Origin: Alphaproteobacteria bacterium
GTDB lineage: Bacteria; Pseudomonadota; Alphaproteobacteria; Bin95
NCBI GenBank assembly: GCA_965220855.1
Contig: CBDCQY010000001.1
Span: 2,522,120-2,586,119 of the forward strand
Direction: 5' to 3'
Length of the DNA: 64,000 nucleotides
In this document: one piece after another, positions 1 to 64,000 of the stretch
Position numbering within the stretch: position 1 is the first letter of the stretch
Layout: every line of letters begins with the position of its first letter
Notes under the pieces: model-generated
What the model saw: the letters and a program-made list of their open reading frames with translations, nothing else
The model's database searches: none
Told to the model about the DNA's origin: nothing
Position numbers and translations under genes: made by a program

Positions 1-277
1 CGACATGGCGGGCCAATACCGTTTCCGGTTCCTCCTGGACGATGCGCGCGTGGCCGTCAGAATCGTCTATGAAGACGAGGCGGGCGGCAGGCTCGACACC
101 TCCATCGCGGGAATGCGCCGGCCGTTTACGGACCGGGAACTCGCCCGCGCCCTTCTGCGCCGTCCGTTCGGCGCCGCCCGCATGACGGCGCTCATTCACT
201 GGCAAGCGTTCAGGCTCTGGCGGAAGGGCGTGCGCTACCGGCCCCGGCCCGAACCGCCGCAGCAGAGCATCACATGA
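1..277 (+). CDS. DUF1365 family protein, C-terminal part (UfaO/RSP1090-like); truncated by window start
   Basis: C-terminal IHWQAFRLWRKG motif typical of DUF1365; lies upstream of a cfa-like gene. Confidence 0.8.
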   Translation, partial: DMAGQYRFRFLLDDARVAVRIVYEDEAGGRLDTSIAGMRRPFTDRELARALLRRPFGAARMTALIHWQAFRLWRKGVRYRPRPEPPQQSIT

Positions 278-789
278 CGATGCGGGTCCTGGTCCTCGCC
301 CTGTCTCTCATGGCCGGTATGGCGGCCGCCGCGCCGCCGGAACTGGCGGGGCGCGTGCCGGCCGAGGGACCGTCGGGCTGCGCCGAATACCGGTTCCTGT
401 TCCTGCGCCTCTACCGGGCGGAGCTTTGGACGCAGGCAGAGGTCCCGCCAGGACGGGAATTCGGCCTCTCTCTGACCTACCGCCGGGACATAGACCGGGA
501 CGAACTGGTCGAGTCCTCGATATCGGAGATGGCGCGCATGTCGGGGCGCCCGGAGGCCAGCTTCGGCAGGGCGCGAGCCGAACTCGAACGCGCCATGCGC
601 AGCGTCTCGGCAGGCGACCGCTACACGGCCTGGCGCACGGGGTCCGGCGAAGTCCGCTTCTATCTCAATGGCGGCCCGGTGGGCAGTCTCACCCACGATG
701 CGGACCTGTTCCTCGATATCTGGCTCGGCCCGTCGAGCCGGCGTTCGGAAGAACGCGACGCGCTGCTCTCGGGGCGTTGCGATGACTGA
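274..789 (+). CDS. Chalcone-isomerase-like family protein, secreted
   Basis: Signal peptide; LYRAELW, LSLTYRRDI and FLDIWLG motifs; ATGA overlap with the upstream gene. Confidence 0.7.
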   Translation: MTMRVLVLALSLMAGMAAAAPPELAGRVPAEGPSGCAEYRFLFLRLYRAELWTQAEVPPGREFGLSLTYRRDIDRDELVESSISEMARMSGRPEASFGRARAELERAMRSVSAGDRYTAWRTGSGEVRFYLNGGPVGSLTHDADLFLDIWLGPSSRRSEERDALLSGRCDD

Positions 790-2032
790 CGCCCCCGCCG
801 GCGGCCTCACGCGGCGCGACCTCTATCCGCCCGGCGCGATCGCCGCCGTGCTCGCCTTTGGCGGTCTGCCGCTCTACATCCACGCGCCGCGCTACTACGC
901 CGAGGAGTTGGGCGTCGCCCTTCCGGCGCTCGGCGCGATATTGCTGGCGGCGCGCGGCATCGACAGCCTGCAGGATCCGATCATCGGGCGGCTTGCGGAC
1001 CGCTGGCCGCACCATCGCGAGATATGGGTCCTGGTGTCGGGGGGCCTTCTGATCGCCGGCCTTCTCCTGCTGTTCGCGCCGCCGGGCTGGGGCGACCCCT
1101 TGCCCCGGCTCGCGCTCGGTCTGTCGGTCGCCTTTACCGGGTTCAGCGCCCTGCAGATCGCGTTATACGATCACGGCCTCGCCCAGGCGGAGGCTGCAGG
1201 GGGCGGCTACACCCGCATTGCGCTCTGGCGCGAGGCGGGCGGTCTGGTCGGCATCTGCCTTGCCGCGCTGGCGCCGGCGGCGCTGGCCGGACTCGTCGGC
1301 GCTCCCTACGCCCATGTGGGCTATGCGCTCGCGTTTGCGCTGTTTGCCGTGTTCGTCTTCCGCCGCATGCGCGGCTCCTGGCGCTGTTCGGGCCGGTCCC
1401 TGCCATCGGCCGGTCTGGCGGACGCCCTGCGCGTCCCGGGCGTCCGGCCCATTCTCGTCTTCGGCCTCGTCAATGCCCTGCCGACCGCGGTGACCTCGAC
1501 GCTGTTTCTGTTCTTCGTGGCCGATGTACTGGCGGCGGAGGCGCATGCGGGCATCATGCTGCTGGTCTTTTTTGCCGCCGCTGCGGCTGCCGCCCCCGCC
1601 TGGGCGAGGCTCGCAGGCAGGATCGGGCGCAAGCCCACGCTTGCGGCCGGCATGGCGCTCTCCATCCCGGCGTTCGTGTGGGCCTATGCGCTGGGACCGG
1701 GCGATATCGCGGCATTCTACGCGATCGTCATCGCCTCGGGCGCTGCGCTCGGCGCGGACATGACGCTGGCCCCGGCCATGCTGGCGGCCCGGATTCGCGG
1801 CGGCGGCGGACAGGTGTTCGCGCTCTGGACATTTCTGCAGAAAACCGCACTCGCCCTGGCCGCTGGAGTGGCGCTGCCCGCGCTTGCCCTGACGGGTTAC
1901 GAGCCGGGGATATCCGTTGACGAGGGCCGCAAGCCATTGGCCGCCGCGTATGCGCTGGCGCCCTGCGTCCTCAAGCTGGCCGCCATTGCGGTGCTGCTGA
2001 CATGGGTCGAAGACGAAGGAGATCGAGCTTGA
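782..2032 (+). CDS. MFS transporter (GPH/MelB-like)
   Basis: About 12 hydrophobic segments; ARGIDSLQDPIIGRLAD motif; ATG at 782 overlaps the previous gene end. Confidence 0.85.
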   Translation: MTDAPAGGLTRRDLYPPGAIAAVLAFGGLPLYIHAPRYYAEELGVALPALGAILLAARGIDSLQDPIIGRLADRWPHHREIWVLVSGGLLIAGLLLLFAPPGWGDPLPRLALGLSVAFTGFSALQIALYDHGLAQAEAAGGGYTRIALWREAGGLVGICLAALAPAALAGLVGAPYAHVGYALAFALFAVFVFRRMRGSWRCSGRSLPSAGLADALRVPGVRPILVFGLVNALPTAVTSTLFLFFVADVLAAEAHAGIMLLVFFAAAAAAAPAWARLAGRIGRKPTLAAGMALSIPAFVWAYALGPGDIAAFYAIVIASGAALGADMTLAPAMLAARIRGGGGQVFALWTFLQKTALALAAGVALPALALTGYEPGISVDEGRKPLAAAYALAPCVLKLAAIAVLLTWVEDEGDRA

Positions 2033-2586
2033 AGACGAGACCTGTCGCCGGGCTGCGGCGCGGATTCCTGTCGAGGTCGGACGGCCTCGACGCCTATGCC
2101 GCCGGAACGCCGGCCCTCGACCTCAGGAGCTATCTCTGCGGAACGCTGCTTGCGTCGGGAGCCTTCTTCGGCCTCACCGGCCGGATGGAGCGCCGGTTCG
2201 AGATCGAGATGGTCGGCCGCTGGTCCGGAAACAGGGGCACGCTCGACGAACGCCTCTGCTACGACGACGGCGAGACGGCGGACAGGCGCTGGACGCTGGA
2301 CTTTGCCGACGACGGAACGTTCACCGCCACCGCTCCGGACGTCGAGGGCGCGGCGCCGGGAGCGCAGCGGGGTCATGCGGCGGTAATGCGCTACCGGCTG
2401 CGCTTGCCGAGGCCGCGAGGCGAGATCGTTGTCGGGATGGAGGATCGGTTTTTCCTGCTCGACGACGGCACGCTCATCAACCGGGCGCGCATGTCCAAAT
2501 TCGGTCTCAAGGTCGGCGAGGTGGTCGCATTCTTTCGCCGCCCGGCTGCCGGGTCCGCGCCCGAAACGGGGACGGGCCGGTCATGA
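2029..2586 (+). CDS. DUF3833 family protein
   Basis: GTLDERLCYDDG, RRWTL and LINRARMSKFGLKVGEV motifs; TTG start after AAGGAGA. Confidence 0.75.
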   Translation: MKTRPVAGLRRGFLSRSDGLDAYAAGTPALDLRSYLCGTLLASGAFFGLTGRMERRFEIEMVGRWSGNRGTLDERLCYDDGETADRRWTLDFADDGTFTATAPDVEGAAPGAQRGHAAVMRYRLRLPRPRGEIVVGMEDRFFLLDDGTLINRARMSKFGLKVGEVVAFFRRPAAGSAPETGTGRS

Positions 2587-3362
2587 GCCGCCTCGCAGGC
2601 AAGCGCTTCTGGCTGGTCGGCGCGAGCGCCGGCATCGGCCTCAATCTCGCCCTGCGTCTGGCGGAGGAGGGCGTTGCCGTGGTCGCATCGGCGCGCAATG
2701 GCGCGGCGCTTGCGCGCCTTGTCGCGACGATGACGCCTGTGCAGACGGCCTCGGGCGGCCACGCGGCGGCCCCGTTCGACGTGACCGACAGCGCCGGCGC
2801 GATGCGGGCGTTCGGCCGCATCGGCGCCGTGGATGGCGTGATTTACTGCGCCGGGGCCTATGAGCCCATGTCGGCGCGCCGGCCCGGCCTGGATGCGCTG
2901 GAGACGATCGTCGATGTGAACTTCACGGGCGCGCTCAGGGTGCTCGCCGCCTGCGTTCCGGCGTTCTGCCGGCGCGGATCGGGGCATATCGTGCTGCTGG
3001 GCTCGCTTGCGGGCTATCGCGGACTGCCCGACGCGTGGGGCTATGGCGCGACCAAGGCGGCGCTGATCCACCTTGCGGAAAATCTGCGCCTGGACTTGCG
3101 CGGCTCCGGCGTGGCGGTGCAGGTGTGCAATCCCGGATTCGTGGCGACGCGCCTGACCGACAAGAACCGCTTTGCGATGCCCTTCATCATGACTCCCGAA
3201 GCGGCTGCCGACCGGATCGTGCAGGGCATGGCGCGCCATCGGTTCGAAATCGCCTTTCCCTGGATCATGTCGGCGGCGTTCAAATTCCTCGCCGCCCTTC
3301 CGCGGCCGATATATTTCGCGCTGATGCGCATCGCCGGCGGCAAGACGGGCCGGGCGTTATGA
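2583..3362 (+). CDS. SDR family oxidoreductase
   Basis: GASAGIG NAD(P)-binding motif; YGATK catalytic motif. Confidence 0.9.
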   Translation: MSRLAGKRFWLVGASAGIGLNLALRLAEEGVAVVASARNGAALARLVATMTPVQTASGGHAAAPFDVTDSAGAMRAFGRIGAVDGVIYCAGAYEPMSARRPGLDALETIVDVNFTGALRVLAACVPAFCRRGSGHIVLLGSLAGYRGLPDAWGYGATKAALIHLAENLRLDLRGSGVAVQVCNPGFVATRLTDKNRFAMPFIMTPEAAADRIVQGMARHRFEIAFPWIMSAAFKFLAALPRPIYFALMRIAGGKTGRAL

Positions 3363-4594
3363 GGGCGCTTGTCTCGCGATCCGAGGGCGGCGTCGAAACG
3401 CGGCCGGACCGCGCGTCCCTGCCGCGGCGCCTGCGCATGGTGGCCTCGATTCTCGACCGCATCGAACGCGGATCGATCGAGATCGAACTGCCCGGCGGCC
3501 GGCGGCTGCGGGCGGTGGGTCGAGAGCCGGGGCCGGAGGGGCGGATCGCCGTCGTGAACCGGAACTTCTTCGCACGTCTGCTCGGCGCGGGCGAGCAGGG
3601 ATTCGGTGAGATGTTCATGGATGGCTGGTGGACCACTCCCGACCTCCAGGAGCTTCTCGATGTCATCTTGCTCAACAACGAAAACATGGCGCGGCAGTTT
3701 CCGGGCAGCGGCCTGTTTCGCCTTCGCGAGCGGATTCGCCATTGCTTCAACCCCAACACCCGCAGCGGCGCCCGGCGCAATATTGCCCACCATTACGACC
3801 TCGGCAACGACTTCTACAGCCTGTGGCTTGACGAGACGATGACCTATTCGTCGGCGCTGTTCCGAACCGGAACGGAAAGCCTGGAGCAGGCCCAGAGGAA
3901 CAAGTTTGCCGCGATTTGCGACCGGCTGGCGCCGGCAAACGGCGACCGCATTCTCGAAATCGGATGCGGCTGGGGCGGGTTCGCAGAATATGCGATCCGC
4001 GAACGGGGTGTGCGGGTGACCGGATTGACCATTTCCAGGGAACAGCACGACCATGCCCGGCGGCGCCTGTTCGAAGCGGGACTTGCGGACCGCGCCGAGA
4101 TCCTGCTCCGCGATTACCGCGACGAACGGGGCAGCTATGACGGGATCGTCTCGATCGAAATGATCGAAGCGGTGGGCGAGAAATACTGGCCGGCCTATTT
4201 CTCGGCGCTTCATGACCGGCTTCGGCCGGGCGGGGTTGCGGCCCTGCAGGCGATCTCGATTGCGGACCGGCTGTTCCCGCAATATCGGGCGCGGGCCGAT
4301 TTCGTCCAGAAGCACATCTTTCCCGGAGGGATGCTTCCGAGCCCCGGAGCGCTGCGCGCCAATTCGCAAGCCGTCGGGCTGCAGGAGATCGGAGCGACGG
4401 GCCACGCCGACAGCTATTCGCGCACGCTTCGCGCATGGCGCCGGCGCTTCAACGCCCGCTGGCCCCGAATTGCCCGCCTCGGTTTCGATGAACGTTTCCG
4501 CCGCATGTGGGACTTCTACCTGGCCGTAAGCGCCGCCGGCTTCGCCGCCGGAACCACCGACGTAATCCAGATCGCCTATCGCAGGCCGTCGTGA
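3359..4594 (+). CDS. cfa: Cyclopropane-fatty-acyl-phospholipid synthase family SAM methyltransferase
   Basis: NIAHHYDLGNDFY, LDETMTYSSA, LEIGCGWG, SIEMIEAVG and IFPGG motifs; ATG at 3359 overlaps the SDR stop. Confidence 0.9.
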   Translation: MRALVSRSEGGVETRPDRASLPRRLRMVASILDRIERGSIEIELPGGRRLRAVGREPGPEGRIAVVNRNFFARLLGAGEQGFGEMFMDGWWTTPDLQELLDVILLNNENMARQFPGSGLFRLRERIRHCFNPNTRSGARRNIAHHYDLGNDFYSLWLDETMTYSSALFRTGTESLEQAQRNKFAAICDRLAPANGDRILEIGCGWGGFAEYAIRERGVRVTGLTISREQHDHARRRLFEAGLADRAEILLRDYRDERGSYDGIVSIEMIEAVGEKYWPAYFSALHDRLRPGGVAALQAISIADRLFPQYRARADFVQKHIFPGGMLPSPGALRANSQAVGLQEIGATGHADSYSRTLRAWRRRFNARWPRIARLGFDERFRRMWDFYLAVSAAGFAAGTTDVIQIAYRRPS

Positions 4595-4743
4595 CGAAGC
4601 GGTGTCCATAACGCAAGGAGTGCGATACCAAGCGCGCTAACCTGCACGTCCAAGGAATGCAATGTTAAGAGGTGATTTGTGGGCTTTCGTGCTGTTTTGT
4701 GGCTTGGCTTTTTCGCTCGGTGGTGAAGTTGGCGGGGGAGGCG

Positions 4744-7700
4744 CTACCAGGCGACGCGCATTTGCAGGTCGATGCGGGCCTCGGCGTCGCGATGCTCGGT
4801 GGCGAGCCTGGCGTCGAGGCCGCCGGGGGCGGCGAAGGTGAGGCCGGCGGCGCTGCGGGTCTCGCCGCCGTCTTCCGCAACGGCCAGTTCCGCGAAGGGC
4901 GTCAGCAGGCCGCCGGCCGCCGCAAAGCCGTAGCCGGTGCGCGCCGTCATGGAGAGGCCCGCGTCGGCGCGCGCGCCCTCGTCGAAGAGGCGTTCGCGCG
5001 TGAGCGCGCCCGCCTGCTGCGGCCCCCAGGCCGGGCCGAAGGCGAGCGACAGGCCGCGCCCGTCGGCGGACGGCGCGAGCCGCGCCTCCAGGCTCGCGCC
5101 CCATTCCCGCATCCCGTCGGCGGAGTGCAACGCCAGCCAGTGGCTGGACGCATCGAGACCGAAGCGTCCGCCCGCAGACGCCAGACGCGCGCCGCCGCTC
5201 AACTCCATGCCGATCCCGGTCACACCGTCGCCGCTGTCCTTGCGAACCGCCAGCGCGCCGCGCGGCTGAAGCAGCCAGCCAGACCCGGACGAAAGCGCAA
5301 TGCCGTCATGCGACGCTTCCGCGCCGCCTCGAAGACGCCAGTTCGTCGCCTTCAGATCGCCGATCGATGTCGCCGACGAACCCTCCGTCTCGATCCGCGC
5401 CAGGCTCACACCGCCAAACGCCGACCAGGAGAAGCCGCCCCGCCGGGCCACCGGCAGACGGCCGCTCACCGAACCCGCCAGCAGCGACAGGTCCGCCTGC
5501 TCCCCATCGCCCTCCGACGCCCGATGCTCCGCCTCGCCCGCGCCCCGGCCCAGCACCGCGCGCAGCGCGCCGCCATTGCCGGTCGTCACCTGCACATAGG
5601 GCCACACCGTCGTCAGAGAGGTCTCCAGACGGCCCCCGGACTCGTCAAGCCGGTAATCCGCTTCGCTCTTGCCCTGCGAGAGCGCCAGACCGGCCGTCAG
5701 CCCCCCGTCCAGGCGCGCATCCACGCCCAGCCAGCCCGTCCGTTGCTCGCCGTCCCAGCTGCCGCCATCCTTGCGGCCCTCGAAGCCCCGCCAGTCGCCC
5801 CGGCCCCACACCGTCCAGCCGGGGCCGCCCGGAGCCGCGCCCGACGCCGCCAGCGGCAGGGTGAAGGCGCTGCCGCGCAACAGGGACGACCCGTCCATGG
5901 AATAGCCCATCGGCGTCGCCCGGTCGTCCCGGCGATCCGGCCGGTCCCAACGGTCCCGGCGATAGCGATCGACGACCGGCGGCGCGCCGCCGATCCGACG
6001 ACCGGCCAGTGACAGGCCCGGCCCGCCCGACGCCGCATCGAAACGCCGCCCGATAACATCGACCGCGCCGGCGAGCGTCGCCCGCGCCGTCGCCGCCAGC
6101 ATGTGCTTCAGCGCCCGCCGCTCCATTTCCGCCGTCGTCACTTCAATGGTGAAGGACAGCGTGGCCGCATCCGACCCCGACCTGTTGAAGTCCGCGTCCA
6201 CCGCCTGCCAACTGTAGGTCAGGGCCTCCTGCAGCGCCGTCGGCGCGCCGGTGATTTGCCGCGTCGAGGCATCGAGGCTCAGCCCGTCCGGCAGTTCGGG
6301 CGTGAGCGTGTAGGTCAGCGCGCCATTGCCCCCGCTCGCCGCCGGCAATTGCAGCACGCCGATCGTCCGATCCAGCGCGTAACTCTGGTCGGCAATGGCC
6401 GCGTCGCCGAAACTCGGCGCCGTATCCGCCACCACCGCGATGGTGAAGGTCAGCGTCGCTTCGTCATTGTCCTGGTCCGCCACCCGGTATGTATAGGACG
6501 CCGCCGACTGTAGCGTCGTCGGCGCGCCGGCGATCTGCCGCGTCGAGGCATCGAAGCTCAGCCCAGCGGGAAGATCGGGTGAAATCGAGTAGCTCAGCGC
6601 CCCGTTGCCGCCCGTGGCCCGGGGAAGTTGCAGCGCGTCGATCGCCGCGTTCTGCGCGTAAACCCGGTCGGCGATCGCCGCATCGCCGAAACCCGGCGCC
6701 GCGTCCGCCTCCACCGCGATGGTGAAGGTCAGCGTCGCTGCGTCATTGTCCTGGTCGGCCACCCGGTATGTATAGGACGCCGCCGACTGTAGCGTCGTCG
6801 GCGCGCCGGCGATCTGTCGTGTCGAGGCGTCGAAGCTCAGCCCGGCGGGAAGATCGGGTGTGAGCGTATAGCTCAGCGCGCCATTGCCCCCGCTCGCCGC
6901 CGGCAGTTGCAGCGCGCGGATGGCCCTGCCCTGCGACCAGCTTCGGTCGGCAATGGCCGCGTCGCCGAAACCCGGCGCCGCGTCCGCCTCCACCGCGATG
7001 GTGAAGGTCAGCGTCGCTTCGTCACCGTCCTCATCCGCCGCCTTCCAGCTGTAGGTCGTGGCCGGCTGTATCGCCGTCGGCGCGCCGGCGACCTGCCGCG
7101 TCGAGGCGTCGAAGCTCAGCCCGGCGGGAAGATCGGGCGTGAGCGTATAGCTCAGCGCGCCATTGCCGGCGCTCGCCGCCGGCAGTTGCAGCGCGCGGAT
7201 GGCCCTGCCCTGCGACCAGCTTCGGTCGGCAATGGCCGCGTCGCCGAAGCTTGGAACCTTGTCCGCCTCCAACACCGCGATGGTGAAGGTCAGCGTGACT
7301 TCGTCACCGTCCGCGTCCTCCGCCTCGTAGGTGTAGGATGCCGCCGGCTGCATCGCCGTCGGCGCGCCGGTAATTTGCCGCGTCGAGGCGTCGAAGCTGA
7401 GTCCGTCGGGAAGATTGGGTGAGATCGAGTAGCGGATCTCCCCATTGCCGCCCTTGGCTTCCGGAAGCTGCGGCACGCCGACTGCCGAGCCTCTGCGCAC
7501 AACCAGGTCGGCAATGGTCGCGTCGCCGAAGCGTGGCTTCAAGTCCGTGAGGCTCACTTGAATCGAGAAGGTCAGCCTCGCTTCGTCACCGTCCTCGTCC
7601 GCCGCCTTGTAGGTATAGGAGGCCGCCAACTGCGGCGTCGTCGGCGTGCCGGAAATCTGCCGCGTGTCGGCGTCAAAACTCAGCCCGCCGGGAAAACTCA

Positions 7701-8703
7701 GCCCGAAGGAAAAATTGGGCGTGATCGAATAGGTCAGGGGGCCATTGCCGCCGCTCGCCGCCGGCAGTTGCAGCGCGCGGATGGCCTGGTTGAGCGCCCA
7801 GTTTTGGTCGGCAATGGTCGCGTCGCCAAAGCTTGGCTGCGTATCCCCTTCCACCTTGAGCTCGAAGGTCAGCGTGGCTTCGTCATTGTCGTCCTTCGCC
7901 TTGTAAGTATAGGAGGTCGCCGGCCGTATCTCCGTCGGCGTGCCGGAAATCTGCCGCGTGGAAGCGTCGAAGCTCAGCCCGGCGGGAAGATCGGGTGTGA
8001 GCGTATAGCTCAGCGTCCCGCTGCTGTTGCTCCTGGGGGTGGCTTCGGGAAGTTGCAGCGCGGCAATTGCCGTATCAATCCGATAGCGTTGGTCGGCAAT
8101 GGTCGGTTCGGTGAAATGCATCGTCAATGTGATCGTTTTGTTGACGTAGAACCAACGACCTACACCAAGATTGCACCCGAGGCCACTGTTCCATAACGCT
8201 GTTTCTATACCCAACCTTACATCTACGCTACCTGTATCTGGCACATCTGAATCTGGGATGGTGTGTTCCACATACCGCGAATCGACAGTAATATGTTCAT
8301 CAAGCACCTTATGCCTCTCTTCGAACTGATCCTCCGACGCATTCTTCATGTACACGTTCCACATAAGGGCAGGGCACCGGTGCCATGCGCGCACACGAAT
8401 GCTTCGGTCGTCCTGGAGTTCAATTCTCCCGTCACGGATACTAGCCTCAGCGCTTGTAGGAAAGATACAGACGGCCGACAATGCCAAAATGCTTGCAAGC
8501 AGCCCCAGGAACCGGGTCGCCGGTCCGCCGGTCGGACCCTTCAGAAGTGCGGGGGGATACGTCATTGACCGACAGACCGGCGCTGCCCCGAGCAACCGCC
8601 CGGTAGCGGCGCGGAGAGAGCGGACGCCCGAAGCGAGGGCAAGGAGGCTGGCCAGTCCGGGGCCGCCGGTGCGGCCGGTGGAGCGAGAAGATGTCATGGT
8701 CAT
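4744..8703 (-). CDS. Autotransporter-like adhesin: signal peptide, unique tip domain, 7 putative Ig (He_PIG-like) repeats, C-terminal beta-barrel
   Basis: Repeats PSFGDAAIAD..LQLPAASGGNG.LSY.LTPDLPAGLSFDASTRQI.G.PT; helical linker; WTVWGRG barrel start; ends DLQMRVAW. Start uncertain (8703 chosen; the ORF extends to 9039). Confidence 0.8.
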   Translation of the reverse strand: MTMTSSRSTGRTGGPGLASLLALASGVRSLRAATGRLLGAAPVCRSMTYPPALLKGPTGGPATRFLGLLASILALSAVCIFPTSAEASIRDGRIELQDDRSIRVRAWHRCPALMWNVYMKNASEDQFEERHKVLDEHITVDSRYVEHTIPDSDVPDTGSVDVRLGIETALWNSGLGCNLGVGRWFYVNKTITLTMHFTEPTIADQRYRIDTAIAALQLPEATPRSNSSGTLSYTLTPDLPAGLSFDASTRQISGTPTEIRPATSYTYKAKDDNDEATLTFELKVEGDTQPSFGDATIADQNWALNQAIRALQLPAASGGNGPLTYSITPNFSFGLSFPGGLSFDADTRQISGTPTTPQLAASYTYKAADEDGDEARLTFSIQVSLTDLKPRFGDATIADLVVRRGSAVGVPQLPEAKGGNGEIRYSISPNLPDGLSFDASTRQITGAPTAMQPAASYTYEAEDADGDEVTLTFTIAVLEADKVPSFGDAAIADRSWSQGRAIRALQLPAASAGNGALSYTLTPDLPAGLSFDASTRQVAGAPTAIQPATTYSWKAADEDGDEATLTFTIAVEADAAPGFGDAAIADRSWSQGRAIRALQLPAASGGNGALSYTLTPDLPAGLSFDASTRQIAGAPTTLQSAASYTYRVADQDNDAATLTFTIAVEADAAPGFGDAAIADRVYAQNAAIDALQLPRATGGNGALSYSISPDLPAGLSFDASTRQIAGAPTTLQSAASYTYRVADQDNDEATLTFTIAVVADTAPSFGDAAIADQSYALDRTIGVLQLPAASGGNGALTYTLTPELPDGLSLDASTRQITGAPTALQEALTYSWQAVDADFNRSGSDAATLSFTIEVTTAEMERRALKHMLAATARATLAGAVDVIGRRFDAASGGPGLSLAGRRIGGAPPVVDRYRRDRWDRPDRRDDRATPMGYSMDGSSLLRGSAFTLPLAASGAAPGGPGWTVWGRGDWRGFEGRKDGGSWDGEQRTGWLGVDARLDGGLTAGLALSQGKSEADYRLDESGGRLETSLTTVWPYVQVTTGNGGALRAVLGRGAGEAEHRASEGDGEQADLSLLAGSVSGRLPVARRGGFSWSAFGGVSLARIETEGSSATSIGDLKATNWRLRGGAEASHDGIALSSGSGWLLQPRGALAVRKDSGDGVTGIGMELSGGARLASAGGRFGLDASSHWLALHSADGMREWGASLEARLAPSADGRGLSLAFGPAWGPQQAGALTRERLFDEGARADAGLSMTARTGYGFAAAGGLLTPFAELAVAEDGGETRSAAGLTFAAPGGLDARLATEHRDAEARIDLQMRVAW
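6140..8115 (-). repeat. Intragenic tandem repeats, about 279 bp (93 aa) period, 7 units
   Basis: ACCGCGATGGTGAAGGTCAGCGT recurs at 6434, 6713, 6992 and 7274 (spacings 279, 279, 282). Confidence 0.9.
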
Positions 8704-9143
8704 GACGCGAAGACCCCCTCCTGATCGCCTCAGCGCGCAAACCGTAGCAACGGGTGGAACCGGATACAAGGCGTTGCGCGACGCAGTTGCAAAGTCGGGA
8801 GAGGGCCCGGACCGGGTGGTCGTCGCCCTACTCGACCGAAGCGCGACTCCGGCGCGGGATGCGATCCCCCGGAGCACTGCAGAGCGCCACCGATCTCCCA
8901 ATATATTATTTATATTCAACGCGATATAGTATCTTTGCCGACTCATGTTTGTCGGCGCCATCTCCTGCCTACATATGTCCAAAATCACTGTTGATGCTGG
9001 CGCCGCCGATATCGGCCCGACGCGCCAGAATAATGTCAACTTTTGCGATCCTGTTCCATCTTGCCGCTACTGCCGGAGTGGAAAAACGTTCGCGCCATTG
9101 TGGGCCATGGCCTCGGTGAGCAAGGCGGGTTAGGCTCCGCGCC

Positions 9144-10439
9144 ATGATCGAGCGTTATACCCGACCGGAGATGGCGGCCGTCTGGTCGCCGGAGGCCCGG
9201 TTTCGCATCTGGTTCGAGATCGAGGCCCATGCGCTGGACGCCATGGCGGCGCTCGGGATCGCGCCCGCTTCGGCGGCGAAGGCGGTGTGGGAGCGGGGCG
9301 CCTTCGAGGTCGGGCGGATCGACGAGATCGAGGCCGAGACCAAGCATGACGTGATCGCCTTCCTCACCAATCTGGCCGAGCATGTCGGGCCGGAGGCGCG
9401 CTTCGTCCATCAGGGCATGACCTCCTCCGACGTGCTGGACACCTGCCTGGCGGTGCAGCTTGCCCGCGCGGCGGACATCCTGCTGGCGGACCTCGACCGG
9501 CTGCTGGCGGCGCTCCGGGCGCGGGCGGAAGAGCATCGCCGGACCCCTTGCGTCGGGCGCAGCCACGGCATCCACGCCGAGCCGACCACCTTCGGCCTGA
9601 AGCTCGCCGGCCATTACGCCGAGTTCGCGCGCGGTCGCGCCCGGCTGGAGGCGGCGCGGGCGGAGATCGCCACCTGCGCCATTTCCGGCCCGGTCGGCAC
9701 CTTCGCCAGCATCGACCCGCGCGTCGAGGCGCATGTGGCGGCGAAGCTCGGCCTCGCGCCGGAGACGCATTCGACGCAGGTGATCCCGCGCGACCGCCAC
9801 GCCATGTTCTTCGCCGTGCTGGGCGTGATCGCGAGCGGCGTCGAGCGCCTGGCGGTGGAGATCCGCCATCTCCAGCGCACCGAAGTGCGGGAGGCCGAGG
9901 AGTTCTTCTCCAGCGGCCAGAAAGGCTCCTCGGCCATGCCGCACAAGCGCAACCCGGTGCTGACCGAGAATCTGACCGGCCTCGCGCGCCTGGTGCGCTC
10001 GGCGGTCGGGCCGGCGCTGGAGAATGTGGCGCTCTGGCATGAGCGCGACATCTCGCATTCCTCGGTCGAGCGCGCGATCGGCCCCGACGCGACCGTGACG
10101 CTCGACTTCGCGCTCAACCGGCTGGCCGGGGTGGTCGAGCGGCTGGCGGTCTATCCGGACGCCATGCGCCGCAATCTCGAAAGCCTGGGCGGCCTCGTCT
10201 TCTCCCAGCCGGTGCTGCTGGCGCTCACGCAAGCGGGCATGAGCCGCGAGGAGGCCTATCGGCGCGTGCAGGCGGCGGCGATGGCCGTCTGGCAGGGCGG
10301 CGGCGCCTTCCGCCCCCGGCTGGAGGCCGACCCCGAGATCGCCGCCGCCCTGCCGCCGGCGGAACTGGACGCGCTGTTCGACCTCGACCGCCAGCTGGTC
10401 CATGTCGATACCATCTTCCACCGCGTCTTCGGCCCCTGA
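9144..10439 (+). CDS. purB: Adenylosuccinate lyase
   Basis: [10 protein letters not shown] start; ETKHDVIAF; [14 protein letters not shown]; [11 protein letters not shown] signature. Confidence 0.97.
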
Positions 10440-10459
10440 CCCCGCTCGCGCCTCCCGAT

Positions 10460-11407
10460 ATGGCACCCGCGAACCCCAACCCTCCGGAGCCGGCGAGCGT
10501 CGAGCTGCATGTCGGGGATTGCCGCGAGCTGCTGGCGGGGATGGACGACGCCAGCGTGCATCTGGTGGTGACCGACCCGCCCTATTTCCTGGATGGCCTT
10601 GACGATGGCTGGCGCAACGGGCGGCCGGGCGCGCCGCGCGCCACGGGCGCGATCGGCGGTCTGCCGGTCGGCATGAAGTTCGACCCCGCCCAGGGCGCGC
10701 GGCTGCAGCGCTTCCTCTATCCCGTCGCCGTGGAGTTGTTGCGGGTGCTGAAACCCGGCGGCTTCCTGCTGATGTTCGCCGCGCCGCGCCTCTATCACCG
10801 GGCCGCCATCGCGGCGGAGGACGCCGGCTTCGAGATCAGGGACGCCTTCGTCTGGCGCTTTACGAGAAAGGCACAGTTCAAGGCGTTCACGATGGACCAT
10901 TTCATTCGCCGCCGCCGCGACATGACCGAGGCGGAGAAAGCCGACGCGATCCACGCCCTGGGCGGGCGCCGGACGCCGCAATTGCGCCCGCAATTCGAGG
11001 CGATCCTCTGCGCGCAGAAGCCGCGCGAGGGCACCTTCGTCGATAACTGGTTGGCGCACGGGACCGGCCTGATCGACGCCGGCGAGACCTTGACCGGCCG
11101 CGCGCCGGAAACCGTGATGACGGTCGAGAAGCCGGAGCGGGACGGCGGGGGCGGCCATCTCACGCCGAAGCCGGTGGCGCTTTGCGAGCACCTGGTCCGC
11201 CTCTTTTCCGCCGAAGGGCAGATCGTGCTCGACCCCTTCGTCGGCAGCGGCGCGACCTGCATCGCCGCCCGGCGCGCCGGCAGGCGCTCTATCGGCATCG
11301 ACGTCGATCCCGACTATATCGGGATCGCAAGAGAGAGGCTTGGGCTGGCGAAATCGGCCGGCCTCGGCCATGGCGTATCGGAACGATGGAAAGAAGCTTA
11401 CCCATGA
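10460..11407 (+). CDS. Site-specific DNA methyltransferase, N6-adenine/N4-cytosine, beta class
   Basis: TDPPY (motif IV) before HLTPKP and LDPFVGSG (motif I). Confidence 0.9.
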   Translation: MAPANPNPPEPASVELHVGDCRELLAGMDDASVHLVVTDPPYFLDGLDDGWRNGRPGAPRATGAIGGLPVGMKFDPAQGARLQRFLYPVAVELLRVLKPGGFLLMFAAPRLYHRAAIAAEDAGFEIRDAFVWRFTRKAQFKAFTMDHFIRRRRDMTEAEKADAIHALGGRRTPQLRPQFEAILCAQKPREGTFVDNWLAHGTGLIDAGETLTGRAPETVMTVEKPERDGGGGHLTPKPVALCEHLVRLFSAEGQIVLDPFVGSGATCIAARRAGRRSIGIDVDPDYIGIARERLGLAKSAGLGHGVSERWKEAYP

Positions 11408-12897
11408 CAGATCGTAGCGTCGATGTCGTCGTCGTCGGAGCCGGCAACGCCGCCATGTGCGCGGCGCTGGCGGCGCGCGAGCAGGGCGCGGCCGTGCTGG
11501 TGCTGGAGCGCGCCGGCGAGGAGGAGCGCGGCGGCAATTCGGCCTTCACGGCCGGCAATATCCGCACCGTGTTCAACGGCGTCGAGGATATCCAGGCGCT
11601 GGCCCCGGACCTGACCGAGGACGAGATCGCGATCACCGATTTCGGCGCCTACACCGAAGCCGACTATTATGACGATATGGGCCGGATCACCGACTATCGC
11701 ACCGACCCTGACATGTGCGAACTGCTGGTGACGCGCTCGCTCGACACCATGAAATGGATGCGCGCCAAGGGCGTGCGCTTCCTGCCGATCTACGGCAAGC
11801 AGGCCTTCAAGATCGACGGGCGCTTCAAGTTCTGGGGCGGGCTGGTGCTGTCGGCCTGGGGCGGCGGGCCGGGGCTGGTGGATGCGCTGCACGCCGCCGG
11901 CGAGCGCGAGGGCGTCGAGGTGCTCTATGGCGCGCGGGCGACGGCGCTGCTGCATGGCGATGACGGCGTGACCGGCGTGCGCGTGCGCCGCGACCGGCAG
12001 AGCTTCGATGTCCACGCCCGCTCCGTGGTGCTCGCCAGCGGCGGCTTCGAGGCCAATCCCGAGATGCGCACCCGCTATCTCGGCCCCGGCTGGGATGTCG
12101 CCAAGGTGCGCGGCAGCCGCTTCAACACCGGCGACGGCATCCGCATGGCGCTCGACGCCGGCGCGCGCGCCTACGGCAACTGGTCCGGCTGCCACGCCGT
12201 CGGCTGGGACTTCAACGCGCCCGAATTCGGCGACCTCGCGGTCGGCGACAATTTCCAGAAGCACAGCTATCCCTGGGGCGTGATGGTGAACGCCCAAGGC
12301 CGGCGCTTCGTCGATGAAGGCGCGGATTTCCGCAACTACACCTACGCCAAATACGGCCGCGTGATCCTGAACCAGCCGGGGCAGATGGCCTGGCAGATCT
12401 TCGACAACAAGATCATCCCGCATCTGCGCGACGAATATCGCATCCGCCAGGTCACCAAGGTGCGCGCCGAAACGCTGGAGGAGCTGGCGGCGAAGCTGGA
12501 GGGCGTGGACGCCGAAGCCTTCCTGCGGGAGATCGCGGCCTACAACGCCGCCGTGCAGACCGACATTCCCTACAATCCGAACATCCGCGACGGGCGGCGC
12601 ACGGAGGGCCTCGCGATCGACAAGACCAACTGGGCCAACACCATCGACGAGCCGCCCTTCGAGGGCTACCAGACCACCTGCGGCATCACCTTCACCTTCG
12701 GCGGCGTGCGCGTGAACGCCGACGCCCAGGTGATGGATACGGAGGATGTGGAAATTCCGGGCCTCTACGCCGCCGGCGAGCTGGTGGGCGGCCTGTTCTG
12801 GTTCAACTATCCGGGCGGCACGGGGCTGATGGCGGGCGCGGTGTTCGGCAAGATCGCCGGCTCGGCCGCCGGGCGCGCCGCCGTCGCCAACCGCTAG
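11404..12897 (+). CDS. tcuA: FAD-dependent tricarballylate dehydrogenase-like flavoprotein
   Basis: VVGAGNAAMCAAL, RGGNSAFT, ASGGFEAN, GITFTFGG and NYPGGTGLMAGAVFG motifs; ATG at 11404. Confidence 0.85.
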   Translation: MTDRSVDVVVVGAGNAAMCAALAAREQGAAVLVLERAGEEERGGNSAFTAGNIRTVFNGVEDIQALAPDLTEDEIAITDFGAYTEADYYDDMGRITDYRTDPDMCELLVTRSLDTMKWMRAKGVRFLPIYGKQAFKIDGRFKFWGGLVLSAWGGGPGLVDALHAAGEREGVEVLYGARATALLHGDDGVTGVRVRRDRQSFDVHARSVVLASGGFEANPEMRTRYLGPGWDVAKVRGSRFNTGDGIRMALDAGARAYGNWSGCHAVGWDFNAPEFGDLAVGDNFQKHSYPWGVMVNAQGRRFVDEGADFRNYTYAKYGRVILNQPGQMAWQIFDNKIIPHLRDEYRIRQVTKVRAETLEELAAKLEGVDAEAFLREIAAYNAAVQTDIPYNPNIRDGRRTEGLAIDKTNWANTIDEPPFEGYQTTCGITFTFGGVRVNADAQVMDTEDVEIPGLYAAGELVGGLFWFNYPGGTGLMAGAVFGKIAGSAAGRAAVANR

Positions 12898-12914
12898 CCG
12901 GGAGCTCTCGCATC

Positions 12915-13748
12915 ATGGAAACCGCACGCATCCGGGGCGCCGGCGGCGTCACGCTGCACAGCACCGCCGCCGGCAATCCCGACGGCCCGCCGCTGCTCTT
13001 CATCCACGGCTTCGCGCAATGCGGGCTCTGCTGGCGCGAGCAGTTCGAGAGCGCGCTCGCCCGCGACTACCGGCTCGTCGCGTTCGATCTGCGCGGCCAT
13101 GGCGGCTCCGACAAGCCGCTGGAGCCGCTGGCTTATATCGACAGCCGCGCCTGGGCCGGGGATGTTGCGGCGGTGATCGGCCATTGGGGCCTGGAGCGCC
13201 CGGTGCTGATCGGCTGGTCCTACGCCGGCACCGTCATCGCCGCCTATCTGGAGGCCTTCGGCGACGCGGGCGTTTCCGGCTGCAATTTCGTCGGCGCGAC
13301 CTACAAGCGCGGGCTGCGGGAGCATCTGGCCTTCTACGAGCCCTATTCGCGCGAGGCGATCCGGGGCATGGAATCGGACGACCCGGCGGAGAACATCCGC
13401 TGGACGCGCATCTTCCTGCAGCTGTGCACGGCCGAGCCGCAGCCGGCCGCTGCCTTCGAGGAGGCGCTGGCCTACAACATGCTCTGCCCGCCGCATGTGC
13501 GCCGCGCCATCCAGCGCCGCATCGTGGATTACGACCATGTGCTGGCGGCGCTGGGCAAGCCGGCGCTGTTCAGCCACGGGCTGGCGGAGTCGCTGGTGCG
13601 CCCGGCCATGGCGGAGCACGCCGCCGCTCTGGTGGCGAAGAGCCGCCTGTCGCTCTATGAGGGCATCGGCCATGCGCCCTTCCTGGAGGCGCCGGAGCGC
13701 TTCAACCGCGAGCTCGGGGCGTTCGCCGCCGAGTGCTTCGGAGGCTGA
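12915..13748 (+). CDS. Alpha/beta hydrolase (non-heme haloperoxidase-like)
   Basis: FIHGF; DLRGHG; GWSYAG nucleophile elbow; GHAPFLE. Confidence 0.85.
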   Translation: METARIRGAGGVTLHSTAAGNPDGPPLLFIHGFAQCGLCWREQFESALARDYRLVAFDLRGHGGSDKPLEPLAYIDSRAWAGDVAAVIGHWGLERPVLIGWSYAGTVIAAYLEAFGDAGVSGCNFVGATYKRGLREHLAFYEPYSREAIRGMESDDPAENIRWTRIFLQLCTAEPQPAAAFEEALAYNMLCPPHVRRAIQRRIVDYDHVLAALGKPALFSHGLAESLVRPAMAEHAAALVAKSRLSLYEGIGHAPFLEAPERFNRELGAFAAECFGG

Positions 13749-13752
13749 CGCC

Positions 13753-14325
13753 ATGGCGCGCGCGCCCTATCCCGACATCGAGGCGTTGCCGGAGGATCTC
13801 CGGGCCTTCGTCGGACGCTTCGATCCGCTGATGAATGTCTTCCATATGATGGCGCATGCCGGGCCGGCGCTGCCGCATTTCATGCGGCTCGGCAATGCGC
13901 TGCTGTTCAAGGGGCGCCTCGACCCGGTGCTGCGGGAGATCGCGATTCTGCGCGTCGGCCATCTGCTGGGCGCGTCCTACGAGGTCCATCAGCACCGCAT
14001 CGTCGCGCGCCAGGTGGGAATGGACGAGGCCCGCATCGCCGCCGTCGCCGACGGCGAGAATGCGGACCTGTTCTCCGAGGTGGAAAATCTGGCGATCCGC
14101 TTCACCGATGAAGTCGTCGCCGGGACGCGCGCGAGCGACGCCACCTGGACGGCGCTCGGCGCGCATCTCGACCATGGCGAGATGGCGGAGCTCACGCTCG
14201 CGGTCGGCTTCTACTGGATGGTCTCGGCCTTCCTGGAGAATTTCGAGGTGGAGATCGAGCCGGAAGGAACGGTCGAGGACCCGATGAAGCGCCCGAAACC
14301 GGCGGCGAAAGCGGGATCGGGCTAG
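13753..14325 (+). CDS. Carboxymuconolactone decarboxylase/AhpD-like protein
   Basis: LDPVLREIAILRVG..YEVHQH motif; ATG at 13753. Confidence 0.8.
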   Translation: MARAPYPDIEALPEDLRAFVGRFDPLMNVFHMMAHAGPALPHFMRLGNALLFKGRLDPVLREIAILRVGHLLGASYEVHQHRIVARQVGMDEARIAAVADGENADLFSEVENLAIRFTDEVVAGTRASDATWTALGAHLDHGEMAELTLAVGFYWMVSAFLENFEVEIEPEGTVEDPMKRPKPAAKAGSG

Positions 14326-14339
14326 CAGGGAGAGACGCA

Positions 14340-15167
14340 GTGGCGGACCGACGCAGCTATTACGCGCCCCGAGGCGGCCTGCCCGGCCAGTCGGAATTGC
14401 TGACCGGGCGCGCCGTGTTCACCGAGGCCTATGCGGTCATCCCGAAGGGCGTGATGACCGACATCGTGACCAGCCTGCTGCCGCACTGGCGGGCCAGCCG
14501 CGCCTGGGTGCTGGCGCGACCGCTCTCGGGCTTCGCCGAGACGTTCTCGCAATATATCGTCGAGGTGGCGCCCGGCGGCGGCAGCGACCGCCCGGAGCCG
14601 GACGCCGGGGCGGAGGCCGTGCTGTTCGCGGTCGCCGGCGCGTTCGAACTCACGCTCGCCGGGCGGCGCTGCACCATGGAGCCGGGCGGCTTCGCCTATA
14701 TCCCGCCGGGCGCGGCCTGGCGGCTCTCCAACGAGGGCGACGCCAACGCCGTCTTTCACTGGATCCGCAAGCGCTACGAGCCGGTGGAGGGGCTGGCGGC
14801 GCCCGAGCCGCTGGTGACCAGCGACAGCGAGGTCCGGCCCACGCCGATGCCGGAAACGGACGGGCGCTGGGCCACGACGCGCTTCCTCGATCCGGAGGAT
14901 CTGCGCCATGACATGCATGTGAACATCGTCTCCTTCGAGCCGGGCGCGGCCATCCCCTTCGCCGAGACGCATGTCATGGAGCATGGCCTCTATGTGCTGC
15001 AGGGCAAGGGCGTCTATCGGCTCAACCGGGACTGGGTGGAGGTCGAGGCGGGCGATTTCATGTGGCTGCGCGCCTTCTGCCCGCAAGCCTGCTACGCCGG
15101 CGGGCCGGAGCCGTTCCGCTATCTGCTCTACAAGGATGTGAACCGCCACGCCCGGCTGGCGCTGTAG
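14340..15167 (+). CDS. allE: (S)-ureidoglycine aminohydrolase (bicupin)
   Basis: RAVFTEAYAVIPKG; ETHVMEHGLYVL; FCPQACYAGG; YLLYKDVNRH. Confidence 0.9.
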   Translation: MADRRSYYAPRGGLPGQSELLTGRAVFTEAYAVIPKGVMTDIVTSLLPHWRASRAWVLARPLSGFAETFSQYIVEVAPGGGSDRPEPDAGAEAVLFAVAGAFELTLAGRRCTMEPGGFAYIPPGAAWRLSNEGDANAVFHWIRKRYEPVEGLAAPEPLVTSDSEVRPTPMPETDGRWATTRFLDPEDLRHDMHVNIVSFEPGAAIPFAETHVMEHGLYVLQGKGVYRLNRDWVEVEAGDFMWLRAFCPQACYAGGPEPFRYLLYKDVNRHARLAL

Positions 15168-15174
15168 CGAAGGC

Positions 15175-16407
15175 TCAGCGCCAGCGCGCGGCCTCGTACC
15201 AGGCGACGATCAGCCGGCGTTCCTCCGCCTCCATGCCCGAGATGTTGCCGGGCGGCATGGCGCGCGAACGCCCGGCGTGGAGATAGATCTGGCGGGCGCG
15301 GCCGAGCATCTGCGCCTCCGTCTCCAGCAGCACGCCATTGGGCGCGGCCGGAATGCCCGCCCAGACCGGCTCCTCGGCGTGGCAGGCGGCGCAGCGCCCG
15401 AACACCGTCTCCTGCACCGCCTCGAAATGCGGCGAAGCGGCGAGGCGGCGCTCCAGCGCCGTCTGCGAGGCCGCCTGGCCGCCGGTCGCGCCCGCCGGCA
15501 TCGTCGAGAGCCAGACGATGACCAGAAACAGCACGGCCGAGGCGATCCACGGCCAGACGGGATGTCCGCGCCGCTCATGCACGCTGTTGAAATAGACCCG
15601 GATCAGCACGCCGATCAGGAAGACCAGCGAGGCGATGATCCAGCTATATTCGGTCGCAAACGCAAGCGGATAATGGTTGGAGAGCATCAGGAAGACGACC
15701 GGCAGCGTCAGATAGTTGTTATGCGTGGAGCGCTGCTTGGCGATCTTGCCGTATTTGGGGTCCGGGCGGCGGCCGGCCTTGAGGTCGGCGGTCACGATGC
15801 GCTGGTTGGGGATGATGACCAGGAACACATTGGCGCTCATGACGGTGGCGGTGATCGCGCCCAGATGCAGGAAGGCCGCGCGCCCGCTGAAGATCTGCGC
15901 GAAACCCCAGGCGAGCGCCACCAGCACGACATAGAGAAACAGCATCAGCCGGGTGTTGTCGTCGCCGAAGCGGGTCTTGCAGATCAGGTCGTAGGCGAAC
16001 CAGCCGACGACGATCGACGCGACCGAGATCGCGATCGCCGCCGCGCCCGACAGCTCCATCACATCGGCATCGACGAGATAGAGTTCGGGGCTGGCGTAAT
16101 ACATGACGCAGAGCAGCGCGAAGCCGGAGACCCAGGTGGCGTAGCTCTCCCATTTGAACCAGGTCAGATGCTCCGGCAGTTCCGGCGGCGCCACCATATA
16201 TTTGCGGATGTGGTAGAAGCCGCCGCCATGCACCTGCCACTCGTCGCCCTGCACGCCTTCCGGCAGTTCGGAATGGCGGCGGAGGCCGAGATCGAGCGCG
16301 ATGAAGTAGAACGAGGTGCCGATCCACACGATGCCGGCCATGACATGCGCCCAGCGCACGGCGAAGGACAGCCACTCGCCGATCACGGGAAGCAGCGATT
16401 CCATCAT
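15175..16407 (-). CDS. puuD: Urate hydroxylase PuuD (membrane domain plus cytochrome c)
   Basis: WQVHGGGFYH; WFKWESY; RSTHNNYLTLP; C-terminal CAACH heme motif; located in a purine cluster. Confidence 0.9.
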   Translation of the reverse strand: MMESLLPVIGEWLSFAVRWAHVMAGIVWIGTSFYFIALDLGLRRHSELPEGVQGDEWQVHGGGFYHIRKYMVAPPELPEHLTWFKWESYATWVSGFALLCVMYYASPELYLVDADVMELSGAAAIAISVASIVVGWFAYDLICKTRFGDDNTRLMLFLYVVLVALAWGFAQIFSGRAAFLHLGAITATVMSANVFLVIIPNQRIVTADLKAGRRPDPKYGKIAKQRSTHNNYLTLPVVFLMLSNHYPLAFATEYSWIIASLVFLIGVLIRVYFNSVHERRGHPVWPWIASAVLFLVIVWLSTMPAGATGGQAASQTALERRLAASPHFEAVQETVFGRCAACHAEEPVWAGIPAAPNGVLLETEAQMLGRARQIYLHAGRSRAMPPGNISGMEAEERRLIVAWYEAARWR

Positions 16408-18737
16408 GCTCCGTCCTCCTTGCCGCCGCCGGCCGCCGCCTCGCTCCTGAGCCGCTCGACCGCGAGCAGCACGCGCTCCGGCGTCACGGGCGTGTCGAGC
16501 CGGGGGCAGATGCGATAGTCGGCGACGCTCGCGACCGCCATGGACAGCGCCTCCACCACCGATGCGCAGAGCAGCAGCGGCGGCTCGCCGACCGCCTTGG
16601 ACCGGCCGATGGTGGGCTTGGCGTTCTCGGACCAGTCGGCCAGATGCACATTGAACTCGGTCGGGCAATCGGAGGCGAGCGGAATCTTGTAGGTCGATGG
16701 CGCGTGGGTGCGCAGCCGGCCCTCATCGTCCCACCACAGCTCCTCGGTGGTGACCCAGCCCATGCCCTGGATGAAGCCGCCCTCGATCTGGCCGAGATCG
16801 ATGGCCGGATTCAGCGACCGCCCGACATCGTGCAGGATATCGACCCGCAGCACGCGATATTCCCCGGTCAATATGTCGATCTCGACCTCGGTCGCCCCGG
16901 CGCTGTAGGCGAAATAGTAGAACGGCCGGCCGCGGCCCGCCGCCCGGTCCCACTCGATCTCCGGCGTGCGGTAGAAGCCGGTCGCCGAAAGCTGGACGCG
17001 CGCCATGTAGGCCGCCTCGACCAGTTCGGCGAAGTCGATCTCCCGGTTGCCGATCCGCACCTTGCCGGCCTCGAAGACGACCTGCTCGGGCGCGACATTC
17101 CATTGCTCGGCCGCGAAGGCGACCAGGCGCCGCCGGATGGTCTCGGCCGCCTCGAACGCCGCCATGCCGTTCAGGTCCGAGCCGGTGGAGGCGGCGGTCG
17201 GCGAGGTGTTGGGCACCTTGCCGGTGCTGGTCTCGGTGATCCGCACCCGGTCGAGCTCGACCTGGAAGCAGTCCGCGACCACGGCCGCCACCTTGGTGAA
17301 CAGACCCTGCCCCATCTCGGTGCCGCCGTGATTGAGATGGATCGAGCCGTCGCGATAGACATGCACCAGCGCGCCGGCCTGGTTCATCCAGCTGGCGGTG
17401 AAGGAGACGCCGAACTTGACCGGGGTGAGCGCGATGCCCCGGCGGAGCGTCCCGCCCCGCGCATTGAAGGCGAGCGCCGCGCGCCGCCGGGCGGCGAAGT
17501 CGGCGCGCGCCTCCAGCTCGTCCGCCAGACGCGCCAGAATGCTGTCCTCGACCTTCTGGTGATAGGGGGTGATGTCCCGGCCGGGGCCGCCATAGAAATT
17601 CGCCTTGCGGATCTCCAGCGGCGAGCGGCGGAGCCGGAAGGCGATCTCCTCGACGATCCGCTCGGCCGCCAGCACGCCCTGCGGCGAGCCGAAGCCGCGA
17701 AAGGCGGTGTTGGAGACCGTGTTGGTGCGCATCGGGCGCGAGCGCATCCGGACCGCCGGCAGGAAATAGGCGTTGTCGGCGTGGAACAGCGCCCGGTCGG
17801 TCACCGCCGCCGAGAGGTCGGCCGAAAAGCCGCAGCGCGCCGCCAGCACCGCATCGACGCCGAGAATGCGCCCCTCATCGTCGAAGCCCACATCGTAGTC
17901 GATCAGGAAGTCGTGGCGCTTGCCGGTCGCGGTCATGTCGTCGTCGCGGTCGGGCCGGAGCTTGACCGCGCGTCCGAAGCGCCGCGCCGCCAGCGCCGCC
18001 ACCGCGGCGAAGAGGTTGGACTGCGTTTCCTTGCCGCCGAAGCCGCCGCCCATGCGCCGCACGGTCACCGTCACCGCGCTCGACGGCGCGCCCAGCACAT
18101 GCGCGACCATATGCTGGACCTCGCTCGGATGCTGGGTGGAGGAGACGACCCGCATCTCGTCGTCCTCGCCCGGAATGGCGAGCGCGATATGGCCTTCGAG
18201 ATAGAAGTGGTCCTGCCCGCCGCATCGCATCCGGCCCCGGATGCGGTGCGGAGCATCGCGGAGCGCCGCCTCGACATCGCCGCGCTCCAGCGTCAGCGCC
18301 TCGGCGACGGTATCCCCGGCGTCGGCAATGTCGATCGCCGCCGGGCGCGGCGCGCAGGCGATCCGGGCCAGCCTGGCGGCGGCGCGCGCCGCCGCGCGCG
18401 TCTCCGCGACGACGGCGAACAGCGGCTGGCCGTGAAACGACACGACGTCCTCGGCGAAGACCGGATCGTCGCCCGCCCCGACCGGGCTGATGTCGTTCGC
18501 GCCTGGAATGTCGGCGGCCGTCAGCACGCCGACGACGCCCTCGGCCGCGCGTACCGCCGAGAGGTCCATCGCCTCGATCGCGGCGTGGGCGACGGTCGAG
18601 AGGCCGAGGCAGGCGTGCAGCGCGCCGGCCGGCTCGGTCAGGTCATCGACATAGGCCGCGCTGCCGGTGACATGCTTGTGCGCGGAATCGTGCCGGTGCG
18701 AGCGGTGCATCTCCGTGCGGGCGGTCGGCCCGGTCAT
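16404..18737 (-). CDS. xdhB: Xanthine dehydrogenase molybdopterin-binding subunit
   Basis: HDSAHKHVTG; RRMGGGFGGKE; TAFRGFG; GGTEMGQG; SKAVGEPP. Confidence 0.95.
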   Translation of the reverse strand: MTGPTARTEMHRSHRHDSAHKHVTGSAAYVDDLTEPAGALHACLGLSTVAHAAIEAMDLSAVRAAEGVVGVLTAADIPGANDISPVGAGDDPVFAEDVVSFHGQPLFAVVAETRAAARAAARLARIACAPRPAAIDIADAGDTVAEALTLERGDVEAALRDAPHRIRGRMRCGGQDHFYLEGHIALAIPGEDDEMRVVSSTQHPSEVQHMVAHVLGAPSSAVTVTVRRMGGGFGGKETQSNLFAAVAALAARRFGRAVKLRPDRDDDMTATGKRHDFLIDYDVGFDDEGRILGVDAVLAARCGFSADLSAAVTDRALFHADNAYFLPAVRMRSRPMRTNTVSNTAFRGFGSPQGVLAAERIVEEIAFRLRRSPLEIRKANFYGGPGRDITPYHQKVEDSILARLADELEARADFAARRRAALAFNARGGTLRRGIALTPVKFGVSFTASWMNQAGALVHVYRDGSIHLNHGGTEMGQGLFTKVAAVVADCFQVELDRVRITETSTGKVPNTSPTAASTGSDLNGMAAFEAAETIRRRLVAFAAEQWNVAPEQVVFEAGKVRIGNREIDFAELVEAAYMARVQLSATGFYRTPEIEWDRAAGRGRPFYYFAYSAGATEVEIDILTGEYRVLRVDILHDVGRSLNPAIDLGQIEGGFIQGMGWVTTEELWWDDEGRLRTHAPSTYKIPLASDCPTEFNVHLADWSENAKPTIGRSKAVGEPPLLLCASVVEALSMAVASVADYRICPRLDTPVTPERVLLAVERLRSEAAAGGGKEDGA

Positions 18738-20164
18738 GACGCCGCCGCCGACTGCTCGCCATGGAAGCGCCGCAGCAGATTGCGGGCGACCAGCGCGCGA
18801 TAGGGCGCCGAGGCGCGCCAGTCCGAAATCGGCGTGAAATCCCGCTCCAGCGCCTCGCCGGCCGCCTCGAGCGCCGCCTCGCCCCAGGGCTGTCCGAGCA
18901 GCGCCGCCTCTGCGGCCGGCGCGCGCTTCGGGATCGCCGCCATGCCGCCATAAGCGAGCCGGGCCTCGCGGATGCGCCCGCCCTCGACGCGGACCATGAA
19001 GCCCGCGCAGACCGAGGAGATGTCCTCGTCGCGGCGCTTCGAGACCTTGTAGAAGCCGAGCCGCGCCTCCGGCGGCGGGCGGGGCACGCGGACCGCCTCC
19101 ACGAATTCGCCGGGCGCGAGATCCTGGCGGCCGTAATCGAGGAAATAGTCCTCCAGCGGCAGGCGGCGGCGCGCCGGCCCCTTGCGCAACACCAGCTCCG
19201 CGCCGAGCGCGATCAGGGCGGGCGGCAGGTCGGCGATCGGCGAGCCGTTGGCGATATTGCCGCCGACGGTGCCCATATTGCGGATCTGCCAGCCGCCGAT
19301 GCGGCTCCAATAGTCGCCGAGAGCCGGCGCCAGCGCCAGCAGCGCCGCCTCGGCCTCGGAATAGGAGGCGGCGGCGCCGATCTCCACCGCGTCACCGCTT
19401 TCCGAGATGCGGGCAAGCGCGTCCAGATGGCCGACGAACACCGCCGGCGCGATGTCCCGGAGCGCCTTGTTGATCCACACGCCGACATCGGTCGCGCCGG
19501 CGACGACGGTCGCCTCCGGCTCGGCCGGCAGCAGGGCGGCCAGGTCGTCCATGTCGGCCGGCAGCAGAGCGCGGCGGCCCCCGCGCGCGACCTCCACCCG
19601 CTTTCCGTCGGCGAGCGCCGCCAGGCGCTCCGCCAGCGCCGTCCGGTTCCGGGTGAGCGGATCGTCTTCCGGCAGGCCGTAGTCGGCGGCGGCGGCGGCG
19701 GCGCGCAGGATGGGCGCATAGCCGGTGCAGCGGCAGAGATTGCCCTGCAGCGCCCGGCGGACCTCCGCCTCCTCCGGCCGCGGCCGCTCCAGCCAGAGCG
19801 CATAGAGCGCCATCACGATGCCCGGCGTGCAGAAGCCGCACTGGCTGCCATGAAAATCGACCATCGCCTGCTGCACCGGATGCAGCCCGTCCCGGGCCAG
19901 ATGCTCCACGGTCACCACATGGCAGCCGTCCAGGCTCGGCAGCATCCGGATGCAGCTGTTGACGACGCCGTAGCGGAGCGCGCCCTCCCTGAGCCGCCCG
20001 ACCAGCACCGTGCAGGCGCCGCAATCGCCTTCCGCGCAGCCTTCCTTCGCGCCCCGCAGGCCGCGATCCAGGCGCAGGAAGTCGAGCAGGCTGTCGCCCG
20101 GCCCCGCCTCGGCGAGCGTCACCTCAGCGTCGTTCAGCAGGAAGCGAAGCTCGGTCCGCGCCAC
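18734..20164 (-). CDS. xdhA: Xanthine dehydrogenase small (Fe-S/FAD) subunit
   Basis: KEGCAEGDCGAC; SQCGFCTPG; GNLCRCTGY; KVSKRRDEDIS; GTG start. Confidence 0.95.
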   Translation of the reverse strand: MARTELRFLLNDAEVTLAEAGPGDSLLDFLRLDRGLRGAKEGCAEGDCGACTVLVGRLREGALRYGVVNSCIRMLPSLDGCHVVTVEHLARDGLHPVQQAMVDFHGSQCGFCTPGIVMALYALWLERPRPEEAEVRRALQGNLCRCTGYAPILRAAAAAADYGLPEDDPLTRNRTALAERLAALADGKRVEVARGGRRALLPADMDDLAALLPAEPEATVVAGATDVGVWINKALRDIAPAVFVGHLDALARISESGDAVEIGAAASYSEAEAALLALAPALGDYWSRIGGWQIRNMGTVGGNIANGSPIADLPPALIALGAELVLRKGPARRRLPLEDYFLDYGRQDLAPGEFVEAVRVPRPPPEARLGFYKVSKRRDEDISSVCAGFMVRVEGGRIREARLAYGGMAAIPKRAPAAEAALLGQPWGEAALEAAGEALERDFTPISDWRASAPYRALVARNLLRRFHGEQSAAAS

Positions 20165-20168
20165 GGGT

Positions 20169-20528
20169 CTAGCTGCCCCGGTAGGTCGAATAGCCGAAGG
20201 GCGAGAGCAGGAGCGGGACATGCCAGTTCGCGCCCGCGTCGGCGACGCGAAAGCGCACCGGCACGATGTCGAGGAAGGGCGCATCGCCGCCGCCGGACGC
20301 GACGGCGCGAAGATAGGCCCCGGCGTCGAACTCGATCTCATAAAGGCCCGGCTCGAAGGCCGAGCCGGCCAGGAGCGGCGCGTCGGTGCGCCCGTCTGCA
20401 TTCGTCGCCGTCTCGCAGAGCGCGCGCCGCTCCGTCCCGTCGAGGCGATAGAGCCGGAGCGTCAGCCCGGCGGCGGGCCGGCCGCGCGCCGTGTCGAGCA
20501 CATGGGTGGTCAGTCTTCCGCCGGACAT
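20169..20528 (-). CDS. uraH: 5-hydroxyisourate hydrolase
   Basis: [11 protein letters not shown]; C-terminal YSTYRGS. Confidence 0.95.
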
Positions 20529-20635
20529 CCGGGCCTCCAGGGCGTCGGCGCGCCGGCCGCAAGCCGCGCATTTTCAGGCTAGCAATGTGCGGCCCGGCAA
20601 TCAATAAATCCGGCGACGGAACGGCGGAGGCGACC

Positions 20636-22051
20636 TTGCGATACACACGAGACCTGCATGGATACGGCGCCGGTCCGCCGCATCCGCATTGGCCGGGCGA
20701 GGCCCGCATCGCGGTGCAGTTCGTCATCAATTACGAGGAAGGCGGCGAGAACTGCATCCTGCATGGCGACCCCGCCTCGGAGGCCTTCCTCTCCGAGATC
20801 ATCGGCGCGGAGCCCTGGCCCGGCGAGCGCCACTGGAACATGGAATCTTTCTACGAATACGGCGCCCGCGCCGGCTTCTGGCGCCTCCACCGGCTGTTCA
20901 CCGGCCTCGACCTGCCGGTCACGGTCTATGGCGTCGCGACGGCGCTTGCGCGCTCTCCGGCGCAGGTGGAGGCGATGCAGTCCGCCGACTGGGAGATCGC
21001 CAGCCACGGCCTCAAATGGATCGAATATCGCGCCATGCCGATCGGGGAGGAGCGCGCCCATATGCGCGAGGCTATCCGCCTGCACCGGGAGGTGACGGGC
21101 GAGCGCCCGCGCGGCTGGTACACCGGGCGCTGCTCGGCCAACACGGTGGCGCTGGTCGCGGAGGAAGGCGGCTTCGACTATGTGGCCGACTCCTATGCCG
21201 ACGACCTGCCCTACTGGCTGCGCATCGGCGAGCGCGACCTGTTGGTGACGCCCTATGCGCTGGACAGCAACGACATGCGCTTCGCCACCGCGCAGGGCTT
21301 CAATTCCGGCGAGCAGTTCTTCGCCTATCTGCGCGACAGCTTCGATGCGCTCTACGCCGAGGGCGTGGCGGGCAGTCCGAAAATGCTGTCCGTCGGCCTG
21401 CATTGCCGGCTGGCCGGGCGTCCCGGCCGGGTCATGGGGCTGAAGCGCTTCATCGACCACATGCTGGCGCATGAGCGGGTGTGGGTCGCGCGGCGCATCG
21501 ACATCGCCCGGCACTGGCGGGCGCGCCACCCGCCGCCGGCGGCGCGCCCCGGCCCCTCGGCGCTGGACCGGGAGGCGTTCGTCGCCAGGTTCGGCGGCGT
21601 ATTCGAGCATTCGCCCTGGATCGCCGAACGCGCCTGGGAGGACGAGCTCGGGCCGGCGCACGACACCGCCGTCGGGCTGGCGAGCGCGCTCGCCCGCAAG
21701 TTCCGCGCCGCGAGCGCCGAAGAGCGCATGGGCGTGCTGAAGGCCCATCCCGACCTGGCCGGCCGGCTGGCCGCCGCGCGACGCCTGACCGAAGCCTCGG
21801 CCGCCGAGCAGGCCTCGGCCGGCCTGGACGCGCTGACCGACGCCGAACGCGAGCGCTTCACGGCGCTGAACCGCGCCTATACCGACAAGCACGGCTTTCC
21901 GTTCATCGTCGCGGTGCGCGATCATGACCGCGCCGGCATTCTCGCCGCCTTCGAGCGGCGCCTCGCCAACGACACCGAAACCGAGTTCGACGAAGCCTGC
22001 CGGCAGGTGGAGCGGATCGCCCGTCTGCGCCTCGACGATCTGCTCGGCTGA
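20636..22051 (+). CDS. puuE: Allantoinase PuuE fused to OHCU decarboxylase (UraD)
   Basis: NYEEGGE and YEYGARAG polysaccharide-deacetylase-type domain, then FEHSPW, AHPDLAG and GFPFIVAV; TTG start after GGAGG. Confidence 0.9.
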   Translation: MRYTRDLHGYGAGPPHPHWPGEARIAVQFVINYEEGGENCILHGDPASEAFLSEIIGAEPWPGERHWNMESFYEYGARAGFWRLHRLFTGLDLPVTVYGVATALARSPAQVEAMQSADWEIASHGLKWIEYRAMPIGEERAHMREAIRLHREVTGERPRGWYTGRCSANTVALVAEEGGFDYVADSYADDLPYWLRIGERDLLVTPYALDSNDMRFATAQGFNSGEQFFAYLRDSFDALYAEGVAGSPKMLSVGLHCRLAGRPGRVMGLKRFIDHMLAHERVWVARRIDIARHWRARHPPPAARPGPSALDREAFVARFGGVFEHSPWIAERAWEDELGPAHDTAVGLASALARKFRAASAEERMGVLKAHPDLAGRLAAARRLTEASAAEQASAGLDALTDAERERFTALNRAYTDKHGFPFIVAVRDHDRAGILAAFERRLANDTETEFDEACRQVERIARLRLDDLLG

Positions 22052-22062
22052 CCTGTCGAGGG

Positions 22063-22935
22063 TCAGCCCGCGACCGGCGGGGCGGTGTCGCGGACCTGGG
22101 TGCGGTGCATGTGGCGCCGGCTGCCCGGCTCCAGCGCGTCGCGCCGGTGCAGCGTGCAGCGATTGTCCCAGATCACCAGATCGCCGGGGCGCCAGCGCTG
22201 CGTCCAGGTGAAGGCCGAGCGCTCGATATGCGCCCAGATCTCGTCGAGCAGCGCGTCGCTCTCGGCGTCGGCGAGGCCGACGATCCAGGCGCCCGGACGC
22301 CGGCCGACGCAGAGCGCCCGGCGCCCCGTCGCGGGATGGGCCAGCACCAGCGGATGCACGGCGCCCGGACGCTCGGCATTGCTGTAATGCGCTTCATAGC
22401 CGTGGCGGAGGCCGCCGTCGGAGGCGCGCGTCGCGTCATGCTTGCAGGAGAGGCCTGCGATCCGCCGGCGCAGATCGTCCGGCAGCGCGTCATGAGCCTT
22501 GTAGAGATTGCAGAAATGCGTCGCGCCGCCGGTCTCGGGCGCCTCGACGCCGTAGAGCAGGCTCGCCTTGGGCGGGATCGCGTTGTAGGTCATGTCCTGG
22601 TGCCAGACGAGTTCGGAGTTGCCGAGCGCGCCGACCGGCCGGCCCTCCACCACCAGGTTCGAGACCACGGTGATTTCCGGCCGGTCCGGATTGAAGGGCT
22701 TGCCGCCGCGCCCGGTCGGCGCCATGTCGAGCGCCCCGAAGCGGCGCGAGAAGGCGGCGAGCGCGTCGTCGTCGAGCGCCTGCCCCCGGAAGCGCAGCAC
22801 CAGATGCTCGTGCCAGGCGTCCTCGATGCGCCGGAAGACGCCGTCGTCGAGGGGTTCGGCGAGATCGACCCCGACGATATCGGCGCCGAGCGCGCCCTCC
22901 GTCGGAACCACCCGGATGTCTCCCCGCGCCGTCAT
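22063..22935 (-). CDS. TauD/TfdA family 2-oxoglutarate/Fe(II) dioxygenase
   Basis: WHQD facial-triad motif; WDNRCTLHRR. Confidence 0.9.
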   Translation of the reverse strand: MTARGDIRVVPTEGALGADIVGVDLAEPLDDGVFRRIEDAWHEHLVLRFRGQALDDDALAAFSRRFGALDMAPTGRGGKPFNPDRPEITVVSNLVVEGRPVGALGNSELVWHQDMTYNAIPPKASLLYGVEAPETGGATHFCNLYKAHDALPDDLRRRIAGLSCKHDATRASDGGLRHGYEAHYSNAERPGAVHPLVLAHPATGRRALCVGRRPGAWIVGLADAESDALLDEIWAHIERSAFTWTQRWRPGDLVIWDNRCTLHRRDALEPGSRRHMHRTQVRDTAPPVAG

Positions 22936-23414
22936 GACCGCCCCTCCCGCAATCGGTTGCATTCGCCACCGGCCAATGGCCGGAGCCAGCGAACCTGCCA
23001 TTATATGGCGGTATCTGCATATGGAGAGTCATGACCGACAGGGAAGCGTCCAACAAGCAGATCAGCCGCGACACGAATCCGGAAGCGCGCCGACTTGTAC
23101 CGGGCGCGATGTAGGCAACCGTGAAGAGGATGTTCGGCGCTGTTGCGCGTCTGCGCGCAGGGACAGAGAACGACACGCCTTCGGGGCCTGCCCTACAGGA
23201 CCCCGGAGCAAGTTGGATCCCGACCTTCGCATCCGCCTTCGGCTCTGCGACCACAGCGAGGACTCCGGCCCCGGCAGACGCACACGCGCGCGAACGCGAC
23301 CTCGCCCGGGAATCGATGCAGTTTCTGTTGGCCCTGCGCTGTCGAGAACACAAGGGTGAACTCGTGAGACAGGCAGGCTAAGCTTGCGTCCTCCGACCGC
23401 CGCCGCCCCAGCCC

Positions 23415-24689
23415 ATGCGCACGCTGCTCTTTCTCGAACCCGGCCATTTCCACGCCGCGCTCACCTTGAGACGCGCGAATCCTCGCATCGACCCGACCGT
23501 CCATCTCTACGCCCGGCCCGGCCCGGAGCGCGAGGCTTTCCTGGCGCTGGTGCGCTCCTTCAATGCGCGCGAGGAGGAGCCGACCCGCTGGCGGGTCCGG
23601 GCGCATGAGGCGGCGGACCCGGAGCGGGCGCTGATCGAGGAGCGGCGGGGGGATGTCGTCGTGCTGGCCGGGCGCACCCGGCCCAAGCTCGGCGCCATCG
23701 CGCGCCTCCATGGCGCCGGGCTGCATGTGCTCGCCGACAAGCCCTGGCTCGCCGACAGCGCCGCGCTCCCGGACCTGGAGCGGGCGACCGCCGGCTGGCC
23801 GCTCGCCATGGACATCATGACCTTCCGCCACGAGACGGTGGCGCGGCTGGCGACGCGGCTGGCCTCCGACCCGGAGCTGTTCGGCGCGCTCGACGGACAG
23901 GCGGACGCGCCCGCGATCGACATCCGGTCCGTGCATCATCTGCTGAAGCAGGTGGACGGCCGCCCGCTGCGTCGGCCCGCCTGGTATTACGACACCCGCA
24001 TCCAGGGCGACGGCCTGGTCGATATCCAGTCTCATATGGTCGATCAGGCGGAGTGGCTGCTGGGGGACGGGCCGGGCTTCGACTTCGCGCGGGACTTCGA
24101 ACTCGACGAGGCGCGCCGCTGGAGCACGCCGGCGCCCCGCGCGCTCTTCCGGGCCAGCACCGGCCTCGACGACTTCCCGGAGGCGCTTGCGCCGATGGTG
24201 GAAGACGGGGTGCTGCGCCTCGCCTGCAATGGCGAGATTCGCTACCGGCTCCGGGGCGTTCCTGTGCGCCAGCGCGCGGAGTGGGACCAGCGCGAGCCGG
24301 AAGGCGGCGGCGACGCGCATCGCACGGTCATCCGGGGGACGCGCGCGACGATCACCCAGCGGCGGGGGCCGGAGACCGGCTTCCGGGGCGAGCTGCATGT
24401 CGCGCCGCGCAAGCCGGGACCGGGCTTCGAGACCCGGCTCTCGGAGAAGCTCGCCAGCCTGGAAGCAGAGACGCCCGGCCTCGCGCATCGCCCCTCGGCG
24501 CTCGGGCATGAGATCGTCATCCCGGCCGCGCTCCTGACACCCCATGAAGCGCATTTCGCCATGGTGCTGAACGACTTCCTCGACCTGCTCGACGCCGGCG
24601 TCTGGCCGGCCGCGCTCGCCGCGCGCATCCGGGCGCGCTACACCCTGCTCGCGCGGGCGCGCGAGCGCGCGGAGGAGGCCGGCGGATGA
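23415..24689 (+). CDS. Putative oxidoreductase (Gfo/Idh/MocA-related, Oxidoreduct_C-type)
   Basis: EPGHFHAAL; VLADKPW; DIMTFRHE; RPAWYYD..QGDGLVD. Confidence 0.7.
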   Translation: MRTLLFLEPGHFHAALTLRRANPRIDPTVHLYARPGPEREAFLALVRSFNAREEEPTRWRVRAHEAADPERALIEERRGDVVVLAGRTRPKLGAIARLHGAGLHVLADKPWLADSAALPDLERATAGWPLAMDIMTFRHETVARLATRLASDPELFGALDGQADAPAIDIRSVHHLLKQVDGRPLRRPAWYYDTRIQGDGLVDIQSHMVDQAEWLLGDGPGFDFARDFELDEARRWSTPAPRALFRASTGLDDFPEALAPMVEDGVLRLACNGEIRYRLRGVPVRQRAEWDQREPEGGGDAHRTVIRGTRATITQRRGPETGFRGELHVAPRKPGPGFETRLSEKLASLEAETPGLAHRPSALGHEIVIPAALLTPHEAHFAMVLNDFLDLLDAGVWPAALAARIRARYTLLARARERAEEAGG

Positions 24690-25252
24690 GGCGCCCGGCG
24701 CTCGCCGGCGCGCTGCTGGCCTGCCTGCTGCTGCTCCCGGCCGACGCGCCCGCCGACAAGCGCTTCGCCCGCCTTGCGGAGCCCGGCGCCATCGCCATCA
24801 TGCGCCACGCCGACGCGCCGGGAGGCGGAGACCCGGGCGCGTTCCGGCTCGACGACTGCGCCACCCAGCGCAATCTCGGCGCGCGCGGCCGGGCGCAGGC
24901 GCGCGCCATCGGGGCGGCGATGCGCGCGGCGGGGGCGCGTTTCGACCGGGTTCTCAGCAGCCAGTGGTGCCGCTGCCGCGAGACGGCCCGGCTGCTGGGT
25001 CTGGGTCTCGTCGAGGACCTGCCGGCGCTCAACTCCTTCTTCCGGGAGCCTTCCCGCGCCGGGCGGCAGACCGACGCGCTCCGGGAGTTCCTGCGCGACC
25101 TGCCGCCCGACGACAGCGTCATGCTGGTCACGCATTTCGTGAACATCCGGGCGCTGACCGGCCGGAGCGTCGCCTCCGGCGAGGTGCTGTCGATCGAGCC
25201 GGACGATGACGGCCGGGTCGCCGTCATCGACACGATCCTGATCGGCCCATAA
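24686..25252 (+). CDS. Histidine phosphatase family protein, secreted
   Basis: MRHA; CATQRNL; SSQWCRCRETA; LVTH; signal peptide. Confidence 0.85.
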   Translation: MRRPALAGALLACLLLLPADAPADKRFARLAEPGAIAIMRHADAPGGGDPGAFRLDDCATQRNLGARGRAQARAIGAAMRAAGARFDRVLSSQWCRCRETARLLGLGLVEDLPALNSFFREPSRAGRQTDALREFLRDLPPDDSVMLVTHFVNIRALTGRSVASGEVLSIEPDDDGRVAVIDTILIGP

Positions 25253-25265
25253 TCCCGCCCCGGCT

Positions 25266-28200
25266 TCAGAAGCCGAGGCGGAGGTCGAAATGGAGGCGGC
25301 GGTCGTCGGCGGAGCCGCTGCGGGCCTCGCGGCCGCCGGTGAGTTCCAGATCGACGCGGCCCTTCGCGGCCTCGAAGGCGAGGCCGGCTTCGAGCTTGCG
25401 TCGGACGCCCTCTTCCTCCGAGAGGCGGAGCAGGGGCGAGAGCAGGCCGTGGGCCGCCGGCAGGCGGAAGCCGTAGCGGGCCTCCAGTTCGAGCGCCATG
25501 CGGTCTTCGTCGGCCCCGAAGCCGGCCTCGTCATAGTCGAGATCGTCCGCCAGCATTGCGGCCCCGTCGGCGCGCACGCCCGTCGCGAGGCTCGCCGACC
25601 AGGAGAGGCCCGCGCCGTCGGACGCCGGCTCCAGGCCGGCGGTCAGGCTCGCGCCTGTGCCGCCGTAGCCCGCCTCCGAGGAGAGCGCCAGGTGGCGGCC
25701 CTCGGCCTCCAGCGCGAAGCGCGATCCGGGCGCGGCGAGGCGCGCGCCGAAGCCGGCCTCGACGCCCGAGCCTTCGCGCCAGTCGCCCCCGTCGCCGCGC
25801 CAGGCCAGCGAGCCGAAGGGCGCCAGAGACCCGCCGCCGAGGCCCCAGCCCTCATGCTCGGCTTCGAGAGACGCCCTGGCCCGCCAGACCTGCACCTCAT
25901 GCCCGCCGATCACCGAGCGCGCGCTGCCGCCCGTCTCCAGCGTGACGAAGCCCGCGTCCGCCTCCAGGGCGAGGCCGAGCGCGCCGACATCCGCCAGCGG
26001 CTGGCGACCGCCGGCGGAGGCAAGGCGCATCTCCAGCGCCTCGGTCTCGCCCGCGCCCTCCGCCGGGCGGTAATCCACCGAGCCGTTGCCCGCGCCGAGC
26101 ATGGTCCAGACCTCCGCCCCACTGGCGAGCTTCAGCTGCGCATAGGGCCAGGCGGCGCTGAGCGCGGTGGCGAAGCCCGCCCCGTCGCTGGCCTCGGTCT
26201 CGCCGGCGCTTCGCGAGAGCGCGAAGCCCATCAGCAGCCCGTCGCCCATGCGCGCATCCATGCCGAGCCAGCCGGTCTCCATGCGGCTGCGATGGTCGAT
26301 CCCGGCCTGCTCCGCCTCGAAGCGCATCAGCCCGCCGCGCCCCCAGGCCGTCATCTCCATGCCGGCCTCGCCGAAGGCCATCTCGAAGGCGCTGTCGCGA
26401 CGCAATTCCTCCCAGCTCACGCGCCGGTCATCGTCGAACGCCGTCCGGCGCTCCCGCCAGTCGAACTCCGTTGGCGCGGACGCCGCGCCGAACTCGACCC
26501 GCCGCCCGGCCATCGTCAGGCTCGACGCCCCCGGTGAGGCCTCCAGCCGCGCGCCGATCGTCGCCTGCGCCTCGTCCAGCGTCTCGGACGCCAGCCCCGC
26601 CAGGCTCTTGCCGAACGCATCGCGCTCGGCCGAGCCGCCGGCTCCCGCCACCACCTCGATGGTGAAGCTCAAGCTCGCCGTATCGCCATCCGCATCGGTC
26701 GCCGTCCAGCTGTAGCTCGTCGCCGTGGTGACCGCCGTCGGCGTCCCGCTCACCTCACGCGTTACCCCGTCGAGCGCAAGACCCGCCGGCGGAGCCGGCG
26801 TCAGCGTATAGCTCAGCGCCCCGTCGCCACCGGTCGCTTCCGGCAGGGTGAATGCGGTAATCGCCGCGTCCTGCGTGAAGCTCCGGTCCGCCACCGCCGC
26901 ATCGCCGAAGGAAGGCGCCCGGTCCTGCGGCGTCGCCGTCACCCCGACCGTCCCGCCCGCGCCATGTCGAGTCATCGCGCGCAACTCGAAGCGGTAGGCG
27001 GTTCCGTTGGCGAGGCCGGTCACCGCATGGCTGGTCGTGTGACGGTCGCTGCCGGCGATCCGGCTCCAGGCGTCATCGTCGCCGAGGCTCGAACCCGCCG
27101 TAAACCGTATCTGGTAATGATCCAGGTCCGTGTAGGATGGGGGATTCCAGGTCAGCGTGACCCGGCCATTGCCGGCCTCGGCGGCAAGGTTCTGCGGTTC
27201 GCGATAGGTGAAAACCCTGTTCTTGATGACGAATGTCAGGCTGGCGCGATCGCCGTCCTCGTCTTCCACTGTGTAAGTGTATGCGGTGGGAGGGACGGCA
27301 TTCCAGACCGCCCCCGCGAGTTCGCGCGTCGCATTGTCGAAGGTCAGACCCCCCGGCAGATCGGGCGTCAGGCTGTAGCTCAAGGCGCCGTTTCCACCCG
27401 TGGCCGCCGGCAACGTCCAGCTGTAGCCGCCGGGACTGGCGACGAACCAGTCGAATTCCGGGATCGTTTGCGAGCCGAAACTCGGAATATCGCCCGGCGC
27501 CGCCACCCGGATGGCGAAGGTCAGGCTCGCCGCGTCGCCGTCCGCGTCGGTCGCGCTGTAGCTGTAAGTCGCCGCAGCCGCCACCGCCGTCGGCGTCCCG
27601 CTGACGGTGCGCGTCGCCGGATCGAAGGCGAGGCCGGCCGGCAGATCGGGCGTCAGCGCATAGGCCAGCGCCCGGTTGCCGCCCGTCGCCGCCGGCAGGG
27701 TCAGCGCCGTCAGCGCCTCGCCCGTGGTGAAGATCCGGTCCGCGACCGTCGCCGAGCCGAAGGAGGGCGCCAGGTCCGCCTCCACGGCGATGGCGAAGGT
27801 GAGCACCGCCGTCTGGCCGTCCGCGTCCGTCGCGGTCCAGCTGTAGCTCGTCGCCGCCTGCTCGGTCGTCGGCGTCCCGGAGACGGTCTGCGTCGCCGGG
27901 TCGAAGGCGAGGCCGGCCGGCAAATCCGGCGCCAGCGTATGAATGACCGGCGCATTGCCGCCGCTCGCCGCCGGCAAGACAAGCGCCTGGATCGCACTGC
28001 CCTGCACCATATTCAGGTCCGCCACCGTCGCGGTTCCGAAATCGGGGCTGCTGTCCGCCTCCACCGCAATGACGAAGTCTAGGCTGGCCGCATCGCCGTC
28101 CGCGTCGGTCGCGATGTAATTGTAGGTCGCGGCCGCCTGCTGCGCCGCCGGCGCCCCGCTCACCTCACGCGTCGCCGCGTCGAAGACAAGGCCGGCCGGC

Positions 28201-31200
28201 AAGGCGGGAGCGAAACTGTAGCTGAGCGCGCCGTCGCCGCCCTCGGCCGCCGGCAGGGTCAGCGCGGCGATCGCCCGGTTCTCGGCGAAGCTGCGGTCCG
28301 CGATCGCCGCGCCGCCGAAGGAGGGCGCCAGGTCCTCCGCCGTCCCGGTGGCGCTCGCCGCCGGACCTGTGCCGAGGTCGTTGGCGGCGCGCAGCTCGAA
28401 GCTGTAGCTCTCGCCGTTGGCGAGCCCGGAGACGCGATGGCCAGTGGCGTCCGTCGCGAGGTCGGTCCAGGCGTCGGCGTCGGTGAAGGGCAGCGCCGCG
28501 CTCGCCTTCCAGCGCAATTGCAGCGCGCCGATGTCGGAGGTGTTGGGCGGCAAGGCCCAGCTGAGCATGACCGACCCGTTACCGCCGGTCGCCGCCAGGT
28601 CCTCCGGCGCGACCGGGGCCGCATTGGGCTTCGCCGTCACCGAGTCGGACACCTCTGTCCAGCGGAGTTTCAGCGCCCATCTGTGATGGGGCGCCACCGC
28701 GGTGGCGTCCTCCGGGAACCGGATCGGGCGGATGCGGAAGCTGTAGTCCGAACCGTTGTCGAGGCCTGTCACGGTGTGGCCGGTCGTGTCGCGCCCGCTG
28801 CCCTCGATCAGGACCCAGTCCTTGTAATGGGTAAACTTGCTCCCGATTAGCCGCAGATGGTCGGTTTTCGGCATGCTCCGCCCCTTACGGTAGCCGACGA
28901 TATAGCCCTTGATGTCATTATGGGCGGGGTCGGGGGCGCTCCAGGTCAGCGTGACCTCACCATCGCCGGCGGCGGCGGCGAGATTTTTCGGCTTGTCGGG
29001 GAAGGGGAGTTTGTAGGTAATCGAGAAGGTCAGCGACGCCTCGTCGCCATCCTCGTCGGTCACGGTGTAGGTATAGGCGCCGGTACCCCGTCGATAGCCG
29101 GTGAGGCTCACAATCGGTTTCGTTCTGATCTCCCGGCGGGAGGCGTCGAATATCAGGTCGCGATTCCCGACGCCTGCCGGGTGGTCTTTCGGCGCCAGCC
29201 CCGGCGTCAGCGTGTAGGTCAGGTCGCCATCGCCGCCCGACGCCTCCGGGAGCTTTATGAGGACGTCGAACGGCCAGTAGGCGATATGGTCCGGCGCGGT
29301 CGCCGCGCCGAAGGAGGGGGCCGCGCCCCCCGCAACCCGCATGACGAAGGTCAGGCTCGCCGTGTCGCCATCCGCATCGGTCGCCGTCCAGCGATAGCTG
29401 GCGCCGACCGTCCGGTCCGACGGCGCGCCGGCGATCCGGCGCGTCGCCATATCGAGGGTCAGGCCGTCCGGCAGCGCGGGCGTCAGCTCATAGGTCAGCG
29501 GTCCGTTGCCGCCGCCGGCCTCGGGCAGCGTCACCGCCGCAACAGGCTGGCCCTGGCGGAAGGTCCGGTCCGGCGCCTTCGCCGCGCCGAAGGACGGCGC
29601 GACATCCGCCGGCGTCTCGAGGGTGAAGGTGAGCGTCGCCGCATCGCCGTCCGCATCGGTCGCGCTGTAGCTGTACGTCGCCGCAGCCGTCACCGCCGTC
29701 GGCGTCCCGGTCACCTCGCGCGTCGCCGCGTCGAAGGCGAGGCCGTCCGGCAAGGCCGGCGTCAGCGCGTAGGCCAGCGCGCCGTCGCCGCCGGTCGCCG
29801 CCGGGAGGGTCATGGCGGCGACCGGGATGCCCACCGTGAAGCTCCGGTCCGCCACCGTCTGCGCGCCGAAGCCGGGCGCGAGGTCCAGCAGTTCCTCCGA
29901 GACCGTCGAGGCCGGGCCGGCGCCGCTCCCGTTGACCGCCCGGACCTGGAAGCGCCAGACCGCCTTTTCGGTGAGGCCCGCCACCCGGTGGCGGGTGGCG
30001 GACGCGCCGCTGCCGGGAATCGCGCTCCAGGCGTCGTTCGCCCCGAAGCTCGCCGCGCTGGTGTAGCGCAATTCGTAACCGGTGACGGTCGGGTCGGAGG
30101 GACCGCTCCATCCGAGCGCCATCTCTCCGGCCCCGGCCGTCGCCTGGAGGTCGGAGGGGGCGGCCGGCAACCGGACATGCGGCGTCGCGGCGACGCTTGC
30201 CGCCCTGCCCGCGCCCAGCCCGTTCGCCGCGCGCAGCTCGAAGCTGTAAGCGACGCCATTGGTGAGGCCGGTGACGCGATGGCCGGTGGCGTCGCCGGGG
30301 AGATCGGTCCAGCCGTCGCCGGCGGTGAAGGGCAGCGCCGAACTCGCCTTCCAGCGCAATTGCTGCTTCGCGATATCGGGCGTGTTGGTCGGCGGCGCCC
30401 AGCCCAGCACCATCGCGCCATTGTCGGCGCTCGCCGCGAGCCCCGTCGGCGCCTCCGGGATCGCGTTCGGCGTCGCCGTCACCGCATCCGAGGCTCTGCT
30501 CTTGTTGGTGATGCCGTTGCCGCGGTAAACGGCGCGAATCTGAAACGCATATTGCGCGCCATTCTCCAGTCCCGTCACGACATGGCTCGTCGCGCCGCCG
30601 CTGCTGCCGGCAATCCCGGTCCAGCCGCCATCGCCGTCGAAACGCCCGCCCTTCCTGTAGCGGAGCTCGTAATCGCTCATATAGGGATCGTCCGGATCGT
30701 CCCAGCTGAGCGTCACCTGACGATCGCCCGACAGAGCGGCGAGGTTCAGGGGTTTGCCGGGCTGGATATAGCCGAGTCTCAGCTTGAACGTCAACGTGGC
30801 CTGCTGACCGGCCTGGTCCGTCGCCGTCAGGGTGTAGGTCGTGAAGGTCCACGACGTTCCCCTGGCCGAACCCCAACCCCTGATCCGCCGGTCCGAGGAC
30901 GTGAAGGCGAGACCTTTGGGCAGCGCCGGCGTCACCGCATAGCTCACCGCGCCCGAGCCGCCCTTCGCCGCCGGCAGCTCGCGGTTATGCTCCGTCCATT
31001 GGAACAGCAAGCTGTACTCCAGCACGCCGACGTCACCGAATGTCAGCGCATATCGCGCCTCGGGCGTCGCCGACGCCTCGGCCGAGGCCGGGCCGGGACC
31101 GCCGGCATTCACCGCCCGGACCTGGAAGCGCCATTCCATATCGTTGGCGAGGCCCGCCACCGCATGGCCGGTGGTGGAGGCGTTGCTGCCGGAAATCGCG

Positions 31201-31844
31201 CTCCAGGCGTCGCCCGCCCCGAAGCTCGCATTCGAGGTGTAGCGCAACTCATAGCCGGTAATCGTCGGGTCGGAAGGATCGTCCCAGGCCAGCCGCACCT
31301 TGCCGTCGCCCGCCGTCGCCAGCAAGCCCGAGGGCATGGCGGGCGGCGTTCCCTGGGGCGTCGCCGTCGCAACGGCGGACGCCGGCCCGTAATCCCGGTA
31401 GGAATCCCACGACCACCAGTCGGGATAGACATTGTAGGCCCGGCGGATCTGGAAGATATAGGCCGCGCCGTTCTCCAGCCCCGTTACGGTGTGGCTGGTC
31501 GTGCCGGAGCCGCTATTGGCGATATCCCGCCAGACGCCGCCGCTTTCGGGGAAGCTCGCGCCCTTGTGGTAGCGGAGCTGATAGCCGGCGATCCACCAGT
31601 CCTGCCCATTGTCCGGCCCTGGGTTATAGGCGCTCCAGGTCAGGGTGACTTCGCCCGCGCCCGCCGTCGCGGCGAAACCGCCGGGCCTGTCCGGCGTATA
31701 GGCCTCCGCCAGCGGCGCAACGGCCAGCAGGAAGAGCGCCGCCAGCGCGGCCATCCAGCCGGAACGGGGCCTTCGGTTCGCCACCTTCGTGGCGTTATTC
31801 CGGCCCTTTTCGACCACGAACATATGATGTTTAGCGGACATCAT
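25266..31844 (-). CDS. Giant autotransporter-like adhesin with 8 fibronectin type III and 9 putative Ig repeats and a C-terminal beta-barrel
   Basis: Fn3 consensus (L.A.AG.G.V.L.W..Y.LRY..H.V.GL.NG..Y.F.LRA); Ig repeats as in 4744-8703; AWGRGG barrel start; ends FDLRLGF; AEA|Y signal cleavage; ATG 31844 after GGGGAGAGG. Confidence 0.85.
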   Translation of the reverse strand: MMSAKHHMFVVEKGRNNATKVANRRPRSGWMAALAALFLLAVAPLAEAYTPDRPGGFAATAGAGEVTLTWSAYNPGPDNGQDWWIAGYQLRYHKGASFPESGGVWRDIANSGSGTTSHTVTGLENGAAYIFQIRRAYNVYPDWWSWDSYRDYGPASAVATATPQGTPPAMPSGLLATAGDGKVRLAWDDPSDPTITGYELRYTSNASFGAGDAWSAISGSNASTTGHAVAGLANDMEWRFQVRAVNAGGPGPASAEASATPEARYALTFGDVGVLEYSLLFQWTEHNRELPAAKGGSGAVSYAVTPALPKGLAFTSSDRRIRGWGSARGTSWTFTTYTLTATDQAGQQATLTFKLRLGYIQPGKPLNLAALSGDRQVTLSWDDPDDPYMSDYELRYRKGGRFDGDGGWTGIAGSSGGATSHVVTGLENGAQYAFQIRAVYRGNGITNKSRASDAVTATPNAIPEAPTGLAASADNGAMVLGWAPPTNTPDIAKQQLRWKASSALPFTAGDGWTDLPGDATGHRVTGLTNGVAYSFELRAANGLGAGRAASVAATPHVRLPAAPSDLQATAGAGEMALGWSGPSDPTVTGYELRYTSAASFGANDAWSAIPGSGASATRHRVAGLTEKAVWRFQVRAVNGSGAGPASTVSEELLDLAPGFGAQTVADRSFTVGIPVAAMTLPAATGGDGALAYALTPALPDGLAFDAATREVTGTPTAVTAAATYSYSATDADGDAATLTFTLETPADVAPSFGAAKAPDRTFRQGQPVAAVTLPEAGGGNGPLTYELTPALPDGLTLDMATRRIAGAPSDRTVGASYRWTATDADGDTASLTFVMRVAGGAAPSFGAATAPDHIAYWPFDVLIKLPEASGGDGDLTYTLTPGLAPKDHPAGVGNRDLIFDASRREIRTKPIVSLTGYRRGTGAYTYTVTDEDGDEASLTFSITYKLPFPDKPKNLAAAAGDGEVTLTWSAPDPAHNDIKGYIVGYRKGRSMPKTDHLRLIGSKFTHYKDWVLIEGSGRDTTGHTVTGLDNGSDYSFRIRPIRFPEDATAVAPHHRWALKLRWTEVSDSVTAKPNAAPVAPEDLAATGGNGSVMLSWALPPNTSDIGALQLRWKASAALPFTDADAWTDLATDATGHRVSGLANGESYSFELRAANDLGTGPAASATGTAEDLAPSFGGAAIADRSFAENRAIAALTLPAAEGGDGALSYSFAPALPAGLVFDAATREVSGAPAAQQAAATYNYIATDADGDAASLDFVIAVEADSSPDFGTATVADLNMVQGSAIQALVLPAASGGNAPVIHTLAPDLPAGLAFDPATQTVSGTPTTEQAATSYSWTATDADGQTAVLTFAIAVEADLAPSFGSATVADRIFTTGEALTALTLPAATGGNRALAYALTPDLPAGLAFDPATRTVSGTPTAVAAAATYSYSATDADGDAASLTFAIRVAAPGDIPSFGSQTIPEFDWFVASPGGYSWTLPAATGGNGALSYSLTPDLPGGLTFDNATRELAGAVWNAVPPTAYTYTVEDEDGDRASLTFVIKNRVFTYREPQNLAAEAGNGRVTLTWNPPSYTDLDHYQIRFTAGSSLGDDDAWSRIAGSDRHTTSHAVTGLANGTAYRFELRAMTRHGAGGTVGVTATPQDRAPSFGDAAVADRSFTQDAAITAFTLPEATGGDGALSYTLTPAPPAGLALDGVTREVSGTPTAVTTATSYSWTATDADGDTASLSFTIEVVAGAGGSAERDAFGKSLAGLASETLDEAQATIGARLEASPGASSLTMAGRRVEFGAASAPTEFDWRERRTAFDDDRRVSWEELRRDSAFEMAFGEAGMEMTAWGRGGLMRFEAEQAGIDHRSRMETGWLGMDARMGDGLLMGFALSRSAGETEASDGAGFATALSAAWPYAQLKLASGAEVWTMLGAGNGSVDYRPAEGAGETEALEMRLASAGGRQPLADVGALGLALEADAGFVTLETGGSARSVIGGHEVQVWRARASLEAEHEGWGLGGGSLAPFGSLAWRGDGGDWREGSGVEAGFGARLAAPGSRFALEAEGRHLALSSEAGYGGTGASLTAGLEPASDGAGLSWSASLATGVRADGAAMLADDLDYDEAGFGADEDRMALELEARYGFRLPAAHGLLSPLLRLSEEEGVRRKLEAGLAFEAAKGRVDLELTGGREARSGSADDRRLHFDLRLGF

Positions 31845-32140
31845 ACCTCTCCCCTGTCCCGACATTTCGGTTGCCGCCTGGCGCGGATTGCGCCCTCGGG
31901 CGGTCGCAGACGGCGCCCCTGTTTCCCGGACCTTCATGACACGCAACTCCGGCGCAAGCTTCACCGAGCCGGATTGCAGCGTATCGACTCTTTCAGAAGG
32001 CGTGCAACAGAAAAAATCGATAATTTCTCAGGACACGAAAATGTGATTGGAAACAGGCGCATCCACAAGACAGAAGATATTTCTCTCTATCGTCGCAAAG
32101 ACAGGCCGACTTCGGCCCCGGACGGGGCGGTGCGAGGCGG

Positions 32141-33319
32141 CTATTCCGCCGCCTCGTCCGCCGGCTGCTGCGGGGCGTCGGGGGCGAGCGCGAGCGCGCC
32201 TTGCCAGCTGTCGATATAGCCGGTCCACTCGACGCCCTCGGGCAACTCCGCCACATCCAGCGCGTCGCGGGCGTCCAGCATCACGGCATATTCGTCGAGA
32301 TGCGCCTTGCCGCCCGAGAGCATCCGGCCGAGCGCCTTGGGGTGCGGCCCGTGGGCGAAGCCGCAGGGATGCAGGGTCATCATGCCGGCGTCGATGCCGT
32401 CGCGGCTGAAGAAATCGCCCGCATGGTAGAACATCACCTCGTCATAATCGTCATTATTGTGGAAGAACGGCACCTTGAGCGCTTCCGGGTCGCTCTCCGC
32501 CGGGCGCGGCGCGAAGGTGCAGACCACGAACCGGTCGGCCACGAAGGTGGTGTGCGCCGAGGGCGGCAGGTGGTAGCGGTGGCTCATCAGGGGGCGGATC
32601 TCGCTGACATTGAGCTTGGCGACCGAGAGATCGCCGTGCCAGCCGACCGCGTCCAGCGGGTTGAAGGGGAAGGTGACCGCGCTGATGCGCCCGCGCCGCT
32701 TGATGCGCACCTGCCACGTCCCCGGCCCCTGCTGGGCGCGGAACGCCTCGTCGATGCGCGGCAGCGTGAGCGCCGCCGGATCGAACACCGCATGGCGCCC
32801 CACCATGCCCTTCTCCGGCAGCCGGTAGAAGCCGCCGGTCGCCTCGATCAGCAGCGCCGCCACCGGCTCCTCGGCGTCGAGCCGCCACATGGTGCCGCGC
32901 GGGATGACGACATAGTCGCCCTGCTCCACCGGCAGGCGCCCATAGTCGCAGAACAGCTGGCCCCGGCCGCGATGCAGGAACAGCAGGTCGTCGCCATCGC
33001 CATTGCGCGCCAGATGGTCCATCGGCCCCTCGGCGCGCCAGAAGCGGTAATCGACATGGGCGTTGTGCAGCACGCGCTGCGCCGCCCAGGGGCCGGCCCC
33101 GGCCGGCAGCCGGTTCAGGTCGAAGGCGCGCGGGCGCAGCGGCCCCTCCCAGCCGGTCCAGGCGGTGGGCGGGTTGCGGTGATACATGTGCGCGGCCGGG
33201 CCGAAAAAGCCCTCGCGCCCGAGTTCGCGCTCGAAGCGGCCCTCGGGCAGCCGGACATGCGCCCGGCGGTTGGTCTCGCCCTCGCTGTGGGGATAGGAAA
33301 TCCAGTTGCCGCCCGCCAT
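32141..33319 (-). CDS. hmgA: Homogentisate 1,2-dioxygenase family protein
   Basis: GREGFFG; PLDAVGWHGD; PPSAHTTF; PFFHNNDDYDE; HGPHP iron ligands. Confidence 0.85.
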   Translation of the reverse strand: MAGGNWISYPHSEGETNRRAHVRLPEGRFERELGREGFFGPAAHMYHRNPPTAWTGWEGPLRPRAFDLNRLPAGAGPWAAQRVLHNAHVDYRFWRAEGPMDHLARNGDGDDLLFLHRGRGQLFCDYGRLPVEQGDYVVIPRGTMWRLDAEEPVAALLIEATGGFYRLPEKGMVGRHAVFDPAALTLPRIDEAFRAQQGPGTWQVRIKRRGRISAVTFPFNPLDAVGWHGDLSVAKLNVSEIRPLMSHRYHLPPSAHTTFVADRFVVCTFAPRPAESDPEALKVPFFHNNDDYDEVMFYHAGDFFSRDGIDAGMMTLHPCGFAHGPHPKALGRMLSGGKAHLDEYAVMLDARDALDVAELPEGVEWTGYIDSWQGALALAPDAPQQPADEAAE

Positions 33320-33426
33320 GGTCCGCTCCTCCGCCGCGCTTGCCGCCGAACGCCAGCATAGTGCCATGGCGCGGAGGCGGGGAAGGCGATAGCATCGCCG
33401 CCTAACGGACACGGCGAGGGACGGCG

Positions 33427-34596
33427 ATGCATTTCGGGTGGAACGAGCAGCACGACCAGATACGCGAAGCGGTGGGGCGGCTCTGCGCGGGCTTCGATCT
33501 CGACTATTGGCGCGCGCGCGACGCGGCCGGCGAGTTCCCGCACGACTTCCACACGGCCATGGCGGAGGCCGGCTGGCTCGGCGTGGCCATGCCGGAGGAG
33601 TTCGGCGGCGCCGGCCTCGGCATCACCGAGGCGGCCCTGCTGATGCAGACCGTGGCGCAGTCCGGCGCCGGCATGAGCGGGGCTTCGGCCATCCATCTCA
33701 ACATTTTCGGCCCCCACCCGATCGTCAAGCACGGCACGGAGGAGCAGCGCCGGCGGATGCTGCCGGAGCTGGTGGCGGGCGAGAAGAAGGCCTGTTTCGC
33801 GGTCACCGAGCCCGATTCCGGCCTCAACACCTCCGGCCTCAAGACCCGCGCCGAACCGGACGGGCGCGGCGGCTATGTCGTGCACGGCCAGAAGCTGTGG
33901 ACCTCGACGGCGCAGGTGGCCGACAAGATGCTGCTGATCGCGCGCACCACGCCGCGCGAGGAGTGCCAGCGCGCCTTCGACGGGCTGACGCTCTTCTATA
34001 CGGACTTCGACCGGCGCTATGTGGAGGCGACCGAGATTCCCAAGATGGGCCGCTCGGCGGTCGATTCGAACTCGGTCTTCTTCGACGGCCTGCCGGTGCC
34101 GGCCGAGGACCGGATCGGCGAGGAGGGCATGGGCTTCCGCTATCTGCTGGACGGCCTCAACCCCGAGCGCATCCTGGTCGCCGCCGAGGCGATCGGCATC
34201 GGGCGCTGCGCGCTCGGCCGGGCTGCCGACTATGCCCGCGAGCGGGTGGTCTTCAACCGCCCGATCGGGCAGAACCAGTCGGTGCAGCATCCGCTGGCGG
34301 AAAGCTGGGCCAAGCTCGAGGCGGCGGAACTGCTGGTCTATAAGGCGGCCTGGATGTACGACCAAGGCGAGGCCTGTGGCCCGCAGGCCAATGCAGCCAA
34401 ATATCTGGCCGCGGAAGTGGGCCACGAAGCCTGCGAGCGCGCCATCCTCACCCATGGCGGCATGGGCTACGCCAAGGAATATCACGTGGAGCGGTGGCTC
34501 CGCGAAATCTGGATCGCCCGCATCGCGCCCGTCAGCTGGCAGCTGGTACTCTCCTTCATCGCCGAAAAAGCGCTCGACCTGCCGAAGAGCTACTGA
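33427..34596 (+). CDS. Acyl-CoA dehydrogenase
   Basis: FAVTEPDSG; GQKLWTS; LNPERI; HGGMGYAKEYHVER. Confidence 0.95.
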   Translation: MHFGWNEQHDQIREAVGRLCAGFDLDYWRARDAAGEFPHDFHTAMAEAGWLGVAMPEEFGGAGLGITEAALLMQTVAQSGAGMSGASAIHLNIFGPHPIVKHGTEEQRRRMLPELVAGEKKACFAVTEPDSGLNTSGLKTRAEPDGRGGYVVHGQKLWTSTAQVADKMLLIARTTPREECQRAFDGLTLFYTDFDRRYVEATEIPKMGRSAVDSNSVFFDGLPVPAEDRIGEEGMGFRYLLDGLNPERILVAAEAIGIGRCALGRAADYARERVVFNRPIGQNQSVQHPLAESWAKLEAAELLVYKAAWMYDQGEACGPQANAAKYLAAEVGHEACERAILTHGGMGYAKEYHVERWLREIWIARIAPVSWQLVLSFIAEKALDLPKSY

Positions 34597-35258
34597 GCGA
34601 GCGGGCGGACGCGCGCCTTGCGCGCGCCGCTGGCGATTTGGAGAGGCAATGTCAGCGTACCGAAGCGTTCTCGATATATCGTATAATCCCCGGCGTCCAA
34701 TATCTCGATCAGCTTCGACAGGCGGATGCTGCATTGAAGGCGGCGCTGATTTCCCGAATCGATCTTGGGGTTGAGAGTTACCAACCCGATATTCGGCCCC
34801 AGTTCCTTCTTGCGGTCCTTCGCCCATGCTCTGGCGCGATACCCTTCCTCCTCTCCGACTCCGAACGATTTCAGAACATCATGAAACTCCTCGATTTCCA
34901 ACTCGGAAACACCTCCGAGTAACGCAGCGCGATATTCATGTCGAAGGATGATTTCATGAATCGCATCGAAGAGTTTCACGTTTCCCCGCTGCCTATATTT
35001 ACCAACAAGCATTCGATAGGGCGCGACATCGAACGATTGCCAGAACAGCCGCGCATCCGATAGCGCAACTATATTGCTTCTTGTTGATTTAATTGAGGTG
35101 GGAAATCCGAATGCTCGATCATCCTTGGCATCGATATCGAACCTGTCGTTTGACGATCGCCTTCGATCCGCTGCAGCCCAGCTGAATATCCCGTTCGCCG
35201 CCTTAATCATATTTTCAAAACTTTCCCCATGCATCTGATTATCGGAGTATTCAGGCAT
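34590..35258 (-). CDS. Putative restriction endonuclease (PD-(D/E)XK-like)
   Basis: QMHGESFE helix, FDID and SIKS motif arrangement; overlaps the methyltransferase stop; lower GC than flanks. Confidence 0.5.
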   Translation of the reverse strand: MPEYSDNQMHGESFENMIKAANGIFSWAAADRRRSSNDRFDIDAKDDRAFGFPTSIKSTRSNIVALSDARLFWQSFDVAPYRMLVGKYRQRGNVKLFDAIHEIILRHEYRAALLGGVSELEIEEFHDVLKSFGVGEEEGYRARAWAKDRKKELGPNIGLVTLNPKIDSGNQRRLQCSIRLSKLIEILDAGDYTIYRERFGTLTLPLQIASGARKARVRPLAQ

Positions 35259-36120
35259 TGTAAATCTCGCTCAGCTTGAATGCGATCTCAGTTTTGGAGA
35301 GCGATCTCACACCTGCCGTTTGACTGGACAATTCGGGCCAATTTATGACACGCAAAGCATCCATGACACCGCCCAGCACCTCTCGAATAAAATAGTGAGT
35401 AGTTTGCGATAAAGATGAGATATTTTCAGTTATAATTCGACCCGCATAAAATCCAACTCTGCGCATTGCAAAATGCGCTGCGCAGGGTGTCGTATATTCG
35501 ATCAAATGATCGACTGAAGGAGTTGACAGAACAGGGCGAACCACGGACCGTCGTGTCCATATCTGCCAAGCGCACGGAACATCGTGCGGCCGTCCATAGC
35601 GGACAAAAGCATGGCGTGCGACATCGTCATCTTTGGAAAGATGAAAACTCGGATGAAGGCGTCGCTGAACGCTCATTTTGCGAAAGGTGCGCGGGACGAT
35701 AAAAGCAATCTCGTCTGCATGATCGGCAGCGCGATTGAAGAACCAGATTGCCTTGCAGGCATTCTTCCCGAACGGTGGATTTCCAATGACAACAATCGCG
35801 GAATGCTCTCCCGTGAAAATGCTCTCAGACTTCAAGAAATCCATATGGAGAATATTCGGAGCGCGTGGGTCGATATCTATGGCTCGAACCCTTCTGCCGG
35901 CGTCCAGCAAGGGATACAGAAACGCTCCGGCGCCTGCGGACGGCTCGACAAAAAGGACATCGGGATCGCTCCAGCGCTCGGCAATCCTTGTGGCATACAT
36001 CTCGGCCACTTCAGGGCGCGTATAGAACTGGTCCAGATCGGTCGCCCGATCCACGCGGCCGCTCGCAACCTCTCCTGTCGCGCCAGGCCGCGCGCGTTCC
36101 TCCAGCTTACCTTGGGACAT
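35251..36120 (-). CDS. DNA adenine methyltransferase, gamma-class motif order
   Basis: DQFYT (X), EPSAGAG (I), IDIDP (II), IGNPPFG (IV); lower GC; start 36120 or further upstream (ORF to 36180). Confidence 0.85.
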   Translation of the reverse strand: MSQGKLEERARPGATGEVASGRVDRATDLDQFYTRPEVAEMYATRIAERWSDPDVLFVEPSAGAGAFLYPLLDAGRRVRAIDIDPRAPNILHMDFLKSESIFTGEHSAIVVIGNPPFGKNACKAIWFFNRAADHADEIAFIVPRTFRKMSVQRRLHPSFHLSKDDDVARHAFVRYGRPHDVPCAWQIWTRRSVVRPVLSTPSVDHLIEYTTPCAAHFAMRRVGFYAGRIITENISSLSQTTHYFIREVLGGVMDALRVINWPELSSQTAGVRSLSKTEIAFKLSEIYNA

Positions 36121-36200
36121 ATGCCGGTCCACCATCCGTTCATATGACGCAGCGTGGACCAATCCGCATCCGTCCGTCAAGCGGACAATTCCCTATCCCC

Positions 36201-36704
36201 TCACACCACCGCCGGGCTGCGGCGCTCCAGCAGCAGCACGTCTCGCCATTCGCCGGCGAGCGGGCCGTGGCGCATGCGGCCGAGGCGTTCGCGCACGCCG
36301 ACGACGCGGAAGCCGAACTTGCGGTGCAGGCTGACGCTGGCGGCGTTCTCCGGGAAGATGAGGGCCTGTAGCGTCCACAGGCCGGCGGCCTCCGACGACT
36401 CGATCAGCGCGCCCAGCAGGCGCTCGCCGACGCCCCGCCCGCGCGCGGCGTCGGCCAGATAGATCGACACCTCCGCCACCCCGGCATAGAACGGCCGCGT
36501 CGAGACCGGCGAGAGCGCCACCCAGCCGACCACCCCCTCCGCGCTTTCGGCGACGATGCGGCAGCATTCGAGGTGGTCCGCGTCCCACTCCGCCCAGTCC
36601 GGCAGGCTGTCCTGGAAGGTGGCGTGGCCGGTGGCGATGCCGACGCCGTAGATGGCCAGCACGGCCGGGCCGTCCCCGGCCCGCATGGCGCGCAGCTCAG
36701 TCAC
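36201..36704 (-). CDS. GNAT N-acetyltransferase (phosphinothricin/methionine-sulfoximine acetyltransferase-like)
   Basis: GHATF; VAEVSIY; RGRGVG; ENAASVSLHRKFGF; WRDV. Confidence 0.85.
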   Translation of the reverse strand: MTELRAMRAGDGPAVLAIYGVGIATGHATFQDSLPDWAEWDADHLECCRIVAESAEGVVGWVALSPVSTRPFYAGVAEVSIYLADAARGRGVGERLLGALIESSEAAGLWTLQALIFPENAASVSLHRKFGFRVVGVRERLGRMRHGPLAGEWRDVLLLERRSPAVV

Positions 36705-37212
36705 GATAGATGACGAGGCTCTCGACCGGCGCGTCGAGGCGCGCCCGCCCGCCCAGAAAGGCCAGCTCCACCAGGCAGACCGCGCCCGGCACATCCGCGC
36801 CGACCTGGCGCAACAGGCGGATGCCGGCCCCGCAGGTGCCGCCGGTGGCCAGCAGATCGTCCACCACCACCACCCGCTCGCCCGGCTGCACCGCATCGGC
36901 CTGGATTTCGATGGTGTCGGAGCCGTATTCGAGCTCGTAGCGGTGCGAGATCACCCGCCCCGGCAGCTTGCCCGGCTTGCGCAGCATGGTGAAGCCGATG
37001 CCGAGCCGGGCGGCGACCGGGGCCGAGATCAGGAAGCCGCGCGCCTCGATGCCGGCCAGCCGGTCGGCGCCGAAGCCCTCCACCGCCGCGCAGAGCCGGT
37101 CCACCGCATTGCGCCAGGCGGCGCCGTTTCCGATCAGGGTGGAAATGTCGTAGAACAGGATGCCCGGCTTGGGATAATCGGGAACTTCCCGGATGCAGGA
37201 TTTCAGGTCCAT
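36697..37212 (-). CDS. apt: Adenine phosphoribosyltransferase
   Basis: PDYPKPGILFYDI; EARGF; RKPGKLP; VDDLLATGGT. Confidence 0.95.
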   Translation of the reverse strand: MDLKSCIREVPDYPKPGILFYDISTLIGNGAAWRNAVDRLCAAVEGFGADRLAGIEARGFLISAPVAARLGIGFTMLRKPGKLPGRVISHRYELEYGSDTIEIQADAVQPGERVVVVDDLLATGGTCGAGIRLLRQVGADVPGAVCLVELAFLGGRARLDAPVESLVIYRD

Positions 37213-37708
37213 CGGCACTCTCGCGGATGACGGTCGCGACAGGAGCCTAGAGCATCGGCGCGGCAAGCCCAATCGCCTCGCGGGCGCGGTGCTGGCGCTC
37301 TCCCTGCTGCTGCTGGCGCCCGGCCTCGCGCTGCCGGCGATCGCGATCGAGCGCTTCTGGTTCGGGACCGACTATTCGATTCTGGGCGCGGTGGCGGCGC
37401 TCGCCTCGGACGGCGACTGGTTTCTCGCCGGCGTCATCGGCGTCTTCTCGGTGGCGCTGCCGGTGGCGAAGCTGGCGATCGGCTTCCTCGTCTGGCGGCG
37501 CGGGCGAGCGAGCCGGCGCCTCGCGCGGGTGCTCGGCGCGGCCTCCCGCTACGCCATGCTGGATGTCTTCATCGTCGCGCTCACCGTGCTGGCGCTCGAC
37601 GGCCGGCTGATGACCGCCGCCAGCGCCGGCCCCGGCATCGTCTGCTTCGCGGTCTCGATGCTGCTCTCCGCCTGGGCCGTCTCGCGGCTCGGTCAGCCGG
37701 GGCGCTGA
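37193..37708 (+). CDS. Paraquat-inducible protein A (PqiA) family membrane protein; start uncertain
   Basis: YSILG; FSVALPVAKL; RYAMLDVFIVA motif. Confidence 0.7.
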   Translation: MQDFRSIGTLADDGRDRSLEHRRGKPNRLAGAVLALSLLLLAPGLALPAIAIERFWFGTDYSILGAVAALASDGDWFLAGVIGVFSVALPVAKLAIGFLVWRRGRASRRLARVLGAASRYAMLDVFIVALTVLALDGRLMTAASAGPGIVCFAVSMLLSAWAVSRLGQPGR

Positions 37709-38430
37709 AGCGCGAGCGCGGCCAGGCGCCGCTCGGCCAGCTCGGCGCGCATCCGCAGCAGCACCAGCGCGATCCACAGCGCCATGAAGGCCAGATACAT
37801 CGCCAGCAGCGGGCGCAGCATCGCCGGGTCGATGGCCGGCGCGCCGAGGCGGCTGACGCTCGCCGGCTGATGCAGCGTGTTCCACCAATCGACCGAGAAT
37901 TTCACGATCGGCAGGTTGACCGCGCCGACCAGCGCCAGCACCGCCGCCGCCCGCCCGGCCCGGCGCGGATCGTCGAAGGCGCGCCAGAGCGCCATATAGC
38001 CGACATAGAGGAACAGCAGCACCAGAACGGACGTCAGCCGCGCGTCCCACACCCACCAGGTTCCCCAGCTCGGCAGGCCCCAGAGCGCGCCGGTCGCCAG
38101 CGCCAGCAGGGTGAAGCCCGCCCCCGGCGCGGCGGTGGCCTTCGCGGCGATCTCGGCCAGCGGATGCCGCCAGACCAACGCGGCCGCGCTCGCGAGCGCC
38201 ATGGCGGCATAGGCGGTCAGCGCCATCCAGGCCGAGGGCACATGCACATACATGATGCGCACGGCGTCCTTCTGCTGATAGTCGATGGGCGACGCCGCCA
38301 GCGCCAGCCAGAGGCCGACCGCGAAGGCGGCTGCGGCCACGCCCGCCGTCCAGGGCAGGATGCGCCGGGCGAGGCGGCGGAAGCGCGCCGGATTGGCGAG
38401 GCGATGCAGGCTCGGGGCCAAGGCGGTCAC
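37693..38430 (-). CDS. ccmC: Heme exporter CcmC
   Basis: YVHVPSAW; WGLPSWGTWWVWDARLTS; WWNTLHQ. Confidence 0.95.
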   Translation of the reverse strand: MTALAPSLHRLANPARFRRLARRILPWTAGVAAAAFAVGLWLALAASPIDYQQKDAVRIMYVHVPSAWMALTAYAAMALASAAALVWRHPLAEIAAKATAAPGAGFTLLALATGALWGLPSWGTWWVWDARLTSVLVLLFLYVGYMALWRAFDDPRRAGRAAAVLALVGAVNLPIVKFSVDWWNTLHQPASVSRLGAPAIDPAMLRPLLAMYLAFMALWIALVLLRMRAELAERRLAALALQRPG

Positions 38431-39077
38431 TGCTCCACGGCTTGACGAAGGGCGGCGGTGGCGGCGGCCGGAGCCAGCGCCAGCGAGGCCAGCGAGACGG
38501 CGCCCAGCAGCGCCAGCGCGCCCTCCCGGCCCTCGGCCGCGCCGACGCCGAAGATGAGCGTCGGGATATAGAGCGGCAAGACCAGAATCGCCGTCAAGAC
38601 CCCGCCGCGCCGCGCGCCCACGGTGAGCGCCGCGCCGACCGCGCCCACCAGGGTGAGCGCCGGCGCGCCGACCAGGAAGGAGAGCGCGAGCGCGCCGAGG
38701 CGCTCGTCCGGCAGGGCCAGCATCGCGCCCAGCAGCGGCGCGGCAAGCGTCATCGGCAGCCCGGTGGTGAGCCAGTGCGCGGCGCATTTGGCCAGCACCG
38801 CCGCCAGCAGCGGATCGGGGCCGGCCGCCAGCAGGTCGAGCGAGCCGTCCTCCCAGTCGGCCTGGAACAGGCGCTCCAGCGAAAGCAGCGCCGCCAGCAG
38901 CGCCATCGCCCAGAGCAGGCCCGCAGCGACCCCGGCCAGCACGCCCGGATCGGGGCCGAGGCCGAGCGGAAACAGCATGACGCCCAGGAGGAAGAACAGG
39001 AGCGCCAGACCGCTGGCGCCGCCCTGGCGGGCGGCCAGGGCGACATCGCGGCGAAGGACGGCGAGAAAGGCCCTCAC
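38427..39077 (-). CDS. ccmB: Heme exporter CcmB
   Basis: LSLERLFQADWEDGSLDLL; LPLYIPTLIFG. Confidence 0.93.
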   Translation of the reverse strand: MRAFLAVLRRDVALAARQGGASGLALLFFLLGVMLFPLGLGPDPGVLAGVAAGLLWAMALLAALLSLERLFQADWEDGSLDLLAAGPDPLLAAVLAKCAAHWLTTGLPMTLAAPLLGAMLALPDERLGALALSFLVGAPALTLVGAVGAALTVGARRGGVLTAILVLPLYIPTLIFGVGAAEGREGALALLGAVSLASLALAPAAATAALRQAVEQ

Positions 39078-39649
39078 GCGGGGCCGAGCCGGACCTGCCG
39101 GGCGGCGGGCGGCCCGAGCGGCGCATGGGCCGAGATCGCCGCCGCCCCGCCTCCTTCGAGATGCCGGGCGAGGCCCTGCTCGAAGCGCGCCGTCGCCTCC
39201 CGGTCGAGGCCGGTGACCGGCTCGTCCAGCAGCCAGAGCGGAGCTGGCGCGGCAAACAAGCGCGCCAGCGCCAGCCGGCGGCGCTGGCCGGCGGAGAGCA
39301 GCCGCGCCGGCAGGTCCGCCAGGCGGGCGAGGCCGACCGCCTCCAGCCCGGCCTCCGCCGAACCCCGGCCCGCCAGCCGCACCCAGAAGGCCAGATTCTC
39401 CCGCAGGCTGAGCGCCGCCTGCACCGCATCGCCATGGCCGAGATAGTGGAAGCGCGTCTCGCCGGCCCGGTCGAGCCGGCCGGCGGCCGGCGGCAGCAGC
39501 CCCGCCAGCACGCGCAAGAGGCTCGACTTGCCGGCGCCGTTGGAGCCCGTGATCAGCGCCAGTTCGCCCGGCCGGAGCGCCAGATCGAGAGCGTCGAACA
39601 CCAGCCGCCCGCCGCGCCGGCAGGCCAGGCCCCGGGCCTCCAGCATCAA
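39074..39649 (-). CDS. ccmA: Heme ABC exporter ATP-binding protein CcmA
   Basis: GSNGAGKS; YLGH; LSAGQRRR; LWLLDEP. Confidence 0.93.
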   Translation of the reverse strand: MMLEARGLACRRGGRLVFDALDLALRPGELALITGSNGAGKSSLLRVLAGLLPPAAGRLDRAGETRFHYLGHGDAVQAALSLRENLAFWVRLAGRGSAEAGLEAVGLARLADLPARLLSAGQRRRLALARLFAAPAPLWLLDEPVTGLDREATARFEQGLARHLEGGGAAAISAHAPLGPPAARQVRLGPA

Positions 39650-41208
39650 GCGCCGATCACGACGGCGGCGGTCGGCGAGTGCACATGCGCCGCCGCCGCA
39701 TTGCCCCGCATCACGATTTGCGGATTGGCGAACAGCTTCTGCCCGACGGCGCTCTCCGTCACCTCCACGTCGAAGCGCCCGGCGAGCGCGGCGCGGATCT
39801 CGGGCGCGAGCTCGCGGTCCACCGCCAGCCGCGCCCCGCCGCTCGCGTCGATGCGCGGGCGGTGGACGGCGTCGTCCAGCTCGAGGCCGAAATCGAGCAG
39901 CATGGAGGTCAGCTGGAACACCGCCGGCAGGATGCGCCGCCCGCCCGAGGCGCCGAGCGCGAACCGCCCGGCGCCGTCCGGCCCGGTGACCACCGCCGGC
40001 GCCATATTGGTGAGCGGCTTGACGCCGGCCTTGAGCGAGTTCGGCCGGCCGGGGCGCGGATCGAACCAGAACATGCCGTTATTCATCAGAATGCCGGTCT
40101 CCGGCGCCATGTAGCGCGAGCCGAAGCGCTCCAGCAGCGTGTTGGTGAGCGAGACCATGTTGCCGGCCGCGTCGATGACCGAGAGATGGGTGGTGCAGCC
40201 GCGCCCGGTGGCGTCGCCGTCATGGCCCATATGCTCCAGCCGGTCGGCATAGGCCTCCGAAAGCGCTCCGGCCCAGGCGAGATAGGCCTCCGGCCCGAGG
40301 CCGGCGCTGCGGTCCAGCCCGGCGTCGAGCGTCGCCAGCGCGCGCGCGAAGGTCGGCCCGGCGTTCAGGCCCGGCATCAGCCGCACCACGCCATCATGAT
40401 GCGGTATGGCGAGCGGCTCGACCTCGAATGCCTCGTAAGCGCCGAGGTCGGCGAGCGAGAGCGCGCCGCCGGCCGCCTCGATGTCGGAGATGAGCCGCCG
40501 CGCGATCTCGCCTTCGTAGAAGTCTCGCGGCCCCGCCTCGGCGAGGCGGCGCAGCGTCTCCGGCAGGCGGCCGAGCGGGCGGCGCAGCGGGGCGTGCGGC
40601 GTCTGCGAGACCAGCGGCGCGCCCGAGGGCAGATAGGTCTCGCGCGCCGCCTCGTAGCGCCCGAGGCCGGCGCTCATGCCGAAGGCGATCTGCAGGGTCG
40701 CGTACCAGCCGGCGGCCAGCCCGCGCTCGGCCGTTTCGATCGCCGGCGCCAGCGCCTCGGCCCAGGAGCGCGTCCCGTAGCGCTCGAGCGCCATCGCGAA
40801 GCCCGCGACCGCGCCCGGCGTCGCCACCGACTCCGGCCCGATCATGTTGCGGTCGTCCACCACGCGCGGCCAGGCGAAGAGCGCGTCCTCCGGCTCGGCC
40901 TCGCCGCTCAGCGCATAGCGGGCGGGGTCGAGCGCGCCGGGCGCGGTCATGGAATAGTCGATGCCGGTGGTGCGGCGCTCGTCGGCCAGATGGATCAGCA
41001 TCACGCCGCCGCCGCCGATACCGCTCATCCAGGGTTCGGTGGTGGCGAGGCAGAGCGCGGTGACCACGGCGGCATCGACGGCGTTGCCGCCGCGGGCGAG
41101 CACGGCCGCGCCCTGCTCGGCCGCCTCGCGCTCCTGCGCGGCCACCAGCCCGTGCGCGGAATGGATGACGGGCTTCCTCAGGCTCCAGCTTTCGGCGCGG
41201 TAGGTCAT
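39646..41208 (-). CDS. ggt: Gamma-glutamyltransferase family protein
   Basis: GGNAVDAAV; SGIGGG; TTHLS nucleophile; GASGGRRI. Confidence 0.9.
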   Translation of the reverse strand: MTYRAESWSLRKPVIHSAHGLVAAQEREAAEQGAAVLARGGNAVDAAVVTALCLATTEPWMSGIGGGGVMLIHLADERRTTGIDYSMTAPGALDPARYALSGEAEPEDALFAWPRVVDDRNMIGPESVATPGAVAGFAMALERYGTRSWAEALAPAIETAERGLAAGWYATLQIAFGMSAGLGRYEAARETYLPSGAPLVSQTPHAPLRRPLGRLPETLRRLAEAGPRDFYEGEIARRLISDIEAAGGALSLADLGAYEAFEVEPLAIPHHDGVVRLMPGLNAGPTFARALATLDAGLDRSAGLGPEAYLAWAGALSEAYADRLEHMGHDGDATGRGCTTHLSVIDAAGNMVSLTNTLLERFGSRYMAPETGILMNNGMFWFDPRPGRPNSLKAGVKPLTNMAPAVVTGPDGAGRFALGASGGRRILPAVFQLTSMLLDFGLELDDAVHRPRIDASGGARLAVDRELAPEIRAALAGRFDVEVTESAVGQKLFANPQIVMRGNAAAAHVHSPTAAVVIGA

Positions 41209-41236
41209 CGGCTTTGCGTCTCTCCTCGAAGGGGCG

Positions 41237-42106
41237 TCAGGCGGCGGGCAGAATGGCCCCGCCGGTAATGGTGGTGCGCAGGAAACGGCGCAATTCGTGG
41301 CGCGGATAGTCGAGCCGCCCGCAATGCATCACGCCGCCGCGATTGTCCCACATCAGCGTGTCGCCGACCGACCATTCATGCTCCCAGCGAAACTCCGGCC
41401 GGTCGAGCGCATCGTAAAGTTCGTTCAGCAATTCGTCGCTCTCCGCCTCCTCCATGCCGACAATGCCTGCCGTCAGCAGCGGATTGGCGTAGATGGCGGC
41501 GCGGCCGCTCTCCGCGTGCGCATTGACGACCGGATGCACGGCGCGCTGCTCGCGGTCGAGCGTGCGCGCCGCCACGGTCAGGCTGCGGTTGCGCTGGCGG
41601 GTTCCATAGACGAACAGCGCCTCGCGGCCGAGCGCGCGCCGGCGGGTGGCTTCGGGCAGCGATTCCCACGCGGCGGCGGCGTTGCAGAAGCAGGTGTTGC
41701 CGCCCGAGGAGGGGGTATCGGTGGCGTGCAGCAGGGTCGCCTTGGCGGGCTTCGGATCGTAGGAGAGGTCCGAATGCCAGCCCTGGCGCACATCCTCGAT
41801 CGCGCCGCGCCGGGCGCCGGTCTCGTCGAAGCCGCCATCGGCGCGCCGGTTGGTCATCACCACCACTTCCGGGACCTCCGGGTGGCGATAGGCGCGCTGC
41901 ACATGCGGCTGCAGGGCGCCGAAATGGCGCGAGAAGGCGGTGAGCTCGCCGGGCGTCATCGGCGCCGCGCGAAACAGCAGCACGCCATGGGCGAGAAACG
42001 CCGCCTCGATTTCCGCCGCCGCGCCGGCGTCCAGCGGCCGGCGGGGGTCCACGCCCCGCACCTCCGCCCCGAGCGCCGGCGAGAGCGGCTCGATCCGCAC
42101 GCTCAT
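41237..42106 (-). CDS. TauD/TfdA family dioxygenase
   Basis: WHSD; WDNRGGVMH. Confidence 0.9.
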   Translation of the reverse strand: MSVRIEPLSPALGAEVRGVDPRRPLDAGAAAEIEAAFLAHGVLLFRAAPMTPGELTAFSRHFGALQPHVQRAYRHPEVPEVVVMTNRRADGGFDETGARRGAIEDVRQGWHSDLSYDPKPAKATLLHATDTPSSGGNTCFCNAAAAWESLPEATRRRALGREALFVYGTRQRNRSLTVAARTLDREQRAVHPVVNAHAESGRAAIYANPLLTAGIVGMEEAESDELLNELYDALDRPEFRWEHEWSVGDTLMWDNRGGVMHCGRLDYPRHELRRFLRTTITGGAILPAA

Positions 42107-42951
42107 GCCGGTTTCGGGCCCTTGAGCAGGATGCGCTGATGACGGCGCCCCTCGCCGACGGGAAAGTCGGTGTTGACCGAATGCACCAGGCAGCGATTGT
42201 CCCAGAGCAGGATGTCGCCGAGCCGCCAGCTGTGGTCGTAGCGGAAGCGGTCTGCGGTCATATGGTCGTAGAGCTCATCCAGCAGCCGGTCGCTTTCGGC
42301 CCGCTCCATGCCCAGCACGCGGTCGGTGCGGTTGGGGTTGAAATAGATCGCCGGCCGGCCGGTGTCCTCATGCCGTCGCACCAGCGGATGGACCACATCC
42401 GGGGTCTCGGAGGCCTCCTCGGCGGTGCGCGCCTCGGCCCGGCCGGGGGCGCGCGGCGTGTCGTAGCCATGCACGGCGCGGGCGCCGTCGATGCGCGCGC
42501 GCATGGCCTCCGGCAGCGCCTCCCAGGCCCGGCGCGTGTTGCAGAAGCGGGTCTCGCCGCCGGAAGACGGCAGGGCCAGCGCCTGGAGCATGGTGGCCTT
42601 GGCGGGCCGGGCGAAATAGCTGTCGTCGGTGTGCCAGCCGGAGAGCCGCACCAGGGCGAGGTCGTCGGGCTTGTCCTCGGCGCGCTTGTAGGTGCTCTCC
42701 AGCATGGAGACTTCCGGGACCTCGTCATGGCGGCGCTGACGGATCAGCTGCAATTGCGGCTCGCCGAAGAGGCGCGCGACGCGCAGGAAGTCCGCCGCCG
42801 CCAGCGGTCGCGAGCGGAAGCAGAGCAGATGGTGGGCGAGAAAGGCCTCGCGCACCGCGGCCGCCTCGTCTTCGGCCAGCGGTCGGGCGAGGTCGAGGCC
42901 GGCGACCTCCGCGCCGAGGGCCTCGCTCAAGGGGCGTATCGCAAGCGTCAT
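42103..42951 (-). CDS. TauD/TfdA family dioxygenase
   Basis: WHTD; WDNRCLVH. Confidence 0.9.
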   Translation of the reverse strand: MTLAIRPLSEALGAEVAGLDLARPLAEDEAAAVREAFLAHHLLCFRSRPLAAADFLRVARLFGEPQLQLIRQRRHDEVPEVSMLESTYKRAEDKPDDLALVRLSGWHTDDSYFARPAKATMLQALALPSSGGETRFCNTRRAWEALPEAMRARIDGARAVHGYDTPRAPGRAEARTAEEASETPDVVHPLVRRHEDTGRPAIYFNPNRTDRVLGMERAESDRLLDELYDHMTADRFRYDHSWRLGDILLWDNRCLVHSVNTDFPVGEGRRHQRILLKGPKPA

Positions 42952-42981
42952 GGCGTCCGCACTCCCGTTCGTTGCGGCGGC

Positions 42982-43479
42982 TTACGCTCCCTGCGGCGGC
43001 TTCAGGCGCAGCAGAAAGCGCATCTCGCCTTCCAGCACCAGCTCTTCCTTCTGGTTCCACACCCGGCTGGCGACCGTCATCACGCCGGTGGTGCGCTGCG
43101 GCGTGAGCGCGGTGATCTCCAGTTCGGGATAGAGCGTGTCGCCGGCGAAGACGGGCTTCAGGAAGCGGCTCGACTGTTCGAGGAAGCCGAGCAGCGCGTC
43201 TTCCATCTGGGCGGCCAGCCCGGTGGCGCCGGGCGCGGTCTGGATCAGCGTCTGGAAGCCGTGGGCCAGCAGCCCCGGCCAGCCGCGCGCGCGGCAGAAC
43301 TCGACATCGTAATGCACCGGCGCATTGTCGCCGCTGGCGAGCTGGAAGGCGTAGAACAGCGATTCGCTATGGGTGCGCGAGGGCGCATGAAACACCTCGC
43401 CGACGCGAAAATCCTCGAAGCCGCGCTGCGGCGGCTGCGGGTGTGGGGGCATGGGCTCTCCTCCGGCGGACACGCCCAT
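42982..43479 (-). CDS. MaoC family dehydratase
   Basis: FEDFRVGE; SGDNAPVHYD; AHG; FLKPVFAGDTL. Confidence 0.88.
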   Translation of the reverse strand: MGVSAGGEPMPPHPQPPQRGFEDFRVGEVFHAPSRTHSESLFYAFQLASGDNAPVHYDVEFCRARGWPGLLAHGFQTLIQTAPGATGLAAQMEDALLGFLEQSSRFLKPVFAGDTLYPELEITALTPQRTTGVMTVASRVWNQKEELVLEGEMRFLLRLKPPQGA

Positions 43480-43518
43480 GCTGCCACGCCCCGCCCCCCG
43501 GCGGAAGGGCCAGTTTTG

Positions 43519-43983
43519 TCAAACGGCTACCCCGGCCTCGGCGCGGCGTATGAGATTGAGCACCGCTTCCGCGCCGGCGGAGCTGGAGCGCGCCAGATCG
43601 AATGGCGTCTCGCCCGCCAGCAGCGGGTGCGGGCGATTCAGGAACGCGTCGATGGCATGGCGGTCTCCGCGATACGCGCGGCCCAGCGCATCCACCACCC
43701 GCCCCATTTCATAGAGCCGTTCGCTCAGTTCGCGGGAAAGAGCCTTGCCGGCATTGCGGGAGCGCCGGAATGTGGCTTCGGGAATCACCGGCCCGATGAC
43801 GCGGTTTCTGCCCAGCGCCTCGCCCAGCGCCACCGCCGCGCCTGCGCCGAGACCGCCCGAGATGCGCCTCGCCAGTTGCACATCGTCATGGACGGCCGGG
43901 CTGTCGATCGCCAGAAGTCTGGCGATGCGCCCGGCCTCGCTGACGGGCAAGGCCGCCGGATCGGCATAGGCCCGGACATCCAC
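43519..43983 (-). CDS. Antitoxin, Xre/MbcA/ParS family
   Basis: IPEATFRR..LSRELSERL; FLNRPHPLLAGETPFDLA..GAEAV C-terminal toxin-binding motif; start uncertain. Confidence 0.8.
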   Translation of the reverse strand: MDVRAYADPAALPVSEAGRIARLLAIDSPAVHDDVQLARRISGGLGAGAAVALGEALGRNRVIGPVIPEATFRRSRNAGKALSRELSERLYEMGRVVDALGRAYRGDRHAIDAFLNRPHPLLAGETPFDLARSSSAGAEAVLNLIRRAEAGVAV

Positions 43984-44108
43984 GGCAAGCGCGCTCCTTG
44001 TCGTCCGCCGGCATGGCGGCAAACCGGCGTTTGTGCGACGTTAGCACGGATTGGCGGAGGCCGGTCCGGCCGCCGCTCCTCGACCGCTATCGATGAGGAT
44101 AACAAGGC

Positions 44109-45242
44109 GTGGAACCCGGCTCCAATCTGCATCTCGTCGGCGCGCCGGATGCGCGCGGGCGGCTGAACACGCCGGCGCTGCTGCTGGACCTGGACGCGCT
44201 GGAGCGCAATCTGGCGCGCATGGCGGCGCATTGCCGGCGAACCGGCCAGGCGCTGCGCCCGCACGCCAAGACCCACAAGAGCGTCGAGATCGCGCGCCTG
44301 CAGGTCGCGGCCGGGGCCGTCGGGCAGTGCTGCGCCACGCTCGGCGAGGCGGAAGTGCTGGCCGGGGCCGGCGTTCCGGGCGTGCTGATCACCTCGCCGG
44401 TGGTGCGCGCCGGGCGGGTCGCCAGGCTGATGGCGCTCAACGAGAAGGCCGAGGGGCTGATGGTCGTCGCGGACGATCCGGGCGCGGTCGAGGCGCTGGC
44501 GGCGGCGGCGACCGGCAAGCCGCTCTCCGTGCTGGTCGATATCGATGTCGGCACGCGGCGCACCGGCGTGGTCTCGGCGCAGGCGGCGGCCGCGCTCGCG
44601 CGCCAGATCGCCGAGGCCCCGGGCCTGGTCTTCGCCGGCGTCCAGGGCTATGCCGGCCATCTCCAGCATGTGCAGGACCTGGACGAGCGCGCGGCGGCCG
44701 CGGCGGCGGTGTCGGCGCGCCTCGCCCATGTCGTCGCGGTGCTGACGGACGCCGGCGTCGCGCCGCCGCTGGTCACCGGCGGCGGCACCGGCACGCACGA
44801 TCTCGACCATCGCCATGGCGTGCTGGGCGAGCTGCAGGCGGGCAGCTATGCGGTGATGGATGTCGATTACGGCCGGGTGGCGCTCACCGCCGACGATCCC
44901 CGCCCGTTCGAGCCGGCGCTGTTCGTGCAGGCGAGCGTGGTGAGCGCGGCCGGCGACGAGTTCGCGATTATCGACGCCGGCCTGAAGGCGTTCGCGACCG
45001 ATGGGCCCGCGCCGCTGTTCGCGCGCGGCGCGCCCAGGGGCGCGCATTTCAGCTTCGCCGGCGACGAGCATGGCCGGGTGCACTATGCAGAGGACAACCC
45101 GGCCCGGCTGCGGGTCGGCGATGTGGTCGAGCTGCACCCGCCGCATTGCGACCCGACGGTCAATCTCTACGACTGCTATCACGCCATGCGCGGCGAGCGC
45201 CTGGAAGCCATCTGGCCGGTGGACGCCCGCGGCCGCCGCTGA
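44109..45242 (+). CDS. DSD1/D-threonine aldolase family PLP-dependent enzyme
   Basis: TPALLLD; RPHAKTHK; GGGTGT; ELQAGSY; DEHG; HCDPTVN. Confidence 0.88.
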   Translation: MEPGSNLHLVGAPDARGRLNTPALLLDLDALERNLARMAAHCRRTGQALRPHAKTHKSVEIARLQVAAGAVGQCCATLGEAEVLAGAGVPGVLITSPVVRAGRVARLMALNEKAEGLMVVADDPGAVEALAAAATGKPLSVLVDIDVGTRRTGVVSAQAAAALARQIAEAPGLVFAGVQGYAGHLQHVQDLDERAAAAAAVSARLAHVVAVLTDAGVAPPLVTGGGTGTHDLDHRHGVLGELQAGSYAVMDVDYGRVALTADDPRPFEPALFVQASVVSAAGDEFAIIDAGLKAFATDGPAPLFARGAPRGAHFSFAGDEHGRVHYAEDNPARLRVGDVVELHPPHCDPTVNLYDCYHAMRGERLEAIWPVDARGRR

Positions 45243-45300
45243 GGCCTGCGCTCCGTTTCCAGGAGGAGATCGCGGCGGCCTTGTAGGCTCAGGCCTCTAG

Positions 45301-45858
45301 CCCGCATTTCTCACGAGCGGTAGGTGCATCGGGGCTCTGCATGTGGGAAAATGCTTCTGTAACAAAATCTTACCCGGTTGCAGAGGAATTCCCCGATGCC
45401 TGCAGAGTGTATCCCGAAGCCGATGCGTTTTGCACGCCTGAAAGGGCGTGATCTGGTGGCCGATTTCCGGGGCGGCGCGCTGACCTCGGATGCCGGGGCG
45501 TTGCTTCTGGGCGCGGTGGAGGCGCATCATCGCCATGGCGCGCCGCTGGCGGGCAAATCGACCCTGAACCGGCTGGAGCACGCGCCGACGGGGCCGCATC
45601 GCTATCGCCGCATCGGCCACGACCCCGAGGCGATCGAGACGCTGTTGGTCGATCTTTTCCTGGAGGCCCACGCGCAGGCGCCGAAGCGGCTGGTGCTGGA
45701 CCTCGACGCCACCGACGACCCCTTGCACGAGCGCCAGGAGGGCCGCTTCTTCCATGGCTATTACGACTGCTACTGCTACCTGCCGCTCTACATCTTCTGC
45801 GGCGACCATCTGCTGGCGGCGAAGCTGCGGCGCGCCAACATCGACGCCAGCGCCGGCA
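45301..45858 (+). mobile_element. IS1380-family remnant: left end plus internally deleted, 3'-truncated transposase (ATG 45396)
   Basis: CTAG followed by CCCGCATTTCTCAC end; ADFRGGALTSDAG, APLAGKSTLNRLE and LDLDATDDPLH..QEGRFFHGYY motifs; homology stops at ANIDASAG. Confidence 0.85.
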
Positions 45859-46066
45859 GGTCCGCTCCGACACCCCAGTATCTCCGACGCCTCCAGCTGG
45901 CTCAGCACACCACGCCGGCTGCGACCGTAAACCTCCTCGAACTTCATCAGCCTCAGTCCCTGTGCCTGCTCCGTCCGACGCATCCAAACCCCCTATGGCC
46001 TGGAAGACTTCTAAAACCGGACAGATCATCTGGTACATCCGCCGGACATATCCCGTGTTACCGACA
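45859..46066 (-). mobile_element. ISNCY/IS1202-like remnant: end starting TGT plus about 40 N-terminal transposase codons (from 45983)
   Basis: MRRTEQAQGLRLMKFEEVY..LSQLEASEILG HTH start; terminal TGTCGGTAACAC with a repeated TGTCCGG subunit. Confidence 0.65.
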
Positions 46067-46345
46067 GAAGCGGGACAGCGGGATGACGTCGGCCTGATGG
46101 GCGGTTACAGTCATTCGGGTCGAATAGCCTGCACCCTGCGAGAGAGCCTTGCCCGATTGTAAACGCTTATGCCGGCATCCAATGATGGCGGCGCCCGACA
46201 GCGGTGCGATCATCGCATCGACCGCAGGGACATTTGGCTGCATTTTTCACCGCTGGCCGCGCGCGGATGCGCCTGGGTTCGCCCAAATTCGCTTGCGGTA
46301 TGCTCACGCCAATTCTGGCTGCCTTGGGAACACGAAACCACTTTT

Positions 46346-46371
46346 AGATTATTCTTCAATGAAAATAATCT
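46346..46371. promoter_or_regulatory. AT-rich palindromic operator-like site
   Basis: AGATTATT-C-TTCA-A-TGAA-AATAATCT, 3 nt before the hydantoinase A ATG. Confidence 0.6.
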
Positions 46372-46374
46372 GTT

Positions 46375-48468
46375 ATGCCTGAATCCCGTCGCCCGACATC
46401 CTCCTGCCGCGTCGGTATCGATGTCGGAGGCACGTTTACGGATGTGGTGCTGGAGGCCGGGGGGTTGCGTTGCTCGGCCAAGGTGTTGACCACGCCGGAG
46501 GCCCCGGAGACCGGCGCCATCGACGGGCTGACGGAGGCGCTGGGCAAGGCCGGGCTCGGACCCGGCGATATCGGCCTCCTGCTGCACGGCACCACGCTCG
46601 CCACCAATGCGGTGCTGGAGCGGCGCGGCGCCCGGACCGCCTTCATCACCACGGAAGGCTTCCGCGACATTCTCGAAGTCGGCTATGAGAGCCGCTACGA
46701 CCAATACGACCTGATGATCGAGAAGGTGCGGCCGATCGCGCCGCGCCGGCTGCGCTTCACCCTGCCGGAGCGCATCGACGCCGGCGGCGACATCCTCCGC
46801 CCGCTCGACGAGGAGGCCGTGCGCGCGCTGGTTCCGGCGCTCGCCGACGCCGGGATCGAGAGCGTGGCGGTCGGCTTTCTGCACGCCTACGCCAACCCGG
46901 TCCACGAGCGCCGCGTCGAGGCGATCCTGGCCGAGGCGCTGCCAGACCTCTCCGTCACGCTGGCGTCCGAGGTCTGCCCCGAGGTGCGGGAATATGAGCG
47001 CTTCACCACGGCGAGCGTGAACGCCTATGTGCGCCCGCTGATGGAAGGCTATCTCGCCCGCCTGGAGGCCCTTCTGGCCGAGCTCGGCCTGCGCGCGCCG
47101 ATGCTGCTGATGACCTCCGGCGGCGGCCTGACCACCGTCGCCACGGCGCGCCGCCAGCCGGTGCGGCTGGTCGAGTCCGGCCCCGCCGGCGGCGTGCTGC
47201 TGGCCCGCGACATCGCCGCGCGCGCCGGCCTCGACAAGGTGATGTCCTTCGACATGGGCGGCACCACGGCCAAGATCTGCTTCATCGAGAATCTGGAGCC
47301 GAGACGCGCGCGCGAGTTCGAGATCGACCGCCAGGCCCGCTTCATGAAGGGCAGCGGCCTGCCGCTGCGCATCCCGGTCATCGAGATGGTGGAGATCGGT
47401 GCGGGCGGCGGCTCGGTCGCGCGGGTGGATCGGCTCGGGCGGATCGCGGTCGGGCCGGAAAGCGCGGGCGCGGAGCCGGGCCCGGCGGGCTACGGCCGCG
47501 GCGGGACAGAGGCGACGGTGACCGACGCCGACATCGCGCTCGGGCGCATCGACCCGGCCGATTTCGCCGGCGGGCGCATCCGCCTCCGCCCGGACCTCTC
47601 GACGGCGGCCATCGAGCGCAGCGTCGGCGCGCCGCTCGCGCTGGCCGCGCCCCAGGCGGCCGAGGGGGTGGTCGAGATCGTCGATGAGAACATGTCGAAC
47701 GCGGCCCGCGTGCTGGCCGTGGAGGAAGGCAAGGTCGCAGCCGAGCAGACGGTCATCGCCTTCGGCGGGGCCGCGCCGCTCCACGCCTGCCGCATCGCGG
47801 AGAAGCTCGGCATCCGGCGCATCGTCGTGCCGGTCGATGCCGGGGTCGGCTCCGCCATCGGCTTTCTGCGCGCGCCGGTGGCCTATGAAGTCGTGCGCAG
47901 CCTCCATATGCGCCTTTCGGCCCTCGACACGGAGCGCGTCAACGCGCTCATGGCCGAGATGCGCCGGGAAGCCCGCGCGGTGGTGGAATCGGGCGCGTTC
48001 GGCGCGCCGCTGACCGAGCGGCGCGTCGCCTATATGCGCTATCTGGGCCAGGGGCACGAGATCGCCGTGACGGTGGCGGCCGACGCTCTCGGCCCCGCCG
48101 ACGGGCCGGCGCTGCAGGCGGCCTACGACCGGGACTATGAGCGGCTGTTCGGGCGCACCATTCCGGGCGCCGATGTCGAGGTGCTGTCCTGGGGCCTCAC
48201 CGTCTCGACCGAGGAGCGCCTGCCGGCGGCCGAGGGCGAGGCGCGCGCCTCGACCGCCCCGGCCCCGGCCGGCTGGCGGGAGCTTCACGACCGGGCGAGC
48301 GGCGAGGCGATGCAGGCCCCGCTCTACCGGCGCGCGGCGCTCGGCGCCGGAAGCGCGCTCGACGGCCCGGCGCTGATCGTGGAAGAGCAGACGACGACCT
48401 TCGTCTCGCGGGCCTTCCGGGCCACGATCGCGCCGGGGGGCAATATCGTGCTGGAAAGACGGGAGTGA
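46375..48468 (+). CDS. Hydantoinase/oxoprolinase subunit A
   Basis: GIDVGGTFTD; HGTTLATNA; ESGPAGG; DMGGTT; EIGAGGGS. Confidence 0.93.
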   Translation: MPESRRPTSSCRVGIDVGGTFTDVVLEAGGLRCSAKVLTTPEAPETGAIDGLTEALGKAGLGPGDIGLLLHGTTLATNAVLERRGARTAFITTEGFRDILEVGYESRYDQYDLMIEKVRPIAPRRLRFTLPERIDAGGDILRPLDEEAVRALVPALADAGIESVAVGFLHAYANPVHERRVEAILAEALPDLSVTLASEVCPEVREYERFTTASVNAYVRPLMEGYLARLEALLAELGLRAPMLLMTSGGGLTTVATARRQPVRLVESGPAGGVLLARDIAARAGLDKVMSFDMGGTTAKICFIENLEPRRAREFEIDRQARFMKGSGLPLRIPVIEMVEIGAGGGSVARVDRLGRIAVGPESAGAEPGPAGYGRGGTEATVTDADIALGRIDPADFAGGRIRLRPDLSTAAIERSVGAPLALAAPQAAEGVVEIVDENMSNAARVLAVEEGKVAAEQTVIAFGGAAPLHACRIAEKLGIRRIVVPVDAGVGSAIGFLRAPVAYEVVRSLHMRLSALDTERVNALMAEMRREARAVVESGAFGAPLTERRVAYMRYLGQGHEIAVTVAADALGPADGPALQAAYDRDYERLFGRTIPGADVEVLSWGLTVSTEERLPAAEGEARASTAPAPAGWRELHDRASGEAMQAPLYRRAALGAGSALDGPALIVEEQTTTFVSRAFRATIAPGGNIVLERRE

Positions 48469-48479
48469 GAGGCCGGGCG

Positions 48480-50147
48480 ATGGCGAAGAGCGACGGACTG
48501 GATGTCATCACCCGGCAGGTGATGTGGAACCGGCTGATCTCGGTGGTGGAAGAGCAGGCGCAGACCCTGCTCCGCACCGCATTCAGCCCGATCGTGCGCG
48601 AATGCGGCGACCTTTCCGCCGGCGTTTTCGACCTCAGGGGCCGGATGCTGGCCCAGGCGGTGACCGGCACGCCCGGCCATGTCAATTCCATGGCCGAGGC
48701 GGTGGGGCATTTCATCCGCCATTTCCCGATCCGGGAGATGAACGAGGGCGACATCTACATCACCAACGACCCCTGGATGGGCACCGGGCATCTCAACGAC
48801 TTCGTGCTGACCACGCCCTGCTTCCGCCGGGGGCGGATCGTCGGCCTGTTCTCCTGCACCTCGCACCTCACCGATATCGGCGGCATCGGCGTCGGCCCGG
48901 ACGCCACCGACGTGCATATGGAGGGCCTCTACATCCCGATGCTGAAGCTCGCCGACCGCGGCCGGATCGACGCCACGCTGATGGCGATGGTGCGGCGCAA
49001 CACGCGCGAGCCGGTGGAGTGCGAGGGCGATGTCTATTCGCTCGCGGCCTGCAACGAGGTGGGCTGCCGGCGGCTGGTGGAGATGATGGACGAGTTCGCC
49101 CTGGAGGACCTGGACGCGCTCGGCGAGCATATCGTCTCCAGCTCGCGCCGGGCGGTGCTGGCGGAAGTCGCGGCCCTGCCGGCCGGGGTCTATCGCAACG
49201 CCATGACCGTGGACGGCTACGACCGGCCGATCGACCTGGTCGCGACCCTGGAGATCGGCCCGGACGGCGTCCATGTCGATTATGACGGCACCTCGCCCCA
49301 GTCGCGCTACGGCGTGAATGTGCCGATGGCCTACACCACGGCCTACACCAGCTTCGGCCTCGGCTGCGCGATCGCGCCGGGCGTGCCGAACAATGCGGGC
49401 TCGCTCTCCGCCTTCCGGGTGACGGCCCCGGAGCGCTCGATCCTGAATGCGCCCTACCCGGCGGCGGTCTGCGCCCGCCATCTGCTGGGCCAGCTCTTGC
49501 CCGACGTCGTGTTCGGCTGCCTGGAGAAGGCGGCCCCGGAGCGCGTGCCGGCGGAAGGCGCCTCGGCGCTCTGGAACCTGACCTTCCGGGGCGACCGGGG
49601 CGCGAACGAGCCGAGCCTCTTTGCCTTCACCGCCGTCACCAACGGCGGCACCGGCGCCCGCGGCGTGAAGGACGGCCTGAATGGCACCGCCTATCCGAGC
49701 GGCGTCAAGGGCACGCCGGTCGAGATCGTCGAGACGATGACGCCGGTCTTGTTCCGCCGCAAGGAGCTGCGCACGGACTCCGCCGGCCCCGGAACCTGGC
49801 GGGGCGGGGCCGGGCAGACCATCGAGGTCGAGTCCGCCAACGGTCGCGACATGGAGCTGCTGGCGGCCTATGAGCGCATCGACAATCCGGCGCGCGGGCG
49901 GGCCGGCGGCGGCGGCGGCGAGCCGGGCGCGGTGTTCCTGGCGTCGGGCAGGCGGCTCCGGGGCAAGGGCGCGCAGACGATCCCGGCCGGCGAACGGCTG
50001 GTGCTTCACACGCCGGGCGGCGGCGGCCACGGCCCCGCCGGAGACCGCGCGCGCGAGGCCGTGGCGGCGGACCTGGAGGACGGGCTGGTGAGCGAGGCCT
50101 CGGCCCGGAGGGACTATGGCTGGCGGGGAGCGCCGGTCAGCCCTTGA
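48480..50147 (+). CDS. Hydantoinase B/oxoprolinase subunit
   Basis: RTAFSPIVRECGD; TNDPWMGTGHLND; HLTDIGG; TPGGGG. Confidence 0.93.
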   Translation: MAKSDGLDVITRQVMWNRLISVVEEQAQTLLRTAFSPIVRECGDLSAGVFDLRGRMLAQAVTGTPGHVNSMAEAVGHFIRHFPIREMNEGDIYITNDPWMGTGHLNDFVLTTPCFRRGRIVGLFSCTSHLTDIGGIGVGPDATDVHMEGLYIPMLKLADRGRIDATLMAMVRRNTREPVECEGDVYSLAACNEVGCRRLVEMMDEFALEDLDALGEHIVSSSRRAVLAEVAALPAGVYRNAMTVDGYDRPIDLVATLEIGPDGVHVDYDGTSPQSRYGVNVPMAYTTAYTSFGLGCAIAPGVPNNAGSLSAFRVTAPERSILNAPYPAAVCARHLLGQLLPDVVFGCLEKAAPERVPAEGASALWNLTFRGDRGANEPSLFAFTAVTNGGTGARGVKDGLNGTAYPSGVKGTPVEIVETMTPVLFRRKELRTDSAGPGTWRGGAGQTIEVESANGRDMELLAAYERIDNPARGRAGGGGGEPGAVFLASGRRLRGKGAQTIPAGERLVLHTPGGGGHGPAGDRAREAVAADLEDGLVSEASARRDYGWRGAPVSP

Positions 50148-51441
50148 GCTCGATATTGTCGGGCAGGAAGGTGACGATCTCGGGGAAGACCGTGATCAAC
50201 AGCGCCATGCCCGCCATGATGAAGAAGAAGGGCAGCGTGGCGAGCGCGATGCGGCCGATCCTCTCTCCGGTCATGCCCTGGATGACGAACAGGTTGAAGC
50301 CGACCGGCGGAGTGATCTGCGCCATCTCCACGACGATCACCAGGAAGATGCCGAACCACACCTTGTCGAAGCCCGCCTGCGTCACCAGCGCCAGCGTGAT
50401 CGGCAGGGTCATGACGATGCTCGACATGCCCTCCAGCACGCAGCCGAGTATGGCGTAGAAGACCAGCAACAGCATGATCAGGCCGAAGGGCGAGAGGCCG
50501 AGCCCGGCGATCTCGCCGGCGATGATGCGCGGCACGCCCAGATAGCCGATGGCGATCGACAGGAAATAGGCGCCGGCCACGATCAGGCCGATCATCGAGA
50601 TGGTGCGCACGGCCCCGAAACAGGCCTGGCGGAGATTGCCGTAGGTGAGCGTGCCCTGCAGGCCGCTGACGATGAGCGCGCCGACCACCCCGACGGCCGC
50701 GGCCTCCGAGGGGCTGGCGATGCCGCCATACATGGAGCCGAGCACCATGAGGATCAGGAACACGACCGGCCCGAGATGGCGGAGGCCCGCAAGCCGCTCG
50801 CGCATCGGCACCCGCAGCTCCTCGCCCGAGACCATGGCGGGCCGCGCGATGGTGCGCAGCGCGATATAGAGCATGTAGCCGAGCGCCAGCAGCAGCCCCG
50901 GAACCACGCCGGCGATGAACAGCTTGAGGATCGAGGTTTCCGAGAGCACGCCATAGACGATCAGCACCAGGCTCGGCGGGATCAGCAGGCCGAGCGTGCC
51001 GGCCCCGGCGAGCGAACCCATCGCCAGGTCGCGGTCGTAGCCGCGCCGGAAAAGTTCGGTGAGCGTGATGCGCCCGACCGTGGCCGTGGTGGCGGCCGAC
51101 GAGCCGGAAATGGCGGCAAAGAGCGTGCAGCCCAGCACATTGACATGCAGCAGACGGCCCGGCAGGCGGGTCGTCCAGGGCGTGATGCCGGCGAACAGCG
51201 TCTCCGACAGCCGGGTGCGAAAGAGGATTTCCGCCATCAGGATGAACATCGGCAGCGCCAGCAATTCGGGCGTCGTGGTGACGTTCCAGACCATCTGGGG
51301 GAGCAGCTTCTCGACCGGCATCGAGCGGAAGACGCCGAGCGAAATCAGGCCGACGGAGATCAGCGAGATGGCGACCCACACGCCGGCGGCGAGCGTGACC
51401 GCCAGCAGGCCCAGGACCGTGAAGACGATGGCGGTGGTCAT
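50137..51441 (-). CDS. dctM: TRAP transporter large permease
   Basis: LLALPMFILM; SGSSAAT; GTLGLLIPPS; ITPPVGFNLF. Confidence 0.92.
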   Translation of the reverse strand: MTTAIVFTVLGLLAVTLAAGVWVAISLISVGLISLGVFRSMPVEKLLPQMVWNVTTTPELLALPMFILMAEILFRTRLSETLFAGITPWTTRLPGRLLHVNVLGCTLFAAISGSSAATTATVGRITLTELFRRGYDRDLAMGSLAGAGTLGLLIPPSLVLIVYGVLSETSILKLFIAGVVPGLLLALGYMLYIALRTIARPAMVSGEELRVPMRERLAGLRHLGPVVFLILMVLGSMYGGIASPSEAAAVGVVGALIVSGLQGTLTYGNLRQACFGAVRTISMIGLIVAGAYFLSIAIGYLGVPRIIAGEIAGLGLSPFGLIMLLLVFYAILGCVLEGMSSIVMTLPITLALVTQAGFDKVWFGIFLVIVVEMAQITPPVGFNLFVIQGMTGERIGRIALATLPFFFIMAGMALLITVFPEIVTFLPDNIELKG

Positions 51442-51456
51442 GGCGGCGCGGGCCTT

Positions 51457-51981
51457 CTATTCGACGCTGTAGGAGCGCATCGCTTCGCGGTCGTCCGGCG
51501 GATCGCCGATGACGAGCCGGATCAGCCGCACGATCATCTGCAGCGCGAGCAGCACCGCGCCCACCGCCAGCGCCGAGGTCGGATAGACCAGCGGCACGGC
51601 CACCACGGTGAAGGAAGTGCTGCCGGCGTCCCAGGCCCGCCAGGCGAACAGCACCAGCGACCAGGCCAGATAGCAGGTGATGGCGGTGCCGAAGACGGTG
51701 GCGACGAACTCGGTGATGCGCGCCACATGGGCGTTGCGGCTGGTGGTGAGGAAGGCGACGCGCACCTGCCCGCCGGTCCGCAGCGTGAAGGCGGCGCCCA
51801 GAAAGATGGCCGCGCCCAGGAAATAGGCGCTGTATTCCCAGGCGAAGCTGAGCGAGATGTTGAAGAAGCTGCGGCAGACGACCTCGGCGATGATCAGCGC
51901 GACGATGCCGACCACCAGCAGCACGGCGATCACGCCGGCAAGCCGGGATGCGGCGTCGACGGCGCTCAGGATTGCCCGCAC
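51457..51981 (-). CDS. dctQ: TRAP transporter small permease
   Basis: Four TM segments; FLGAAFTLRTGGQVRV; lies between dctP and dctM. Confidence 0.88.
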   Translation of the reverse strand: MRAILSAVDAASRLAGVIAVLLVVGIVALIIAEVVCRSFFNISLSFAWEYSAYFLGAAIFLGAAFTLRTGGQVRVAFLTTSRNAHVARITEFVATVFGTAITCYLAWSLVLFAWRAWDAGSTSFTVVAVPLVYPTSALAVGAVLLALQMIVRLIRLVIGDPPDDREAMRSYSVE

Positions 51982-52042
51982 CGGCCCCTCCTCGCGAGCG
52001 GCTCCCCGGCCGGGCCGGGGAGCCGCGCCGCCATCTTGCGGG

Positions 52043-53035
52043 TCAGCGTCCGACAGCCGCGAAAAAGGCTTCCAGAACCTCTTTCGCCTTTGGAGTGGCG
52101 TCCATGAAGCTGGCCACCATCGGCAGGGTCGCGTCCTGCATGCCCTTCAGCATTTCGGGAGTGACCACGCCCATGGCGACGCCATTGTCGTTCAGGATCT
52201 TCGACTTGGCCTCGTCCTCCATGCGGCTCACATCCCAGAACTGCGGCTCCAGGCGCATCGCGACCGCCTCGATCGCCATGCGGTCGGCCTCGTCGAGGGC
52301 CGCCCAGGCGTCGAGATTGACATTGACCATGTTGGAGCCCCAGACATGGTTGGTCGGATACATGAACTTCAGGAACTCCCAGAACTTGCCGTCCACGCCG
52401 GAACTGGACGAGGTGGTGACCGCGTCGATGGTGCCGGCGGCGAGCGAGGGCACGACCTCGCCCCAGGGCAGCTGCACCGCCGTCATGCCGATGGCGTTGA
52501 ACAGCGCCGTAGTGGTCTTGTTGTAGGTGCGGATCTTGATGCCCGCCAAGTCCTCGAGCTTCGCGATCGGCACCTTGGTGTAAACATACTGGCGGGGCCA
52601 GGGCACCATATAGAGGACCTTCTGGTTGAAGCGCGCCGCGACCTCGCCCAGCACCGGGCGGAAATGCTCATGCAGCACCCGGAGCTCGTCGAAGCCGGAG
52701 ACGACATAGGGCTGCGCCTCGATGCCGATGACCGGCGCCTCGCCGACCTGCTGGTTCAGCAGGATATCGCCGATGGGCACCAGGCCGTCGCGCACTGCGG
52801 TCAGCATCTCCGGCCCCTTGAAGCCGAGCGAGCCGCCCGGATGAATGTTGATCTTGACGCGGCCCTCGGTGGCCTTCTCGACCTCGGCGGCGAAGACCTT
52901 GGCGTTCTCGACGTGGAAATTGCCGTCCGGCCAGGCCAGCGGCAGATCCCACTCCGCCGCCGACAGCGCGGTGGCGCCGAACGACAGCAGCGCGGCCGTT
53001 ACGGTCACGGGCAAAACCCGACGCAGTGCGCTCAT
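52043..53035 (-). CDS. dctP: TRAP transporter substrate-binding protein
   Basis: Signal peptide; HPGGSLG; LAGIKIR; WGEVVPSLAAGTIDA. Confidence 0.9.
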   Translation of the reverse strand: MSALRRVLPVTVTAALLSFGATALSAAEWDLPLAWPDGNFHVENAKVFAAEVEKATEGRVKINIHPGGSLGFKGPEMLTAVRDGLVPIGDILLNQQVGEAPVIGIEAQPYVVSGFDELRVLHEHFRPVLGEVAARFNQKVLYMVPWPRQYVYTKVPIAKLEDLAGIKIRTYNKTTTALFNAIGMTAVQLPWGEVVPSLAAGTIDAVTTSSSSGVDGKFWEFLKFMYPTNHVWGSNMVNVNLDAWAALDEADRMAIEAVAMRLEPQFWDVSRMEDEAKSKILNDNGVAMGVVTPEMLKGMQDATLPMVASFMDATPKAKEVLEAFFAAVGR

Positions 53036-53158
53036 GATATATCCTCCTTGCGATTGCGCCCCTCGACCCGCGCGACGGCGCGCTTCGGGCGCTTGCCCGA
53101 ACCGGCCGTCACGGGTAGCGCAACACTCGCCCGGCCGGGGCTTGCTGTCAAATGCGGG

Positions 53159-53764
53159 CTAGAGCGCCAGCGCCTTCTGCAGGGCCGGGCGAGCCTTCAG
53201 GCGCTCGTTATAGGCCTTCGCCGCCGGCAGTTCCGACAGATCGACGCCCATTCGTTCGCACATGAGGCAGGCATGGCCGGTGATCGTGTCGGCGGCGGTG
53301 AACTCGCCCGCCAGATAGTCGCGGTCCGCCATATGCGCATCGAGGGCCTGCAGCACCCGGCCCATCAGCCGGAGCGCCCGCCTGGCGTGCTCCTCCGAGC
53401 GGCGGTCGGGCGGCAGCAGCAGGGTTTCCACGACATAATTGTTCATCGGCCCCATGATCATGCCCTCGCCGTAATGCAGCCATTGCAGATAGGTCGGGAA
53501 GGACGGGGAGGCGGCGTCCGGGGCGAGGCGCCCCTGGCCGTAGCGCGCCACCAGATATTGCGCGATGGCCGTGCTTTCGGAAATGCGCACATCGCCATCG
53601 TCCAGCACCGGGACGCGTCCGTTGGGGCTGACGGCGGTGAATTCGGGCGCGCGCATCGCCTTGTCGCCGATCTTGAACCGCTCCAGCTCGAAGTCGAGGC
53701 CGAGTTCGTAGAGCAGCCAGGCGGTGCGCACGGCGCGGGAGTTGGGGGCGAAATAGAGCTTCAT
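53159..53764 (-). CDS. Glutathione S-transferase family protein
   Basis: PNSRA; SPNGRVPVL; ESTAI; FTAAD. Confidence 0.9.
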   Translation of the reverse strand: MKLYFAPNSRAVRTAWLLYELGLDFELERFKIGDKAMRAPEFTAVSPNGRVPVLDDGDVRISESTAIAQYLVARYGQGRLAPDAASPSFPTYLQWLHYGEGMIMGPMNNYVVETLLLPPDRRSEEHARRALRLMGRVLQALDAHMADRDYLAGEFTAADTITGHACLMCERMGVDLSELPAAKAYNERLKARPALQKALAL

Positions 53765-53789
53765 GGGGTCTTTCCTCGGTTCGGACGGG

Positions 53790-54554
53790 TCAACTGTTCC
53801 ACCAGGGCATGTCGTTGAAGGAGCGCAGATCGATCTCGTTCGTCCAGGTGGAGCGGTGCTGATGCGCCAGATGGACATAGGTGTCGGCGATCTTCTCCGG
53901 CAGCATGAGGCCGTCATGCTCCAGGCCGCGCGTCTCGCGCAGCGCGCGATATTTCTCCGGCCCCAGCATCTTGCCGAGCGTGTCCGGGGCATCGACGGAA
54001 CCGTCCACCAGGATATGGACGATGTGGACGCCGCGCGGGCCGAACTCGGCGTTCAGCGTCTGGCAGAGCATGCGCCGCCCGGCCATGGAGGCCGCGTGCG
54101 AGTGCTGGCCCTTGTTGCCGCGCACGGCGGCGGTCGAGGAGGTGACCAGGATGACGCCGTCGCCGCGCTCCGCCATGCGCGGGCAGACGGCCGACGCGGC
54201 GCGGAACAGGCCGAAGGTCGCCATGCGCCAGCCCAGCTCGAAAAGCTTGTAGCCGGTCGCCTCCAGGCTGCGGTCGCCGACCTGCGAGCCCAGATTGTAG
54301 AGCACGACCCGGATCGGCCCGATCTCCGCCTCGATGGCGGCGATGCGCTCCTCGATGCTGTCCGGCTCGACGGCGTTGAGCAGATAGCCGCTGGCGTCGC
54401 CGCCCTCGCTGCGGATGGCTTCCACCAGCCGGTTCAGGCCCTCCTCGTCGCTGCGCCGGCAGAGCACGGCGTGATAGCCCTCTTGCGCGAAGCGCCGGCC
54501 GGCGGTTCCGCCGATTCCGGCCCCGGCGCCGATCACCAGGCAAACGGGTTTCAT
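53790..54554 (-). CDS. Atypical SDR family oxidoreductase
   Basis: GAGAGIG; TSSTAAVRG; the canonical YxxxK is not evident. Confidence 0.85.
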   Translation of the reverse strand: MKPVCLVIGAGAGIGGTAGRRFAQEGYHAVLCRRSDEEGLNRLVEAIRSEGGDASGYLLNAVEPDSIEERIAAIEAEIGPIRVVLYNLGSQVGDRSLEATGYKLFELGWRMATFGLFRAASAVCPRMAERGDGVILVTSSTAAVRGNKGQHSHAASMAGRRMLCQTLNAEFGPRGVHIVHILVDGSVDAPDTLGKMLGPEKYRALRETRGLEHDGLMLPEKIADTYVHLAHQHRSTWTNEIDLRSFNDMPWWNS

Positions 54555-54581
54555 CTGAGGCTGCTCCTTGCGCTCGGTCTG

Positions 54582-54977
54582 TCAGACGGCGGCGGCGCCC
54601 ACGCGCGCGCAGTCCTCGTCTTCCTCGCCCGTGCCGCCGCCGACGCCGCAGGCGCCGACGACCTGGCCGTCATGCAGGATCGGCACGCCGCCCTTGCCGA
54701 GGATCATGCGCCCGCCATCGGCCGCGACGATGCCCCGGAAGGTCGGATGGTCGGCGCGCTCGGTCAGGTCGCCGCTCGGCCGGGCGAAGGCGGCGGAGGC
54801 GGCGGCCTTGCCCTGCGAGCCATAGACGGCGGCCCAGATCGCGCCGTCCATGCGCTGGAAGGCGACAAGACGCCCGCCCGCATCCGCCACCGAGACGCAG
54901 ATGCGGATGCCGAGACGCTCGGCCTCGGCGATGGCGGCCGCGGCGACGCGGTTGGCTTGCTGGAGGGTGAGCGGCAT
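54582..54977 (-). CDS. GlcG/HbpS family heme-binding protein
   Basis: VADAGG.LVAFQRMDGA; GGVPI; GACGVGGG..EEDE. Confidence 0.88.
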   Translation of the reverse strand: MPLTLQQANRVAAAAIAEAERLGIRICVSVADAGGRLVAFQRMDGAIWAAVYGSQGKAAASAAFARPSGDLTERADHPTFRGIVAADGGRMILGKGGVPILHDGQVVGACGVGGGTGEEDEDCARVGAAAV

Positions 54978-55139
54978 GACGGTCTCCGGATCGTGGAGGT
55001 TCGACTCCCCGCCTGTATAGAGCCTGTCCGCTCCATACGGAAACGCGGTTGTTGCGCCGCGCCGAAGTCGCGCCTGGCGATTACCCTGTCGCGGATGGGC
55101 GTGGCCGGAAGCCCGCAGCAGCCGGAAGCCGGGCTTGAT

Positions 55140-55152
55140 TCCACGCTGTGGA
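55140..55152. promoter_or_regulatory. Palindromic TA operator candidate within a putative promoter
   Basis: TCCAC-GCT-GTGGA directly after TTGATT and upstream of the antitoxin ATG; extra GTGGA half-site at 55167. Confidence 0.45.
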
Positions 55153-55157
55153 GATGT

Positions 55158-55391
55158 ATGCAAAGTGTGGACAACCCGCTCCGCTGCAATCTCCGGGTTA
55201 TCGAGCGAATGAACGAAGATCGCAAATCGTTGACGAATTCCGACCGCAACCGGCCGGTCAACGCCCCGTCGCCACGCGAGCAGGCCGACCGCACTGTTCC
55301 GTTGATCGGAGCGCTGCGCGGATCGGTAATCGCCTATGACGACCCGTTCGATCCGGCCGTCGATCCGGCCGATTGGACGGCGCTCCGATGA
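55158..55391 (+). CDS. Phd/YefM-like antitoxin, possibly degenerate
   Basis: MQSV..LR.NL.VIERMNEDRKSL..DRNRPV; C-terminal LRGSVIAYDDPFDP; GGAG RBS; ATGA overlap with a PIN gene start. Confidence 0.6.
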   Translation: MQSVDNPLRCNLRVIERMNEDRKSLTNSDRNRPVNAPSPREQADRTVPLIGALRGSVIAYDDPFDPAVDPADWTALR

Positions 55392-55470
55392 TTGTTCTCG
55401 ACACTCACGCCCTCGTCCGGGTTATCTCCGACAATACGCATCTCAGCGATCACGCCTTTGACGCCTGCTC
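55388..55470 (+). pseudogene. Truncated VapC/PIN toxin
   Basis: MIVLDTHAL..LS..A PIN N-terminus; similarity lost after about 25 codons. Confidence 0.65.
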
Positions 55471-55496
55471 CCCGGTCCCCCATATTCATGTCGTAC

Positions 55497-55544
55497 ACCC
55501 CGGACCCGCCTCTGCCGCTCGGTATGCGCCCGGGGTTCTTTTTT
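55497..55544 (+). terminator. Intrinsic terminator-like hairpin
   Basis: ACCCCGG...CCGGGGT stem followed by TCTTTTTT. Confidence 0.45.
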
Positions 55545-55639
55545 GGAGGCTGGGCTCGGTCGTCACGGTTCGGCCTCGCCGCCGCTTCGGTCTCGGCGAT
55601 GCGCCGGAGGCCCCCTCATGGCGGCAGCCCTGGACTGGA

Positions 55640-55680
55640 ATTTGGCCTAATTCAAAATCCGATTTTGAATTAGGCCAAAT
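55640..55680. repeat. Perfect 41-bp AT-rich palindrome (20-bp arms, 1-nt centre); REP/MITE-like
   Basis: ATTTGGCCTAATTCAAAATC-C-GATTTTGAATTAGGCCAAAT; outer CTGGAAT...ATTCCAG pair. Confidence 0.85.
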
Positions 55681-55715
55681 GCCGAACCGATTCCAGCCGC
55701 GCCGCAGCCCCGAAC

Positions 55716-56429
55716 TCAGAACTCGATGCGGGCGGCGCCCAGGATGCGGAGCGTGCGGGGGTGCTGCATCAGCAGGGCGAGGCCGCCCGGTTCGGCGGGC
55801 GGGACCTGCACGCTGCGCTCGCCTTCCTGCGCCGCGCCCGTCCAGGGCGGCAGCTCGCTCCGTTCGCGCACCACATGGTGGTAGGCGAGCTGGCGGCCGG
55901 CATTCTCGCCGCGCGGCACGAACTGGTCGAGCCGGCGGGCGTAGCGCAGCAGCAGCACGCGCGCCCGGCCCTCGCCCGCCGGCAGCGCGTAGCGCAGGCG
56001 GCCGGGGGCCAGCCAGGCGAGCCGGGGCGCGAGCCGCTCGCCCGCGCCCGCCGCCGCCTCGGCGAGCGCCGCCTCCAGCCGGCGACGGTCGTAGCCCGGC
56101 ACATCGTGACGCCCGTCCACCACCATTTGCGGCGTATAGACATTCGGACGCCCCAGCGCCCCGGCATAGGCGTATTGCCTCTCCGTGGCGGCCCGGCTGG
56201 CGAAGGGGTCGGGCCAGCCGAGCCGGTCCCAGTAATCGACATGGAAGGCGAGCGCGACCACGCCCTCGCGGTCCGCAAGCTCCGCCAGAATGCGGTCGGC
56301 GGGCGGGCAGGAGGAGCAGCCTTGCGAGGTGAACAGCTCCACCACCACCGGCTTCGCCGTCTCGCCCGCCGCCCCGGCCGCCCAGAGCAGGGCGACCGCC
56401 AGCCAGAGCCCGTGCGCCGCCGCCCTCAC
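55716..56429 (-). CDS. DUF1223 family secreted thioredoxin-like protein
   Basis: VVELFTSQGCSSCPPAD; HVDYWD.LGW.DPF; YTPQMVV; GENAG. Confidence 0.9.
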   Translation of the reverse strand: MRAAAHGLWLAVALLWAAGAAGETAKPVVVELFTSQGCSSCPPADRILAELADREGVVALAFHVDYWDRLGWPDPFASRAATERQYAYAGALGRPNVYTPQMVVDGRHDVPGYDRRRLEAALAEAAAGAGERLAPRLAWLAPGRLRYALPAGEGRARVLLLRYARRLDQFVPRGENAGRQLAYHHVVRERSELPPWTGAAQEGERSVQVPPAEPGGLALLMQHPRTLRILGAARIEF

Positions 56430-57115
56430 TCGAACAGCGCCACAGCGCGGATCGGGCTGCCGGTGCCGCCGCGAATCCGCAGCGGGAAGCCGATGAAGCG
56501 GAAGCGCCCGCGCCCGACCACCGCCTCCAGATTGGCGAGGCATTCCATATGGGTGATGCCGCGCTCGGCGCAGATGCGGTGCGCGCGATAGTTGAGCTCG
56601 CCCTCCGGCGCGGGGCTGACCGCCTCCACCCCGAACATGCCGACGCCTCGGTCCGCCAGCCAATGCACCGATTCCGGCGCGAGGCCCGGAAAGTCGTGCG
56701 CATAGCCGGGCGCGCCGAACAGCCGCCGGTTGACGCCCATGGCGAGCAGCACCGTGTCGCCCGGCTCTATGGTCTCGCCGGAGGCGGCGAGCGCGGCCTC
56801 CATCTCCGCCCGCGTCACCGCATGGCGGAGCGGCGGCTCGCCGAGGTCGAGGCAGAAGGCCGGCCGGTAGAAGCGGTCCAGCGCCATCTCGTCGATCGAC
56901 TGAGCCGCCGGGTCGGGGTCGAAATGGCAGAAGGCGTCCACATGCGTGCCGGAATGGTCCGACAGCGAGAGCGCGAGCGCCTTCGAGGAGAAGGCGAAGC
57001 CGCCTGCGGTCTTGGTCTCGGAATGGTCGTTCCAGACCGTCACCACTACCGGCGGATGCGCCGGATGGGCCGGCGTGCGGTGATGCAGCTCGCGCGAGAG
57101 ATCGACCAGCTCCAT
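56426..57115 (-). CDS. Cyclase family metal-dependent hydrolase (kynurenine formamidase-like)
   Basis: HSGTHVDA..HF; FPL.I.GGTGSPIRAVA. Confidence 0.9.
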   Translation of the reverse strand: MELVDLSRELHHRTPAHPAHPPVVVTVWNDHSETKTAGGFAFSSKALALSLSDHSGTHVDAFCHFDPDPAAQSIDEMALDRFYRPAFCLDLGEPPLRHAVTRAEMEAALAASGETIEPGDTVLLAMGVNRRLFGAPGYAHDFPGLAPESVHWLADRGVGMFGVEAVSPAPEGELNYRAHRICAERGITHMECLANLEAVVGRGRFRFIGFPLRIRGGTGSPIRAVALFE

Positions 57116-57960
57116 CAGACCGGCCGGTCGCCCTCGACCGTCACCCGGTGCATCGAGCGGCGATAGCCGGGATAGTCGTTGAGCGCGTAATGCTGGGTGC
57201 AGCGATTGTCCCAGAAGGCGACCGAGCCGGTCTCCCAGCGGAAGCGGCAGGTATATTCCGGCCGCACCGCCTGGGCGTAGAGATAGCGGAGCAGCGGGCG
57301 GCTTTCCTCGACCGTCCAGCCGTCGATGCGCCGCGTGAAGGCCGCATTGACGAAGAGGCCCTTGCGCCCGGTCTCGGGGTGGGTGCGCACCACCGGATGC
57401 ACGCTCTCGATGGTCTCCTCGCGCTCCTCCAGCTTGGTGGAGCGCATCGCATTGCTCTCCTCGCGGCGCTTGCGATCGGTGAACACATCGGCGCTGTGCA
57501 CGGCGCGAAGGCCGGCGAGCAGCTCCTTCATGCCGTCGGAGAGCGCTTCGTAAGCGTGATACTGGCTCGCGAACATGGTGTCGCCGCCGACCGGCGGCGT
57601 CTCCAGCGCATAGAGGATGGAGCCGAGCGCGGGCGCCGGCAGGAAGGTCACATCCGTGTGCCAGACGCCGCCGATATTCTCGCGCGCCTCGGGCTCCTTC
57701 AGCACCGGCAGGATCTCCGGATGCCCGTCCAGCGCGCGGTAATAGGGATGGACGTTGAGGTCTCCGAAGCGCCGCCCGAGCGCCTTGTGCTGCTCGGGGT
57801 CGAGCGACTGGTCGCGGAAGAAGATCACCTGATGGTCGAGAAAGGCGCGATGCACGGTCTCGAAGCTCTCGTCGGTCAGCGGCTCGGCCAGATCGACGCC
57901 CAGAATCTCCGCGCCGAGCGCGCCGGCCACGGGCCGGATTTCGATGTGATTGGACTTCAC
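57115..57960 (-). CDS. TauD-like 2-oxoglutarate-dependent dioxygenase (closest of the four to canonical taurine dioxygenase)
   Basis: WHTDVTF; GGDT; HPVVRTHPETGRK; WDNRCTQHYA. Confidence 0.9.
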   Translation of the reverse strand: MKSNHIEIRPVAGALGAEILGVDLAEPLTDESFETVHRAFLDHQVIFFRDQSLDPEQHKALGRRFGDLNVHPYYRALDGHPEILPVLKEPEARENIGGVWHTDVTFLPAPALGSILYALETPPVGGDTMFASQYHAYEALSDGMKELLAGLRAVHSADVFTDRKRREESNAMRSTKLEEREETIESVHPVVRTHPETGRKGLFVNAAFTRRIDGWTVEESRPLLRYLYAQAVRPEYTCRFRWETGSVAFWDNRCTQHYALNDYPGYRRSMHRVTVEGDRPV

Positions 57961-58020
57961 GGCGCTCCTCCCTTATGGCTCCGGTGAAACTCTACCCCAT
58001 CCCGCCGTTTGCGACCAAGC

Positions 58021-58872
58021 ATGACTCAGCCGGAACTCCGGGGCCGCCTCGACCGGGCGGCCCGACGCCATGAGACGCCCTGCGGCGACGGTCGGATGGT
58101 CTGGCGCGAATGGGGCGCCGGGCCGACCCTGCTGCTGCTCCACGGCTCCTTCGGCTCCTGGACGCACTGGATACGCAATATCGAGGCGCTGGCGGCGCGC
58201 TTCCGCGTGCTCGCCGCCGATCTGCCGGGCATGGGCGAGAGCGACCCGCCGCCCCTGCCCTTCGACGCCGGCAGCCTGGCCGACATTATCGTCGCCGGGC
58301 TGGAGCGCCTTGCGCCGGAGCCGTTCCATCTGGTCGGCTTCTCCTTCGGCGGCATCGTCGGCGGCCATGTCGGGGTGCGCGCGCTGCCGCGCCTGATAAG
58401 CTACACGGCGATCGGCTCCAACGCGCTCGGCCTGCCGATGGCCGAGAGAGCGCCGCTCCGCAAGCCCAACCGGCGGATGAGCGAGGCGGAGCTGCTGGAG
58501 GTGCACCGCCACAATCTGGCGGCGCAGATGTTCGGCGACGCCGGCCGGATCGACGCCCAGGCGCTCGCCCTGCAAAACGCCAACACCCGCCGGGCGCGCA
58601 TCCGCTCCGGGACCATCCCGATGGGCGACAGCCTCGCCCACAGGCTCCGCGAGCTGGCGGCGGCCGGCGCGCCGATCCAGGGCGTCTGGGGCGAGCGCGA
58701 CGCGACCGCCGCCGGCCTGCTGGAGACGCGCCGGGCGCTCTTTCGGGCGATCCAGCCCGGCTGCCGCTTTCACATCCTGCCGGGCGCCGGCCACTGGGCC
58801 GCCTATGAGGCGCCCGAGGCCGTCAACCGCATCCTGCTCGACACCCTGCCCCAGATGGAGACCGCCGCGTGA
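58021..58872 (+). CDS. Alpha/beta hydrolase
   Basis: LLHGSFGSW; DLPGMGES; GFSFGG; GAGHW. Confidence 0.88.
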   Translation: MTQPELRGRLDRAARRHETPCGDGRMVWREWGAGPTLLLLHGSFGSWTHWIRNIEALAARFRVLAADLPGMGESDPPPLPFDAGSLADIIVAGLERLAPEPFHLVGFSFGGIVGGHVGVRALPRLISYTAIGSNALGLPMAERAPLRKPNRRMSEAELLEVHRHNLAAQMFGDAGRIDAQALALQNANTRRARIRSGTIPMGDSLAHRLRELAAAGAPIQGVWGERDATAAGLLETRRALFRAIQPGCRFHILPGAGHWAAYEAPEAVNRILLDTLPQMETAA

Positions 58873-59537
58873 ACGCCCTCGAAGCCATCGCCACCCGCCG
58901 CTCTGTGCGCGCCTTCCGCCCGGACCCGGTGCCGGAAGATGTCGTCCGCCGGATCCTGGAGGTCTCGGCGCGCGCCCCGTCCGGCACCAACATGCAGCCC
59001 TGGAAGGCGCGGGTAGTCACCGGCGCGGCGCGCGCCCGCCTGGTGGAGGCCGCGATCGAGGCGGCCCGCAACGGGGCCGCGCTCAAGGCCGAATACAAAT
59101 ATTACCCCGACCGCTTTCCCGAGCCCTATCTCTCGCGCCGGCGCAAGGTCGGCTGGGACCTGTACGGCCTGCTCGGCATCCAGCGCGGCGAGAGCGAGAA
59201 GATGCGCGCCCAGCACGCCCGCAACCAGATGTTCTTCGATGCGCCGGTCGGCATCGTCTTCAGCATCGATCGCGTGCTGGAGATCGGCAGCTGGCTGGAT
59301 TACGGCATGTTCCTGGAGAATGTCATGGTAGCGGCGCGCGCCTTCGGCCTGCACAGCTGCCCGCAAGTGGCCTGGACGCCCTTTCACGAGGTGGTGCGCC
59401 AAGTGCTGGGGATGCCGGAGGAGGAGGTGGTGGTCTGCGGAATGGCGCTCGGCTATGAGGATGAGGGCGCGGTCGAGAACAGCCTGCGCACCGAACGCGC
59501 CCCGCTGGAAGACTGGGTCACCTTCCACGCTGAGTGA
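58869..59537 (+). CDS. Nitroreductase family protein
   Basis: RRSVRAF; APSGTNMQPW; FFDAPV; GMALGY. Confidence 0.9.
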   Translation: MNALEAIATRRSVRAFRPDPVPEDVVRRILEVSARAPSGTNMQPWKARVVTGAARARLVEAAIEAARNGAALKAEYKYYPDRFPEPYLSRRRKVGWDLYGLLGIQRGESEKMRAQHARNQMFFDAPVGIVFSIDRVLEIGSWLDYGMFLENVMVAARAFGLHSCPQVAWTPFHEVVRQVLGMPEEEVVVCGMALGYEDEGAVENSLRTERAPLEDWVTFHAE

Positions 59538-59575
59538 GAGGTGGGGACGAGGACAGCGGCCGGAAGGATGGCGGA

Positions 59576-59737
59576 GTGACGGACGAACTGCCGATTTTCT
59601 CGACGGATGAGCGGCAGGCGCTTCGAGAGCTGCTGTCCCGCCGACAGACAGGCGACTTCATTTCTGGCGAGGAAATGGACGCCCGGCTGAAACGGATGTT
59701 TGCCGAAAAGAAGCGCGCCCTCGGCGTTTCGGAGTGA
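59576..59737 (+). CDS. Small ParD-like antitoxin candidate
   Basis: ALRELLSRRQTGDFISGEEMDARLKRM resembles ParD C-terminal regions; start uncertain. Confidence 0.45.
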   Translation: MTDELPIFSTDERQALRELLSRRQTGDFISGEEMDARLKRMFAEKKRALGVSE

Positions 59738-59747
59738 ACCTCCGGCT

Positions 59748-60506
59748 CTACCGCAATCCCCCGGTGACGAAGATGGTGTCGGCGGTGAGGTAGCTGGCGG
59801 CGTCGGAGCAGGCGAAGAGGACCGTCTCGGCGATCTCTTCCGGCTGGGCCATGCGGCCGATGGGGGTTTGCGTGGCGTAGGCTTCCAGCACTTCGGGGGG
59901 CGTGTTGTCGTGGAAGGGCGTTTCCACGATGCCGGGCGAGATCGACAGGCAGCGCACGCCCCGGCTGGCGAACTCCCGCCCGATGCCGAGCGTCATGGTG
60001 TGCACGGCGCCCTTGGACGAGGCGTAGTGCACCGAATTGCCGGCCCCGCCGATGCGCGCCGCCACGCTGGCGATATTGACGATCACCCCGCCGCCCCGCT
60101 CCAGCATATGCGGCAGGATGGCCTGCGCGCCGTTGAAGGTGCCGCGCACATTGAGGGCGTAGGTGCGCTCCCACAGCTCCTCCGTGATCTCCAGGAAGGG
60201 CTTGCGCGCCAGCGCCGCGCCGGCGGCGTTCAACTCGAACTCGACCCGCCCGAACTCGGCGATCGCCTGGGCCACGGCCGCATCGACATCCGCGCGCACG
60301 GTCACGTCGCAGGCCGCGAAACTCGCCCGCGCGCCCATCTGGATGACCTGGTTGGCGGTGCGCTCGGCGGCCTCGGCGTCGATATCGGCGCAGACCGCAT
60401 TCGCCCCCTCCCGCGCGAAGGTGAGCGCCGTCGCCCGCCCGATGCCGCTGCCGGCCCCGGTGATCAGAATGGTCTTGTTTCTGAAATAGTCCGGGTCCCT
60501 CGGCAT
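59748..60506 (-). CDS. SDR family oxidoreductase
   Basis: TGAGSGIG; YASSK; PIGR..QPEEIA. Confidence 0.92.
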   Translation of the reverse strand: MPRDPDYFRNKTILITGAGSGIGRATALTFAREGANAVCADIDAEAAERTANQVIQMGARASFAACDVTVRADVDAAVAQAIAEFGRVEFELNAAGAALARKPFLEITEELWERTYALNVRGTFNGAQAILPHMLERGGGVIVNIASVAARIGGAGNSVHYASSKGAVHTMTLGIGREFASRGVRCLSISPGIVETPFHDNTPPEVLEAYATQTPIGRMAQPEEIAETVLFACSDAASYLTADTIFVTGGLR

Positions 60507-60527
60507 GAGCCTGTTCCTTCGGTCGAG

Positions 60528-61319
<792 letters not shown>

Positions 61320-61352
61320 CGTTTCATCCCGAGGCCATCCGGTTGAAAGGGG

Positions 61353-61381
61353 CGGCGGGACCCGCAATGCGGGTCCCGCCG
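61353..61381. promoter_or_regulatory. Intercistronic GC-rich hairpin after the substrate-binding protein gene
   Basis: CGGCGGGACCCGCA-A-TGCGGGTCCCGCCG, 14-bp perfect stem; no U-tract. Confidence 0.6.
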
Positions 61382-61399
61382 GACTTCTGCAAGCGCGCC

Positions 61400-62644
61400 T
61401 TACTGGCGGCTTGCGTCCGCCTTCAGCAGCTCGACCACCGCTTCGCGATAGCCCTGGAACCAGTCGGTCACGCCGACGAACTTGCCGCCCTGGACCTGGA
61501 AGACGCGCACCCAGCCGCCGCCTTCATGGTCGAAGGAGGTGATCTCCATCGGCGGCACCAGACCGCCGAGCGTGAAGCCGCTGATCTGCTCGAAGCCGTT
61601 CTTCACGTCCTCGCCGGTGATGTCGCCGGAGCCCTTGGCCTTGACCGCGTTCTCGATCGCCTTCAGGTGGATCGCCGCCGCGAACACGCCGCGATTGTAA
61701 TAGACCGTGGAGGCCATCTCCGCCGGCGGCTCCTTGCCTTCGGCCTTGTACATGGCGCGGATCTCGTCCAGCACCGGATAGTCGGAGCCGACGCCCGCGA
61801 ACTGCAGCGCGGAATAGCCTTCCATGCGGTCGAAACCGCCGGCGGCCTCGATATCCGCCTCGCCGCCGGCCCACACGAAGCCCAGCACCTTCTTCAGGTC
61901 GTAGCCGGCCCGCTTGAACTCCTTCATCGACACCGACGGCGCGCGCCCGAACAGATGCGAGATCACGAAATCGGCCCGGAAGCGCCGCGTGATGTCCAGC
62001 ACCTGGGCGGACATCTCGATGCCCGGAGGCGGCACCGCGAACTCCTGCAGCGTGAAGCCGACCTGGTCGCGCAGCTTGTGCAGCACCGGCAGCGGCTCGC
62101 GTCCGGCGGGGTTGTCGTAATAGATGTAGGCGATCTTCTTGCCGGAGAGATCGCCGCCCAGCTGCCCACGCACATATTCGAGCGCCGCCGCCGCCTGGCT
62201 CCAGTAGGAGGCCGCGATCGGGAAGATGTAGGGGAAGTTCTCGCCATTGGAGGCTGCGGCGGTGCCGAAGCCGGGCGAGGTTCCCGGAATCTTGTCCTCG
62301 GTCAGCTTCTGCGTCAGCGCCTGGGTGTGCGGCGTGCCGTAGAGGCCGATGACCACCGCGCCTTCCTTCTTGTGCAGCGCATAGGCCTCCATGCCGGCAG
62401 GCACCTTGTATTCGTGGTCGATCTCGATGACCCGAATCATGTTGCCCTCGACCCCGCCCTTGGAGTTCGCCAGCTTCACATAGTCGTGATAGCCGGGGCA
62501 GAGAAAGGTGCCGACGGTCTGGGTCGGCCCGGTGCGGTCGCATTGCATGCCGATGACGATATCGGCCGCCCCGGCCGAGCCCGCCACCCCGGCCGCAGCC
62601 ACCGCGAGGCCCGCGCCGAAGAGCAGTTTGTCGAGACGTTTCAT
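61400..62644 (-). CDS. ABC transporter substrate-binding protein (LivJ/K-like)
   Basis: Signal peptide; DRTGPT; NSKGGVEG; D.EYKVP; DHEGGG. Confidence 0.9.
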   Translation of the reverse strand: MKRLDKLLFGAGLAVAAAGVAGSAGAADIVIGMQCDRTGPTQTVGTFLCPGYHDYVKLANSKGGVEGNMIRVIEIDHEYKVPAGMEAYALHKKEGAVVIGLYGTPHTQALTQKLTEDKIPGTSPGFGTAAASNGENFPYIFPIAASYWSQAAAALEYVRGQLGGDLSGKKIAYIYYDNPAGREPLPVLHKLRDQVGFTLQEFAVPPPGIEMSAQVLDITRRFRADFVISHLFGRAPSVSMKEFKRAGYDLKKVLGFVWAGGEADIEAAGGFDRMEGYSALQFAGVGSDYPVLDEIRAMYKAEGKEPPAEMASTVYYNRGVFAAAIHLKAIENAVKAKGSGDITGEDVKNGFEQISGFTLGGLVPPMEITSFDHEGGGWVRVFQVQGGKFVGVTDWFQGYREAVVELLKADASRQ

Positions 62645-62672
62645 GTCACGTCCTCCCTTCGCGTTTCGAGGG

Positions 62673-63740
62673 CTAGTAGGAAAACGGCCAGATCCGGAAA
62701 TAGTTCCGGATGTTCAGCCACAGGCGGTTGAGGCCCTCTGGCTCCACCACCAGGAAGACGATGATCAGCCCGCCGAACAGGATGAGGCGGAACTGCGCCG
62801 TCACCTGAGCGAGGAAGATCGGGTCGAAGAAGAAGGCGCCGAACGTGTCCATGAAGATGCGGATCACGATCGGCAGCAGCGTCACGAACACGGCGCCGAA
62901 GACCGACCCCAGCACCGAACCCAGCCCGCCGATGATGACCATCGCCAGATAGTCGATGGAAACCACGAGCAGGAACTGCTCATAGTTGGCGATGCTGAGA
63001 TAGTAGGTGTAGAGCACGCCCGCCACGCCGGCGTAGAAGGACGAGATGGCGAAGGCGTAGAGCTTGTAGCGGAAGACGTTGATGCCGATGATCTCGGCGG
63101 CGACGTCCTGGTCGCGAATGGCGATGAAGGCGCGCCCGACGCGCGAGCGCACCAGGTTCATCGTCGCCACGATGGCGAGGATCGCGAACGCCATGAGGAA
63201 GAAGTAAAGCTCGATCTCGGTGTCCAGCTTTTCGCCGAAGAAGGTGGGGCGCGGCACCTCGATGGAGGCCTGCACGCCGCCGGAAATGGCCGGCGTGTGG
63301 TTGATGACCCACTCGATGATGAACTGCGCCGCGAGCGTGGCGATGGCGAGATAAAGCCCCTTGATGCGCAGCGACGGGATGCCGACCAGCACGCCGATCG
63401 CCGCCGCCATCAGCCCGCCGGACGGCACCGCCAGCCAGAACGGCCAGTCCAGCTTGGTGATGAGATTGGCGGCGGTGTAGGCCCCGACCGACATGAAGGC
63501 GGCGTGGCCGATGGAGATCTGCCCGGTGTAGCCCAGCAGGATGTTCAGCCCGAGCGCGCCGACGATGGCGATGGCGATCAGGCAGAGGATCGAGAGGTAG
63601 TAGGGATCGAGGACCAGCGGCACCAGCACCAGGAAGACAAGCGCGAGCAGGATGACCGACCACCGCCCGACGGGCAGGGTGTAGAAGGCCATGTCGCCCT
63701 GGTAGGTCGTCTTGAAATAGCCGCTCTCGCGATGGAACAT
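62673..63740 (-). CDS. Branched-chain amino acid-type ABC permease (LivM-like)
   Basis: GYTGQISIGHAAF; LRIKGLYLAIATLA; IIGGLGS; EPEGL. Confidence 0.92.
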   Translation of the reverse strand: MFHRESGYFKTTYQGDMAFYTLPVGRWSVILLALVFLVLVPLVLDPYYLSILCLIAIAIVGALGLNILLGYTGQISIGHAAFMSVGAYTAANLITKLDWPFWLAVPSGGLMAAAIGVLVGIPSLRIKGLYLAIATLAAQFIIEWVINHTPAISGGVQASIEVPRPTFFGEKLDTEIELYFFLMAFAILAIVATMNLVRSRVGRAFIAIRDQDVAAEIIGINVFRYKLYAFAISSFYAGVAGVLYTYYLSIANYEQFLLVVSIDYLAMVIIGGLGSVLGSVFGAVFVTLLPIVIRIFMDTFGAFFFDPIFLAQVTAQFRLILFGGLIIVFLVVEPEGLNRLWLNIRNYFRIWPFSY

Positions 63741-63746
63741 GGCGGG

Positions 63747-64000
63747 TCAGATCCTCTCGATGATCGGCTTGCCGAACAGGCCGTAGGGCTTGAACATCAG
63801 CATGAGGATCATCAGCACATAGGGCGTGAAGTCCTTGGTGCCGCCGCCGACCATCGGGTCGAGATAGCCCGCCGCCAGATTCTCGACCACGCCGACGATG
63901 ATGCCGCCGACGATGACGCCGACGATGGAGTCGAGCCCGCCCAGGATCACCACCGGGAAGACCTTGAGGCCGATGATCGCAAGCTGCGTATCGACGCCCA
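63747..64000 (-). CDS. Branched-chain amino acid-type ABC permease (LivH-like), 3' part; truncated by window end
   Basis: FPVVILGGLDS..G.I.GG; KPYGLFG. Confidence 0.88.
   Translation of the reverse strand, partial: GVDTQLAIIGLKVFPVVILGGLDSIVGVIVGGIIVGVVENLAAGYLDPMVGGGTKDFTPYVLMILMLMFKPYGLFGKPIIERI

Follow-up and report, generated by a model that had tools for sequence, protein, structure and literature searches.

Does the giant gene in this stretch of DNA encode a surface receptor with hypervariable binding heads, or a surface fiber whose modules are fixed? The initial annotation of the 64,000 nucleotides analyzed here (the window) took the former view, describing an adhesin in which five divergent domains (here called starred) are independently diversified heads on stereotyped spacers. 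The gene lies on the minus strand of a 3.56-Mb Paracoccaceae genome, in a single 2,232-codon open reading frame (25266..31964 in window coordinates). Its likely start is an ATGATG at 31844/31841 preceded by a GGAGAGG ribosome-binding site, in agreement with the end at 31844 given originally; the orthologue P0002 begins at the second Met. So delimited (25266-31844), the gene encodes about 2,190 residues comprising a predicted signal peptide, assigned by eye from its basic n-region, hydrophobic core, and Ala-x-Ala site, 17 passenger domains, and a C-terminal anchor (Table 1). The genes flanking it are metabolic.

Table 1. Features of the gene and its leader (window coordinates)
Feature	Position	Strand	Remarks
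Upstream intergenic leader, AT-richer	31845..32140	-	GGAGAGG ribosome-binding site just 5' of ATGATG
N-terminal leader and predicted Sec-type signal peptide	31701..31844	-	MMSAKHH...RRPRSGWMAALAALFLLAVAPLAEA, then YTPD (translation)
D01, tip Fn3, starred	31350..31700	-	Trp-rich insertions at BC and FG positions
D02, Fn3	31056..31349	-	Same type as D06 (63% identity)
D03, divergent He_PIG Ig, starred	30768..31055	-	Precedes an Fn3
D04-D06, three Fn3 domains	29883..30767	-	D05 62% identical to D11
D07-D08, He_PIG Ig, stereotyped, Ala/Thr/Asp-rich	29325..29882	-	
D09 (Ig) and D10 (Fn3), both starred	28620..29324	-	Private to gene and orthologue
D11 (Fn3) and D12-D14 (stereotyped Ig)	27489..28619	-	
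D15, divergent Ig, starred	27207..27488	-	Precedes an Fn3
D16 (Fn3) and D17 (stereotyped Ig, membrane-proximal)	26643..27206	-	
C-terminal anchor	25269..26642	-	Long alpha-helix, then large beta-barrel ending LRLGF

The analysis supports a product that is large, secreted, built of many domains, and held at the cell surface by an anchor in the outer membrane. Pfam recognizes eight fn3 stretches (E 4.4e-73) and eight He_PIG stretches (E 3.5e-68), and HMMs built on the gene's own domains resolve eight Fn3 and nine He_PIG Ig-like domains in the order FFIFFFIIIFFIIIIFI, followed by the anchor. This is exactly the order originally proposed, and all nine loop peptides singled out at the time are present at their reported positions. 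Divergent and stereotyped modules differ mainly by substitutions and by insertions between predicted beta-strands. The starred domains are indeed aromatic/basic-rich (FWY, 9 to 16% versus 5 to 9% in the others), with a lower Ala/Thr/Asp content, and their GC content is lower (0.63 to 0.68 versus 0.71 to 0.77, with D04 and D16 as exceptions). The latter difference stems mostly from amino acid composition, GC at codon positions 1 and 2 being 0.566 in starred domains versus 0.643 in the others, and third positions contribute a smaller share (0.832 versus 0.890). Since the unstarred domains D04 (0.650) and D16 (0.677) are equally low, low GC is not an exclusive mark of the starred set. In an AlphaFold2 (AF2) model of the D09-D10 pair (pLDDT, 83.3; pTM, 0.70), the insertions fall between strands, in one loop of the Ig and in the C-C' and FG loops of the Fn3. 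The analogy with engineered monobodies is thus a loose one: the FG insertion fits it, but the other is at C-C' rather than BC.

The anchor, of about 455 to 458 residues with an alpha-helix at domain residues 2 to 34, gave no Pfam match at E<=10 and no PDB sequence match, profile searches included. It nevertheless matched 3,152 cluster representatives at E<=1e-3, and among the 150 matches listed, the matching segment almost always lay at or near the protein C terminus. Of 15 anchor homologues scanned, 11 match the Pfam Autotransporter family PF03797, and 10 exceed its curated cutoff. An AF2 model (pLDDT, 86.5; pTM, 0.80) shows a helix followed by a barrel, and in a structure search against all 48,161 representative PDB chains, ranks 1 to 5 and 7 were autotransporter translocators (Z scores: NalP, 17.4; EstA, 16.9; Hbp, 16.3; AaaA, 16.2; EspP, 15.2; AIDA-I, 15.2), the alignments taking in the N-terminal helix. 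The last residue of the 33 anchors in this genome is F in 30, W in two, and L in one, following an alternating LRL-type motif. The anchor is an enlarged, divergent barrel of the autotransporter type. Because the model has about 19 beta-segments, compared with 12 strands in classical autotransporters, and scores only modestly above other barrel folds (Z of 17 versus 14 to 15), we only infer the export route.

This anchor is common to 33 genes of the genome. Family modules or anchors occur on 35 open reading frames totaling 199,599 nt (5.6% of the genome), with 144 Ig and 151 Fn3 domains. Anchor matches number 36 here, compared with 1 to 16 in each of the 16 congeneric species genomes, all of which have at least one, and were absent from both other genera of the family Paracoccaceae that were searched. 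The gene is part of an expansion specific to this lineage. Collinear counterparts of D01, D03, D04, and D14-D18 occur in paralogs at 58 to 90% identity; D14 is 83% identical to a domain of one paralog. Of the 33 Igs that directly precede an Fn3 in the genome, 26 have another such Ig as their nearest relative. As for the starred domains, D01 has counterparts (55 to 60% identity) that likewise come first in paralogs and in other genomes' proteins; the D03 subtype recurs in paralogs and other genomes (58 to 68%) with its GWGSARG loop retained; and D15 is 70% identical to domains that two paralogs carry at this position and 65 to 68% identical to domains of proteins from other genomes. Overall, these three types are found in proteins of other genomes at about 60 to 68% identity. 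Three of the five supposedly independent heads are thus inherited subtypes found at corresponding positions elsewhere. Elsewhere in the genome, the D09-D10 pair is matched at 41 to 47% identity at best.

Divergence among the domains of one protein must be distinguished from variability of a domain over time or from strain to strain. The sole orthologue in the collections searched, P0002, is identical at 2,095 of 2,191 residues (96%) and has the same domain order with five gapped positions; none was found in 16 congeneric species. Five of the nine listed loops are identical in P0002, and the other four differ at one to three residues. Loop residues changed no more often than the rest of the passenger (6/130 versus 60/1,556; Fisher P = 0.64), although with one orthologue at 96% the power of this comparison is low, nor did starred domains change more than unstarred ones (19/542 versus 47/1,144; P = 0.59). 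D01 differs at 3 of 117 residues, all outside the listed loops, and D15 at 1 of 94. The D09-D10 block is 95% identical (4.7% change in D09 and 5.4% in D10, against 3.9% overall). Contigs assembled from four sequencing runs (X1 to X4) showed zero to two differences over the starred regions: none at 30690-31751 in X1 and X2 or at 30227-31964 in X4, two at 31005-31763 in X3, one at 28458-29051 in X1, none at 28489-28886 in X2, and none at 27249-27506 in X1 and X2. These assemblies drop rare variants and may stem in part from the source strain or near-clones, so variability within a population could still exist. As far as these comparisons reach, the term hypervariable does not apply, and such an even spread of change over loops and framework is what the initial annotation itself named as refuting its reading. 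The hot spot between the strains is instead D17, with 13 of 93 residues different; the P0002 version is closer to a paralog at C1:1575160 (90.3%) than to D17 of this gene (86.0%), and on this sequence evidence, the strongest difference between the strains suggests gene conversion with a paralog as donor.

Could the starred modules still be heads of a programmed variable-receptor system, diversified by a diversity-generating retroelement (DGR), cassette recombination, or similar? Among the paralogous module copies, loops vary in sequence and length and are less conserved than strands (majority residue, 0.41 versus 0.55), a pattern that long-term evolutionary selection for distinct specificities could produce. 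Aromatic and basic residues, frequent in binding loops, are abundant in the insertions, and the D10 FG insertion changed at 3 of 21 residues between strains. Against this stand the equal rates of loop and framework, the loop motifs of D01, D03, and D15 that are partly conserved across genomes, and the outcome of a search for the machinery. The complete genome yields a single RVT_1 match, the reverse transcriptase of a type IX retron some 670 kb away, which leaves no DGR reverse transcriptase. Genome searches with the nine loop DNAs gave no template or second copy, the only match being the homologous domain of a paralog. Resolvases and serine invertases are absent from the genome, and there is no tyrosine recombinase within about 870 kb. 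Upstream of the gene, neither a repeat tract nor invertible-promoter repeats were found, and the intergenic leader 31845..32140 (GC, 0.59 to 0.62) contains neither a simple-sequence tract nor a long inverted repeat. The proposal of a diversification system is already largely refuted, and we regard it as very improbable. A recombining library at the level of the family, in which conversion or unequal exchange among the 33 paralogs reshuffles stalk and head modules on homogenized anchors, would give surface variation between strains without a dedicated enzyme, as for the Helicobacter Bab paralogs. In its favor, six anchors are 93 to 96% identical over the barrel, whereas the best anchor in the other species searched reaches <=43%; the passenger is a mosaic, whose N-terminal and C-terminal blocks are collinear with two different paralog regions; and GC3 rises with a domain's mean family identity (rho = 0.31; P = 1.5e-4), the direction predicted by GC-biased conversion. 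However, the D17 patch is the single probable conversion and lies in a spacer domain rather than a head, and the identical domain order with its five gapped positions means that no module swap is seen between the two strains. Conversion among repeats is, moreover, general to repeated DNA and need not be functional. We consider this explanation unlikely, though clearly less so than the programmed one.

Somewhat less likely again is that the protein is no adhesin but a surface coat or spacer, a binder of polysaccharides or nutrients, or a host-modulating "eukaryotic-like" Fn3/Ig protein, its divergent modules serving folding or packing at Ig-to-Fn3 junctions without binding anything. Domain searches found no recognized adhesive domain in the protein, and the label adhesin is suggested by its architecture. 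The FG loop of an Fn3 lies at the pole toward the preceding domain, and the pTM of the D09-D10 model is in line with such packing. The claim that every Ig directly preceding an Fn3 is divergent holds in this gene (three of three) but is only a tendency genome-wide: the 33 such Igs have a mean family identity of 0.459 versus 0.524, with a Mann-Whitney P value of 1.7e-6 that overstates the significance because the domains are kin. Of the 33, 21 fall below the 25th percentile of other Igs across the family. The remaining 12 are in the normal range of Igs that precede an Ig, so a divergent Ig is not required at such a junction. Furthermore, the tip domain D01 is divergent yet outside any junction of this kind, and the C-C' insertion of D10 faces away from D09.

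Among known systems, type Va autotransporter adhesins (AIDA-I, NalP, Hbp, EspP, and EstA) are likewise single polypeptides with a signal peptide, passenger, linker helix, and C-terminal barrel ending in an aromatic residue; homologues of our anchor match PF03797, and its best structural matches are these translocators. Their usual passenger is a beta-helix, whereas here Fn3 and He_PIG Ig-like domains follow one another in a chain, and the anchor has diverged beyond the reach of Pfam and PDB sequence searches. Inverse autotransporters (intimin and invasin) and T1SS RTX adhesins of the SiiE and LapA type use tandem Ig-like rods to distance the binding part from the cell. Here, too, tandem Ig-like domains would form a rod, but the barrel sits at the C terminus, the N terminus is free, and RTX repeats and neighboring secretion genes are absent. 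DGR targets of the Bordetella phage Mtd type resemble it only in the concept of ligand-binding residues that vary on a stable scaffold; a DGR reverse transcriptase and a template repeat are missing, and the loops are conserved between strains. The Helicobacter pylori Bab paralogs share paralogous surface proteins, homogenized anchors, and signs of conversion between paralogs, but the family described here is far larger, its passenger is modular and repetitive, its fold is unrelated, and the two strains compared show no exchanged module. A further related concept is that of the fibrillar adhesins defined by Monzon, Lafita, and Bateman in 2021 (PMC8286594), where PF03797 is listed among the most prevalent anchors of Proteobacteria. 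The common features are a long monomeric fiber, tandem stalk domains, and a cell-envelope anchor; our protein differs in having no recognized adhesive domain and in that its candidate binding surfaces are modified stalk-type domains along the fiber.

We conclude that the gene probably (roughly 0.8) encodes a fibrillar-adhesin-like autotransporter with fixed module subtypes and no dedicated diversifying mechanism. The Sec signal peptide would direct the protein to the periplasm, where the C-terminal helix and barrel would enter the outer membrane and bring the passenger to the surface in a type Va-like manner. The 17 beta-sandwich beads would then extend outward as a rod, with D01 as its distal tip. 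The stereotyped Ala/Thr/Asp-rich Igs are probably young or homogenized spacer copies, and the starred domains older, position-specific subtypes, namely, the tip Fn3, the Igs at Ig-to-Fn3 junctions, and one loop-inserted Fn3, presumably inherited through block duplication within and between paralogs. Change between strains would consist of ordinary substitution and occasional gene conversion from paralogs in the stereotyped, anchor-proximal part, and the aromatic and basic loops, though fixed in sequence, may serve as ligand-contact surfaces.

The gene on the minus strand at window positions 25266 to 31844 encodes, as far as its sequence and a structural model of its C terminus indicate, a fibrillar-adhesin-like autotransporter, the export route being one that we infer and the word adhesin referring to architecture. 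It lies in a single open reading frame (ORF) of 2232 codons (window 25266..31964, minus strand), in which translation probably begins at the ATGATG at 31844/31841, directly behind a GGAGAGG ribosome-binding site. P0002, the single orthologue found, begins at the same ATGATG, which is also where the initial annotation had placed this end of the gene. On inspection, the translation starts with the features of the N-terminal Sec signal peptide of type Va autotransporters, namely, a basic n-region, the hydrophobic stretch MAALAALFLLAVAPLA, and AEA followed by Y. Pfam recognizes 8 fn3 and 8 He_PIG stretches, and when the protein was cut at its repeating boundaries and the pieces were aligned, eight Fn3 and nine Ig-like domains (D01 to D17) were obtained, followed by 458 residues. 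Hidden Markov models (HMMs) made from the gene's own domains recover the order FFIFFFIIIFFIIIIFI plus the C-terminal anchor, so that the domain order proposed in the initial annotation is borne out exactly by both approaches. Above the cut-offs of Pfam and NCBIfam, solely Fn3- and Ig-type families were found and no recognized adhesive domain. The neighboring genes are metabolic (TauD, an oxidoreductase, a histidine phosphatase, an HgmA-like protein, and an acyl-CoA dehydrogenase), which suits a self-exporting protein.

The nature of the anchor is less directly accessible. In Pfam, nothing matches its last 427 residues at a threshold as loose as E ≤ 10, and the anchor has no match among PDB sequences, by phmmer alone or as a profile. 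A full HMMER search retrieved 3152 cluster representatives at E ≤ 1e-3, and among the 150 matches listed, the aligned segment nearly always lies at the C terminus or close to it, in proteins that vary widely in length. When 15 homologues, shorter proteins that are 30 to 42% identical to the anchor query, were scanned for Pfam Autotransporter (PF03797), 11 matched (10 with scores exceeding the curated cut-off) and 4 did not. Since the anchor itself has no Pfam match and its homologues match PF03797, its homology to the Autotransporter beta-domain is transitive, not direct. The anchor family is large, yet Pfam misses this member and 4 of the 15 homologues scanned.

An AF2 model of the anchor based on 38 aligned sequences (pLDDT, 86.5; pTM, 0.80) consists of a 33-residue helix and then a large barrel. 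Foldseek returned generic barrels only. In an exhaustive VIA-align search, NalP ranked first (Z, 17.4; rmsd, 4.8; 229 aligned), with EstA (16.9), Hbp (16.3), AaaA (16.2), and EspP (15.2) behind it and AIDA-I (15.2) in seventh place; the alignments with translocators begin at the helix and end near residue 373 of the anchor model (1-373). Other barrel families follow at Z 14 to 15, and the margin of the autotransporter translocators is therefore modest. The predicted fold, a linker helix followed by a beta-barrel, is like that of the solved translocators. DSSP assigns about 19 beta-segments after residue 85, a predicted count, versus the 12 strands of classical translocators, and about 85 residues (374-458) extend beyond the part aligned to them; the predicted anchor would thus not be the 12-stranded barrel of type Va autotransporters. 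The product ends in ...HFDLRLGF, and among the 33 family anchors the C-terminal residue is F in 30 and W in 2, so that the anchor carries an outer membrane beta-signal with an aromatic end. We read the modeled structure as a divergent, enlarged autotransporter anchor, which would imply the corresponding route of export.

Within the passenger, five domains (D01, D03, D09, D10, and D15, referred to here as starred) had been singled out as more aromatic, AT-richer, and divergent from their siblings, and the measurements agree. The starred domains are least like their siblings (30 to 47% identity versus 50 to 73% among the stereotyped, Ala/Thr/Asp-rich Igs), contain 9 to 16% aromatic residues versus 5 to 9% in the others, and have a lower GC content (0.63 to 0.68). 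These differences, together with the recovered domain order, confirm the anatomy as first described. GC is 0.566 in starred domains versus 0.643 in the others at codon positions 1 and 2 and 0.832 versus 0.890 at position 3 (GC3). Foreign DNA might account for such a dip, but the dip is mostly a matter of amino acid composition, with a smaller share from GC3, and this explanation was rejected; the unstarred D04 and D16 are equally low in GC.

Structure prediction for the D09-D10 pair (pLDDT, 83.3) placed the inserts that the initial annotation had quoted for this pair between strands, all at lowered confidence (see the table). Across 31 aligned Ig-Fn3 pairs, gaps occupy the insert positions in 59 to 70% of the other pairs, and conservation is higher in strand columns than in the remaining ones (majority residue, 0.55 versus 0.41; p = 9e-5); the strands of D09-D10 themselves are just 40% identical to those of other pairs. 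In a monobody-like Fn3 binder, taken as a comparison for how such a domain might work, diversity would be concentrated in the loops of a single pole (BC, DE, and FG). The modeled insertions of D10 are in the C-C' and FG loops, at opposite poles, and those of D01 coincide with the BC and FG loops in the sequence alignment.

Loop inserts in the D09-D10 pair, numbered along the pair
Feature	Residues of the pair	Basis
Ig loop insert	46-56	Model
Fn3 C-C' loop insert	151-170	Model
FG loop insert	202-222	Model

The initial annotation had gone further and seen in these loops the hypervariable heads of a multivalent binder, possibly a variable-receptor system, although hypervariability was deduced from the divergence between domains of one protein and was not an observation. 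P0002 (2186 aa), the one orthologue in the protein collection, is identical at 2095 of 2191 positions (96%), with 5 gapped, and it preserves five of the nine quoted loops intact, the others differing at one to three residues. At the protein level and in this one orthologue, substitutions affect 6/130 loop residues and 60/1556 in the rest of the passenger (Fisher p = 0.64), and 19/542 residues in starred versus 47/1144 in unstarred domains (p = 0.59). In other words, the loops change no faster than the rest of the passenger, which argues against a variable receptor. The most changed domain is D17 (13/93), the stereotyped Ig adjoining the anchor, and D17 of P0002 is closer to the membrane-proximal Ig of a paralog (90.3%) than to D17 of the gene studied (86.0%), as a conversion tract would be. 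Contigs of four public sequencing runs span the starred regions with 0 to 2 differences; since they are assemblies and their strains may be the same or nearly so, they lend the stability of the loops weak support. They are fragmented, and paralogs that map at 88% are the source of many of their joints and "other letters," which were not taken as evidence of rearrangement. No further orthologue was found in the genomes of 16 congeneric species or among proteins of 129 to 412 aa, and the metagenome contigs yielded one unrelated 26% match.

The genome, which is 100% complete, was also searched for machinery that might diversify the loops. Only one RVT_1 match occurs in it, an enzyme of retron type IX (PADLOC RT_IX; E, 3.2e-125), with a retron family as its best NCBIfam match, and because this is the sole reverse transcriptase, a DGR was rejected. 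Silent cassettes or template repeats fared no better: a blastn-short search of the genome with the nine loop DNAs and their flanks revealed no second copy or template, one loop DNA matching the homologous domain of a paralog at 88% over 50 nt, and no relative of D09 or D10 in the genome exceeds 47% identity. As to an invertase, a recombinase, or phase variation, the genome has no Resolvase-family match, the nearest of its 12 tyrosine recombinase matches is about 870 kb from the gene, and no simple-sequence tract, repeat tract, or long inverted repeat occurs upstream or at the 5' end of the gene; this too was rejected. Neither a DGR reverse transcriptase, nor silent copies of loop segments, nor a nearby recombinase, all suggested earlier as signs to look for, was thus found. 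The retron enzyme (333 aa) is encoded in a low-GC island unrelated to the adhesin gene, at ORF 1318-2319 on the minus strand of locus L001 (C1:1877237-1880815; C1 and C2 denote the two contigs), and an adjoining ORF looks transposase-like, judged by appearance alone.

Rather than independently diversified heads, three of the five starred domains (D01, D03, and D15) are inherited subtypes with matches in paralogs and in other genomes. D01 has counterparts of 55 to 60% identity in the leading domains of three paralogs, in which the Trp-rich BC and FG insertions are also present, differing in detail and length; in two paralogs, the third domain is a counterpart of D03 (58% identity). The segment from D15 through D17 to the anchor is collinear with two paralogs at 70 to 90% identity. 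Proteins of other genomes contain the D01, D03, and D15 subtypes at 60 to 68% and keep the D03 loop GWGSARG and much of the D01 FG motif. D09 and D10, judged by sequence comparison, are private modules; the congeners searched yielded no orthologue, the best match being 49% over 110 residues. In this gene, as first described, every Ig before an Fn3 is divergent; genome-wide, such Igs are more divergent on average (mean identity to the family, 0.459 versus 0.524), although 12 of the 33 are ordinary; for 26 of the 33, the nearest relative is another Ig-before-Fn3. Domains whose mean identity to the family is higher also tend to have a higher GC3 (rho, 0.31; p = 1.5e-4), as would fit GC-biased conversion among stereotyped copies, albeit as no more than a correlation between domains that are themselves related.

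The genome (3.56 Mb, two contigs, 70% GC) has 35 ORFs, 199,599 nt in total, that bear these modules or the anchor, 33 of them with the same anchor, and the family comprises 144 Ig and 151 Fn3 domains. Six of the anchors are 93 to 96% identical over the barrel. There are 36 anchor matches in this genome versus 1 to 16 per genome in 16 congeneric species; matches are absent from two other genera of the same family and occur in a single genome of the 12 searched from other families. A search of genome contigs from elsewhere for further orthologues gave only a Paracoccaceae MAG, with anchors that are 77% identical.

Several family members deserve separate mention. A second one in the window (4744-9066, minus strand; C1:2526863-2531185; 1440 aa, ending ...RVAW) has seven He_PIG Ig domains and the same type of anchor, about 36 to 40% identical to the studied one. 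The closest paralog (C1:1573514-1586859; loci L010 and L015) appears split into a 1451-aa ORF without the anchor and a 3050-aa ORF without the N-terminal tip; these overlap by about 160 nt, and one Ig domain is read in two frames, which points to a frameshift, a pseudogene, or an assembly error. Short remnants at C1:1527419-1528513 (364 aa) and C1:2930965-2932992 (675 aa), with the anchor match in two pieces and about 90% identical to the studied anchor, are probably decayed copies. Tyrosine recombinase matches (C2:77956-82262; C1:1594665-1595156) lie 3 to 8 kb from the C2:85104 gene and the C1:1563854-1586859 cluster, copies that might sit on or beside mobile DNA.

We propose that the rod consists of two classes of beads, one of young or homogenized Ala/Thr/Asp-rich Ig spacers and one of older, position-specific subtypes inherited as blocks were duplicated, both inside a paralog and from one paralog to another. 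The aromatic loops could well be surfaces that contact ligands. It is over evolutionary time that paralogs acquired different loops, and nothing indicates ongoing or programmed variation. Conceivably, though we consider it improbable, the aromatic-loop modules (D01, D03, D09-D10, and D15) are separate ligand-binding heads along the stalk and not at the tip alone, and the 33 paralogs with near-identical enlarged anchors form a combinatorial set of heads reshuffled between strains by inter-paralog gene conversion. If so, a marine Paracoccaceae lineage would diversify its surface from a library of modules by an enzyme-free route.

The closest kinds are classical type Va autotransporter adhesins and the fibrillar adhesins described by Monzon et al. 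2021 (PMC8286594), who report PF03797 among the most prevalent anchors in Proteobacteria. The gene studied resembles fibrillar adhesins in its stalk of 17 tandem Fn3/He_PIG domains and its surface anchor and differs from them in its lack of a recognized adhesive domain. The Fn3/Ig passenger, the enlarged, sequence-divergent anchor, and the 33-gene expansion set it apart from both kinds. A literature search returned no paper joining He_PIG with autotransporters and, among papers mentioning fibronectin type III and autotransporters in connection with sponge symbionts, or PF05345 and adhesins, none that by its title treats this Fn3/Ig autotransporter family.

The idea of a variable receptor, striking if true, does not hold, and the fibre family opens no long-standing question. 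What emerges is an uncharacterized family of autotransporter-type fibres, in which an Fn3/Ig passenger takes the place of the beta-helix and an enlarged anchor is missed by current domain libraries. Its 33 genes make up about 5.6% of a small genome. The family offers stable Fn3 and Ig scaffolds of natural origin that vary in their loop insertions, and a case for studying repeat-domain homogenization versus distinctness inside one genome.
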